Sequence record: LC727697.1
Length of the DNA stretch: 64,000 bases
Origin: Pseudomonas phage sp. 30-2
Strand: one strand, 5' to 3'
Under the pieces are notes generated by a model. It did not search any database and had not been told where the DNA came from. It saw nothing but the letters and a program-made list of their open reading frames with translations. Shown piece by piece: positions 1-64,000 of this stretch; position 1 is the stretch's first letter; the number at the start of each line of letters is the position of its first letter. The translations under genes were made by a program, and so were the position numbers.

Positions 1-2133
1 ACCTTGTGCTGTTGTGCTTCCAACTGGCAGTCTAGCATTCGCAATAACACCAGACGTAATATTAGATGCATCATGTGTATGTGATGCAGCAGCATACCAT
101 GTATCAGTTAATGTTCTATTAACCGACAACGTAATATTACTAGATAAATTTCCTCCGCCAGATAGACCAGTTCCTGCAGATACTGTTCTACTAACAGGTA
201 CAGCATTAGTAATATTAGATACATCCAATATGCCGTTTGTCCATTTATTTGTAGACGCATTCCATATTAAAGTATTCCCAGCAGCAGGCGTTGTAACAGC
301 AGCATCTTCTAGATTAGATAGTGTTGCTGAACCAGCAGAAGCTACAGTAGATTTACCAGATATAACTGATATATCTATCGTAGTAGCATATGTTACTTGA
401 GTTCCAGCGGCGTTCCATCTAAGATATCCTAATGGCACAGATGTGCTTGCAGTATCACTTAACCCAACTAGTTGATAATTAGCAGAAGTTGGTTGACCTG
501 TTAAATCGGAATAAGCAAGTCTAGTGTTTACCCATTTAGATGAAGTAGTATCGTATCGCAATGTATTACTAGCGCCAGGTGACGATATAGTTACATCACT
601 AAGAAAACTTAGAGCCCCTTGTCCTGCTTTAGCAACAGAAGATAACCCAGTTAACTGTGCATAATCTATAGTGGATTGATATACTATCTGTGTTCCGGTG
701 GGATTCCATCGTAAATAACCACCCGAAAGTGCAGTATCATTAGTATCATTTAACCCAATAAAACTATACGAATTGTTAGTAGGGGTATTAGAAAGATCAG
801 TATATGATAATACTTGGTTTACCCAATCAGTTCCGTTATATCTTAGTACATTACCGGAGCTAGCAGTTCCTATACTAACATCTGTTAAATAATCTAACGA
901 TCCTTGTCCTGCTTTAGCTACATCAGACAATCCAGTTAACTGTGCATAATCTATAGTGGTTTCATATACTAACTGTGTTCCTGCTGCATTCCATCTTACA
1001 TATCCGTTATTAACAACTGTATTATTTGTATCATTTAATCCAATAAAACTATACGAATTGTTAGTAGGAGTATTTTGAATGTCGGAGTAATTAATTAGTC
1101 TATTAACCCAAGAGGTTCCATTATAAAATAATGCCTGTGTATTAGATAATGATGATAACGTTACATCACTAAGAAAACTTAGAGCCCCTTGTCCTGCTTT
1201 AGCTACATCAGACAATCCAGTTAACTGTGCATAATCTATAGTGGTTTCATATACTAACTGTGTTCCTGCTGCATTCCATCTTACATATCCTCTCGGGACA
1301 GATACACCAGTTACATCCGTTAATCGTATAAACGAATATGGTAAATTTCTCCATTGCGATGTAGAAGAATCGTACTGTAGTATATTTTTATTAGCCGGAG
1401 AAGAAATTGTTACATCAGTAAGTCTATCTAAATAAATATCACCGTCGAGTGCAGCAGTTATGCTATCATTTACATATTTTTTTGTAGAAGCATCGTTGTC
1501 AGCAACTGGTTGCCCTAAGTTAATTATTCTAGGATTTTGTGGTAATTTTTCAGAAAGAATAGGGTTATAATTAAGATCCCAAGATTTTTGCACTTCATTC
1601 CAAACTAATCCAGCAGAAGGCAATTTACCTTGGCCGGGTTCACCGTGACTATTAGTTTCGCCTACGGGAATTCCACGCTGGACTTCAAAGCCAGAATATG
1701 TTGCAGTGACACCCGGACCTACGTCATCTGTATTCACAACCATGATGTTGTCGGAAATAGTTACTTGTCCAGGTGTAGTCCCTGAGCTGCTACCTACTAC
1801 AGTTAAGTTGCCATGTAATGTAACATTCCCGTGAATGAGCATTGCATCTAGAGAATCTCTGTTTACTGTAACTAAACCGTTTACTACCATGTCGTTGTTA
1901 AAGGTAGATGTTTGTCCTACTAGCAATTCATATCCAACTTCTAATGATCCATCAAATTTAGACTGATCACCTGTTACTCTAAGCCCACCTATTGTAGACC
2001 ATTCAGTTGCATACATAGGATGAGTAACAACTAATTGCTGATCATCATTTACTTGCAAATATACTATATTATTAGAAGTTTGCCCAACACTAGATAGGAT
2101 ATATTGATCCGTGAATTTAATTTTACTCGACAT
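1..2133 (-). CDS. Long tail-fibre protein, truncated by the left window edge (at least 711 aa in window), built from repeated ~93-aa modules
   Basis: Minus-strand ATG at 2133 with SD (AAGGAATAAGGTG) upstream. The frame stays open to position 1, which is why it is absent from the ORF track (no stop in window). The translation shows 'GYVRWNAAGTQLVYETTIDYAQLTGLSDVAKAGQG..LSFLSDVT' three times, plus 'WYAAASHTHDASNITSGVIANARLP', a motif common in phage fibres. Confidence 0.75.
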   Translation of the reverse strand, partial: MSSKIKFTDQYILSSVGQTSNNIVYLQVNDDQQLVVTHPMYATEWSTIGGLRVTGDQSKFDGSLEVGYELLVGQTSTFNNDMVVNGLVTVNRDSLDAMLIHGNVTLHGNLTVVGSSSGTTPGQVTISDNIMVVNTDDVGPGVTATYSGFEVQRGIPVGETNSHGEPGQGKLPSAGLVWNEVQKSWDLNYNPILSEKLPQNPRIINLGQPVADNDASTKKYVNDSITAALDGDIYLDRLTDVTISSPANKNILQYDSSTSQWRNLPYSFIRLTDVTGVSVPRGYVRWNAAGTQLVYETTIDYAQLTGLSDVAKAGQGALSFLSDVTLSSLSNTQALFYNGTSWVNRLINYSDIQNTPTNNSYSFIGLNDTNNTVVNNGYVRWNAAGTQLVYETTIDYAQLTGLSDVAKAGQGSLDYLTDVSIGTASSGNVLRYNGTDWVNQVLSYTDLSNTPTNNSYSFIGLNDTNDTALSGGYLRWNPTGTQIVYQSTIDYAQLTGLSSVAKAGQGALSFLSDVTISSPGASNTLRYDTTSSKWVNTRLAYSDLTGQPTSANYQLVGLSDTASTSVPLGYLRWNAAGTQVTYATTIDISVISGKSTVASAGSATLSNLEDAAVTTPAAGNTLIWNASTNKWTNGILDVSNITNAVPVSRTVSAGTGLSGGGNLSSNITLSVNRTLTDTWYAAASHTHDASNITSGVIANARLPVGSTTAQG

Positions 2134-2157
2134 ACACCTTATTCCTTAAGATGCATA

Positions 2158-2165
2158 TATTTATC
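2158..2165 (-). promoter_or_regulatory. T4-type late-promoter-like box (GATAAATA on minus strand), 25 nt upstream of the fibre ATG
   Basis: Plus-strand 'tatttatc'. The same box recurs upstream of other structural genes in the window. Confidence 0.4.
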
Positions 2166-2169
2166 AATA

Positions 2170-2196
2170 AAAAAGGAGCATAATGCTCCTTTTTTA
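2170..2196. terminator. Rho-independent terminator hairpin aaaaGGAGCATaATGCTCCttttt. It terminates the minus-strand 101-aa gene
   Basis: Palindrome GGAGCAT/ATGCTCC flanked by A and T runs. An identical palindrome occurs at 26160-26180. Confidence 0.6.
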
Positions 2197-2499
2197 TTTT
2201 ATATACTTACCTAAATATGAATCATAATTATATAATATAGATTCGGGACTATCGTCTATCCAAATATCTATATCTATGCCAAGATTTTCCATATACGTTC
2301 TTTTAGCATGTTGACTTGTAAAGTATACCTTATATCCTTTATCTATTAAAAATTGAAGATCTTCTGGATAGCAGGTAGGATTACGGTAAGTAACAATAAC
2401 AACCCTGTATCCAATATGCTCAAGTGCAAGTAATACAGATAACCATCCGTTATCATCTTGTGATATAGTGTCATCATAATCCACGCCTATTGTTTTCAT
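2194..2499 (-). CDS. Hypothetical protein, 101 aa (N-terminal MKTIGVDYDDTI faintly resembles HAD motif I)
   Basis: ORF with terminator immediately downstream. Motif resemblance is weak. Confidence 0.45.
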   Translation of the reverse strand: MKTIGVDYDDTISQDDNGWLSVLLALEHIGYRVVIVTYRNPTCYPEDLQFLIDKGYKVYFTSQHAKRTYMENLGIDIDIWIDDSPESILYNYDSYLGKYIK

Positions 2500-2509
2500 A
2501 TATACACCG

Positions 2510-3208
2510 TTAAGATAATTCTATATAATATACAAAGTTATCTTTGTTTTTATCTCTCATTGTATTCATATAAAATGAATACCTATGATTACCATCAATC
2601 AATTTATTTCCCTTTAGCACACCCATTATCATATCATCATATACATCTAAATGATAGGTATGCTGAGGTTCCATACTTTTATATGCAATAGTAGGAACTA
2701 TATCGTTTATACATACTTTTTTAATAGCCAAGTTTTTACACTCAGAAATTATAGGAGCAATATACCCGTATTCTAACATTAAAACATAATGTAGTTTTTC
2801 TATATCGGTTTTTAATGAAATCATCGTTAAAATATCATCCATTGCATTTTGTTCATTTTCATGGATTATGTCACCTATTTCATCACCGTAATAACCACGT
2901 TCGACAGTTACATAATATAGTGAACCGTCTAAAATTTTATGTTTTGTTATGATTCTTTCTACACAATATTGCTCTATTTGACTATACATATATCTAACAC
3001 ATCTAGGTGTTCCGTTTAAATCGGGTTTATTTACTAACACCTCGACCATATCATACACTTTATAGTTATTGATAGATACTACTACAGGGGATGTTATTAC
3101 AGAACATCTGCATATGCCGCTTTCTATACAATCGTTATTACAATTATGTTGCAGTTCGTAATCTAAATTTGCATAGTATCTGCCATAAAATGTAATGAAT
3201 GTATCCAT
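2510..3208 (-). CDS. Hypothetical Cys-motif protein, 232 aa, paralog of the next gene
   Basis: Shares C..GICRC and YYG[DE]E.GD..H motifs with the 154-aa neighbour. Confidence 0.5.
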   Translation of the reverse strand: MDTFITFYGRYYANLDYELQHNCNNDCIESGICRCSVITSPVVVSINNYKVYDMVEVLVNKPDLNGTPRCVRYMYSQIEQYCVERIITKHKILDGSLYYVTVERGYYGDEIGDIIHENEQNAMDDILTMISLKTDIEKLHYVLMLEYGYIAPIISECKNLAIKKVCINDIVPTIAYKSMEPQHTYHLDVYDDMIMGVLKGNKLIDGNHRYSFYMNTMRDKNKDNFVYYIELS

Positions 3209-3209
3209 A

Positions 3210-3674
3210 TTATTCCCAAGTTTTAGATAATAAATACACCAATCTGTCTTCTTCGTCAGGTCTGTTTAAAATGTCAATCATGGCAGATTTTAACAAGCCC
3301 TGTTTATCGTGTACTAGATCTCCGCCTTCTTCACCATAGTACCCCGATTCGATATCAAAATAAAAAGAATCTAGTGTATAACCGATAAAATGCATTATTT
3401 TTGCAAAATATTTTCTATCAGATTCAGTGATTTCATAGTAACTATGTTTGTAATCATCATATTTTCCATTATATCCTACTCGTCTCCATACAGACATTTT
3501 AGTTGGAAAAATATATTCGGGATTATCTGGTATACCATTTAGATCTGTATCTTCAAAATGTCCACAACGACATATACCTTCGTCATAACATCCACTATTT
3601 TCGCAATTATTTATGTATTTTATGTCCGAATCGTATCCTACAAACTCAAAACGTATATCAACTATGTCTGACAC
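3210..3674 (-). CDS. Hypothetical Cys-motif protein, 154 aa, paralog of the previous gene
   Basis: NSGCYDEGICRCGHF and ESGYYGEEGGDLVHD motifs match CIESGICRC and YYGDEIGDIIHE in the 232-aa ORF. Confidence 0.5.
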   Translation of the reverse strand: MSDIVDIRFEFVGYDSDIKYINNCENSGCYDEGICRCGHFEDTDLNGIPDNPEYIFPTKMSVWRRVGYNGKYDDYKHSYYEITESDRKYFAKIMHFIGYTLDSFYFDIESGYYGEEGGDLVHDKQGLLKSAMIDILNRPDEEDRLVYLLSKTWE

Positions 3675-3725
3675 TAAAAACCCCTTTTATTTTTAAAGTA
3701 TAACACAACTCTGTATTTTAAAAAC

Positions 3726-5303
3726 TTATATTTTGTTTTCCCACACCCATTTGGTATTACCACAATCATATAGTCGTCTAAATCCACGCTCTTCCATTAT
3801 CTGGTGTTCTGACTTATTTGAATTAAAACCATGTTCTATTAATTTCTTTTTAGTATAATTAGTCCTATGATATACTTTACAAAAATCCGGACTTACATAC
3901 CAATATCCTATGTTTATTTTAGGTTCTTGTTTGAATCCTAATATACGGTAAACATTGCCTGTATTCCATTCATTTTGTGAATATGAAACTATAGAATTAG
4001 GAATATTATTCTTTACAAAATGAGAAAACAATTTAGATGCACCGCCTAGTACTGAACAAGATGTTGCATATCTAAGCAATTCGTAGTCGTATCTGTTATT
4101 TCCCGAAATGTTTCTGTTAGATGATTTTATAAAACTCATTAATGCAACTAATACATCATTAAAATACAATCCGTATTTTATAGATGACGGAACATAACCT
4201 TGTATATGCGTTTTATTCAAAAATTCTTTTTCTTCTGCAGAAGGCACATCTTTAATAATACATTTTCTAGCATATACTGTTTCTTGTATATAGCCTAATT
4301 TATGGAGTAATCTGTTTTCTATTATAGTTTTTTTAGAGTTATACAAATGTCCATATATAGTAATTAACGATATTCCCTTTTCTTTACAACCTATATATTT
4401 GTCATAATGATACGTTTTGGTTATGTGCGGTAAACGATCGTTATCTATTACATGCCAATAAAGTCCATTATATTCTATTGCAAGATTTTTTTCAGGAAGG
4501 TATATATCTAAACTTTTTCCAGAATCTAATATTTTTCTAGATCCAGTTATTATTTCGCCAGAATAATGTTGTCTTATAAAATTAAATAATTCTTGTTCTT
4601 GTGTTGAATTGCATACTGTCAATTCTGGCATACATATTGCACACGTCGGTATACTACTATATCTAACCTTAGACATAAAAGTGTTATTACAAGTTCCACA
4701 TTTTATACAATATGTTTCTGCCATACCTTTATATTCATGTTCTTGTATAGTAAAAGATAAGTTATTTTCTTTTAGTTTTTCCGATATTTTAGAATACCAT
4801 TTATTACCATTAAAATTTTTGTTACCGTATTTTATTGACTTAGTGTGCTTTATCTTAGACGTTACTTTGTCTACATTTTGTTTATTTTCGTAAAATTTTG
4901 CATGATTTTGTAGAGCAATAGCAGATTGCCCGGTATTTGATACTCCGTATTTTTTTAGATTAGTTTTCTCACGCTTTTTCTTTGATATTTCTTTATTTTC
5001 TATCTTTTTTGATTGCACTAAGTTATTAGATACACTTTCTTTACAACACTTGCACGAGGATGCAGTACCACAAAATCTAAACCCATCGTTTATTGAATTA
5101 AATTTTTTTGTGTTTCCGTATTTGCATTCTTCTTTTTCGCCAGTTATAGCAGTATACACTTTAGCAGCATACACAGTATTAGAGGGATTAGTGCAGTGTT
5201 GTTCTACAAATTCTGCTAATTTTAAATCTTTTTTAATCAAAACACTGAAATGCTTTGGTTTACTTTTTATCAATTCTTTTATTTGTATTATTAAGTCTGA
5301 CAT
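3726..5303 (-). CDS. Putative free-standing (homing-type) endonuclease: Cys-rich Zn-finger region plus a DUF559/Vsr-like PD-(D/E)XK core
   Basis: Segment 'LDIYLPEKNLAIEYNGLYWH' fits the DUF559 pattern (aDFy.pe..LaIEvDG..H). Multiple CxxC/CKCC clusters. It has its own sigma70-like promoter and sits downstream of the MCP gene, where T4 carries segD. Confidence 0.5.
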   Translation of the reverse strand: MSDLIIQIKELIKSKPKHFSVLIKKDLKLAEFVEQHCTNPSNTVYAAKVYTAITGEKEECKYGNTKKFNSINDGFRFCGTASSCKCCKESVSNNLVQSKKIENKEISKKKREKTNLKKYGVSNTGQSAIALQNHAKFYENKQNVDKVTSKIKHTKSIKYGNKNFNGNKWYSKISEKLKENNLSFTIQEHEYKGMAETYCIKCGTCNNTFMSKVRYSSIPTCAICMPELTVCNSTQEQELFNFIRQHYSGEIITGSRKILDSGKSLDIYLPEKNLAIEYNGLYWHVIDNDRLPHITKTYHYDKYIGCKEKGISLITIYGHLYNSKKTIIENRLLHKLGYIQETVYARKCIIKDVPSAEEKEFLNKTHIQGYVPSSIKYGLYFNDVLVALMSFIKSSNRNISGNNRYDYELLRYATSCSVLGGASKLFSHFVKNNIPNSIVSYSQNEWNTGNVYRILGFKQEPKINIGYWYVSPDFCKVYHRTNYTKKKLIEHGFNSNKSEHQIMEERGFRRLYDCGNTKWVWENKI

Positions 5304-5323
5304 ATATAAAATAGTTTTTTATA

Positions 5324-5352
5324 ATACTAACAAATTATTTTTTTCTAGTCAA
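5324..5352 (-). promoter_or_regulatory. Sigma70-like promoter for the endonuclease gene (TTGACT-N17-TAGTAT on minus strand)
   Basis: Reverse complement of 5324-5352 reads TTGACTagaaaaaaataatttgtTAGTAT. Confidence 0.35.
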
Positions 5353-5388
5353 TAAAAAAGTGTAGTATTTCTACTACACTTTTTTTGG
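5353..5388. terminator. Rho-independent terminator after the capsid gene (aaaaaaGTGTAGTAtttcTACTACACttttttt)
   Basis: 8-bp perfect stem with A and T runs, between the gp23 stop and the endonuclease start. Confidence 0.65.
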
Positions 5389-5421
5389 TATTCTTCGAAT
5401 AACAAGTTATACTTGTTATTA

Positions 5422-6609
5422 TTAGAAGAATTTAAGAGTGGATGCATCTATAGCAATCGAACTTAGATAGTCAGCACCGTTACCCAGCGAGTTAGCAGTA
5501 TTGGTGAGTTCTAAGTAACCGTATCTGGACATAAATGATACTACAGGCTCGAAAGTAGTAGGATCAATTACCGGACCAGTGCTCATTAACGGAATATACG
5601 GGCAGAAGAATGCAGCAGCATCAGTTTCGGTCGAACCTTTATAACCGATTAAAACTTTTTCATCTTCGGCAGCATAAGTATCTACATAAATGCGCATAGT
5701 TCCGTTTAAGGTACCTGCAAATTTAACGTTAGTAGGCGCTTCAAATACACCTTCAGTAGTACGAGCAAAAGTCGAAGTAGTTGCAGACTGTAGAACAGTT
5801 AGTGCGTTAGGCGAAATAACAGCCCAGTTAGCAGCGCCGCGACGAGTACGAGCAGCAACTAAGTTAGCCTGTTGGTTGATCATTACAGCTAATGCAGCAT
5901 GTTCATCACCAACATAAGTAGCAGTACCAGATACAGCAGCTTGGTTATAAGTTACAGGAGCCGGACCAGCTAAAATACGTAGACGATTTAGCATTTCTTG
6001 GTCGATTTCGACGGTAATTTCTTGAGCTAAAGCTTGCATGATTTCAGCTTCTATATCTATACCGTGAAGAGCGTTAGCATCCTGTGCAGATTCGAAGGTC
6101 CAGCGAGCGCTTAGACGACGAGTACGTGCTTCTACGGTTTCTTTTAGAATTTGAATGTTCATGCGATTACCAGCAAAACCTTCCATACGAGAAGTGTTGG
6201 CAGCGCCTGGAACTGGGTTAGTGCTGTTGTTTAAAGCTTCGTTACCAGAATATGCTTTTGCAATATCGAACGGGCTTAGTGCTTCAGTGCCAGCTTGAAC
6301 ACCAGATGCAGTATCAGCATAACGAACACGTAGGGTATGTATCTGACCTACGGGACCAGTCATAGGCTGTACACCCATAATTTCGTTAGCAATAACGGAA
6401 GGCATAACACGACGGATTAGGGGTAGCATTACTTTGTTGATAGTAGCTATGTTACCGGCTTGAGTAGCACCGGCGGAAGCATTTTCAACTAAGAAACGCT
6501 TAGTGTTTTCCATTACTGCGTCCATGGTCGACTTACGTTGACCTTTTAGACCTTCAGTGAGGGCGCTTTTAGTAGCAGCCCAGTTGCTTTCAAATAGACG
6601 ATTAGACAT
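5422..6609 (-). CDS. 23: Major capsid protein, T4 gp23 family (compact 395-aa form)
   Basis: 'IANEIMGVQPMTGPVGQIHTLRVRY' against T4 'IAFDICGVQPMNSPTGQVFALRAVY', and 'RIYVDTYAAEDEKVLIGYKG' against T4 'RVYIDQYAKQDYFTVGYKG'. Synteny after the scaffold gene. Confidence 0.9.
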   Translation of the reverse strand: MSNRLFESNWAATKSALTEGLKGQRKSTMDAVMENTKRFLVENASAGATQAGNIATINKVMLPLIRRVMPSVIANEIMGVQPMTGPVGQIHTLRVRYADTASGVQAGTEALSPFDIAKAYSGNEALNNSTNPVPGAANTSRMEGFAGNRMNIQILKETVEARTRRLSARWTFESAQDANALHGIDIEAEIMQALAQEITVEIDQEMLNRLRILAGPAPVTYNQAAVSGTATYVGDEHAALAVMINQQANLVAARTRRGAANWAVISPNALTVLQSATTSTFARTTEGVFEAPTNVKFAGTLNGTMRIYVDTYAAEDEKVLIGYKGSTETDAAAFFCPYIPLMSTGPVIDPTTFEPVVSFMSRYGYLELTNTANSLGNGADYLSSIAIDASTLKFF

Positions 6610-6628
6610 TTTTAAGTTATTCTCCTAA

Positions 6629-7735
6629 TTACTTAATGCCTGCCAGGCGTCTTAATTCTTCAACGCCTACAGATGAGTCATCTTGCTGGGCAACGCTAGA
6701 CGCCCTGTTACCAGTTTTTACAGCTCTTGCTGACTCAGTTAGAGCTTCTTTTTTACTTGCCGGTGCTGCACTACAATCTAGCACTGCTGGCAAATATTTG
6801 TTATATGCAACTTTTAAATGTTCTGTTTTTACAGACTCTAAAAGATCTTGCATTACGCTACGCTTTTCTTTATTTAGCGGAGCTAACAATTCAGACATTA
6901 CAGAGCTACGTTTAACACGCTCTTCTAATACAGAAATGCGAGTGCGTAGATTTTCTGCAAGTGCTTCACGTTCTTCTACATGAGATAAAGCTTCATTAAG
7001 GGCTTCTTCTTTTTGTATAAGAATATTTTTGAGTTTCTTAAGTTCACTACCTTCGTTTAGATGCGAAGTCATGTACTCTGCAGCAAAAGCTTCAAATAAA
7101 CGACGTCCAAAGTCATTTCGACGAGCAGCATCAATATCTTCTTTATATTGCTTTATTTCTTCTTGCAATACGCTATTAATGTTTGTGTCTACTATTTGCG
7201 ACGCTTTCTTTATGAACTGCTTTTTAGTTTCTGCTAATTGTTTTTTTGCTTCACTTATTAATTTAACTTTCTGACGAACTAATGCTTGCTTTTCTTCCCG
7301 AAGCTCTTTAACTTCGGTTGCAAGATTAGTGAGTGCAAACTCTTCTAGTTTCTCTAGATTGCCTTTAATTGCACGGCGATCTTCACGAAGTTCTTTGACT
7401 TCTTTAGAAACTGCATCTATTAAGAACTTATCGAGCATTTCGATATGTTCTTTTACTTGCATTTTAGCTTGAACTCGTTCGGCAGCTAGTTCTCGTTTGT
7501 CTTGAGCAAATTCTTCGATTTCACTGCGGATTTTTTCTTCTAAGAATTTGTCCATTGCTTCGACAAGTTGTTCTTTGTCGTGTGCAAACTTACGAGCAAA
7601 TTCTTCACGAAGCTCAGCAGTGAGTTCTTCTTTTACTTGTCCTATACGAGCTTCCCATGCTTCTGTAATAGCAGATTTTACTTCTGCACTTAAAGAAGTT
7701 TGTTCGTTTAGGATATGTTCGAACTTCACTGTCAT
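6629..7735 (-). CDS. 22: Prohead scaffolding protein (gp22-like), 368 aa, charged coiled coil
   Basis: Highly charged E/K/R heptad-rich sequence, positioned between the protease and the MCP. Confidence 0.7.
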   Translation of the reverse strand: MTVKFEHILNEQTSLSAEVKSAITEAWEARIGQVKEELTAELREEFARKFAHDKEQLVEAMDKFLEEKIRSEIEEFAQDKRELAAERVQAKMQVKEHIEMLDKFLIDAVSKEVKELREDRRAIKGNLEKLEEFALTNLATEVKELREEKQALVRQKVKLISEAKKQLAETKKQFIKKASQIVDTNINSVLQEEIKQYKEDIDAARRNDFGRRLFEAFAAEYMTSHLNEGSELKKLKNILIQKEEALNEALSHVEEREALAENLRTRISVLEERVKRSSVMSELLAPLNKEKRSVMQDLLESVKTEHLKVAYNKYLPAVLDCSAAPASKKEALTESARAVKTGNRASSVAQQDDSSVGVEELRRLAGIK

Positions 7736-7747
7736 TTAAATCTCCTA

Positions 7748-8380
7748 CTATTTTTTCAATTCGGATATAAGTTTTATTATTTCCCTACTGAGATATTTAT
7801 CTGCACTAGGATCCTGTGGTGTGTTACGGGCTAAATCCATAATGATTTCGCCGCCTTTCATGTTGTATAAACTTTCATATATAGGTTTAGGATATGCATT
7901 AGGCGCGCTCGGTTGTGCAACAATGTCAACTGTTACAATATCAAAGTCGCTCACTACACCGTCATAACCTACATTACCTGAGCCGCGAGAACTTACGCCC
8001 AATTTGGCTCCGGCAGTTAATAAGCTTTTAGCAATAATTCCAGTAGGAGTATCTAATAATTTTAATTTGCCGTAGCCGCAGTTGCCTTCCATCCACATTT
8101 CTGTGATTATATGAGACACTCTGTCTAAATTAATAGTTAATTCTTCTGGATGATCGAGTTCTCCTAAAACAGAAAACCCTTCCTGTATTTTTGCTTTTAC
8201 TGATTCAACTGCATGAGATATTTCATGTAGGGGATAGATGCGCTGATTATGATTTTTTACATCACCTTGAATAAATATTCCGCGCATGAATAGATCACGG
8301 GCACCGTCAGGTCCGGTGCCGTGTTCTATTATTATCGATCCCTTAGATTGGGACATATATTCGTAAAGCTGTCTAGCCAT
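7748..8380 (-). CDS. 21: Prohead core protease (T4 gp21 family)
   Basis: 'GIFIQGDVKNHNQRIYP' against T4 'GIFLQAEVVNRNKRLYP'; 'GVSSRGSG' against 'GVSSRGLG'. Confidence 0.85.
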   Translation of the reverse strand: MARQLYEYMSQSKGSIIIEHGTGPDGARDLFMRGIFIQGDVKNHNQRIYPLHEISHAVESVKAKIQEGFSVLGELDHPEELTINLDRVSHIITEMWMEGNCGYGKLKLLDTPTGIIAKSLLTAGAKLGVSSRGSGNVGYDGVVSDFDIVTVDIVAQPSAPNAYPKPIYESLYNMKGGEIIMDLARNTPQDPSADKYLSREIIKLISELKK

Positions 8381-8398
8381 ACTTATACTTATCCTAAA

Positions 8399-9211
8399 TT
8401 ACTTCTTAGGTGCTTTAGATAGGGGTGATTCTTTATCTACAGAACCAGTTTTACTTTTATTACCTGTTCCTGCTAATTTGCCTTCTTGTTTCATTGCAGG
8501 ATCGCTAACTTTTTCAGGAGTAGCTTCTGTATTCAAATCACACGATTCGTCTGCTTTTTTTGAAGCTTCGGCGCCTTGATTAGTAGATTTAGCAAATTTA
8601 ACAGGATCTACTCCGTAATTTTTCTTTTGAGTAGGTTTGCTAAAAGGTGATTCTTTATCTACAGAACCAGTTTTACTTTTATTACCTGTTCCTGCTAATT
8701 TACCTTCTTGTTTCATATCTACGTTTACAGAATCACTAAACTTAGTTGCTTCTTCTAAACTTTCAAATTTTTCTAGGGCATCAGCGGCAGCATCATCTAA
8801 ATCTTGTTCTAAATTAGGATGATACGGTTCATCTTCTTCTTGACTTACTAGAGTTTCAAATTCTGCTTTTAATGCAGCTAACTGAGCTTCTAGATCTTCT
8901 ACTTTATCTTCTATATCTTGATCAACATCAGCTTCTTCTTCATCTTCAGAATTTAATTCGCTAGACTGATCATCAAACATTTCATCTGCATCGATTTCTT
9001 CTTCGTCAGATTTAATGTCGTCGATAAACGATTCGCGGCTGTCGCCACCTACTTCTTCATTTACAAAATCTTCTTCAAAATCTGCAGATTCTTGTTCGTA
9101 AATATCACGAGCTTTAGCTACAACAATTTGATGTAATAATGCCGAAGCTTGTTCTGCATTTTCATTTAGTAGAAGATCTAGAACTTTTTCTAGTTCCTTA
9201 CGATGAGACAT
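8399..9211 (-). CDS. Acidic prohead core protein (gp68-like position), with a C-terminal tandem duplication
   Basis: Very acidic coiled-coil protein between the gp67-like gene and gp21. The last ~30 aa, 'MKQEGKLAGTGNKSKTGSVDKESP', appear twice. Confidence 0.55.
   Translation of the reverse strand: MSHRKELEKVLDLLLNENAEQASALLHQIVVAKARDIYEQESADFEEDFVNEEVGGDSRESFIDDIKSDEEEIDADEMFDDQSSELNSEDEEEADVDQDIEDKVEDLEAQLAALKAEFETLVSQEEDEPYHPNLEQDLDDAAADALEKFESLEEATKFSDSVNVDMKQEGKLAGTGNKSKTGSVDKESPFSKPTQKKNYGVDPVKFAKSTNQGAEASKKADESCDLNTEATPEKVSDPAMKQEGKLAGTGNKSKTGSVDKESPLSKAPKK
8425..8719. repeat. 75-bp direct repeat (8425-8499 and 8645-8719) inside the gp68-like gene
   Basis: ggtgattctttatctacagaaccagttttacttttattacctgttcctgctaattt[g/a]ccttcttgtttcat occurs twice, nearly identical. 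Confidence 0.7.
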
Positions 9212-9242
9212 GTTTTTACTCCTTTAGGAAAACGTTGTATAT

Positions 9243-9250
9243 TATTTATA
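9243..9250 (-). promoter_or_regulatory. Exact T4 late-promoter box TATAAATA (minus strand), ~32 nt upstream of the gp68-like ATG
   Basis: Plus strand 'tatttata'. Preceded on the minus strand by a terminator hairpin. Confidence 0.5.
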
Positions 9251-9269
9251 TCGGTATTTACACTTAATA

Positions 9270-9298
9270 TTAAAAAAGGGGCATTTATGCCCCAAAAA
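9270..9298 (-). terminator. Intra-operon terminator or attenuator hairpin GGGGCAtttaTGCCCC followed by a T run (minus strand)
   Basis: Perfect 6-bp GC stem and T run, between the gp67-like and gp68-like genes. Confidence 0.5.
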
Positions 9299-9316
9299 CT
9301 AACATTTTTAGAAATT

Positions 9317-18056: not shown

Positions 18057-19810
18057 TATCCTTCAATTGTATAAGAAGTAAATCCACCTTCTTTTACTGC
18101 TTTTAGTTGAACATCAACTCGTCCAATTAATTCTTCTCTGTGTGACACCAAAAATACTTTTCTGCTAGAATCCCTTGACATTTGTTTTAGAATGCTTAGA
18201 GCAGATTCTACACCTCTGGTATCTAATCCATTGTCTATTAATTCGTCTATATACAGCAGATTTATTTTATAGTTAAGACTTTCAAATACATCCCTGAATG
18301 CCCAACTTAGTGAAAGAATTAAACGGGTGCGTTCACCTCTACTTAAATTATCAAAATCTAATTCTCTGCCGTGTTCTGTAATCTGAACTTCTAGGTCAGA
18401 CATAAATTTTACTTCGTGTGGCAATCCTATTTTTATTAAGTAGTGTGCAAGTCTTGTATTTAGATAAGATAAATTTTGATCTATAATCTTTTTTCTTATA
18501 AAACTATCTTTTGAGGTTAGCAGTTTTAATAAAAATTCTTGATGATCTCGCAGCGAAACTAACGTATTAATAGTTTCAAAATCCACTTGTTTTATACTAT
18601 CCCGTAAAATAGAAACATTTTCTACGTGAGGGTTAGTTAGCATTTCTTCTTTTTCTATAGAATGCTCTAGTGTATTAATCATAGTTTTATGATTATAAAC
18701 GTCATCTAAAGACGAATAAAACGTAGATGGTTTTTCCGGTATAAAAATAGAATTTAATGTATTTAAAATTAATTCTTTTTCATTTTCTTTTTCTTTAAGT
18801 GAATTAGTTGCAGATTCTAACTTTAATTTTAAAGATTCAGTTAATGAAGTATGACTATCATTTAATTCTTGTCCGCACGTAGGACATTCGTTGTGTTCTG
18901 TAGTTTTTAGTAATTGTGACGAAAGGTGAGATACTGTTGTAGATAATGACTGTATTTCTCGTTCTACAATATTATATTCTTTTAAAATATCATTTTTTTC
19001 TCTTTCTTTAATAGAAATCTCTTTTAAAACTTTATGCATTTCTATTTCAGTATCTATATCTATTTTATTTAGATGCTCTAGCGATTCTCTGTATTCTTGT
19101 AAAGTATCTAAATGTCTTTTATCCCAGGCTTTGCTTCTAAGTTCCATAGAAGCAATGTTTTGTTCTATGCTTTTATTTGCTTCTTGGATTGCTTTAATTC
19201 TAAATTCTTCTTCTTTAATTCTATCTTTAGTATCTTTAACTAAATTTTTTAGAATATCTGCTTTTTCACTTAGTTTAGTTATGCCTAGCAGTTGTTCTAT
19301 TAATTCTCTTTGTTCGGTAGTTTTCATAGAGAGAAAAGGAGTGGAATAAGTGTTTAGTGCAATTATGTTTTTAAACATATTATGACTAAAACCTAATTCC
19401 TTTTCTAATGCAAGTTGTGTTTGTCTGCTGTCGCCTTGCGCTTCGTCAGTTTCGTCTGTTTCTAATTCTTTGTTGTTGATTATAACTTTAAATATATTGG
19501 GTTTTCTTCCCCTTTCTATTTTGTACTCTTTATTATTCAACGAAAATTCTAATTTAACATACATATTTTTTTCATTTGTTTTATTAATTAGATTTTCTTT
19601 TCTTATATTAGTTAATGCTGTACCAAAGAGTGCGTACGAAAGTGCATTTAATTTTGCAGTCTTACCGGTTCCGTTTTTACTGTCATTGCCGCCGAGATCT
19701 AAATTTTCTCCTAAAACTAATGTTAGATCGTTTTCGTCTAGCAATATAGTCTGTGTATTATTACCGACAGACATAAAATTTCGCATTGATATAGATTTAA
19801 ATTTTAACAT
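18056..19810 (-). CDS. 46: Recombination endonuclease subunit, SbcC/Rad50-like ATPase (T4 gp46 family)
   Basis: N-terminus 'ISMRNFMSVGNN...GENLDLGGNDSKNGTGKT' and 'IERGRKPNIFKV' against T4 gp46 'IMSVGQNG...GRNGGGKST', 'KRGQKPNVFEI'. Start overlaps the gp47 stop (ATGA). Confidence 0.85.
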   Translation of the reverse strand: MLKFKSISMRNFMSVGNNTQTILLDENDLTLVLGENLDLGGNDSKNGTGKTAKLNALSYALFGTALTNIRKENLINKTNEKNMYVKLEFSLNNKEYKIERGRKPNIFKVIINNKELETDETDEAQGDSRQTQLALEKELGFSHNMFKNIIALNTYSTPFLSMKTTEQRELIEQLLGITKLSEKADILKNLVKDTKDRIKEEEFRIKAIQEANKSIEQNIASMELRSKAWDKRHLDTLQEYRESLEHLNKIDIDTEIEMHKVLKEISIKEREKNDILKEYNIVEREIQSLSTTVSHLSSQLLKTTEHNECPTCGQELNDSHTSLTESLKLKLESATNSLKEKENEKELILNTLNSIFIPEKPSTFYSSLDDVYNHKTMINTLEHSIEKEEMLTNPHVENVSILRDSIKQVDFETINTLVSLRDHQEFLLKLLTSKDSFIRKKIIDQNLSYLNTRLAHYLIKIGLPHEVKFMSDLEVQITEHGRELDFDNLSRGERTRLILSLSWAFRDVFESLNYKINLLYIDELIDNGLDTRGVESALSILKQMSRDSSRKVFLVSHREELIGRVDVQLKAVKEGGFTSYTIEG

Positions 19811-20823
19811 TATAGGTTTGTGTAAATGCTTATAAGTATGTTTTTATCAAAGTTATCACTTTGGATATTAGTTAGTTCGGAAATAACAATTTCATCTACA
19901 GTTTCGAATTCAGTTTCAGTATCACTTTCTATTTCGTGTTCGCTATATTTAGACTGTAATAATTTAAATTCTCTAACTTTATATGAAGACAAGAATGTTT
20001 CACGTAAGAAATTGGCTTCTTCGTATGTTATATCTACATCTATAGTTGCTTTTACGTGAGTTTTTGGCTTAAGATAATAATCTGGATTTTCTAGTATTTG
20101 TTTCAATGTAGTGGATATGAATCTAGGTCCGTCTTCGTAATTAACATATTCAGGCTCCCCTCCCCATTCTAAAAACATTGCACCCCTATCAAAATCCCAT
20201 ACATCAGAATAGTTGTGACCAAATGGATTGCCGATATAATTAATTTTTCCATTTACTTGTCTCTTATGAAAATGTCCAGAAAATACATATGTTTGATTAA
20301 CAAAATGTTCGGATTTTATTTCTCCTACATCGGGCATTTCTACCATTGCATTTAGTTTAAATCCTGGAATTTCTAAATGCCCAAACAAATATTTTGCTTT
20401 TATTTTAGGAACGTCTTTCCATTCATCTCCTACTAACCACGGTAGAATAGATACATCTCCTTGTTCGAACGGATCTTCTATCATAACTATATTAGGATAT
20501 TTGTGACCCATCGGAATAGAATGTACTTCTCTTTTTTCTCTATACATAAGGTCATGATTGCCAGTGATAAAATATACTTTTTCGAACGTATCGTTTAGTA
20601 GTTCTAAACTAGACATGGTGTAGTTTAGTGTAGATACATTAATGGTGTTTCTTGTATGATGCCAATCGCCTAAAAATATACATGTTTCTGCATTTTTTTC
20701 TTTAGCAGTTTTACAAAACCACTTAATGAAATCTTCACAGTCTTGATTGTGAATTTTAGAGTTATGATGCAATCCGAAGTGAATATCACTAAAACATGCA
20801 ACTTTCTTAAATAAATTACCCAC
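19810..20823 (-). CDS. 47: Recombination nuclease subunit, SbcD/Mre11-like (T4 gp47 family)
   Basis: 'FSDIHFG', 'FLGDWHH', 'ITGNHDL', 'FSGHFH' phosphoesterase motifs, as in T4 gp47. Confidence 0.85.
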   Translation of the reverse strand: MGNLFKKVACFSDIHFGLHHNSKIHNQDCEDFIKWFCKTAKEKNAETCIFLGDWHHTRNTINVSTLNYTMSSLELLNDTFEKVYFITGNHDLMYREKREVHSIPMGHKYPNIVMIEDPFEQGDVSILPWLVGDEWKDVPKIKAKYLFGHLEIPGFKLNAMVEMPDVGEIKSEHFVNQTYVFSGHFHKRQVNGKINYIGNPFGHNYSDVWDFDRGAMFLEWGGEPEYVNYEDGPRFISTTLKQILENPDYYLKPKTHVKATIDVDITYEEANFLRETFLSSYKVREFKLLQSKYSEHEIESDTETEFETVDEIVISELTNIQSDNFDKNILISIYTNL

Positions 20824-20834
20824 TTTAAATCCTT

Positions 20835-21677
20835 TTAATCATCTTTAGAATCATTTAATTCTCTGAGCAACCGAATTTGCTCATCGTGTTCTAATTGTCT
20901 AGTAAGGCTAGGATTTTGTCCCATATTTTGTAATAAATCATCCCTGATTATTTGATTACGTTTTTCTATGTTGAATACCCTAGTAAAAGAATTGTTTATA
21001 GACGAAGTGTAATATGCAAAGGGATTATCACTTAAATGTTCGTCGAATTGCAACCCCATAGACGCTAACTGAAGTAAAGCTTGTCCCTTCATTTCATCTA
21101 GATATGAATATCCACGCCAGTTGCTTTTTTGACCGAATTTGTCAATTAACAACATAAACATTTTTGCTAATCTATCTGATATAGATCCTCCAGTTAAGCA
21201 AAACTCTCCTTTTTTGCTGTGGCTTCTGCCTACTTCTACTAAGTTATTATTTTCGTCTATAATAAAATGCTTAAAAGGAGTAAAATTTAACTTAACATGA
21301 TAGTCTTTAATTGATTTTTTTGTCTTTTTCCTATCATGATCTTCTGGAATATGTTCGTATGTGATAACACGAAAAACAACATCATGTTTATTTATTGTTG
21401 CAGGATCTACTTGGGTTATAGATGCTTTTGCTTTTTTAGAACTAGTATTTGTTCTTAATGCATATTCATCTATCTGTACTTGAGTTAAACGCTCTGCTCG
21501 TTTAAGTATTGCTGCGTTTATATTTTCTTGTTTCAGACAGTCTTCTTTTGAAGTAAAGATAATATCGTAATCTTTATACTCTGGGGAAATATATTCGCAG
21601 AATGAATTTTTACTACGATGTATTTCCTTTAACATTTCTTTATTATTAATATAATTAACTACAATTTTTGTATTCAT
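20835..21677 (-). CDS. 55: Late-transcription sigma factor (T4 gp55 family), with a ~100-aa insertion
   Basis: 'NYINNKEMLKEI' against T4 'NYVNNKELLQAI'. 'SNWRGYSYLDEMKGQAL...NPFAYYTSSINNSFTRV' against T4 'FNFSGYTQSWKQEMIADG...NPHAYITQACFNAFVQR'. 280 aa versus 185 aa in T4. Confidence 0.75.
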   Translation of the reverse strand: MNTKIVVNYINNKEMLKEIHRSKNSFCEYISPEYKDYDIIFTSKEDCLKQENINAAILKRAERLTQVQIDEYALRTNTSSKKAKASITQVDPATINKHDVVFRVITYEHIPEDHDRKKTKKSIKDYHVKLNFTPFKHFIIDENNNLVEVGRSHSKKGEFCLTGGSISDRLAKMFMLLIDKFGQKSNWRGYSYLDEMKGQALLQLASMGLQFDEHLSDNPFAYYTSSINNSFTRVFNIEKRNQIIRDDLLQNMGQNPSLTRQLEHDEQIRLLRELNDSKDD

Positions 21678-21696
21678 TGTGCATCCATGCTTTTTA

Positions 21697-21730
21697 TTAT
21701 TATTTTACAACAAAATATTTTCAAAGTCAA
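21697..21730 (-). promoter_or_regulatory. Sigma70-like promoter (TTGACT-N16-TAAAAT on minus strand) for the 55-47-46 operon
   Basis: Plus-strand 'agtcaa' at 21725-21730 and 'atttta' at 21703-21708. Confidence 0.35.
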
Positions 21731-21751
21731 ATATTAGCATATAAACCTACT

Positions 21752-21759
21752 GATAAATA
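21752..21759 (+). promoter_or_regulatory. Late-promoter-like GATAAATA box upstream of the baseplate operon
   Basis: 'gataaata' ~20 nt upstream of the GTG start at 21780. Confidence 0.4.
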
Positions 21760-21779
21760 TATAAAAGAGATTATATATC

Positions 21780-22415
21780 GTGGATAGTAGAGCAATTTTA
21801 AAACCAAAGAATGCGTTAGCTGCAAATGATTTATTTGGAGAAAGTAACGACCAGCTTGTTAACATTCTTGCACCTCTAAAAAAGACAGGCGGTTTGATAT
21901 TTCCGTTCAGACCGATAGTTACATTAGCAGCAGATGCAGAATACGATGAATCCTTTCATTTTACTCATACTAACTACAAATACCTTGCATATGTTAAATC
22001 TGCACCTCAGCCTATATCAGTAGAAGCAATATTTACATCACAAACAGATGTAGAGGCAAGATATACATTAGCAGCAATGCATTTTATGCGAACAGTAACA
22101 AAAAATTACTTCGGACAAACAGATTTAGTAAGAGCAGGTACGCCGCCGCCTATTTTATCATTTAATTACTTAGGAACATACATGTTCAAAAATGTACCAG
22201 TGGTTGTTAAAAATTTCAGTATTATTTTAGACAACAAAGTAGATTATGTCCCTGTAAGATTTAACAACATAAGTGAAAATACAGATGTTCCTACTCAATT
22301 AACTATGACGATAACGTTAGAACCTCAATATAATCCACAAGAGGTTAGGCAGACATTTGATCTAAGTAAATTTAGGACAGGTGAGTTACTGAAGAATAAT
22401 AAAGGATTTATATAA
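21780..22415 (+). CDS. Baseplate or tail-tube-related structural protein (hypothetical), 211 aa, GTG start
   Basis: First gene of the late operon, immediately upstream of the gp53-like gene. No secure family assignment. Confidence 0.4.
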   Translation: MDSRAILKPKNALAANDLFGESNDQLVNILAPLKKTGGLIFPFRPIVTLAADAEYDESFHFTHTNYKYLAYVKSAPQPISVEAIFTSQTDVEARYTLAAMHFMRTVTKNYFGQTDLVRAGTPPPILSFNYLGTYMFKNVPVVVKNFSIILDNKVDYVPVRFNNISENTDVPTQLTMTITLEPQYNPQEVRQTFDLSKFRTGELLKNNKGFI

Positions 22416-22714
22416 TGGCAAATAACATTTCTTCTACGAAAAGTCGATATTATGATACACCTATAAAAGATTTTTATTTAGATTTATGGGTTCCTAGGAA
22501 AATATTACCTAATATAACTGATGAATTAATTGTTATTGCACCTAAATATGATCAAAGACCCGATTTGCTTTCGTATGATTTATACGGAACAGAAGAACTT
22601 TGGTGGGTATTTGCGGTAAGAAATATGGATGAATTAATCGATCCTATATACGATTTTACTGCTGGAAAATCTATATATGCACCCACTATAGAATCGTTAG
22701 AAGGTATAATTTAA
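22415..22714 (+). CDS. 53: Baseplate wedge protein, gp53-like, 99 aa
   Basis: 'KYDQRPDLLSYDLYGTEELWWVFAVRNMDELIDPIY' against T4 gp53 'KGSPRPEELANAIYGNPQLYWVLLMCNDNYDPYY'. Confidence 0.55.
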   Translation: MANNISSTKSRYYDTPIKDFYLDLWVPRKILPNITDELIVIAPKYDQRPDLLSYDLYGTEELWWVFAVRNMDELIDPIYDFTAGKSIYAPTIESLEGII

Positions 22715-24738
22715 TGTCATTAAACAAACCTACTCCTACTAATACGGATACAAATATGTATCCGTTTTTACCTAATCCATTAGATTCTATAACTAGCACT
22801 ACTTATCATTTGCGACTATATATGTGCTCTATAGAAGATATAGTAAACAATAATGTATTAGACAGGTCCAGGCAAATAACAATTGCAGAATCGGGTGTTA
22901 CTGGATTAGGTATAGATGACTTCATATTAACAACTGTTCCCGGAATGACAGTAGAAACTGGCACGGGTGAGTCTACAACATTATCTTTTAAAATTCAAGA
23001 ACCTCATGGCAGTAGTATGTTAGATCAGTTATATGCATCTGCTGTTAGTTTAGGTATAGATAATTACTTAAAAGCACCATATTTTATGGAATTGACTTTT
23101 AAAGGTAGAACAACAACTTCTTCGTTGCCGTCTGTTATGAAGGCAAAATGGGTATTTCCTATTACTATAACTAAAATGGATATGGTTGTTACAGGATCGG
23201 GTACAACTTATGATTTTGTAGGAGCAGTATACAGTGAACTAGGATATACAAACCAATACGGCGATATGCAACAAGGTATATCTCTTTCTGGCAAAACTGT
23301 AGGCGAAATGTTAGAAAAATTAAAACAATCACTCAATGATAGACAGCCACAGCGAGCATCTAATAAACAATTGAAGCCAGATAAGTACGAAATAATAATT
23401 TCGGATGAGAGATTAATAAATGCTCCGTTAAAAATATCTAATTCCGACCAAACAATTGACAGATTATCTGACTATGTAGTGGATGATAACTCAGTAACTA
23501 CTGTTCAATTTTATGATAATACTAGTATTCAGTATATAATTGAAACTATAATAAATTCTACAGAAGTTATTGAAAAGGAAATTGCAGGTTCGGATGTTCC
23601 GGCTCACCCCCAATTTAATCCAGATCCGAATAGGTCTATGGTTAAAAAATTATATAGGGTTTTGTCTCAAGTAGACACGCTAGAATATGACCCAGGAAGA
23701 GGGGATTATGCTAGGAATTTTAGGTATGTTATCGTACCGTACGATACAATGACAATAGTTGCATCGAAGGATGAATCTAGAGTTACACCCGAGTCTTCAG
23801 AAAACAGATTTAATGAATATTTAGGTAGAAGTGTTCTAAGAAAGCATTATAATTATCTATTTACTGGATTAAATGATCAAATATTAGATTTTAATTTGAA
23901 ATTTAATTTCATGTGGTATGCTACGCTACCTAGACAAACAGGAACAGTAGATACTTATACATCTGTTGATCCAGGTAGAAGAATGTCTCCCGATCAGTTA
24001 TTATTAAAACAGAAGATGTCAACAAGTGCATCTGTGAAAAGCAAATTTAATTCAACAGTTACTCCTGGTACAGATCGCCAGGATCCTAGAAATGTATCTA
24101 CTGTAGATACAAATACAGAACAATCGTCTCTAGTGTCAAAAGGAAGGCAAGCAAGGATTAGAGAAAATACAAATGCAGATCCCGACACAGATCAAGAAAC
24201 TGAAGTAAGGCAAAATGCCATACAATTTATAGAAGATGCTACTGCAGATTCATTAAGTAAACTTCCTATTACAACTATAGAAACCCCAGATACTTCAAAT
24301 GATGATATAGGTGTAGAAGACAACTATCATGCAGGTAAATCTTTTTTATCTTCATTATTTTCTCAAATAATGTATGATGATAATGCCGAATTGCTTAAAA
24401 TAGATTTATCTATAAAAGGAGATCCTTATTGGCTAGGTCCGCCCACAACTAATAAAATAAGTACAGTAGAGGATAGGATAAACAGTACAAATACATCTTA
24501 TGTTAATCCTACTTCGTCTCAGGTATTCTTTTTGTTTACTAGTCAGACTCCTAATTTAAATTATATAGAAGGAACAGTAACATCTTCCATGAAACAAAAT
24601 ACTATTATAAATGGCATATATCAAGTTATAGTAGTGAAGCATGTTTTTTCCAAAGGCATATTCCGCCAAGAATTGCAAGCAGTAAGAGATAAATTAACTG
24701 ATATAACAGACATAGACATCCAAAGGTTTAATCAATAA
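22714..24738 (+). CDS. Large baseplate protein, hub (gp27/VgrG-N-like) candidate by position, 674 aa
   Basis: Sits immediately upstream of, and is translationally coupled to (ATGA), the gp5-like spike gene. Confidence 0.3.
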   Translation: MSLNKPTPTNTDTNMYPFLPNPLDSITSTTYHLRLYMCSIEDIVNNNVLDRSRQITIAESGVTGLGIDDFILTTVPGMTVETGTGESTTLSFKIQEPHGSSMLDQLYASAVSLGIDNYLKAPYFMELTFKGRTTTSSLPSVMKAKWVFPITITKMDMVVTGSGTTYDFVGAVYSELGYTNQYGDMQQGISLSGKTVGEMLEKLKQSLNDRQPQRASNKQLKPDKYEIIISDERLINAPLKISNSDQTIDRLSDYVVDDNSVTTVQFYDNTSIQYIIETIINSTEVIEKEIAGSDVPAHPQFNPDPNRSMVKKLYRVLSQVDTLEYDPGRGDYARNFRYVIVPYDTMTIVASKDESRVTPESSENRFNEYLGRSVLRKHYNYLFTGLNDQILDFNLKFNFMWYATLPRQTGTVDTYTSVDPGRRMSPDQLLLKQKMSTSASVKSKFNSTVTPGTDRQDPRNVSTVDTNTEQSSLVSKGRQARIRENTNADPDTDQETEVRQNAIQFIEDATADSLSKLPITTIETPDTSNDDIGVEDNYHAGKSFLSSLFSQIMYDDNAELLKIDLSIKGDPYWLGPPTTNKISTVEDRINSTNTSYVNPTSSQVFFLFTSQTPNLNYIEGTVTSSMKQNTIINGIYQVIVVKHVFSKGIFRQELQAVRDKLTDITDIDIQRFNQ

Positions 24739-26171
24739 TGAGTACATATTCTAGAACAGTAGGTGTAAATCCGTCTGCTAGCAAAACACCGACAGGCAGA
24801 GCACAAAAATATTACGGAATGTATATTGGGTTTGTCAAAGATAATGTCGATAGCAACAGAATGGGAAGACTTAGGGTTTGGGTACCGGAATTCGGTACTG
24901 ATCCGAGCGATGAATCTGGTTGGTTGTTAGTTGGATACTGTTCGCCATTTGCTGGCGCAACTAATCCTATGACAATCGGCGGCTCACAAGATGTATCTGC
25001 ATTCCACGAAACACAAACATCTTACGGTATGTGGGCAGTTCCGCCAGATCTTGAAAATCAGGTAGCTGTAATGTTTGCTAACGGCGACCCTGCAAAGGGA
25101 TTTTGGTTTGGATGCATATGGCAACAACAGATGAATCATATGATTCCTGCAGTTGCTGGCAGTGTTAATAATTATGAGACAGCAGGCAAATCTCTACCTG
25201 TAGGCGAATATAATAAAAACACACTAGAAAAAGTAAATGCACAAACTATTAATAAACCTGTTGCTAGTCTTGCCCAAGGATTAAAAACGCAAGGGCTTAT
25301 TAACGATAATATACGGGGTGTATCTTCATCATCTGCACGCAGGGAAGCACCTAGTCAGGTATTCGGTATTCTTACCCCAGGTCCAGTAATAGACGGTGCA
25401 AATGCAAGAAGGCATGGCGGTCATCAGTTCGTTATGGATGATGCACCCACATCCGAACATATCACATTAAGAACTAGATCTGGTGCTCAAATAAGATTAG
25501 ATGAAACTAATGGAATAATTTATATAATTAATAAATTGGGCACTGCTTGGATAGAATTAGATAACTCGGGCAACGTAGATGTATTTGGTGCAAAATCCGG
25601 ATCTTTACGTTTTATGGAAGATTTTAATATACGAGCAGATAGAGATATTAATATAGAGGCAGGAAGAAATATAAACATTAAAGCATCTAAAGACTATACT
25701 ACTGTTTCTACCGGAGGCATAGCACCGGAACTAACAGGTCAAGGCGGAGATATATTTATACAAGCTAATAATAATTTAAATATTCAATCACAAAAAGATA
25801 CATTACTAAATCAATTAGGAGGCAGTTTGCATAACACTGCCGGAGTTGATATATCTTTAAAAGCAGGTTCTAATTATAATTTACAAGCTGCAGGACAGAT
25901 AGCAACTGCTACTAACGGAACATATGGGTTAAGTGCAGGCGGGGATATTATCGAGTTAGGTGCTAATATACATATGAACGGTCCGCAGCCGCCTGCGCCT
26001 GATTCTCCTACTGAAGCAAGTACACCTACTACTAATGGCAAAACTAATATATTGCCTGAGTTTAGTGATGCAAATAGATATAATAGAATGTCTCAGCCAG
26101 GAGTAACTACTATAGTATCTAGATTTAATACATTCGAACCGTGCCCTGAGCACAAAAATAAAGGAGCATAA
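24738..26171 (+). CDS. 5: Baseplate central spike protein, gp5/gpV-like (OB-fold N-domain plus C-terminal beta-helix, no lysozyme domain)
   Basis: 'GFVKDNVDSNRMGRLRVWVPEFG', a typical spike OB-domain motif (vD..DP.klGRvrV..P). Repetitive 'INIEAGRNINIKASKD..' beta-helix-like C-terminus. Confidence 0.65.
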   Translation: MSTYSRTVGVNPSASKTPTGRAQKYYGMYIGFVKDNVDSNRMGRLRVWVPEFGTDPSDESGWLLVGYCSPFAGATNPMTIGGSQDVSAFHETQTSYGMWAVPPDLENQVAVMFANGDPAKGFWFGCIWQQQMNHMIPAVAGSVNNYETAGKSLPVGEYNKNTLEKVNAQTINKPVASLAQGLKTQGLINDNIRGVSSSSARREAPSQVFGILTPGPVIDGANARRHGGHQFVMDDAPTSEHITLRTRSGAQIRLDETNGIIYIINKLGTAWIELDNSGNVDVFGAKSGSLRFMEDFNIRADRDINIEAGRNINIKASKDYTTVSTGGIAPELTGQGGDIFIQANNNLNIQSQKDTLLNQLGGSLHNTAGVDISLKAGSNYNLQAAGQIATATNGTYGLSAGGDIIELGANIHMNGPQPPAPDSPTEASTPTTNGKTNILPEFSDANRYNRMSQPGVTTIVSRFNTFEPCPEHKNKGA

Positions 26172-26186
26172 TGCTCCTTTATAAAT
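26158..26186. terminator. Terminator hairpin aaaGGAGCATaATGCTCCttt, the same palindrome as at 2170-2196, between convergent genes
   Basis: Identical 15-nt palindrome GGAGCATAATGCTCC. The stop codon of the 24738..26171 gene lies in the loop. Confidence 0.5.
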
Positions 26187-26463
26187 CGTCATTAAAATAA
26201 TTGTATCTTCTGTCGTACAATAATTCTAAATGTGTTGCCAACATTCTAGCAAAAGTAAATAAATCGAATTTGCAATATACATCGTAGAAATTATCTTTTA
26301 TATAGCGTACACTATAAAAATTGATTTCATTAAATATATATTCTTCGTCTAAGTCTTCGGATAAAGCTATGCATACATATTGTCCTTTGTGGGAATCTTT
26401 TGCGATAACATAGACGCCGTATATAAAGTCATAGCTATTATGATACTTTAATTTTCCGGGCAT
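26179..26463 (-). CDS. Hypothetical protein, 94 aa
   Basis: ORF bounded by two terminators. Small moron-like insertion between the hub/spike block and gp25. Confidence 0.45.
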   Translation of the reverse strand: MPGKLKYHNSYDFIYGVYVIAKDSHKGQYVCIALSEDLDEEYIFNEINFYSVRYIKDNFYDVYCKFDLFTFARMLATHLELLYDRRYNYFNDDL

Positions 26464-26494
26464 AAAAATAGGGGGTTAGTTACTTAACCCCCTC
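26463..26494 (-). terminator. Terminator GGGGGTTAgttactTAACCCCC with a T run on the minus strand
   Basis: Perfect 8-bp stem. Confidence 0.6.
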
Positions 26495-26507
26495 CCTTCT
26501 GTTTAAG

Positions 26508-26750
26508 TTACTTTCCTGAAATCATAGATTCCATTTCTTTTATACAATCATCCATTGTATAATGGCGTGTATCTACTAGTACATATTTCTTATCTTTAGT
26601 ATCGTACAGTCCAACTTCTATGAGCTGAGTTCCTTTAAACTTAGACATAACTTGAAACCGTTGTGTCTTAGTTTTAGAATTATATTTGTCAGCCATTTCT
26701 GCAATGCGGTTGAATTTATAGATAGGGAAAGTTACTTTTTCTTTTGCCAT
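26508..26750 (-). CDS. Hypothetical protein, 80 aa
   Basis: ORF followed by a terminator hairpin. Confidence 0.45.
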   Translation of the reverse strand: MAKEKVTFPIYKFNRIAEMADKYNSKTKTQRFQVMSKFKGTQLIEVGLYDTKDKKYVLVDTRHYTMDDCIKEMESMISGK

Positions 26751-26855
26751 TTTCTTTTTCTTAGCTTGGTTACTGTTAAGCGGAATTACTTAACATGCAC
26801 ACAGTATACTAATTTTACTGTTATCCGTCAAGTTAAGTATGTAGAAAAATATCCA

Positions 26856-26863
26856 GATAAATA
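26856..26863 (+). promoter_or_regulatory. Late-promoter-like GATAAATA box upstream of gp25
   Basis: 'gataaata' 24 nt upstream of GTG 26887; SD AGGAA. Confidence 0.4.
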
Positions 26864-26886
26864 TTGAAATAAACAGGAATAATAAA

Positions 26887-27279
26887 GTGGCAAAAGTGTT
26901 TATTGGATTTTCTACGGTAGGTAAAGTTAGGCCACCGTATCAAGTAAATGATATAGATTTAGTTAAAGTAGATTTAATGAATCATTTCTATACAAGAAAG
27001 GGCGAACGAGTTATGTTACCCGAATTCGGAAGTATCATACACGACTATGTAATGGATCCCCTAGACGAATATACAGTAGGAATAGTTGTAGATGATGTCA
27101 AGGACGTAATTGGTTCTGATCCGAGAGTTCAATTAAATAGCGATGACGATATAAAAGTAATACAACTTCACAACGGAATAAGAATAGAGGTATTACTTAC
27201 ATTTTTGCCATACCAAACACCAGAAAGGCTTATTGCTATTTTTACTCAAGAAAATAGTTCTAACATAGATAGATTATAA
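26887..27279 (+). CDS. 25: Baseplate wedge protein, gp25/gpW family
   Basis: 'TRKGERVMLPEFGS' fits the GPW/gp25 signature (RkGsRp.dPeFG). Confidence 0.75.
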   Translation: MAKVFIGFSTVGKVRPPYQVNDIDLVKVDLMNHFYTRKGERVMLPEFGSIIHDYVMDPLDEYTVGIVVDDVKDVIGSDPRVQLNSDDDIKVIQLHNGIRIEVLLTFLPYQTPERLIAIFTQENSSNIDRL

Positions 27280-27293
27280 GTAGGAATTAATTC

Positions 27294-30200
27294 ATGTCAC
27301 AAGACGTAAGACAATCTAATCTGTTCGCAGCGGAAGATTATAGAAAAATATATAAAAGTTTTAAGGACGTCGATTTCAAAGCATATGATTTTGATTCCTT
27401 AAAGACTGCGTTAGTTAATTATGTTCAAATTCATTATCCTGAAGATTTTAATGATTACATAGAAAGCTCTGAATTTATTGCTATTATAGAATTACTTGCA
27501 TATCTAGGAACTAGTCTTGCATTCAGAATGGATTTAAATTCTAGAGAAAACTTTATGGATACTGCTGAGCGTAGGGATAGCATTATACGTTTAGCTAGAA
27601 TGATAAACTATCAACCTAAACGAAATATACCTGCTAAAGGGTTATTTAAATTAATAGGTGTGCAAACGTCAGAACCAGTTACAGATTCTCAAGAAAGGAA
27701 TTTAAATAATAGAACTGTGTTTTGGAATGATCCAAACGATATAGATAGTTATGACAAGTTTATAACTATATTAAATGCGGCATTTGCTTCTACTAATCCA
27801 TTCGGTAGACCATTTAAAAGTGGAACAGTAGGTAATATACCTACTAGCTTATATCAATTAAACAACGTAAAAAGGGTAAACGTTGCATTTCCTATACCGA
27901 TAGTTGTTAATAATGTCTCCCTACCGTTTGAAGTAGTTAACTCAGATTTTGACGAAACATTTACGGAAAGACAACCCGATCCAGACGATGCGTTTCATGT
28001 TATATACAGGAACGATGGTCAGGGGTTAGATTCTGCAAACACAGGTTTCTTTTTGCAATTTAAACAAGGTACTCTTGCATTTAAAGATTTTGCATTCGAT
28101 TTTCCTGTTCAAAATAGAATTATAGATATAAATGATAGAAATATAAACGAAACTGATGTGTGGGTCCAAGAGATTAACGAAATTGGAACTGTTGAAGAAA
28201 AATGGACTAAGGTACCTAACGTTTCTGGCGGAACAAATATAATTTATAATAGTATTAACTTAGGTATAAGAAATATATTTGAAGTAGTTTCTAGAGTTAA
28301 TGATCAAATTTCTGTTAAATTCTCTGATGGAAATTTCGGTACTATTCCTACAGGTACATTTAGAGTATGGTATAGAGTTTCATCTAACACTACTTTTACT
28401 TTACGTCCGGAAGAAGCATCCGGGATGGAATTAGTAATACCGTATATAGGTGCGGATTCTCAACAATATGATCTTCGATTAATTTTTAGTTTAGAACAAA
28501 CTATATCTAATTCTTCGCCTACAGAAACAAACGATGAGATAAAAACCAGAGCACCGCAAGTATACTATACCCAAGATAGAATGGTAAACAACGAGGATTA
28601 TAATGTTTTCCCGTTAACGCAGGGTAGTTCTATTGCAAAAGTTCATGCTATCAATAGAACTCATTCTGGACATTCTAGATACATAGATATTAACGATCCC
28701 ACTGGATTTCATCAAAATTTAAATATTTTCGGCGAAGATGGTTCTATATACAATCAGAGTACTGTGCCTTCTACTACAGTAGCAATGGGTGATAAATTAG
28801 TTAGCGAAAATATAGTAGTTAGAAATAATTTACAGACATTTATCAGAAATCAAGATTTAATCAACTTTTATTGGAATAATTACCTAAGTGAGTATATAAG
28901 ATATAGACAAAACCCAACTCCTAACCCCATAAATACCTCTATTGTTCGTCCCGGAGTTCCTAATATATTTAGATACACTTCTACTCAAGCAAAGTGGGTA
29001 ACGTATCCGTCGTCTGATGCAACTAATACAGGATACTTAGTTAAAGGATCTACCAACTATATATATCCTACGAATTATAATAATAGACCAGAAGGGGAAT
29101 TTAGATTCCTTTCTGTCGGATCTAAAATTAAATTTACAAACGGTACAGAATATAAAGAAGTAACAGTTAAAAGTATTACTAACCCAGTGTCACAAGGGGA
29201 TGCAACTACAGATAATGAGTTTATTGCAACTAGATTAAACGCAAGTTTATTTGTATTTGATATAGAAATTCCAGCCAATTGGTATGTAGATAGTGTATAT
29301 CCTAGATATAAAACAACGTTTGATACAGAAGAAACTACAGATATAGCAAATCAACTATTTAGAAGAAATGAATTTGGATTAAAGTACGATATAGATGTAG
29401 ATCCAGAAGGTTCGTGGTTTATTGTATTGGGCGTACCCACTACAAATTTAGATAATTTTGAATTCGATTTATCTTTATCTCAACCTGCAGTTAGAAAAGA
29501 CTGGATGCTTGTTTTGACGTATTCTACCGAAACAGATAATTACACATTTTTATCAAGAGGAACAAAGTTTATATTTGAAACAAATGGTACCGTAGAATTT
29601 TACTACGATACTGACGAAACCGAATTTGATATAAACACCGGTTCTGCACAAAGAGATGAAATAGAAATATTAGGAATTAACACAGGTCCTACTATAGTAG
29701 AAAATTGGCAGTTTATCGGAAACGGTCAATGGCGTTTGGTTAACGGTATAGTTAGTTTAACATATCCCGACAACAAAATAATTTTAAAATACAGAGATAC
29801 TTTACCTAAAGAAATTCAGTATTGGCAAAACGGCATATTATTACCGGGTGCATTGCCAACCGGAGCTGCATCTGCTGGCGTTTTAGATGCAGAATATGTA
29901 GGGCAACAAGTTAACGATATTATACGAATATTTTATTCTAATCAAGGCCAATTGGGTAATTCTATTGTCTGGAATTCTTTCCAAACATTTATAGAATCTG
30001 ACGGCTATAGTGATCCCAGAAAAATAGTAGTAGTTCCTGCAGACAGAGATAGAGACGGTATACCAGATAATACTTTTATTTTTGAACAATTTGTTTCACC
30101 TACGGATTTAGTTTTTCACGAAAAAACCACAGATTACGACGGGTATGAATATAATAGATTATGGCAAGCATCTTGGTTAGATCTTCGCCAACAGAATCCT

Positions 30201-31253
30201 AATAGTTTAGATTTTAATTATAATGATGTTGTTGCAAGGGACTTAGTTTTAATTGCAAGTGCAGCAGAATCATCTTTTAAATCATTGCTAAGGACTAAAG
30301 TATTAGAAGCAATATATTCTGATAATTATAATAGTAATAATAGTGTTGATGGGACAACTATTTTTATAGAACGCATAGAAAATGACGGAATAAATATTGT
30401 AACACAGAATTTAGATTCTCCTGGTAGTCGTATTTTTGAAACAATACGCATTAACAATGGAAATAATCAAACTATTAACGAAATAACAGGTATAACCGCA
30501 GCAAAGGCTAATTCGTCTTCATTAGCACAGTTTATGACATTAACTGCAAGTTATGCTGTATTATCATATGTGTTTGATGATGACCATAGTGTTAGTAACG
30601 GAAGGGGTTATACACAGAATGAGGATTCTCAGTTTTATCCGTTGCATTATAAATGGAAACATTATGCTCCTTCAGATAACAGAATAGATCCTAGTATAAG
30701 TAATATTGTAGATATGGTAACTTTAACACAATCGTATTATGACGATATCCTTAAATGGAAAAATCAAAATTTACCTATCGAACGTTTCCCTGAATCGCCT
30801 ACTACTGAAGAACTAAGAATACAATTTGGTGATCTTAGTACATACAAAATGCTGTCAGACCAAATTGTATTCCAGCCTGCTAGATTTAAAGTATTATTTG
30901 GTCAGCAAGCAAGAGAAGAATACAAATGTACATTCAAAGTAGTTAAAGTAGGTTCCACTACTTTAACTGATAACGAAATAAAATCTAAAGTTGTTTCTGC
31001 AATAGACGAATATTTTAACATAAACAACTGGGATTTCGGTGAATCATTCTATTATACAGAATTAGCAGCATACATTCACCAAACCCTAGCGGGAGTTATA
31101 GGTTCGGTTGTTATAGTACCTATAGAACAAACTTCTAAATTTGGTAATTTATTCCAAATTAGAGCAGAATCGGATGAATTGTTTATATCTACTGCAACTG
31201 TAGCTAATGTAGAGATAGTAAATAACTTAACAGAAATGAATATGAGAATTTAA
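27294..31253 (+). CDS. 6: Baseplate wedge protein, gp6/gpJ family, expanded to 1319 aa
   Basis: 'EFIAIIELLAYLGTSLAFRMDLNSRENFMDTAERRDSIIRLARMINYQP' against T4 gp6 'LNVLCDLLAYNTLYIQQFGNAAVYESFMRTANLRSSVVQAAQDNGYLP'. Sits directly after gp25, as in P2 W-J. Confidence 0.65.
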   Translation: MSQDVRQSNLFAAEDYRKIYKSFKDVDFKAYDFDSLKTALVNYVQIHYPEDFNDYIESSEFIAIIELLAYLGTSLAFRMDLNSRENFMDTAERRDSIIRLARMINYQPKRNIPAKGLFKLIGVQTSEPVTDSQERNLNNRTVFWNDPNDIDSYDKFITILNAAFASTNPFGRPFKSGTVGNIPTSLYQLNNVKRVNVAFPIPIVVNNVSLPFEVVNSDFDETFTERQPDPDDAFHVIYRNDGQGLDSANTGFFLQFKQGTLAFKDFAFDFPVQNRIIDINDRNINETDVWVQEINEIGTVEEKWTKVPNVSGGTNIIYNSINLGIRNIFEVVSRVNDQISVKFSDGNFGTIPTGTFRVWYRVSSNTTFTLRPEEASGMELVIPYIGADSQQYDLRLIFSLEQTISNSSPTETNDEIKTRAPQVYYTQDRMVNNEDYNVFPLTQGSSIAKVHAINRTHSGHSRYIDINDPTGFHQNLNIFGEDGSIYNQSTVPSTTVAMGDKLVSENIVVRNNLQTFIRNQDLINFYWNNYLSEYIRYRQNPTPNPINTSIVRPGVPNIFRYTSTQAKWVTYPSSDATNTGYLVKGSTNYIYPTNYNNRPEGEFRFLSVGSKIKFTNGTEYKEVTVKSITNPVSQGDATTDNEFIATRLNASLFVFDIEIPANWYVDSVYPRYKTTFDTEETTDIANQLFRRNEFGLKYDIDVDPEGSWFIVLGVPTTNLDNFEFDLSLSQPAVRKDWMLVLTYSTETDNYTFLSRGTKFIFETNGTVEFYYDTDETEFDINTGSAQRDEIEILGINTGPTIVENWQFIGNGQWRLVNGIVSLTYPDNKIILKYRDTLPKEIQYWQNGILLPGALPTGAASAGVLDAEYVGQQVNDIIRIFYSNQGQLGNSIVWNSFQTFIESDGYSDPRKIVVVPADRDRDGIPDNTFIFEQFVSPTDLVFHEKTTDYDGYEYNRLWQASWLDLRQQNPNSLDFNYNDVVARDLVLIASAAESSFKSLLRTKVLEAIYSDNYNSNNSVDGTTIFIERIENDGINIVTQNLDSPGSRIFETIRINNGNNQTINEITGITAAKANSSSLAQFMTLTASYAVLSYVFDDDHSVSNGRGYTQNEDSQFYPLHYKWKHYAPSDNRIDPSISNIVDMVTLTQSYYDDILKWKNQNLPIERFPESPTTEELRIQFGDLSTYKMLSDQIVFQPARFKVLFGQQAREEYKCTFKVVKVGSTTLTDNEIKSKVVSAIDEYFNINNWDFGESFYYTELAAYIHQTLAGVIGSVVIVPIEQTSKFGNLFQIRAESDELFISTATVANVEIVNNLTEMNMRI

Positions 31254-31259
31254 CCAAAA

Positions 31260-34200
31260 ATGGCAACATTAAAAACGTTTAACAAGTTACCTGGTATATT
31301 TAGAACAGATACCCAAAAAAGATTCTTTTTAGCTACATTTGAGCAACTATTTTCTAAAAAGAATGTAGAGGATATAACTGCTTACATAGGTAGAAGAGTT
31401 CCTGGTAGACATGATCCTATAAACGATTATTACTTAGCAGAACCTACTAAAGAACGGACTTGGTATCAGTTAGAAGCAACCTCGTATAGTATTGATTCTA
31501 CTACGTTAGATCAAACAAATATAATGTTTTACCAAGACTTGTTAAACAGGTTAAATTATTATGGTGCCAATACAAAGAATAATGACACTTTATTTTCTGG
31601 CGGATATTATTCTTTCGGTCCGCCGATAGATTTAGATAAATTTATAAATTTCCAAAATTATTATTGGATAGAAGATCGGCTGCCTGTTATTATGTTAACA
31701 GTAGAAAACGAAAGTGGTATAAACGCAGACGAATGGATAATAAACAATATAATAGGAAAAAAGAACGCCAGTATAACATTAGAAAACGGTAATACTATTC
31801 AGCTTTCTAACGGACTCAGAATACAATATACTAACTCGTCTTCATTTAATAGACCATTAACTGTAGAAGGTGTCGGAAAAGGTATTATTTTAGTAAAAGA
31901 TGAATCTCACTTAGTAGATACTGTTGGCTCTGTAGATTATATCACTATAGAACGCGGCTGCAGAGATGGCAACGCATGGTCCCGCACTAACAAATGGTAT
32001 CATAAATCTGTAATGGCAACTTCTGCCTCTGCAACCAATACATCTACGTATAACAACGCAGTTAAGGCAAGAAGACCTATTATAGAGTTTGATAGAGATA
32101 TAGAGTTATTTAAATCTGGAAATAATTACTTAGGTGAAGTTAATCTAGTAGCCGAGTCTGATAGTATTTCTAGTATATCAAATTCTGCATCATACACTAT
32201 TGATGGAAAACTATTAGAAGATCAAGATAAGTTAATTTTCTTATCTAATAGCACAATAACTTATCCAATTGTAGATACATTTATTGCAGATGCAGCGCCA
32301 TACAATATAATATTACGAAAACCATTTACTGATACAGATGATATATTTGTAATTGTAAAACGTGGTAACAAAATGTTTTACAATCCCGAATGGTATTCGT
32401 ACGAAGATGAATTAAACCAAATGAATTTCATTGCAGACACAAAAGGATTGCAATGGAATCCCATTTCGTATGATATAAACAATGTTAGTTTTGAAAACAT
32501 AACAAATGGCGTTGAATATAAATTTTATACACCATCTAGCGTAGGAACTATTAAGACTATAGATGTAGTTAACAGAGGAACATCTATAAGACAGCCGAGA
32601 ACTTCGTTTACATTTAATGTAGAAACATTAAATACACCTGTTGGTAAGAATAATAGCATTGTAACCATTACAGGAACTACCTTACCTACTAATTTAGCAT
32701 TTGATGTAATCATAAATGATAACATAGATGGGTTATTGCCTGGTGACCAAGTAGAAATAAATGTAAACAATAAAGTAAACATGTATAAGAAGCCTGCTGC
32801 TGAAGCAATAGAAGGCCCAGGCGCCAGAAGAACATTTTTATTTAATAATGATTTTACTTTTAATTTTACTCAACAAAATATAGGTAATCATATAATAGGT
32901 ATTCAAATAGATGCATATACAAGAGATGCAAACAATGATCCAGTATCGTATGACTACTTATATAATCCTGCAGATGATTTTGTTAGTTTTACAATAGAAC
33001 AAGATAATGCACTATTAGTAGAATTTAAAAATATAGTGCCCGACGATAGTATTGTTAAATTAATAGTAAGAGATAACGAAACTCTTACACTAAATGCAAC
33101 AGACTATATATGGAAAATAGTTAAAGTAGAACAGCCAGACAATACTGTAGTAAACAGTATAATCCCTGTTCCTAACAAATACACAAAAGTTGCTAAAGGA
33201 GATGTAGTATTAGTAACTGAAGGAGATACATTTGCAGGAGACATGTTCTATTATACTGGAGTACAATGGGAAAGGACTTATAATAGAAAAACAAATGCTA
33301 ACCAAGCTCCTTTATTTAATTTATATTATACCGATTTAGACTCTAATAACAATGCAATTTCGTTGGATAGTTTCCCGCAATCTACATTTGCTGGATCTAA
33401 GATTTTTTCGTATAAAATAAATGAAGAAAGTGCATACGACGATGAAATACTAGGATTTCCTATTGAAGTAAAAAACTTAGGTCAAATATCCGATATTGTG
33501 TTTAGACACGATCTTCACATGGATGTATTCCAATACTTTAACGGAAATGAATTCGAACCAATAAAAGGTTATTATTATTTTAAACAATGGAATTATACAA
33601 TATCTGGCTCTAATCCCACATATGAGCATACCTGGGTGCCATTTGACGGAAATTCTAAACAAAGAGTAATAGATAGATTTGTAGTATCGGATTCTTCGCA
33701 AAAAGAATACGAACTAAGCGTAACACCCGAAGAATTGGAACCGGGTATATTTGACATAAGAGTAGAATACAATAAATCTACCCTTGCACAGAATGTGGAA
33801 TTTACTATAGTCCTAGATAACGACGGGAAACCTACTAAAACTATAAAAATATTGAGATCACTCTCTGCAACTGATGTTATTCAAACATACACCTATTCTA
33901 AAGAAGCTTTGCCAGATAACGCACTAGGGTATTATCAAATTCCACAACAATTAGAGAATAACCCTAACAACTTAGAAGTAAATGAATACTCGTCGAATGA
34001 GTTAACAAACCATTTTGTTAGTATAATGACTAATCAAATAGGATTTAAAGGAGATCCTTATAGTTCTAATAATAATTACAGAGATACTGCTGAAGACAAA
34101 TCTTTAGGTACATTTATTCTACAAAACAGAAGTCCATTGTTAAAAACAATGCTTGTATCTTCTAGCGAAGAATTAAATATAAATTCTGCTATAAGATTTG

Positions 34201-37200
34201 CACGCGACGAGTATACTAGATATAAAGATAAGTTCATAAAATATGCAAAAGAATTAATAGCAGCGCCTTTAAATCAAAATACAAACCCAGTAAACATAGA
34301 TGCATTGTTTACGTATGTGATAAATCGCGTTACTAGTACGTTCGAATACAATGGTGCCTTCACACAGTCATATATGGCTGCATGGGGTGATGTATACGAT
34401 GAATACAATTTCTCTAGCGCATCGGTAGGAAATACATTATTGGTGCCGACTAATAACATATTAGGTAAAATGGATTCTTCTGTTCTTGTATTTAGAAGAT
34501 CTGGTACTTCTGTTGATTACAATACATTAACAATAGATAAAGACTATACACTATCGTATTCTAATAATAATTTAGTTGTTAAACTGTCTAGCACACTTTC
34601 GAATACGTCGTATATTGTTCGTATATACAATAACATACTTTCTGCAAAAATACCTGCAACACCTTCTAAAATAGGATGTTATCCTGTATATCAACCTAAA
34701 ATAATTGTAGATACTAGTTATGTTACTCCTACAGAAGTAATTTTAGGTCATGATGGTTCTAAAATACCCACCTACGGCGATATTAGGGATGATCTATTAT
34801 TAGAATTCGAAACAAGAATATATAACAATATTGCCGACAAATTTAGACTAGATTACAATTTATTACTTAAATTAGACGATGTAAAACCGACAAAATTTTA
34901 TGAAAACGGGTATACTCTGCAACAATATAATGAAATAGTAAAACCTTATTTCTTAAAATGGTGTTTAAAGAATAGTCTTAATTATAAATTATATTCTGGA
35001 TTTAATTCGTTAAACTGGAAAACCTGGAATTATCGTCCGGTTAGTAACGATTCTATCGGATCTTGGCGCGGATTATACAAATACTACTATAACACACTAA
35101 CACCTAATAAAACACCATGGGAAATGTTAGGGTTTGTAGAAAAGCCGACCTGGTGGGATGAAGAATATAATGGAGATTATACTTCACAAAATACTGATAT
35201 GTGGACTGACATTGAAAACGGTATAATTCGCCGTGGCAATAGAGCAGGCACCCATGAAAAGTATAAAAGGACTGGATTAGTTCCAAATCTAATACCGTCA
35301 GATACTTCTGGTGATTTAAAAACACCAGAGGAGTTAGGTATAGTTCCGCAGCTTTCTAATCAAGAAATAGAAACACTTCAAGACGAATGGATATTCGGGG
35401 ACAATAGTCCTGTAGAAGAAGCATGGTATACTAATTCGGAATGGCCATTTGTTCAGTTAGAATTGTTATATTTAATGAAACCTGCAGATTTCGGAGAAAG
35501 ATACTGGAATCCACTTGACGATACAAGAGCATCCATAAACGCGAAGCAGTATATATCAAGTTCTACGTATACCAGAATTGCTAATAGTAACACATATGCC
35601 CACGGCGAAGTAGTAAATGGAAATATAGTGTTAAACTCTGGATATCAACAATATGTATTTGATAGATTGTCCTTCATGGGTAAACAAGATATTACATACA
35701 ATTTCGGTAGTAAGATACGTTCGTTAGATGTTTGTTTAGCACATAGACTTGCAGGATATACTAATGTAGATACATTGAATGTATATGCCGATAGTATATC
35801 CGGTGGCTCTACTAATTCTAGCATGTTGTTACCTAACGAAAATATACATGTAAGAGTATACACCGGCAAACCTATAACCGAATACGTATTCAGCGGTGTT
35901 GCAATACGTGTAAACGAATATGGTAAATTTGAAGTAAGAGGATATGATGTATTAAATCCTGTATTTAAAGTTGTTCCTAGAAGTACGTTAGTATCTGGAA
36001 CTACAATAAATGTAGGCGGAACAACTTCTAATTTCACAATTTATGACACTAATGTTCAGTACAATTACGGAGATGTAGTTCGATACAATGGAGTCTACTA
36101 TCAATGCGTTGTCATTGCAGCACAAGGAAAATTTAATCAAGATAACTGGATGCGTCTAAAATCGCTTCCTGCAACTGGCGGTATAACAGTAAACTATATT
36201 AATGAAGGTGATTATAGCGAATTCTACGAAATAGAATACGGAAGTGAATTAGATACTCCTCAGGATGTATTTGATTTCCTAATAGGATATGGTCAGTATT
36301 TAGAATTAAACGGATGGAAATTTAACGAAATAGACCAAACTACAGGAGAAGTATTAAATTGGGTTACTTCTGCTAAGGGATTCTTATTCTGGGCAACTAC
36401 TCAATGGGCACCAAATAACACTTTATTCGTCGCACCTGGCGCTTCTAAAATTACATTAGAAGTAAACGAAGGTTATCCTGAGAAGGTAGAAAGAATATCA
36501 AATGGTGTTTATAGTATATTAGATCAAAACGGATATGCCATATCGCCCAATGATACTATTATAGATAGGGACAGAAGAACTATCTCTGTATCTCACGAAA
36601 GCGATCAAATTGGAATATATCTATTCCGTGTTTCTACAAGCGATACAGAACACGCTATATTATTTGATAACAAAACTATATTTAATGATACTATATACGA
36701 TCCGTTACTATACTCTAGGCAAAAAAGACTTCAGTTGCGCGGCATTCGCACAAACGATTGGTACGGTAAATTTGAGGCGGATGGTTATTTAATACAAGAT
36801 GATAATCTATTACAAAACTTTGAAAATTTAACTGATTCGATATGGCATTATTACGATACTGAAAATACATTAGATAATCCTATAATAGAACAAACTGCTA
36901 GACATTTAATAGGATTCCAAGATAGAGAGTATTTAAACAATCTACGTATTACAGGCGATCAGCAATATCTATTCTATAAAGGCATGATTTCTCAGAAAGG
37001 TACAAAGCAGTCTGTAGATAAACTCTTACGATCTGAATTTATTAAAAGTAATGAAAATATTCAGATTTACGAGGAATTTGCATTTAAGTTAGCAGATTTT
37101 GGTGCTACTAATAGTAATGCACAATTAGAAGTATTAATTGACGGCGATTTAGTAAAAAGTGATCCGCAAATAGTAGAATTATCATATCCTGTATCATATG

Positions 37201-40200
37201 GTACAGGTAAAGTTTCTGAAGTTAGAGTATTAAGTTCAGAAATGATTTATACTACTACACCTATAATAGTATTTGCTACACCCGAAGAAGCTAATGCTGG
37301 CTTAGATCCTAATGTAGATGCATATTTGCAAGGCAATCAATTAAATAGCCCCAATAATAGTATTGTAGAGGAAATTAGAGCAACAGGACAGGTTGTATTA
37401 AAAAATGGAAGAATTGATTCTGTTACTATAACTGAACCGGGATACGGTTATATAAAACCTCCCAAAATAGCAATAATTTATAACCAGACTGTCATAACTA
37501 TCGATAAGTTAATTTCTATTATAAAAAATAAAATAGACGAAGATAGTCCATATGATATGATTATTACTATAGATAGCGATGACAACGAGCGTTGGCTATC
37601 TAAACCTAATGGCAGAATGCCAGTAATTGTAGGTAATGAGATTAAGTATAATGATAGATTAGTTCCTACTACAAAACAGCTAGACGGAAATATACCTACA
37701 GCTGGGTATGTAAACACCAAAGATGTTACTCATCAAATACTATATCCTAAAAATATATTTACATTGTGGGAAAGAAAAGATGTTTCTAAACCGAGTCTAA
37801 CTAGTTACATTTGGGTAGGTAATGCCTCGTCAGTAGGTATCGACTGGGGTGTATTTGTTATATACTCTGGACTAACACCTGCTACTAATGCGCTATATCC
37901 GTATTGTGTTATAAACAATATGGTATATTCGTATACTGTAGATTCGGACGGTGTTATAGATGCAATATTTGATAAAGAAGGTAAACAAGTAACTAATGTA
38001 CCTATACAGAATCCTTTATTCTTTAAAAATGTGAGATTTAAAAATAATGCAACTGTTAACGTAACATCAGGTAAAGTATGGATTGATAGTATAAATTCAG
38101 ATAATGACTGGGCTGTTGCTGTTGTTTCCGGATCTACTATAACAAATATTCGTTCTAGACAAAATTTAGTAGATAGTAAATTATTTGAAAATGCATACTT
38201 CTATGATAAAGACACTAAACAAACTATAGATTTTCTACCAGTTTACGATCCAGTTAAAGGATTAATACCCGGAACTGCTGATAGAAACATTCACTATAAA
38301 TCAGAAATAGATCCTACTACATATTCTGTTTCGGCTAATTCTGCAAATATAGACGACGAATTAGCATTTACAGATTCTGAAGTGGGGAGATTATGGTGGG
38401 ATACATCTACTTGCAGGTATTTACAATATGAACAACCCGGAAAACTAGATGGATCTGAAACCAAAGAACAAATTCTAGAATATAGAAGAGATAATTGGGG
38501 TAAACTATTCCCGGGTTCAGTAATAAATGTCTACGAATGGGTTTCAAGTCCGTTTACGCCTGATTTATACAACGGCACTGGCACACCGAAATCGTTAACA
38601 GATTATGTTGTCAGGTATGACACTAATTCTGCAGGCCAAGCAACACCTATATATTATTATTGGGTAAAAGGTAAACAAGAAATACCTAATAATATAAAAA
38701 GTAGAAATATGACTTCTACTAGTGTAGAGAATCTTATAACTAATCCTAAATCACAGGGTTATAAATGGTTCTCGTTTATAGGAAATAATTCGTTTGTATT
38801 TTCTAATGTATCAAAAACTATTAATGGAAAAACACCAGTATTCCAGGTTAATTATAGATACACTAAAAATATAAACGAGAAACATACAGAATGGAAACTA
38901 CTAAGGGAAGGCGACGAAGTTTCGGTTATCCCTACATATCTATGGAATAGATTAGTAGATAGTTTAGTTGGATATAACATAAACGGAGATATAGTTCCTG
39001 ACCCTACGTTGTCTGAATTTAGTAAATTGGGTATAAAAGTAAGACCTAGACAATCTATGATAGATAATAGAATGGCAGCAAGAAAAGTATTTGTTCAAAA
39101 TGCAAACAGTCTTCTGTCTACTATATCTATAAAAGATTTTAATCCTGCATGGGCTGACGGATTAGCGTCTTCTGTTCTTTGGAGATATGTAAACTGGTAT
39201 GCCGACGGATTTAATCAATTTAATACAACACCTGTAAAACAGGTGTCTACTGTAGGTGAATTAACGGGACTTGTAGGAAAACTAAAAGACGGCGATATAG
39301 TTAAATTAGTAAGACCTGAAGAATTTACACTTTATCAATACAGTAATCAAAATTTTACGCTAATTGGACGTCAGAACAGTGCTATTCAGTTGTTGCCTGC
39401 AATCTATACAGTATCTAGATCATATACAAATGATAATGCACTGCGAGAACTAATATTTGCTCTTTATAACAATGTATTTAAAGACGCAAACTTAGTAATG
39501 AGGAACTTAGTGTTCTTTGCGTTAATAAATTATATTTTATCTGAGCAACAAAACTTAGATTGGGTATTCAAGACTACTTATATAAAAGTTAATCAAGAAG
39601 GAGAAAGTTTAACTCAGCAAGAATCGGTTACAACTGATCCTATACAGAGTTTTATTTCTTATATAAAAGAAATTAAACCGTATACTACAAAAATAAGAGA
39701 CTTAGGGGTAAAATATAATGTTCCTATGGATATCGCGAACGGAACAGCGTATGACTATGATTCATTATATGATTGGCCAGACGATCACGAGGGAGAACAA
39801 GCACCATTCCGTCCGATAGAAGTACCCAGATTATTTGATATAAATTCGTTATACGATCGAGTACAATGCGGTTACATAACTAAACCGAATTATATAGACT
39901 TAGGCGACCAAACATTTATCGGTACCGGTGGCCAAGTAGTTCTTATAGCAAATACTCCTAATGATGAATTTATAGCATTAGATGGAATTTCTCAATATCA
40001 ATTAGGTGCTAATAAAGATATTTCTAGAATAACATCTGTAACAATAAATGGGCAAGAAATAGAAGGTTACACATTCACTACAATATTAAATGCAACATTT
40101 ATAATACTTCCTTCTACTCCTGATGCAGGTGATGTAATAATAGTAAACTACACCGATATAAAATCTGTTTGGAAAATTAAGGTAGATGGAAAAACTATTA

Positions 40201-42833
40201 CTAAAGAGCAATATGATGTAGAAATAAACGAGAATGGTTATCTACAAGTAACATTTAAATCAAATACTCTTATTAAAATAGGATCTAAAATAAAATTATA
40301 TTCTGGTACAGAATTCACCCAAACTCCGTTAGAGGAAATGAGGTTAGAATATAATGCTAGACAACCCGGTAAAGTGCTTAAACCTATATTTGATTTAGCA
40401 ATAGATCCAGCTGGTAAAATCGCAGGCGGCTGGGGTATACCTAAGTGGGGTCAATTACGTTGGGGTATACCGGGCACAATACAAGAAGGTAATCGTCAAT
40501 TATGGACTGAATACTTACAATATTCTGGCGCTGCTGGAAGATATATATTATATCAAACTGACTTGCAACGGGATATTTTAAGTGCCGCACCCATAAACGG
40601 TTCATATCCATACAGTTCGTTTACTGAACGTCTATACGAAAGTTCAGCCGGCGAGAGAGATGTTTTATTCCAATTTAACGAACGATTCGGCGACGAATAC
40701 GGGTGTGACTATGAAGGCAAGGTCATAGATGCTAAAGATTTTGAGTACATATTTAGCAGACCGTGGGATAGTACAAAATGGGACGAATACGCATGGGATG
40801 CCTCTACTGCTACGTATGTTATTACTCCTAATTATACCGAAACAAGTGCAACAGTCATATCGGAAGGAAAAACAACATTTGTCATACGATATGTAGTAGA
40901 TATAACTAGCGTAACACTAAATGGATCTTCTACACAATACACTGCTACAAAAGGTTCTAATTTTACATCTATAGAAGTTCCTGGCGCAGTAGAAGGTGAC
41001 GAAATAGTGTTTACTTTTAATCCTGTTACTAATACATTTAACAGTGACACTAGTAAGCCTATAATAGATGGTGCATATTTTGAAGATACTGACGTAAGAG
41101 AAGGCATCCCAGAAGAACAAGCATTAGTATCTCCTACAGAGAACATGGTTATTATTGTAGATTCTAATGCGAAGACTACAGAAGTTCAGTATGTTGTTAC
41201 TAATACAGATACTTCGAACCCGTTTGTTAAAATAGTATTAACTGAAAAAATAGTGTTACAGGATATAATAGGGTTAGTTATAAACGGAGATCCTAATACT
41301 GAAGACAAATTGAAGTTTAATATAGATAACAACGGCATTAATACCGTAGTCATTGCATATCCTACTAGTTTCAGTACAGGTGATATTATATCAGTAGTCT
41401 ATAAAGATAATTATACTTCACAAACTACTGTAGCTAACGATTATAGGTTTGATACTAATTCAGTAGTAAGGGATAATACTCAAGGATACATAACTGTAGA
41501 TTTAAGAAATACAAAACAAAATAAAGATATAAACACATGGGATACATTTGCTTGGGATCCAAGCATAGATTCTCCAGAAAATGCAGATAGTGTGTATCTA
41601 CTACCTATAGATATGCCAACTATTGCTAATCCTGACGAAGTAGTCGCACAGGCATCGGGACAACTTACATACAAGTTCGTAGATATTACTGCAAATGGTG
41701 TAGATACTATGATACATACAGGTATGAATATTCTCCCCAACAGAATCCAGGGTGTTTATTCGAGCGGAGTTGCAATGTATGGCTATACAGTAGTTGTAGA
41801 TAATAGTGGAATTACTCCTGAACTTGTTATTAATTTTGAAATTGCACCGAGTGCAGGAACTGTAATTACAGTTAAATATCAATCTTATTCTATAATGAAG
41901 TTAGATGATTATGTTTCGTATGTAATGAACAAATATAACATAACTTCTGTTACTGCATCTGAATATAAGTTGCAGACATTAGACATGTTTGTTGCTGCTA
42001 ACAAAAGAATGATCAGTGTGTCTAATAATTTATATACTCGTAAGAGTAAAGAAATGTTGTATACAAATACAAAACTTTTCACTGTAGATACTAGTATACG
42101 TAATTTTGTAGGAGAGACAGTTTATATAAATGGAATTAGTAAAACTAAAGACAAAGACTACACTATAGAATTCACAAATATAACAGGTGATAATGCTAAA
42201 TTATTAGTAGTATATAAGGGTACTCTTAACGCAGGCGATATTATACGAATCGATTGGACTGAAACAAACATTCAAAAAGTAACCGATATTGTTAATAATT
42301 CGTGGGTAGCTGTATTTAATGAACAACACAATTTCATAAATCCAGTTACAATGCAAGGTGATAATGTTGTAATCAAATATCCTGCCAAACCGCTAAGCTT
42401 CAGGGTACACCTAGATGAAATGGGCGAAACACACTATGTTAGGATTTCTGATTATTATAGCACTAGATTAGCTAAACCATTAAAACTTACAGATAAATCT
42501 ATAGAGTTAGTAGATGCATCTGCAATAGTAGATCCGTCTAATAGTAAACCCGGTGTAGTTTGGATAGGAACCGAACGTATAGAATTCTTATATAAACGCG
42601 GTAATAAATTACACGGATTGACTAGGGGATCATTAGGGACATCTGTATATACCGGAACAAATGGAGATACAACTGTGCCTTTATATACTAGAGTATTTGA
42701 CGGTTCGTATAAACAAGAACAAGAAGATACAGGTAAGTACATATGGGAAAATAATAACGGTGGACTTGCTCTAAGTACAACTCCCTGGGCTATATTCTTA
42801 CAAAACAGACCTGGAAGTGGATTAACTCCGTAG
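31260..42833 (+). CDS. Giant virion structural protein (3857 aa), presumably a baseplate/fibre-network component
   Basis: Single uninterrupted 11.6-kb ORF in the late baseplate operon between gp6 and the fibre genes. Confidence 0.6.
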   Translation: MATLKTFNKLPGIFRTDTQKRFFLATFEQLFSKKNVEDITAYIGRRVPGRHDPINDYYLAEPTKERTWYQLEATSYSIDSTTLDQTNIMFYQDLLNRLNYYGANTKNNDTLFSGGYYSFGPPIDLDKFINFQNYYWIEDRLPVIMLTVENESGINADEWIINNIIGKKNASITLENGNTIQLSNGLRIQYTNSSSFNRPLTVEGVGKGIILVKDESHLVDTVGSVDYITIERGCRDGNAWSRTNKWYHKSVMATSASATNTSTYNNAVKARRPIIEFDRDIELFKSGNNYLGEVNLVAESDSISSISNSASYTIDGKLLEDQDKLIFLSNSTITYPIVDTFIADAAPYNIILRKPFTDTDDIFVIVKRGNKMFYNPEWYSYEDELNQMNFIADTKGLQWNPISYDINNVSFENITNGVEYKFYTPSSVGTIKTIDVVNRGTSIRQPRTSFTFNVETLNTPVGKNNSIVTITGTTLPTNLAFDVIINDNIDGLLPGDQVEINVNNKVNMYKKPAAEAIEGPGARRTFLFNNDFTFNFTQQNIGNHIIGIQIDAYTRDANNDPVSYDYLYNPADDFVSFTIEQDNALLVEFKNIVPDDSIVKLIVRDNETLTLNATDYIWKIVKVEQPDNTVVNSIIPVPNKYTKVAKGDVVLVTEGDTFAGDMFYYTGVQWERTYNRKTNANQAPLFNLYYTDLDSNNNAISLDSFPQSTFAGSKIFSYKINEESAYDDEILGFPIEVKNLGQISDIVFRHDLHMDVFQYFNGNEFEPIKGYYYFKQWNYTISGSNPTYEHTWVPFDGNSKQRVIDRFVVSDSSQKEYELSVTPEELEPGIFDIRVEYNKSTLAQNVEFTIVLDNDGKPTKTIKILRSLSATDVIQTYTYSKEALPDNALGYYQIPQQLENNPNNLEVNEYSSNELTNHFVSIMTNQIGFKGDPYSSNNNYRDTAEDKSLGTFILQNRSPLLKTMLVSSSEELNINSAIRFARDEYTRYKDKFIKYAKELIAAPLNQNTNPVNIDALFTYVINRVTSTFEYNGAFTQSYMAAWGDVYDEYNFSSASVGNTLLVPTNNILGKMDSSVLVFRRSGTSVDYNTLTIDKDYTLSYSNNNLVVKLSSTLSNTSYIVRIYNNILSAKIPATPSKIGCYPVYQPKIIVDTSYVTPTEVILGHDGSKIPTYGDIRDDLLLEFETRIYNNIADKFRLDYNLLLKLDDVKPTKFYENGYTLQQYNEIVKPYFLKWCLKNSLNYKLYSGFNSLNWKTWNYRPVSNDSIGSWRGLYKYYYNTLTPNKTPWEMLGFVEKPTWWDEEYNGDYTSQNTDMWTDIENGIIRRGNRAGTHEKYKRTGLVPNLIPSDTSGDLKTPEELGIVPQLSNQEIETLQDEWIFGDNSPVEEAWYTNSEWPFVQLELLYLMKPADFGERYWNPLDDTRASINAKQYISSSTYTRIANSNTYAHGEVVNGNIVLNSGYQQYVFDRLSFMGKQDITYNFGSKIRSLDVCLAHRLAGYTNVDTLNVYADSISGGSTNSSMLLPNENIHVRVYTGKPITEYVFSGVAIRVNEYGKFEVRGYDVLNPVFKVVPRSTLVSGTTINVGGTTSNFTIYDTNVQYNYGDVVRYNGVYYQCVVIAAQGKFNQDNWMRLKSLPATGGITVNYINEGDYSEFYEIEYGSELDTPQDVFDFLIGYGQYLELNGWKFNEIDQTTGEVLNWVTSAKGFLFWATTQWAPNNTLFVAPGASKITLEVNEGYPEKVERISNGVYSILDQNGYAISPNDTIIDRDRRTISVSHESDQIGIYLFRVSTSDTEHAILFDNKTIFNDTIYDPLLYSRQKRLQLRGIRTNDWYGKFEADGYLIQDDNLLQNFENLTDSIWHYYDTENTLDNPIIEQTARHLIGFQDREYLNNLRITGDQQYLFYKGMISQKGTKQSVDKLLRSEFIKSNENIQIYEEFAFKLADFGATNSNAQLEVLIDGDLVKSDPQIVELSYPVSYGTGKVSEVRVLSSEMIYTTTPIIVFATPEEANAGLDPNVDAYLQGNQLNSPNNSIVEEIRATGQVVLKNGRIDSVTITEPGYGYIKPPKIAIIYNQTVITIDKLISIIKNKIDEDSPYDMIITIDSDDNERWLSKPNGRMPVIVGNEIKYNDRLVPTTKQLDGNIPTAGYVNTKDVTHQILYPKNIFTLWERKDVSKPSLTSYIWVGNASSVGIDWGVFVIYSGLTPATNALYPYCVINNMVYSYTVDSDGVIDAIFDKEGKQVTNVPIQNPLFFKNVRFKNNATVNVTSGKVWIDSINSDNDWAVAVVSGSTITNIRSRQNLVDSKLFENAYFYDKDTKQTIDFLPVYDPVKGLIPGTADRNIHYKSEIDPTTYSVSANSANIDDELAFTDSEVGRLWWDTSTCRYLQYEQPGKLDGSETKEQILEYRRDNWGKLFPGSVINVYEWVSSPFTPDLYNGTGTPKSLTDYVVRYDTNSAGQATPIYYYWVKGKQEIPNNIKSRNMTSTSVENLITNPKSQGYKWFSFIGNNSFVFSNVSKTINGKTPVFQVNYRYTKNINEKHTEWKLLREGDEVSVIPTYLWNRLVDSLVGYNINGDIVPDPTLSEFSKLGIKVRPRQSMIDNRMAARKVFVQNANSLLSTISIKDFNPAWADGLASSVLWRYVNWYADGFNQFNTTPVKQVSTVGELTGLVGKLKDGDIVKLVRPEEFTLYQYSNQNFTLIGRQNSAIQLLPAIYTVSRSYTNDNALRELIFALYNNVFKDANLVMRNLVFFALINYILSEQQNLDWVFKTTYIKVNQEGESLTQQESVTTDPIQSFISYIKEIKPYTTKIRDLGVKYNVPMDIANGTAYDYDSLYDWPDDHEGEQAPFRPIEVPRLFDINSLYDRVQCGYITKPNYIDLGDQTFIGTGGQVVLIANTPNDEFIALDGISQYQLGANKDISRITSVTINGQEIEGYTFTTILNATFIILPSTPDAGDVIIVNYTDIKSVWKIKVDGKTITKEQYDVEINENGYLQVTFKSNTLIKIGSKIKLYSGTEFTQTPLEEMRLEYNARQPGKVLKPIFDLAIDPAGKIAGGWGIPKWGQLRWGIPGTIQEGNRQLWTEYLQYSGAAGRYILYQTDLQRDILSAAPINGSYPYSSFTERLYESSAGERDVLFQFNERFGDEYGCDYEGKVIDAKDFEYIFSRPWDSTKWDEYAWDASTATYVITPNYTETSATVISEGKTTFVIRYVVDITSVTLNGSSTQYTATKGSNFTSIEVPGAVEGDEIVFTFNPVTNTFNSDTSKPIIDGAYFEDTDVREGIPEEQALVSPTENMVIIVDSNAKTTEVQYVVTNTDTSNPFVKIVLTEKIVLQDIIGLVINGDPNTEDKLKFNIDNNGINTVVIAYPTSFSTGDIISVVYKDNYTSQTTVANDYRFDTNSVVRDNTQGYITVDLRNTKQNKDINTWDTFAWDPSIDSPENADSVYLLPIDMPTIANPDEVVAQASGQLTYKFVDITANGVDTMIHTGMNILPNRIQGVYSSGVAMYGYTVVVDNSGITPELVINFEIAPSAGTVITVKYQSYSIMKLDDYVSYVMNKYNITSVTASEYKLQTLDMFVAANKRMISVSNNLYTRKSKEMLYTNTKLFTVDTSIRNFVGETVYINGISKTKDKDYTIEFTNITGDNAKLLVVYKGTLNAGDIIRIDWTETNIQKVTDIVNNSWVAVFNEQHNFINPVTMQGDNVVIKYPAKPLSFRVHLDEMGETHYVRISDYYSTRLAKPLKLTDKSIELVDASAIVDPSNSKPGVVWIGTERIEFLYKRGNKLHGLTRGSLGTSVYTGTNGDTTVPLYTRVFDGSYKQEQEDTGKYIWENNNGGLALSTTPWAIFLQNRPGSGLTP

Positions 42834-42844
42834 TTTAAAACACA

Positions 42845-42852
42845 GATAAATA
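42845..42852 (+). promoter_or_regulatory. Late-promoter-like GATAAATA box upstream of the fibre gene block
   Basis: 'gataaata' just after the giant ORF's stop. Confidence 0.35.
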
Positions 42853-42857
42853 TCGAT

Positions 42858-42983
42858 ATGGATGATAAGAAAGATAACAGTAACAATAAAAAACCAGACG
42901 AGGACGTGCTCGGTCACGCCCTCGATCACGTTAAAATTGTAGATCTGAAAACAAATAAAGAATTATTAAATAAAAGGGGTTAA
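42858..42983 (+). CDS. Possible small ORF (41 aa, MDDKKDNSNNKKPDEDVLGHALDHVKIVDLKTNKELLNKRG)
   Basis: ATG 6 nt after the late box. Below the ORF-track cutoff. Confidence 0.25.
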   Translation: MDDKKDNSNNKKPDEDVLGHALDHVKIVDLKTNKELLNKRG

Positions 42984-42984
42984 T

Positions 42985-43590
42985 ATGCAAGATAGTGGAA
43001 CTATCCGTGCTATTGGGCATCTTACTATTGTAGATAAAGACACGGGTGAAATACTTCTTAGCAAAAAGAATGCAATTCATTTCGGTAATTTGGCTGCTGC
43101 TATAGTATCTGCATTGGCTGGACAAGATAACGGGCACGTAAGATATATGGCTTTCGGCAACGGCGGTACTCGAGTGACTGCTGAGGGTGAAATAATTTAT
43201 AGGGAACCCAATGTTTCTATTATACGTAATCCCGACGATTCGTTATATAACGAAACATTTAAAAAAGAAATAGATAATACACTTCAAAATAAAATAGAAG
43301 TTATTTTAGGAAGTACAAACTTTTCAGATTTAAAAGTAACCACTACTCTTGCATATGATGAAGCAGGACTACAACAACAAATTATAGACAGAGCACCCAG
43401 TTTTGCAGAAGATAATAAAGATAGTTCTGTATTCGATGAAATTGCGTTATATGTAGGTCCGCCCAGTATAGCTGGAAATTTAGATCAAAGTGAAGCTATA
43501 ATGATTACTCATGTAATATTCCATCCTATACAAAAATCATCTAATAGAGCATTACAAATACAATATACTGTTAGAGTGCAAATGGGGTAA
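42985..43590 (+). CDS. Virion structural protein, hypothetical, 201 aa
   Basis: In the late operon between the giant protein and the fibres; SD AAGGGG. Confidence 0.45.
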   Translation: MQDSGTIRAIGHLTIVDKDTGEILLSKKNAIHFGNLAAAIVSALAGQDNGHVRYMAFGNGGTRVTAEGEIIYREPNVSIIRNPDDSLYNETFKKEIDNTLQNKIEVILGSTNFSDLKVTTTLAYDEAGLQQQIIDRAPSFAEDNKDSSVFDEIALYVGPPSIAGNLDQSEAIMITHVIFHPIQKSSNRALQIQYTVRVQMG

Positions 43591-43593
43591 TTT

Positions 43594-45339
43594 ATGTCAT
43601 ATAATATTTCCAAAAGTAACGGCACCCCTATTACTGTTGCAGACCAAACGATATTAGAGAATTATACTTTGCCATTACTAGGCAAAGACATATCACCATA
43701 TGGCGGAGAAATAGCACAGAGTACAATTAGGCATTTAGAAAATTTTGCCAATACAATTCCGCCTCGGGGGGCCATTAAGGGCCAACTGTGGTATGATACT
43801 CAGCAGGAAATACTTAAAGTATGGAAAGGAGCAGACCCTCTATCTCCCAACGATAACACTAGTGCAGATAGATCTAACGAAATGTGGGCTCCTATTGGCG
43901 GAGCATTAATACAAGATCTATTGCCAAAGGTTGATAATACAATTAATATAGGGTCTCCTACCCTTAGATTTAAAAATATCTATGCAGTAGGCTTTTTCGG
44001 AACAGAAGCAACTTTAAGAAAATGTACATCTAGTTCTAACAGAACTGCTCTTACAGTTGTAGGAAATACTTCAGTTCAAGGCGACATATTACCCGAAACC
44101 CAATCGACTATGCCGAATCCTTGTCAGTTTATAACATCGTCTAGTTTGGGTTCGTCTGCAAAACAATGGGATAATTTATATACAAAGAAAGCATGGATTA
44201 ATTCCGGTGGTATAACTTTTACTAATGGTTCTTCTGTTATAGCATTAGAAAACGGACCTAATAACGATTTATTCTGTAGGGGCACATGGATTATAGGTGG
44301 TACTTCATATAGAGTAACAAGATTCTTCGGCCAAGATGTAAATACGACGTTATTAACACTAGGAACTGGCACAAATCAAGGTTTAAATTCTCATTTGATG
44401 CCTGTAATAGATAATACGTATGACTTAGGTTCTACTGCTCGGCGCTATAGAAACATGTATTCTGTAAATTTCGTAGGTAATGCATCAAGTGCGACTAATG
44501 CAACCAGAGCAGCTTCTGCAGATAAATGGACGTTTGGCAGAACATTAACACTAACTGGAAATGTTTTAGGTTCAGTAGTATTAGACGGTACTACAAACGT
44601 TACAATGAACACAACTGTAGTTGGATTAGGCACAGCAGCGTCACACGATGTTATAGCACCTGGTGTTCCTGGAAATATGGCTAACAAGATTCCTGTTGTT
44701 AGTACATCTGGTGTTACAGAAATAGCTAGGTATTTAGATTTTCACCATGCCACGAACTCTTCTACTGATTACGATGTTCGACTGCATACAGATGGCGTAA
44801 ACGACGGCGCACTATATATAAACGGTCAAAGAATATGGCATACTGGCAATCTTCCTACCGTTTATACCCAAGACCAGGTAGATCAGAAAATTTTAACTGC
44901 CATTGCAGCTACTAGAGAATTAGTATATCCTATAGGTTCTGTATACATTAACGCAACTAATTCGGCAAACCCAGCAACTTATTTAGGATTCGGGGTCTGG
45001 AATCCGTATGCACAGGGCAGATCTATAGTCGGGAACGGATCTACTACTGATGCAAATGGAGATTCGGGTGGATATGCTGCCGGATCAACAGGAGGAACTT
45101 ATTTCCATAAACTTACTGTAGCAGAGATGCCAGCGCATCAGCATATACAAGGTTTCGGAAATAACGTTTCGCAATCGGGTAGATTCGGTTCAGTCGGCGG
45201 TCAATCTGCTAGGGTCGAAGACGGTTACGGATTCCAGAGCGTTACTACAGCGCCTCTAACTTCTTCTGTCGGCGGCGACGGAAAACATAATAACCAATCT
45301 CCGTGGCAATGTGCATACGTATGGATTAGGGTAGGTTAA
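43594..45339 (+). CDS. Tail fibre protein with a C-terminal phage tail-collar (PF07484-like) domain
   Basis: C-terminus 'YLGFGVWNPYAQGRSIVG...GGTYFHKLTVAEMPAHQH', typical of the collar domain (..LPdlrGr...G......hTLt.aEmPsHtH). N-terminus paralogous to the next gene. Confidence 0.65.
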   Translation: MSYNISKSNGTPITVADQTILENYTLPLLGKDISPYGGEIAQSTIRHLENFANTIPPRGAIKGQLWYDTQQEILKVWKGADPLSPNDNTSADRSNEMWAPIGGALIQDLLPKVDNTINIGSPTLRFKNIYAVGFFGTEATLRKCTSSSNRTALTVVGNTSVQGDILPETQSTMPNPCQFITSSSLGSSAKQWDNLYTKKAWINSGGITFTNGSSVIALENGPNNDLFCRGTWIIGGTSYRVTRFFGQDVNTTLLTLGTGTNQGLNSHLMPVIDNTYDLGSTARRYRNMYSVNFVGNASSATNATRAASADKWTFGRTLTLTGNVLGSVVLDGTTNVTMNTTVVGLGTAASHDVIAPGVPGNMANKIPVVSTSGVTEIARYLDFHHATNSSTDYDVRLHTDGVNDGALYINGQRIWHTGNLPTVYTQDQVDQKILTAIAATRELVYPIGSVYINATNSANPATYLGFGVWNPYAQGRSIVGNGSTTDANGDSGGYAAGSTGGTYFHKLTVAEMPAHQHIQGFGNNVSQSGRFGSVGGQSARVEDGYGFQSVTTAPLTSSVGGDGKHNNQSPWQCAYVWIRVG

Positions 45340-45341
45340 TA

Positions 45342-46778
45342 ATGTCATATACAATTACAAAGTCAAACGGAAATATAATAGCAATACCTGATGGTACTAT
45401 ATCTAACGTATATTCTACTAGCTTAGTTGGTAGAATAACACCTGCATATGGACAATCTTTAGCACAGTCTACAATAAGAACATTAGAAAACTTTGCAAAT
45501 AATACATCTCCTCGGGGTGCAATAAAAGGGCAACTTTGGTTTGATACTAGAACTAATGTAATGAAAGTATGGATAGGAAACGATCCTGTCAATTCTACAG
45601 ACAACACTAGTGCAAACCCAAATCATGCATCGTGGAAATCATTAATAAGTACAGTAGATTCTACAATAATTCCTGCAACAAATACAGTAGATTTGGGCGC
45701 CGCCGCAAATAGATTCAGAGTCGGTTATTTCAGTACAGTTAATACAACTAATTTAGTTGCTGGAACAACCCAATTAGGTGCTACTACTATAGGCGGTAAT
45801 GTACTACCCAGTACAACTTCTCAGTATTCTATAGGTTCGGCAAGTTTAACATTTGCAGATGTATATGCAAGAAGATTTCTTGCAACACAAGAAATTGTAT
45901 TTTCTAGATCAAACGGTAATATTACTTTAGGTTTTATACCTCTTAGTGATACAGCAGTTGGGATGAAAAACACAACTGATACTCTAGGTAGTGCTTCGAG
46001 TAGAATTGCAGGTATATATGCAAGCGGGATGTATGCTAATAGTTTATCGGTCGGATCTGGGCAGCCAGGTTATGGTGTTATTACTAACTTAATACCTAGC
46101 ACAACTAATGCGTTTACTTTAGGTTCAGATACAAATAGATATTCTAAAATATACGGTATGGAATTATATGCAAGAGATAAGATAATTCCCGGTGTACCTG
46201 ATACTACCACAATGGGCGATGTTAATAATGCATTTGGCCTATCATACATAAACGAAATAACAACATCTAAAATAAATGCTAGAACAACTACTTCTTCTAT
46301 AGGAAGTCAAACTAGTCCTTTCCAAAATATTTATGGAACTAATTTAATAGGTACGTCTACATCAAGTAAATATGCAGATCTTGCAGAAAGATATGAAGCT
46401 GATGGAGAATTAGATACAGGAACTGTAGTTAAATTGGGTGGTTCTAAAGAAATAACAATGACAACACTTGATGCAGATACAGAAGTATTCGGTGTAATAA
46501 GTACAAGTGCAGGCATAATGATGAATGCCGACGCAGGGACTGATGAAACTCATCCGTTTGTCGCATTAGCAGGAAGAGTACCCGTGAAAGTAATAGGACC
46601 CATATCTAAGGGCGATAGATTAGTTGCTAGTGATGTTCCTGGTGTTGCTCGTAGAATAACAATGTCAGAATTGCAACAGTTAGGTCCTATGGGTGTATAT
46701 AGTATTATAGGACGTGCCATTAGTTCTAAATCAACATCGGATGTAGAATTAGTTTTATGTGCAATAGGCTCTAAATAA
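45342..46778 (+). CDS. Tail fibre protein, paralogous N-terminus with a different distal domain
   Basis: 'MSYTITKSNGNIIAIPDGTI..LAQSTIRTLENFANNTSPRGAIKGQLWFDT' against 'MSYNISKSNGTPITVADQTI..IAQSTIRHLENFANTIPPRGAIKGQLWYDT' in the previous gene. Confidence 0.65.
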   Translation: MSYTITKSNGNIIAIPDGTISNVYSTSLVGRITPAYGQSLAQSTIRTLENFANNTSPRGAIKGQLWFDTRTNVMKVWIGNDPVNSTDNTSANPNHASWKSLISTVDSTIIPATNTVDLGAAANRFRVGYFSTVNTTNLVAGTTQLGATTIGGNVLPSTTSQYSIGSASLTFADVYARRFLATQEIVFSRSNGNITLGFIPLSDTAVGMKNTTDTLGSASSRIAGIYASGMYANSLSVGSGQPGYGVITNLIPSTTNAFTLGSDTNRYSKIYGMELYARDKIIPGVPDTTTMGDVNNAFGLSYINEITTSKINARTTTSSIGSQTSPFQNIYGTNLIGTSTSSKYADLAERYEADGELDTGTVVKLGGSKEITMTTLDADTEVFGVISTSAGIMMNADAGTDETHPFVALAGRVPVKVIGPISKGDRLVASDVPGVARRITMSELQQLGPMGVYSIIGRAISSKSTSDVELVLCAIGSK

Positions 46779-47998
46779 TGTACGCAAGAAATCAGGTAAT
46801 ACAGGCTGCTGATTATAATCTATTTTCTTCTAAAATACAAAATATTTTAGGTACAGGAACAGGTAGCTACGGATACGGACAGACTGTTCCTGTACAACAA
46901 GTTGCTATAGGAAATATAATCAGTGCATCTAACTGGAATACACTGTTTTCTACTATGCAAACTATTGCATTACATCAAGGCACATCGTTACTAGGCGCAG
47001 CCTGGCCAGCAATTGTATCTTCAAATAATACAATTGCTGCATATAACTATGATGTAATGCAACCGCCCGGTACATTATTACCATTAGGCGATGCATTATC
47101 TTTATTAGAAGCTAATAGAGGTAAATTAGCAAATCCGACTTATACTACTAAACTAACATCTAGTAGACCGACGAGTGCTCCGTGGGATCAATCTGTATAT
47201 TCAGAGTTTACTGTCACATTTAATGATAATAATCATGCAAGACAATTTTTCAATACAGGTGGTGCAATAAGAATAACGCCTCAGTTAACCTCGCCGAGCA
47301 CTACTATTTCTACAAAGATGAAGGAGCTTTTAGAAAATATAAATTCTGTTGTATTTTTCGGAATATCTGCACCAAGCGTACCAACTAACAGCAAACCATG
47401 TACTAAAACGTTCTATGAATTAAATAATACATATCAAACAGTTTTTATACTTAAAATAGACAACGTCCAGATGTCTGTTCAAGCAAAGTTAAACAGTCCA
47501 TCTGTTATATCATTTTATGTAATATTTACGGAATTTGACACACAAACTATAGTTCAAGGAAATTTGCAATTTACAGTAATAGAACATATTTCTAGTGCAA
47601 TATATCCTGTTATATCGCCTACTTATGCACTGTTATATAATTTAACAAATAGTGCAGCAATAGTTCCTACTATGAACATTTCCGGTCCTAACCAAGTACA
47701 GCAGGGTGCTAGTGTAACCGGATCTGCAATATTTACATTCGGCTATCAAGCAATCGTATCTGAAGAAATAGTATTTGACGGAGTTGCATACCCTCTGCCT
47801 GTAGGATCTAATACAACTAGAACAAATTCAAAGGGCTCTGTTAATTATGTAAGACCAAATGATCCTGTTGTAGTTAACAGAACATGGACTTTTTCGTCAA
47901 ATTCCGGCACAGTGGGACAGACGCAAGACATAACATGGCGAGTAACTACATACGACAATAATACGTATACTTATACAAAAACAATTTTAATAATATAA
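46778..47998 (+). CDS. Fibre-associated structural or assembly protein, hypothetical, 406 aa
   Basis: Translationally coupled (ATGA overlap) to the fibre gene; last gene before the terminator. Confidence 0.4.
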   Translation: MYARNQVIQAADYNLFSSKIQNILGTGTGSYGYGQTVPVQQVAIGNIISASNWNTLFSTMQTIALHQGTSLLGAAWPAIVSSNNTIAAYNYDVMQPPGTLLPLGDALSLLEANRGKLANPTYTTKLTSSRPTSAPWDQSVYSEFTVTFNDNNHARQFFNTGGAIRITPQLTSPSTTISTKMKELLENINSVVFFGISAPSVPTNSKPCTKTFYELNNTYQTVFILKIDNVQMSVQAKLNSPSVISFYVIFTEFDTQTIVQGNLQFTVIEHISSAIYPVISPTYALLYNLTNSAAIVPTMNISGPNQVQQGASVTGSAIFTFGYQAIVSEEIVFDGVAYPLPVGSNTTRTNSKGSVNYVRPNDPVVVNRTWTFSSNSGTVGQTQDITWRVTTYDNNTYTYTKTILII

Positions 47999-48033
47999 AA
48001 GAAAAGAAGATTTAATCTTCTTTTCTTTTTATT
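47996..48033. terminator. Bidirectional terminator GAAAAGAAGAtttaaTCTTCTTTTCttttt
   Basis: Perfect 10-bp stem between convergent genes. Confidence 0.65.
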
Positions 48034-48989
48034 ATACTTTCTTTTATTTTATCAATCGAATCAATTAATAAAGTTCTTTTGTCTTTATCTTTTATTTTAA
48101 AATCTATCTGTCGTACTATTCTAGCTAATGAGTCGAGATGGCCAACTAAAAAGGTCATATCGGTATTTGATGTATCATTTAACGATATATAAAGATCGCA
48201 CATCATTTTTAATTGTTTCATAGCATGTTTTAACGATATGTTAATACTTTCTATAGACCCGACGAACGTATTACTAGTATAGAGTGTACTGTGTAGTGAC
48301 TGTCCTATACTTAGTGCAATAGAAATGTTTGTTTTTTCTATATAATATTGGTTTCTAAGAATTTTTGATTTATAAAAATACGGATCAGAAGGATTTTTTA
48401 TTTTTTGTTCAAGTTTATTTTTAACTACAGAATTAACATTAGTTTCAATGTAATCTATAATTACATTTTCTAAATTTATAGAATACACCGATTTTCCGGA
48501 ACTTACGTTGTACGGATCTGGCAAAAATACAGGCATTGCATGCTTTCTTAGCATTTCGTCTTCAATACTTTCGAGCTTATTTTGTATGACAATTTGGATT
48601 GTATCTTCTTTGTATTTTGTCTTGGCATAGCACTCAGAATAAAGATTTAAATATCCTTTATCTATTTCATTACATAGTTTAAATGTGTCATAATCTTGAA
48701 CAGACAATATAGTATTATCTACAGAATGAATATAATGAGAAACATAATGAATATATGTTATTATTGTGTACTGTTTAGTTTCTATGTCGTCTTTAGATGC
48801 ATAAAATTCTATCAAACCATTACTTTTTACTGCATGTTCTTTTATTCCGTCATGTATAGCAAAATCGACAGAAATAATAGGTTTTCCGTTATTTTGCCTA
48901 GGGATTGCTGTATTATTGTTAAACAGATATGCACTAGTTCTAACTACAAAAACATCATTTTTTATTTCATGTGCATATACTATAGTCAT
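48012..48989 (-). CDS. Hypothetical protein, 325 aa
   Basis: Long AT-rich ORF convergent on the fibre operon. Confidence 0.5.
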   Translation of the reverse strand: MTIVYAHEIKNDVFVVRTSAYLFNNNTAIPRQNNGKPIISVDFAIHDGIKEHAVKSNGLIEFYASKDDIETKQYTIITYIHYVSHYIHSVDNTILSVQDYDTFKLCNEIDKGYLNLYSECYAKTKYKEDTIQIVIQNKLESIEDEMLRKHAMPVFLPDPYNVSSGKSVYSINLENVIIDYIETNVNSVVKNKLEQKIKNPSDPYFYKSKILRNQYYIEKTNISIALSIGQSLHSTLYTSNTFVGSIESINISLKHAMKQLKMMCDLYISLNDTSNTDMTFLVGHLDSLARIVRQIDFKIKDKDKRTLLIDSIDKIKESIIKRKED

Positions 48990-48992
48990 TTC

Positions 48993-49178
48993 TTAACCCT
49001 TCTGCGGAATATATCCAATTTTAACAGGTAATGTACGTGACAACATTACCATCGTTTGTACTTTTTTACCTAGATAAACTCTTATATTACTACCTGGCAT
49101 TTCCCTTAGCAACATAGATGCCCTAAAAAGGCATGTAGTATTTACATATGCCAATTCTACTGATGAAATTGTTAACAT
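48993..49178 (-). CDS. Hypothetical small protein, 61 aa
   Basis: Directly upstream of, and coupled to, the 325-aa ORF. Confidence 0.3.
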   Translation of the reverse strand: MLTISSVELAYVNTTCLFRASMLLREMPGSNIRVYLGKKVQTMVMLSRTLPVKIGYIPQKG

Positions 49179-49603
49179 TCCTTGTTATCTCCGTTGTTGC
49201 GATCCTTGCAACAATACTTAATAATACACTATGTAATACAATTATGTAAACATTTGTTTATAAGCAAATATGAAACGATTACTTAGCAATATTATCTGTT
49301 ATTAATTTGTTGAATAATGTATGACCGTGACTAGTATATACTAGCCATGCGTAGTGGTATTTTATTAATGAAAAACGTACATTAATGGAATGTGTGTTAA
49401 TATATATTATAGATTTTATTATAGATTTGTAGGAATAAAAATATTGCAGGTCTATTATATACATATCAATTATAAAATCCTATAATGTTGAATAGTACGT
49501 TAATAAGTAAGATTATTAGGCATTCGTATATACAATGAACATAAATTTAGATGATTCTCGATCATGTTATAAAACTATAATCTTTTTATTATAATATAAA
49601 AAG

Positions 49604-49843
49604 TTATACACAACGTATTTCACATATTTTTAAAGAATTTACATTAGTAAACATATAAATTTCATCTTTATTAAACAATTTTTTTGTTGTTAACTTAACG
49701 TGATGCAAATCGACACAATATACACCTTTAACATAACATAAAGACGTTATGTTAGCTAAATGTGCATTACATATATTGCAGTGCATGGCATGTGATATAG
49801 AAAATGTATTAACTAATGTAAAGAGTTCGGTATGATAATTCAT
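49604..49843 (-). CDS. Hypothetical small protein, 79 aa (Cys/His-rich)
   Basis: Member of a tiled minus-strand small-gene array with overlapping stop/start. Confidence 0.4.
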   Translation of the reverse strand: MNYHTELFTLVNTFSISHAMHCNICNAHLANITSLCYVKGVYCVDLHHVKLTTKKLFNKDEIYMFTNVNSLKICEIRCV

Positions 49844-50061
49844 TCATTATACCTAGTTACATAATACGCATCGTCTACTACGAAAAATATATTTTTCGAT
49901 ATTCTATTATAATAGTCTGTAACTATAATAAAATGCGGTTTAACATCTTTATTTTTATCCGTATTGTAAAATTTTACAAATGCAGATATAAGTTTATCAT
50001 TTACAATAATATAATGGGATAAAAATAGGATATTGGTAACACTGTCAAAAAATTTAATCAT
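49840..50061 (-). CDS. Hypothetical small protein, 73 aa
   Basis: Tiled array. Confidence 0.4.
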   Translation of the reverse strand: MIKFFDSVTNILFLSHYIIVNDKLISAFVKFYNTDKNKDVKPHFIIVTDYYNRISKNIFFVVDDAYYVTRYNE

Positions 50062-50311
50062 GTCTTATATACACTGCATATCCATTTAAGTAGTTAAGTA
50101 CGGCACTGTCTGTTACAAAAGTAAACTCATATTTTATGTGGTTTGAGGTAGCTTTGGAAAAATGTATATTTACATTTAGAAGTTTTATGTTTTTGAACGG
50201 CATTTCTAAAGGAGCAAGATTTGAATTTACTGTTAGCATAGGACAAATAGATGCAATCGACTTTCCTTTATTAAAGAAATTAGATAAAATTAGTATATCC
50301 TTTATTGACAT
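50054..50311 (-). CDS. Hypothetical small protein, 85 aa
   Basis: Tiled array. Confidence 0.4.
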   Translation of the reverse strand: MSIKDILILSNFFNKGKSIASICPMLTVNSNLAPLEMPFKNIKLLNVNIHFSKATSNHIKYEFTFVTDSAVLNYLNGYAVYIRHD

Positions 50312-50496
50312 ACTATACCTATACTATATCTTAAATTGTTGTTTTCTATTATAGAAAGGAAAACTCTAGACGATTTATCTATTTTTATTTTTATATGCTT
50401 ACTATTAACCGTTAAAAACGCAAGATAAATTAACATATACACGGCATTAGTCCTTCTGCCGAAACGTGCTGAATAATCTAATATATCTATATGCAT
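50302..50496 (-). CDS. Hypothetical small protein, 64 aa
   Basis: Tiled array. Confidence 0.35.
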   Translation of the reverse strand: MHIDILDYSARFGRRTNAVYMLIYLAFLTVNSKHIKIKIDKSSRVFLSIIENNNLRYSIGIVCQ

Positions 50497-50735
50497 CTGT
50501 ATATAACCGGCTTACTATAACACCCGTAAATACCTACAATATAAAATTTAGCTCTCACAATTAAATATTTTCCATCAAAATCATGAATAACTTCTGTTAT
50601 GTATATACTAAAATGTTTCACTCGCTTATTAATAATTTTATTAATAGAACAGACGCTTAATACCTTGATGTATGCGTGAATATATTCTGCTTGTTTATTC
50701 ACTATACTAAACCTATTTTTATAGGAAAACTGCAT
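50487..50735 (-). CDS. Hypothetical small protein, 82 aa
   Basis: Tiled array. Overlaps the next ORF by 34 nt. Confidence 0.35.
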   Translation of the reverse strand: MQFSYKNRFSIVNKQAEYIHAYIKVLSVCSINKIINKRVKHFSIYITEVIHDFDGKYLIVRAKFYIVGIYGCYSKPVIYRCI

Positions 50736-50929
50736 GTTCTATATTCTAGTGTTGCACTAGGTTTACTAGTTACACTAGTTTTATATGTTACTATCTTTAT
50801 ATTGATAAAATCAAAGTTATTTAACTTTTCAGGTCCTGATATTAATTGCAATAAATATAAGACTGATATTCTATCAAAAACACTATTATAGTCTTGTATT
50901 CTCTCTATTATATTCATATACTTCCCCAA
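50702..50929 (-). CDS. Hypothetical small protein, 75 aa
   Basis: Tiled array. Confidence 0.3.
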   Translation of the reverse strand: MGKYMNIIERIQDYNSVFDRISVLYLLQLISGPEKLNNFDFINIKIVTYKTSVTSKPSATLEYRTCSFPIKIGLV

Positions 50930-51288
50930 AATTTAAAATTGCCAGGAAGATAAGGCGCCCAGGCGCTATCGAAATAGCAATTATCCGATGCAGTAACAAA
51001 CAGCGGAGCTATTTCGTTATCAGTGAAACCTGCTAGACCACACCCAATTCGGGTTACTTGAAATTGCAATTGTGGATTATTTTTCGCATATTCTAAAAAC
51101 TGCTTAACATATTTTTCTATATCAGCATACGGTAGTGTAATTATGTTATGATCTTTAGTAGGAATTGCATAACTTTGTCCATGATGACCTACACCGATAC
51201 CGTAGATTGCACCTTTACGCTGTAGTGCAAATTTTGCTGCGCCTGCGCCATGACGACCCGCTTCATTACTACCAAAAACAAATATCAT
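50914..51288 (-). CDS. Conserved-looking hypothetical protein with a Gly-rich N-terminus (VFGSNEAGRHGAGAA...SYAIPTKD), 124 aa
   Basis: Rossmann-like glycine motif; locally higher GC than neighbours. Confidence 0.5.
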   Translation of the reverse strand: MIFVFGSNEAGRHGAGAAKFALQRKGAIYGIGVGHHGQSYAIPTKDHNIITLPYADIEKYVKQFLEYAKNNPQLQFQVTRIGCGLAGFTDNEIAPLFVTASDNCYFDSAWAPYLPGNFKFWGSI

Positions 51289-51424
51289 TTTAAAATTCCG
51301 TTATATTAGATTAAATATAATAATATTATAGCAAAACTGCATACATTCGCATAGCAAGATTTTATTTTTTTAGAATGGTGGAGCTAGCACGCATTTTTTT
51401 AAATCAATTGTGCTAGTAGATAAT

Positions 51425-51520
51425 CCACTTCATTCCACTTCATTTCACTTCACCGCCATCACTTCACCGCCATCACTTCACTCCCTTCACTTCACTCCCA
51501 ACACTTCACTACAGCATAAT
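51425..51520. repeat. Iteron-like cluster of ~9 CACTTCA units (including CACTTCACCGCCAT x2 and CACTTCACTCCC x2)
   Basis: cacttcattccacttcatttcacttcaccgccatcacttcaccgccatcacttcactcccttcacttcactcccaacacttcact. Confidence 0.7.
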
Positions 51521-51643
51521 CACACATATAACCCATTCCTACATGTTTATTCATTTTATCATGTATGATCCACTTTCTTATATACAAGTTTCAATCTTAT
51601 ACTATTCACCTTTCACCCTAGTGTATATTTGTTTAATATAGAG

Positions 51644-51871
51644 TTATGCTTTGTTACTTCTATATTTGGCTAAAATAAATGTATTATCTGCAAAGGTTTC
51701 GACAGAGAAATTTACCCGTGTGTAATTATTGTCTCTGAAACACTCGCACGATACGCTGCGTACAGCAGACCAGGTATGATTACGCTTACTACTGATAGCC
51801 GAGAGTATATTAAAAAAAGAATTTATAGTTTCGTATGATAGAATTCTAGATCTTAATAAAATACTATTCAT
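51644..51871 (-). CDS. Hypothetical small protein, 75 aa
   Basis: First of six tiled minus-strand ORFs lying between the two iteron clusters. Confidence 0.35.
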   Translation of the reverse strand: MNSILLRSRILSYETINSFFNILSAISSKRNHTWSAVRSVSCECFRDNNYTRVNFSVETFADNTFILAKYRSNKA

Positions 51872-52049
51872 GTGTGAGTATTATATAATTCATATTATCA
51901 AAGATAATGTATACTTCAAATTTTGAATCATTTAAATATACTATAGAAACAGTCTTTATAGGTACATGTTGGGGTATTGTAATATATCGAAGCAATGTAT
52001 TTAATTGCATTGTTTCATAAGATAAAACACTAATTTTAAATATATTCAT
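51864..52049 (-). CDS. Hypothetical small protein, 61 aa
   Basis: Tiled array. Confidence 0.3.
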   Translation of the reverse strand: MNIFKISVLSYETMQLNTLLRYITIPQHVPIKTVSIVYLNDSKFEVYIIFDNMNYIILTHE

Positions 52050-52051
52050 AA

Positions 52052-52246
52052 TTATCGAATTATACGAAAAAGTATATCTGAATCAAAGTCTCTATACATT
52101 AAACTTAAACTTCCATAATAGCCAAGCTCGTTATTAAGCTGTATATATAAACTTTTAAACTCACATTTATAAAATACAACAATGTATTTTCGTATTCTGT
52201 TCATCCCTACAATACGCGAGCAGTGTATCATCTTATTCGTAGTCAT
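52052..52246 (-). CDS. Hypothetical small protein, 64 aa
   Basis: Tiled array. Confidence 0.3.
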   Translation of the reverse strand: MTTNKMIHCSRIVGMNRIRKYIVVFYKCEFKSLYIQLNNELGYYGSLSLMYRDFDSDILFRIIR

Positions 52247-52448
52247 ATTGTTTCCTAACCTTTATTCTACAATTTAGAAATAACAACTCCAGAATAATTG
52301 CATTGCCTCCTGTAAATGTTATTTCAATATCGTAGCTTCTATCCTTCCAGAATTTATGTGTATTAACTGCAATAGCAGAATAATAATAGTAAAGTATGTT
52401 ATACTTCATTAAATTAATATTGTTAGAAATTAAAAATATCTTGTTCAT
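52233..52448 (-). CDS. Hypothetical small protein, 71 aa
   Basis: Tiled array. Confidence 0.3.
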   Translation of the reverse strand: MNKIFLISNNINLMKYNILYYYYSAIAVNTHKFWKDRSYDIEITFTGGNAIILELLFLNCRIKVRKQYDYE

Positions 52449-52608
52449 ATGTTTGGTAAACTATTATAGATATAACGTTATCATCAACATCAATGCCTAT
52501 TTTATACATGCTTAAATTCGGTATACTATTAAAAAGTGTGTATTTAGCATTAAGGAATGTATGATATCGTATAACCCTTATTCTACTAGATATTTCTAAT
52601 ATTAACAT
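52423..52608 (-). CDS. Hypothetical small protein, 61 aa
   Basis: Tiled array. Confidence 0.3.
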   Translation of the reverse strand: MLILEISSRIRVIRYHTFLNAKYTLFNSIPNLSMYKIGIDVDDNVISIIVYQTYEQDIFNF

Positions 52609-52795
52609 TAATTTTTATACCATATTTACTTACACTTAATGTAACATACGTTTTATTGCGTATTAAAGATATATTTAAATTTCCAACGTGTGAAAATTCT
52701 TTTAACCTATATGTTGTAGCCAGTTTAATAATTGCAACATAAGAAGATATATTAATATTATTATAATACACAGATGTTTTTATTATACCACTCAT
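52586..52795 (-). CDS. Hypothetical small protein, 69 aa
   Basis: Tiled array. Confidence 0.3.
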   Translation of the reverse strand: MSGIIKTSVYYNNINISSYVAIIKLATTYRLKEFSHVGNLNISLIRNKTYVTLSVSKYGIKINVNIRNI

Positions 52796-52801
52796 TTTTA
52801 T

Positions 52802-53035
52802 TTAATAGCCTCTATATAGTGCTCTACATAATGAGTATCGTGTAATATATCTATAAATGTTTCTTTCACCGTATACCCATTTTAATGAGTTATAGTAATT
52901 TTTTATAAAGTTACTTTGTTTATTACGTATACGCCTAGATAAAGAAAATACGTAACTATGAGACATAAAGTAGAACAGCCGAGACAGATTTGGAAAGTTA
53001 AACAACAATATGAGATTAGGAATATTGTATAGCAA
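52802..53035 (-). CDS. Hypothetical small protein, 77 aa
   Basis: Tiled array. Confidence 0.3.
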   Translation of the reverse strand: MLYNIPNLILLFNFPNLSRLFYFMSHSYVFSLSRRIRNKQSNFIKNYYNSLKWVYGERNIYRYITRYSLCRALYRGY

Positions 53036-53145
53036 TCATACTATACTTACTATAATACACTATACAACATTTCTACGCATAATAACATAGATTGTTTACT
53101 AGCAGCATGATAAAGAAGAAAATTGTATGAAGTATATATGATACG

Positions 53146-53345
53146 GTACAGTACAGTACAGTACAGTGAAATGACTTATAGGTTTGAATGTGTGTAGTAA
53201 CAGTATTGAATGTGACCTATAAATGAAAGTGAGAAAGTGGCTTATAAGTGAAAGTGTTATAAGCGAACCTATAAACGAAAGTGACTTATAAGTGAAAGTG
53301 ACTTATAAGTGAACCTATAGACGAACCTATAGACGAACCTATAGA
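53146..53345. repeat. Complex tandem-repeat cluster: (GTACA)x5, then GAAAGTGACTTATAAGT-type 17-mers x4 and GAACCTATAGAC x4
   Basis: gtacagtacagtacagtacag; gaaagtgacttataagtgaaagtgacttataagt; gaacctatagacgaacctatagacgaacctatagac. The AAGTG(A) cores are the reverse complement of the CACTT cores at 51425-51520. Confidence 0.7.
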
Positions 53346-53604
53346 CGGTGGATTTCAAAATCTACCCGCGTAACAATCCACCACTCACCGAATGTCAACC
53401 GTCTCAGCTTACAGCCACCCGGTGTTGGAATTCATCACTTTCAAAATTTGTCAACTATATTTTTCTATAACAATTTTCAGTATAATAGAATTATCCTATA
53501 CCTGCTATTGTCAAGAAAATATTTTTATTAATCCCTCCCAGTTAATAGAATTGTTCTATATAGTATACAACTAACATCATACACTATATAGAGCAACCAT
53601 TATA

Positions 53605-53943
53605 TTACTTATTATCGAATGTCGGAAACATTGAATACCAAACTGATATCAACCTAACACAATCTATCATAGTTCGGTTGGAATAACACTCAGTATCATA
53701 CAACGGGTAATTACTGCCCATAGTATAACACATAACTGATCCGGTGTTATTTCCAACATATCTGATAGTACCGAAAGCAGTATCGGCAATAACTACTACC
53801 AATTCTTCGAGGTTATCAGAAGACGGTTGAATAGTACTCTTAATGTGGTACAGGGACAGAAGTTCTTTTACTGCACTGAGGAAAAAATGTTCGCAATTCA
53901 TTTTAGTTCTCCTGCTTGCCTGTGTTTTGAAACTTAACTTCAT
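53605..53943 (-). CDS. Hypothetical protein, 112 aa
   Basis: ORF in the transition zone toward the GC-rich island. Confidence 0.35.
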   Translation of the reverse strand: MKLSFKTQASRRTKMNCEHFFLSAVKELLSLYHIKSTIQPSSDNLEELVVVIADTAFGTIRYVGNNTGSVMCYTMGSNYPLYDTECYSNRTMIDCVRLISVWYSMFPTFDNK

Positions 53944-54202
53944 TATTGGAAAGATAATGACCAGCTTCTATGTTATATAGTTTCTTTATTAGTTCTGCGT
54001 ATGTCATTATCTTATCCTCAGTAAGATCCAGTGGGATTGGATTACTTACTGTGATGTTCTCGGATGCACTTGGATTCGTCGTGCAGATTGCGGGCTTGTT
54101 CTGCCCAGGGGTGACCTGCAAAACAGAATCCGTGCCATTTGCTGCAAAGCATCCGGCGAAGTAACATGCAACGTTCGTTTTGAAGTCTGGCCAGTGCAGC
54201 AT
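53903..54202 (-). CDS. Hypothetical protein, 99 aa
   Basis: ORF; intermediate GC. Confidence 0.35.
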   Translation of the reverse strand: MLHWPDFKTNVACYFAGCFAANGTDSVLQVTPGQNKPAICTTNPSASENITVSNPIPLDLTEDKIMTYAELIKKLYNIEAGHYLSNNEVKFQNTGKQEN

Positions 54203-54238
54203 TCATGAACTTATCTCCAGGGCGTAGGGTTGTAGAGG

Positions 54239-54439
54239 TTACTCGCTAGCCACAAGCTGCACAAGCTGGCGCTGTGTGCCGTCGGGGCGGTTGCGAACGA
54301 TGCAGAACAGGGTAGCGGTGCGTCCGCAGCTACGATGCAATTCAGCTTCCTGCATCAACCAGCGCACCATGACCGCATTGTAGGCCGGGCGACGGTTTGC
54401 ATCAATTGCAATTTGCTTGACATCTACGATCTGGCTCAT
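54239..54439 (-). CDS. GC-rich island gene A1, 66 aa hypothetical
   Basis: Perfect SD GGAGGG 8 nt upstream; sigma70 promoter module upstream. Confidence 0.55.
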   Translation of the reverse strand: MSQIVDVKQIAIDANRRPAYNAVMVRWLMQEAELHRSCGRTATLFCIVRNRPDGTQRQLVQLVASE

Positions 54440-54478
54440 GGTTGCGCCCTCCGGGGCTTGCTGTGTTGCGTTGTAATT

Positions 54479-54507
54479 ATTATGCGCCCTTCGCTCGGCT
54501 ACGTCAA
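54479..54507 (-). promoter_or_regulatory. Sigma70 promoter module copy 1 (TTGACG-N17-CATAAT), sharing a 5'UTR/SD with copy 2
   Basis: Minus strand: GTTGACGTAGccgagcgaagggcgCATAATAATTACAAC...CCGGAGGGCGCAACCATG. Confidence 0.55.
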
Positions 54508-54580
54508 CTTTTATTTATTGTTCCGCCGGGCGGTCAGCTAGCACCTTCCGGGCAATGTTTGCTCGCGGTGGCCAGTTGAG

Positions 54581-54862
54581 TTATTTCGTACCCTCCATCT
54601 TTGTGCAACTGTGTTTGGAAAAGCCCACGGCGATACCGCTCGTATCGCCAGAGCTACCGAAGTTCCTTGCCCGGATGTTCTTCACAACCGTTTCTCGCTC
54701 ACGCTTGAGCGCCTCGCAGTCTTCCTTGCTAAGGTCACGAACCACAATGGTGTCTGCTGTCGTCGAACGAGCGTAGGTGTTGTTGTTGAAGACAATGGTG
54801 GACAACAAGAGGTAGCTTGCAATGCTCATGGCTGTTCCATAGTCGCGCACTGGCGCAAACAA
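54581..54862 (-). CDS. GC-rich island gene, 93 aa, N-terminal signal-peptide-like (MSIASYLLLSTIVF)
   Basis: GC-rich ORF on the same strand as its neighbours. Confidence 0.4.
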   Translation of the reverse strand: MFAPVRDYGTAMSIASYLLLSTIVFNNNTYARSTTADTIVVRDLSKEDCEALKRERETVVKNIRARNFGSSGDTSGIAVGFSKHSCTKMEGTK

Positions 54863-54906
54863 TGCTTGGAGAGGTGCAGGTTCATCGTGTTATCTCCGGG
54901 GCTATA

Positions 54907-55398
54907 TTACTGAAGGATGAGAATCTTGCGAACGGGGCGGACCAACCAGGCGCTGCTCTTGATAGCGACACTAGCCTCGCCGTCGCCGAAGTGCATGCGG
55001 AAGGCGCCGCATGCGGAGTACTGCGAACTCGACCAGTACCAGCGATCTGCGAAACCAGACAGCTCGCCTGCTTGCTTGGCGGAGAACAGAAGAGCCAGTT
55101 CCAGAACAGAAGGAATGAATACGCCTTCTCCGATCTCCATAGCTTGCTTGGCAATCGGGCTGCCAGCTTCAGCCATGGCGACCGTGTTCGAAGCTCCGTC
55201 TCGGTAGCTGGCGGTGCCGTTCACATCCTGCCCATACTCGCCCCATTCTCCAGTGAACTCGGCGCTTTTGCCGAGATCGACGTAGGCGTATTCCTTGCCA
55301 TTGAGCCATTGGCGGGCAAAGAAGGTTCCATCAGCCAGGGGCTGGCCGATTTCGGGAAGGTCACTCGGATGAATCGAATCGGGGATGGTAGTGCTCAT
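54907..55398 (-). CDS. DUF1566-like (Lcl C-terminal lectin-like) domain protein, 163 aa, GC-rich
   Basis: 'RWYWSSSQYSACGAFRMHFGDGEAS...WLVRPVR' fits the DUF1566 C-terminal pattern (yWSSt....a..v.f..G.......vRcVR). SD AAGGAAA. Confidence 0.5.
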   Translation of the reverse strand: MSTTIPDSIHPSDLPEIGQPLADGTFFARQWLNGKEYAYVDLGKSAEFTGEWGEYGQDVNGTASYRDGASNTVAMAEAGSPIAKQAMEIGEGVFIPSVLELALLFSAKQAGELSGFADRWYWSSSQYSACGAFRMHFGDGEASVAIKSSAWLVRPVRKILILQ

Positions 55399-55431
55399 GG
55401 TTGGTTTCCTTGTCGGGTTGTGCGTGGTGGG

Positions 55432-55641
55432 TTATTGTGCGAACAGGGCGTGCAGGGCGGCTTCTTCGGACTTGCGCATTTCCAGGCACTGGGCATTTGC
55501 AATTGCCAGTTCCAAGGCTTCACACAATTCCCTGGCGTGGGCATGCAACTCGCTAGCGACGCGTCCGGTGTAGCGCAGTTTTTCGAGTTGGTTCATGCGC
55601 ATGCGTTGCGCTACGAGCATGTCTTTCAGTTGTTCGATCAT
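55432..55641 (-). CDS. GC-rich island gene, 69 aa helical protein
   Basis: SD AAGGAAAAG directly after the GC-rich hairpin. Confidence 0.45.
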   Translation of the reverse strand: MIEQLKDMLVAQRMRMNQLEKLRYTGRVASELHAHARELCEALELAIANAQCLEMRKSEEAALHALFAQ

Positions 55642-55657
55642 GATCTTTTCCTTTAGT

Positions 55658-55682
55658 AAAGCCCCGCCTGGGGCGGGGCTTT
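55658..55682. terminator. GC-rich terminator/attenuator hairpin aaaGCCCCGCCtggGGCGGGGCttt
   Basis: 8-bp all-GC stem. Only ~14 nt separate it from the next SD. Confidence 0.55.
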
Positions 55683-55690
55683 AGTTGGTG

Positions 55691-55840
55691 TTAGGCTACG
55701 ATATCATAGCCGAGCCAAACCTGGGTGAGGACTTGGCCATGCCGGAAGATAACTTCGTAGCAGATATCGTTATCACTATCGCTCCAAATCCATGCGTAGG
55801 ACTCGCCGGCTTTGCTGTTCATGCATTGGATGTTGCACAT
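55691..55840 (-). CDS. GC-rich island gene A2, 49 aa (MCNIQCMNSKAGESYAWIWSDSDNDICYEVIFRHGQVLTQVWLGYDIVA)
   Basis: Below the ORF-track cutoff. Identical promoter/5'UTR/SD architecture to gene A1. Confidence 0.45.
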   Translation of the reverse strand: MCNIQCMNSKAGESYAWIWSDSDNDICYEVIFRHGQVLTQVWLGYDIVA

Positions 55841-55889
55841 AGTTTTGCCCTCCTGGGCTGGTTGCGTTGTGTTGCACTGTGTTGTAATT

Positions 55890-55918
55890 ATTATGTGTCC
55901 AATGCTAGTCTACGTCAA
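55890..55918 (-). promoter_or_regulatory. Sigma70 promoter module copy 2 (TTGACG-N17-CATAAT)
   Basis: Minus strand: GTTGACGTAGactagcattggacaCATAATAATTACAAC...CCAGGAGGGCAAAACTATG. Confidence 0.55.
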
Positions 55919-55948
55919 CCTTTTTATCTGCAGGCGAGGCAGAGGATG

Positions 55949-56218
55949 TCAAAACTTGACACCGTGCTCGATATACCACTTAGCGGCATCCTCTGTCACA
56001 AAATCGCAACAGGCCAAAATTGTTTCGACGCTGCGGAGCCAACAATCGACAAAAGCGTCTGTATAACGGTTGGTTCCGTCTTCGTGGACTTTTACCCCGT
56101 CGGTGTGGGCGGCATTGTCCAGAGCTTCAAAATTGACTCGATGAACAATATCCATTGTGCTGCCGAAGACAGCTATAGGGAGGTCTTCGATAAGGCTAAG
56201 CAGACTACGCGCATCCAT
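55949..56218 (-). CDS. GC-rich island gene, 89 aa hypothetical
   Basis: SD AAAGGG; GC-rich. Confidence 0.45.
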   Translation of the reverse strand: MDARSLLSLIEDLPIAVFGSTMDIVHRVNFEALDNAAHTDGVKVHEDGTNRYTDAFVDCWLRSVETILACCDFVTEDAAKWYIEHGVKF

Positions 56219-56305
56219 CCCTTTGTACTCCGTATGTTCTGTATGTATACAGTATGCATCCAGTGAGTACCTTTGTCTACCAAAATATGAAAATTAATAT
56301 GCTTA

Positions 56306-56521
56306 TTAGTTTCTACCGGTTTTGATACCGATGATAAAAGAAGTTCTCATATTAGTTGGTAAGGAATTGAAATATCGAAAGAAGTCAGTTAGGATAGCTT
56401 TGCCTTCTTTTATTTGAGTGCCTGCTTTTAATCCTTCAGTAAAAGCAATTTCTTTTGTCATGATAATGTACTCATGATTGTGTATATGTTTTAGCATACA
56501 TGTATATTTGTAAATATGCAA
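56306..56521 (-). CDS. Hypothetical small protein (71 aa, or 51 aa from an internal Met)
   Basis: AT-rich ORF. Confidence 0.3.
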   Translation of the reverse strand: MHIYKYTCMLKHIHNHEYIIMTKEIAFTEGLKAGTQIKEGKAILTDFFRYFNSLPTNMRTSFIIGIKTGRN

Positions 56522-56525
56522 CTGG

Positions 56526-64000: not shown

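Follow-up and report, generated by a model that had tools for sequence, protein, structure and literature searches.

A probable horizontally acquired cassette array with a predicted orphan DGR target in the early region of a PA5oct-like jumbo phage

Results and Discussion

The GC-rich region of Pseudomonas phage sp. 30-2 analyzed here is probably a horizontally acquired and still-turning-over accessory cassette array, similar to a moron cluster or hyperplastic region, that is fed by co-resident phages and prophages. One of its genes is predicted to be an orphan target of a diversity-generating retroelement (DGR).

Genome context, extent, and composition of the island

The analyzed stretch of 64,000 nt, hereafter the window, belongs to a PA5oct-like jumbo phage of P. 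aeruginosa (Wroclawvirus), and shares 97.6% identity with Ettore and 96.7% with PA5oct (over 24 kb). The island occupies approximately 2.2 kb of the AT-rich jumbo genome (34% GC), and its refined edges lie at the stop of a 54-aa ORF (54042) and the start of an 89-aa ORF (56218). Its features are as follows:

54042–56218, minus strand: GC-rich island with 7 ORFs, 2 promoter modules, and 1 hairpin, delimited by GC profile and homology ends
55949–56218, minus strand: 89-aa ORF, homologue of KPP23 ORF055 (79% DNA identity)
55841–55930, minus strand: promoter module 2, with A-rich upstream tract, -35 TTGACG (55913–55918), -10 CATAAT (55890–55895), CA-rich leader, and SD AGGAGGG (55848–55854)
55691–55840, minus strand: 49-aa ORF, homologous to Iggy QEA09803 and HTN2 XDG30452 (81% DNA identity)
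55657–55683, minus strand: GC-rich hairpin, 12-bp stem and 3-nt loop (-24 kcal/mol; z, -4.1)
55432–55641, minus strand: 69-aa ORF, predicted helical, homologue of H66 gp30 (82% DNA identity)
54907–55398, minus strand: 163-aa DUF1566/Lcl_C-like protein, homologue of D3 orf68
54927–55024, minus strand: variable region (VR) block, homologous to the template repeat (TR) of Haboob/phPA-G
54909–54942, minus strand: IMH-like sequence GTCCGCCCCGTTCGCAAGATTCTCATCCTTCAGT, the core of which occurs once in the window
54581–54862, minus strand: 93-aa ORF (82 aa when started at the ATG at 54829), N-terminal stretch hydrophobic
54440–54520, minus strand: promoter module 1, with A-rich tract, -35 TTGACG (54502–54507), -10 CATAAT (54479–54484), CA-rich leader of 39 nt, and SD GGAGGG (54447–54452)
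54239–54439, minus strand: 66-aa ORF (DNA identity of 94.5% to Iggy, 93% to PaP002, and 88% to HTN2)
54042–54206, minus strand: 54-aa ORF, PHROG 9686

The preliminary description of this DNA had reported a GC-rich island in an AT-rich phage genome, and this was confirmed, with 53% GC in the island versus approximately 32% in the flanks. In 1-kb bins, the GC content was 0.536 and 0.541 at 54001–56000 and 0.25–0.34 in the adjoining bins; in 100-nt windows, it stepped up at approximately 54040 and down at approximately 56240. The figure of 58–60% GC given earlier was an overestimate, because the island mean is 0.53 and only local peaks reach 0.58–0.63. The codon-usage profiling proposed at that time agreed with the foreign composition, as GC3 was 0.51–0.66 in the island ORFs and 0.17–0.37 in the flanking ORFs.

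All ORFs and modules of the island point in the same direction (minus) as the flanking AT-rich early genes. The counterpart of the island in PA5oct (36253–38436) lies within the 39,080-bp terminal repeat, and the terminal-repeat genes gp34–gp105 of that phage were reported to be highly transcribed early (PMC7318152). The island is thus placed in the early-transcribed terminal-repeat arm. PA5oct lacks its own RNAP, is sensitive to rifampicin, carries TTGAC/TATAATA promoters, and uses the host RNAP (PMC7318152).

The island was present and GC-rich in all nine sequenced relatives, at the same locus and between the same AT-rich flanks (nine independently sequenced genomes, 10 records), and the genomes bearing it come from isolates of at least four countries (Switzerland, Japan, Thailand, and Spain). 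The GC change is abrupt at both edges, as it would be in an assembly chimera or after contamination by a co-cultured high-GC phage. Such an artifact is scarcely credible given the nine independent genomes; in addition, the junctions coincide with ORF boundaries, and the arrangement was found in no single donor genome. It had been suggested that syntenic relatives of ordinary AT-rich composition would point to a chimera or contamination, but the relatives carry the GC-rich island itself, and a chimera is therefore rejected. Contrary to the earlier proposal, the acquisition was also not very recent, because all nine relatives carry the island, though single cassettes are still being exchanged.

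Origin of the island genes

Over 24 kb, only the segment at 54.0–56.2 kb gave megablast matches outside the genus, and this homology stopped at 54050 and 56203. Six of the seven island genes had DNA matches of 79–95% in different high-GC Pseudomonas phages, which were of the Iggy/HTN2/PaP002, D3/Haboob/D14O, H66, KPP23, and PS24/PAK_P3 types. No donor was identified for the 93-aa ORF, for which no homologue outside the genus was found, or for a 101-aa ORF present in some relatives, and none of the matching phages contained the full arrangement of the island. Partial arrangements were found in Iggy, where the operon runs from the promoter through the 66-aa ORF and, further on, the 49-aa homologue to the 54-aa ORF, and in PaP002, where the 66-aa and 54-aa ORFs are adjacent. 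PHROG 9686, to which the 54-aa ORF belongs, occurs widely among P. aeruginosa phages (PaP002, Iggy, PS24, Itty13, EM, and pPA-3099). H66 gp30 is located in the early region, downstream of the H66 repressor-like regulator gene.

These sequence matches indicate that the genes and at least one complete promoter–leader–SD module were derived from high-GC P. aeruginosa phages, the apparent donor types being Iggy/PaP002 siphoviruses, D3/Haboob temperate phages, and H66-, KPP23-, and PS24/PAK_P3-type phages. The island genes keep a donor-like GC and codon composition: their GC content (0.49–0.58 per gene) falls close to that of the respective donor homologues (0.50–0.62). At the island edges, a mild AT-drift is apparent; among the sites at which the 54-aa ORF differs from PaP002, 21 have A/T for G/C and four the reverse. 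The earlier proposal of an acquisition from a high-GC organism therefore holds as to a horizontal, high-GC source, but the source pool consists of other phages and prophages of P. aeruginosa.

Direct capture from a non-phage P. aeruginosa chromosome, with the phage similarity being secondary, would agree with the high GC content of the host (66%; PMC7318152) and with the abundance of the DUF1566-like gene in P. aeruginosa assemblies. We consider it very unlikely, since every identified homologue is found in the early or immunity region of a phage genome, the per-gene GC values fit the phage homologues rather than 0.66, and the promoter module corresponds to the early promoters of Iggy-type phages. 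Moreover, the chromosomal DUF1566-like copies share a family with temperate phages, where they are tied to DGR/cI contexts.

The opposite direction of transfer, in which genes native to the jumbo lineage were donated to smaller Pseudomonas phages, is just as improbable. The presence of the island in all nine relatives, which makes it old within the genus, would be compatible with this, but its composition is donor-like and foreign to a 34% GC genome, the relatives of each gene belong to a different phage lineage and have a syntenic context particular to that lineage, DGR machinery exists on the temperate-phage side only, and the drift of the 54-aa ORF runs mainly from G/C to A/T.

Promoter–leader–SD modules

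Duplicated TTGACG-N17-CATAAT promoters with a shared leader and SD had been described ahead of different ORFs. This observation was reproduced: the motif TTGACGTAG-N14-CATAATAATTACAAC occurs exactly twice in the 64 kb, both on the minus strand (54470–54507 and 55881–55918), and was not found in 100 shuffles of the sequence. The two copies form a 46-nt direct repeat with 80% identity, and the module 2 leader is 49 nt long and CA-rich, with (A/G)CAAC repeats. The 66-aa and 49-aa ORFs behind them are unrelated, as stated earlier, with no BLASTP alignment between the two.

Both promoters scored 10/12 against sigma70, with 17-nt spacers. Generic sigma70-like matches in the region were no more common than chance (40 versus 41.6 expected), and the function of the module is therefore argued from conservation and not from consensus match. 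In 21 aligned module copies, the -35, -10, SD, and ATG were invariant or nearly so, while spacers and leaders varied. Module 2 was kept in 9/9 relatives, ahead of the 49-aa ORF in seven and of the 101-aa ORF in Paride and PAC2. A distinct, HTN2-like allele of module 1 with an 18-nt spacer was present in Deifobo, Callisto, and Cassandra. The idea of a portable expression cassette was borne out, as at least three unrelated first ORFs stand behind the same module across the relatives and Paride has a third copy.

Iggy and HTN2 show the arrangement A-tract/TTGACG/N17-18/GCATAAT/CA-leader/GGAGGGC/ATG ahead of their 66-aa homologue, which is the first gene behind this promoter in both phages and the second gene in PaP002. 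Module 1 and the 66-aa ORF (window 54519–54215) align contiguously with Iggy 2398–2699 at 86% identity, and the 49-aa homologues of Iggy and HTN2 have an SD only, without a promoter of their own. By this alignment, the module is best read as the native early promoter of Iggy-type siphoviruses, imported together with the 66-aa ORF, which would account for its host-style appearance.

Cassette turnover among relatives

The content of the island varies among the relatives by gain, loss, and swap of cassettes between conserved AT-rich flanks. The segment 54573–54892, containing the 93-aa ORF (itself preceded by a 19-aa micro-ORF with an ATGA overlap), is missing from 30-3, Callisto, and Cassandra. 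The hydrophobic N-terminal stretch of its product is the putative signal peptide of the preliminary description. In Paride, the 101-aa ORF is inserted with its own promoter copies, and the PAC2 island is 1.1 kb long with different cargo; in both genomes, the 89-aa ORF has shrunk to a 35–45-aa remnant. Callisto and Cassandra have a divergent allele of the 54-aa ORF (76–79% identity). Not all indel breakpoints coincide with the promoter module, those of the 93-aa ORF indel sitting at gene boundaries, and module-mediated recombination is therefore demonstrated for the Paride and PAC2 events only.

Small adjacent ORFs with their own promoters could form a toxin–antitoxin-like pair, as proposed earlier, or an anti-phage defence module. 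The small ORFs had no TA, defence, or other family matches in Pfam, NCBIfam, PADLOC, or PDB, and they are not conserved as pairs, the cassettes assorting independently among relatives and donors; this reading is unsupported and highly improbable. The hairpin at 55657–55683 directly precedes the AAGGA-N-ATG of the 69-aa ORF. The terminator that had been described as abutting the next SD is thus correct in its position, but only UUU follows the stem, and the hairpin is possibly a weak terminator or an RNA-stabilizing element.

The island resembles the morons of lambdoid phages (Juhala/Hendrix; PMC3594210) in being horizontally acquired, with its own promoter and one cassette with a hairpin, and in its non-essential cargo, whole cassettes of which are missing from sister genomes. 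A classic moron is a single unit of a temperate phage that the repressed prophage expresses to the benefit of the lysogen, whereas the island combines several cassettes into an array in a jumbo phage that is strictly lytic. This array is co-directional within an early operon, its donors are other phages of the same host, and it contains one convincing hairpin only, without a U-tract. It is also similar to the PeSL (promoter-early stem-loop) cassettes of T4-type hyperplastic regions (PMC2839356, PMC4122927), in which sigma70-like early promoters are repeated before small non-essential ORFs and insertions or replacements between close relatives adjoin repeats, as does the Paride 101-aa ORF flanked by promoter/leader copies. 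Unlike PeSL, the island promoter copies have no stem-loop terminator (z, -1.5 and -0.8) and number two to three at one locus rather than dozens genome-wide, and the module is foreign (Iggy-type, GC-rich) rather than native to the genome.

An orphan DGR target

In Haboob and phPA-G, the 163-aa gene has a further homologue, which is the first of the DGR target genes. It had been described as encoding a DUF1566 lectin-like protein; an Lcl_C/DUF1566 match was indeed found by Pfam analysis (E value, 1.7e-4), and likewise in 56/56 sampled homologues, but its 22.3 bits lie below the cut-off of 34.9 bits. The AF2 model (pLDDT, 50.6) was too poor to use, and a C-type-lectin fold of the protein is therefore putative. 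The nature of this gene as a DGR target had been overlooked in the preliminary description.

The diversified VR positions span approximately 54949–55011. Relative to the TR, the window VR had mismatches at 20/32 adenine and 13/66 non-adenine positions (Fisher p, 4e-5). The numbers of adenine/non-adenine mismatches were 13/0 in Haboob, 14/0 in D14O, 17/0 in FBPa42, 15/1 in PA5oct, 16/5 in Ettore, and 14/6 in 30-3, and all seven biases, including that of the window, had p ≤ 1.4e-4. At least four VR variants exist among the jumbo genomes. The Haboob DGR is complete (VR1, VR2, Avd, TR, and RT); its Avd matches NF033474 (E value, 1e-14), its RT is homologous to BPP-1 brt (E value, 2e-30), and the phPA-G TR is 100% identical to its TR. 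Among the matches listed, the TR query hit a single place in each of five Wroclawvirus genomes and avd had no match in them. No RT was detected in the jumbo genomes, all seven Pseudomonas RTs among the matches listed being plausibly from non-jumbo phages; the RT absence is read from these matches together with the absent avd and TR. These results show that the jumbo genomes are without a matching TR or Avd gene, with the RT undetected, and identify the DUF1566-like gene, by its sequence pattern, as a predicted orphan DGR target whose C-terminal VR was diversified adenine-specifically with respect to the Haboob/phPA-G TR.

Consistent with DGRs that have DUF1566/CLec2-class targets (Legionella LdtA type; PMC5758913) and with BPP-1, the gene encodes a small DUF1566-like protein with a C-terminal VR, which differs adenine-specifically from an AAC-rich TR, and its GC-rich IMH is followed by sequence unlike the IMH* of the TR. 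The cognate Haboob/phPA-G cassettes have the canonical target(s)–Avd–TR–RT order, whereas the jumbo phage has the target alone. According to the DGR survey, phage-borne DGRs should not have remote targets, since these would not be inherited with the phage (PMC5758913); in contrast, this target sits on a different, lytic phage. It is also a protein of the early/immunity region and not a tail fibre, no inverted repeat was found downstream of the IMH in the window, and decay after diversification is apparent in most jumbo VRs. D3 orf68 and its Detrevirus homologues belong to the same gene family (86–93% DNA identity), and D3, PMG1, and FBPa42, like the jumbo phages, gave a single match to the TR query and therefore carry orphan targets too. 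In D3, the gene belongs to a temperate genome whose GC content it matches, with cI upstream and no annotated ORF in between, and its VR contains a frameshift. In the jumbo phages, the ORF is intact in 9/9 genomes carrying it, against a foreign compositional background.

Pointing to recombination, the jumbo and temperate alleles had no fixed differences and 37 shared polymorphisms. The jumbo alleles were paraphyletic in the non-VR part and 90.6–97.5% mutually identical, compared with 96–100% for the neighbouring 69-aa gene. The protein family comprises more than 200 clusters (90% identity) in P. aeruginosa genomes.

Alternatively, the orphan VR may also be a live substrate for the prophage Avd–RT–TR in a Haboob/phPA-G-type lysogen, with mutagenized cDNA retrohoming into the jumbo VR through its intact IMH. 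The jumbo IMH is the Haboob VR1 IMH through the stop codon (one base off in the window) and differs from IMH*. The PA5oct VR is nearly pristine, and its non-VR backbone is closest to that of Ettore (95.9%), whose VR differs wholly; FBPa42 has its 17/0 pattern though it is also without a TR. Plasmid-borne Avd, TR, and RT are known to work in trans (PMC5758913), two independent phages share an identical TR, and homologous targets are very common in the host species. We nevertheless regard such trans-diversification as unlikely. Most jumbo VRs carry 5–13 non-adenine mismatches, and are thus inherited and decaying rather than refreshed; among isolates of one VR type, there are differences both at non-A sites and outside the VR, in line with recombination and point mutation, and recombination does occur, according to the shared polymorphisms upstream of the VR. 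Nor is the jumbo IMH followed by the GC-rich inverted repeat on which the Bordetella and Legionella systems depend for efficient homing (PMC5758913).

Proposed mechanism and implications

In a cassette array fed by co-resident phages, the imported TTGACG-N17-CATAAT promoters would be read by host sigma70-RNAP within minutes of infection and would fire alongside the early promoters native to the jumbo phage. High translation of the small proteins would be favored by the unstructured CA-rich leaders and the strong GGAGGG SDs; the proteins may serve host takeover, inter-phage competition, or counter-defence. New cargo and alleles would arrive when the phage recombines with co-infecting phages or with prophages of the host, the crossovers probably falling in intragenic homology and in the repeated promoter/leader/SD sequence. 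VR types would be made by DGRs in temperate phages, brought in by recombination, and then decay through ordinary mutation. If, on the other hand, the less likely trans-diversification were true, a lytic phage would acquire a hypervariable early protein and need no reverse transcriptase gene of its own.

Genome context and composition of the GC-rich island

Sequence comparison demonstrated that the window belongs to a PA5oct-like jumbo phage of Pseudomonas aeruginosa (genus Wroclawvirus, family Arenbergviridae), with 97.6% identity to phage Ettore and 96.7% to PA5oct over 24 kb. No tRNAs were found in the window. The mean GC content of the window is 34%, and the 1-kb bins of 54001–56000 reach 53.6–54.1%, with a rise at ~54040 and a fall at ~56240 in a 100-nt profile. 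The preliminary description had assigned 58–60% GC to this island; the island is real, but that figure fits local peaks only, and the island mean is 0.53 compared to ~0.32 in the surroundings. Codon composition was also sharply GC-rich, with GC3 values of 0.51–0.66 in the island ORFs vs. 0.17–0.37 in the flanking ORFs, and every one of the seven island ORFs is encoded on the minus strand. The features considered here are as follows:

54042–56218, minus strand, GC-rich island with seven small ORFs
54440–54520, minus strand, module 1 (promoter, leader and SD ahead of the 66-aa ORF)
54573–54892, minus strand, segment with the 93-aa ORF
54907–55398, minus strand, 163-aa ORF (DUF1566-like, Lcl_C-like gene)
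54927–55024, minus strand, variable region (VR) block of the 163-aa ORF
55657–55683, hairpin
55841–55930, minus strand, module 2 (promoter, leader and SD ahead of the 49-aa ORF)

The counterpart of the island in PA5oct is located at 36,253–38,436, barely within the 39,080-bp direct terminal repeat, at its inner end. Most of gp34–gp105 in this repeat are transcribed early and at a high level, 32 TTGAC/TATAATA promoters have been reported, and PA5oct is rifampicin-sensitive, with no RNA polymerase of its own (PMC7318152).

A GC-rich island was present at the same locus, between the same AT-rich flanks, in all nine sequenced relatives (PA5oct, MIJ3, Deifobo, Ettore, Paride, Cassandra, 30-3, Callisto, and PAC2), whose recorded countries of isolation include Switzerland, Japan, Thailand, and Spain. 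Relatives carrying the island with ordinary AT-rich composition would have pointed to an artefact; the islands of all nine are GC-rich, and an assembly chimera or contamination is therefore ruled out.

Two further GC-rich islets were identified in the window. The first (57961–58620; GC 0.53) is conserved across all Wroclawviruses, has its opposite strand annotated in some records, and contains an ORF at 58066–58503 (minus strand, 145 aa). This ORF matched three places per Wroclawvirus genome in tblastn, indicating paralogues, and had neither a homologue in other phages nor a Pfam match. The second (63221–63940; GC 0.51) contains two minus-strand ORFs, 63344–63646 (100 aa) and 63658–63906 (82 aa), which are genus-restricted with 96–100% identity and had no family matches. 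Both islets were rejected as further imports because no homologues exist outside the genus, even at the protein level, which makes the 54–56 kb island special. Near the first islet, the ORF at 57421–57909 (minus strand, 162 aa) gave a sub-threshold Pfam match to Pyr_excise (E value, 3.7e-4; 21.2 bits, cut-off 23), and its annotation in relatives varies between ‘DNA binding protein’ and ‘putative endonuclease V’. Pyr_excise denotes a pyrimidine dimer DNA glycosylase like T4 endonuclease V.

Donor phages and direction of transfer

When 24 kb of the early arm was searched by megablast, matches outside the genus were obtained for the island alone. The relatives differed from gene to gene, each island gene having its own set among high-GC P. 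aeruginosa phages.

Relatives of the island ORFs in other phages (DNA identity)
ORF; relatives; identity
89-aa ORF; KPP23; 79%
49-aa ORF; Iggy, HTN2; 81%
69-aa ORF; H66; 82%
163-aa ORF; Haboob, D14O, D3, PMG1, FBPa42 and others; 86–93%
66-aa ORF; Iggy 94.5%, PaP002 93%, HTN2 88%
54-aa ORF; PaP002, Iggy, PS24, Itty13, EM; 72–84%
93-aa ORF; no relative found

The GC content of individual island genes was close to that of their homologues in the other phages (e.g., 0.567 vs. 0.577 and 0.580 vs. 0.578). This donor-like composition points to transfer into the jumbo phage rather than out of it. Horizontal acquisition of high-GC DNA, as proposed initially, is thus supported; the source is not a high-GC organism as such, and gene-by-gene matches instead identify other Pseudomonas phages as the donors. 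In a test of amelioration, the 54-aa ORF had A/T in place of the G/C of PaP002 at 21 differing sites and the reverse at four, but the AT-drift asymmetry was weak overall, clear at the island edges only, and gives no transfer date.

A duplicated promoter-leader-SD module

In 64 kb, the promoter pattern TTGACGTAG-N14-CATAATAATTACAAC has exactly two matches, 54470–54507 and 55881–55918 (minus strand), compared with none in 100 shuffles. The two module copies form a 46-nt direct repeat with 80% identity, and both score 10/12 as sigma70-type sites with a 17-nt spacer. The ORFs downstream, of 66 and 49 aa, share no detectable similarity, confirming the earlier observation of a duplicated sigma70 promoter module ahead of unrelated small ORFs.

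The same arrangement was found ahead of the 66-aa homologue in phages Iggy and HTN2: an A-rich tract, GTTGACG, a 17–18-nt spacer, GCATAAT, a CA-rich leader (...ACAAC(A/G)CA(A/G)C...AGCCCNGGAGGGC...), and ATG. Window 54519–54215 aligned to Iggy 2398–2699 with 86% identity, covering promoter, leader, and ORF in one contiguous piece. The 49-aa homologue of Iggy has an SD box only and no promoter, whereas in the jumbo phage a second promoter copy stands in front of it. The idea of a shuttling expression cassette was largely right: the module was imported from Iggy-type phages and is portable, standing in front of different ORFs.

The 21 copies that we aligned were those of module 1 (window and eight relatives), those of module 2 (window and all nine relatives), and the Iggy and HTN2 copies. 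No variation was seen in GTTGACG, CATAAT, or ATG and almost none in the GGAGGGC SD, in contrast to the variable spacer and leader, a pattern of conservation expected for a functional promoter and ribosome-binding site. Deifobo, Callisto, and Cassandra have a separate, HTN2-like allele of module 1 with an 18-nt spacer, which suggests that exchange with Iggy-type phages happened more than once. Among GenBank phages the module in its exact form was restricted to Wroclawviruses, and its promoter pattern had no match in IMG/VR viral contigs.

The leaders (55841–55889 and 54440–54478, minus strand) consist largely of (A/G)CAAC pentamers, the copy number of which varies among isolates; the leader of module 2 measures 49 nt in the window and ~20 nt less in PA5oct and MIJ3. 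This variation suggests slippage, and the repeats might enhance translation as an unstructured CA-rich element. The CAAC repeats were also compared by eye to the Hfq/Crc ‘AAnAAnAA’ motif and did not fit it.

A GC-rich terminator abutting the next SD had also been described. A strong hairpin (55657–55683; 12-bp stem, −24 kcal/mol, z −4.1) does lie directly 5′ of an SD, but its U-tract consists of just three U’s after the stem. A 19-aa micro-ORF, MNLHLSKHCLRQCATMEQP (54827–54887, minus strand), has its own GGAG SD and ends in ATGA, overlapping the ATG of an 82-aa form of the 93-aa ORF, with which it may be translationally coupled.

Cassette turnover between conserved flanks

The conserved flanks comprise positions ≤54070 and ≥56168 of the window, and the content between them differs among relatives. 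Comparison across the nine genomes, which had been suggested as a check, demonstrated that cassettes were gained, lost, or swapped. The segment 54573–54892, with the micro-ORF and the 93-aa ORF, is absent from 30-3, Callisto, and Cassandra. In Paride and PAC2, the 89-aa ORF is a remnant and a 101-aa ORF (METIGQI...), present in these two phages only, follows straight after module 2. In Paride, a third and diverged copy of promoter and leader (GTTGCAT-N17-TATACT ...ACACAACGAAACAGACCCGGAGGGCAAAACTATG) stands between the 101-aa ORF and the 49-aa ORF that comes after it, so that the insertion is bracketed by module copies with one promoter per ORF. The island of PAC2 is 1.1 kb long with largely different cargo, matching PAK_P3/P3_CHA, PS24, and the first early ORF of PaP002.

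The 101-aa ORF (PAC2 locus 4098–4403 and Paride locus 5451–5756, minus strand) gave a weak Pfam match to Gp22 (PF21567; E value, 0.002), below the cut-off, and no DNA-level donor in the phage database. The 54-aa ORF of Callisto and Cassandra shares 76–79% identity with the window allele between flanks of ~97% identity, and looks like a second within-island allele replacement besides that of the DUF1566-like gene.

Morons are defined by foreign GC content, their own promoter, and horizontal spread (PMC3594210), and the island fits this definition functionally. Its composition differs from that of neighbouring genes, and it carries two conserved putative sigma70-type promoters and one hairpin with a short U-tract. 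Extra DNA compared to close relatives is seen at the level of the cassettes, the whole island being shared by all nine. However, morons are expressed from a repressed prophage for the benefit of the lysogen, whereas the carrier here is a lytic jumbo phage and the units are arrayed inside its early operon. The moron concept would thus apply only by analogy.

The T4-type PeSL definition (PMC2839356) was compared likewise. The strong sigma70-like early promoter is repeated, with two copies in the window and three in Paride, and the Paride/PAC2 insertion is bounded by promoter/leader copies; the indel of the 93-aa ORF is not, its breakpoints falling at gene boundaries. The sequences upstream of both promoters fold like shuffles (z −1.5 and −0.8), and because no stem-loop is joined to the promoters, the likeness to PeSLs is only partial. 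Overall, the island is a moron/hyperplastic-region cassette array with an orphan target of a diversity-generating retroelement (DGR).

The DUF1566-like gene as an orphan DGR target

The 163-aa gene was aligned in nine jumbo phage alleles (the window and eight relatives) and seven temperate-phage alleles. Residues 1–128 and the final ~12 (RVRPVRKILILQ) are conserved, and the ~24 intervening residues are hypervariable. Behind the homologue in the temperate phage Haboob come a second target gene, a ‘four helix bundle protein’ matching NCBIfam DivGenRetAVD (E value, 1e-14), and an RNA-directed DNA polymerase homologous to the DGR reverse transcriptase (RT) of Bordetella phage BPP-1 (E value, 2e-30). 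A three-way repeat marks VR1, VR2, and a template repeat (TR), the last of which is situated between Avd and RT. Haboob (OR683404, 11500–16200) and phPA-G (PP083311, 17600–21200), both D3-like temperate P. aeruginosa phages, thus have all parts of a DGR: two DUF1566-class targets in tandem, Avd, an AAC-rich TR of 98 nt, and RT. Avd and RT are annotated in phPA-G. The TRs of these phages, one a Danish and the other a Portuguese isolate, are 100% identical, and their targets lie near the immunity/early region, outside the tail module. The Haboob record has a spurious minus-strand ORF annotated over the TR. This DGR family of D3/Haboob-type P. aeruginosa phages was previously unannotated, and no paper describing it was found in the literature searched.

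Mismatches between VR and TR (TR block of 98 nt, 32 A and 66 non-A positions; Fisher p ≤ 1.4e-4 for all alleles)
Allele; mismatches at A; mismatches at non-A
Haboob VR1; 13; 0
Haboob VR2; 17; 0
D14O; 14; 0
FBPa42; 17; 0
phPA-G; 15; 0
PA5oct; 15/32; 1/66 (p 4e-8)
Ettore; 16; 5
Callisto; 14; 5
30-3; 14; 6
Cassandra; 17; 8
Deifobo, Paride; 20; 11
Window, MIJ3; 20; 13 (window 20/32 vs. 13/66, p 4e-5)

The adenine-specific VR–TR differences that mark DGR targets were found in the window, PA5oct, and temperate alleles, and the ten jumbo phage genomes hold at least four VR types. At its 3′ end the VR is accompanied by GTCCGCCCCGT(C/T)CGCAAGATTCTCATCCTTCAGT (the VR-side element, IMH) and the TR by ...CGCAGAATCAGGTGTTGCG (the TR-side element, IMH*). 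The IMH-like sequence of the jumbo phages equals the Haboob VR1 IMH, with one differing base in the window, and is unlike the IMH* of the TR. Its core occurs once in the window, a Haboob avd+TR query matched the VR only, neither avd nor a second TR-like site appeared in the five Wroclawvirus genomes listed, and no Wroclawvirus was among the RT matches listed in a similarity search with the Haboob query. Judged from these sequence searches, the jumbo phage carries an orphan target and not a complete DGR, having no cognate TR or Avd and no detected RT. D3, PMG1, and FBPa42 are also orphans. In D3 (AF165214), the VR of orf68 has a 2-nt deletion that shifts the frame, and PMG1 has the same VR without the frameshift. 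Phage U9 has two VR-like copies, one under a minus-strand annotated CDS, and no TR within 7.5 kb.

A DGR survey counts DUF1566/CLec2 among the target classes and describes Avd, TR, and RT as acting in trans, with remote targets not expected where the DGR is phage-borne (PMC5758913). For phage-borne DGRs, an orphan target on a lytic phage is an arrangement that the survey literature explicitly did not expect.

A C-type-lectin-fold scaffold of the DUF1566/CLec2 class is a putative feature of the protein: the Pfam Lcl_C match spans residues 95–157 in 56/56 family members, but the window protein itself is under the curated cut-off, and AlphaFold2 with 56 homologues returned a pLDDT of 50.6, the alignment being too shallow (80–89% identity). 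The sole solved structure with any similarity to the family is PDB 8q4e (HbP1, 165 aa; E value, 0.012, residues 95–157), for which a literature search yielded no identification; HbP1 and the 163-aa protein both end in VRxVR. All nine jumbo genomes that have the ORF carry it intact, unlike D3 with its frameshifted copy, and non-synonymous changes show no excess outside the VR. The protein is probably functional.

Source of the VR diversity

Jumbo and temperate alleles showed no fixed differences and 37 shared polymorphisms. In the non-VR part, identity among jumbo alleles is 90.6–97.5%, and D14O and Haboob are equally close to them (91–95%); jumbo alleles are paraphyletic in a neighbour-joining tree of this part, and many of the allele differences are synonymous. 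The adjacent 69-aa gene shares 96–100% identity across the same jumbo genomes. These results favour recombination with temperate-phage or prophage alleles as the route that brought in the VR diversity. P. aeruginosa genomes contain >200 distinct 90%-identity clusters of the 162–163-aa protein, and recombination partners are therefore common in infected cells. Alleles would be imported in this way and then decay, and the non-adenine mismatches in most jumbo VRs indicate such post-import decay. No alternative TR for the non-A mismatches of the window allele was found in phPA-G, U9, or D14O.

It is also conceivable, although improbable, that the lytic AT-rich phage, with no RT, keeps an intact, early-expressed, IMH-bearing target for hypermutation by the DGRs of resident prophages. 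The jumbo IMH is intact, and the PA5oct VR is nearly pristine on a ‘jumbo-type’ backbone, which leaves some room for such trans-homing. As the main route, however, it is at odds with the decay of most jumbo VRs and with the lack of a GC-rich inverted repeat downstream of the IMH (DNA fold −1.8 kcal/mol, z +2.4), an element found in just 34% of DGRs (PMC5758913). If true, trans-homing would constitute inter-genome mutagenic retrohoming (‘borrowed’ hypervariation) and account for the at least four adenine-specific VR variants in ten genomes.

Predicted function of the cargo

Searches of the cargo returned only the sub-threshold Lcl_C match in Pfam, only ‘unknown function’ families in PHROGs, and no matches in PADLOC or NCBIfam; a PDB sequence search with the 163-, 66-, 69-, and 89-aa ORFs gave nothing significant. 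The suggestion of a toxin-antitoxin pair found no support, as no toxin or antitoxin family was matched in Pfam, NCBIfam, or PADLOC.

The homologues occupy early or immunity-proximal sites in the phages to which they are native. In D3, orf68 is the first ORF annotated downstream of cI; in H66, gp30 is found downstream of that phage's gene for a repressor-like regulator; and the Iggy and PaP002 genes head a small-ORF operon behind the same promoter near one genome end. From these positions, the cargo most likely represents early proteins that are dispensable and serve in host takeover, inter-phage competition, or counter-defence, with the DUF1566-like protein as a presumed variable ligand binder among them.

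Implications

The island provides a clean case in which genes passed from small Pseudomonas phages, both temperate and virulent, to a jumbo phage of very different composition. Regulatory DNA moved along with the genes, which illustrates how early-gene repertoires are assembled. The 2-kb landing pad is located in the therapeutic-candidate phages PA5oct, Paride, Callisto, and PAC2, and its isolate-dependent content may affect host range or performance on lysogens. Finally, a multi-allelic orphan target on a lytic jumbo phage makes DGR action across co-resident genomes directly testable.
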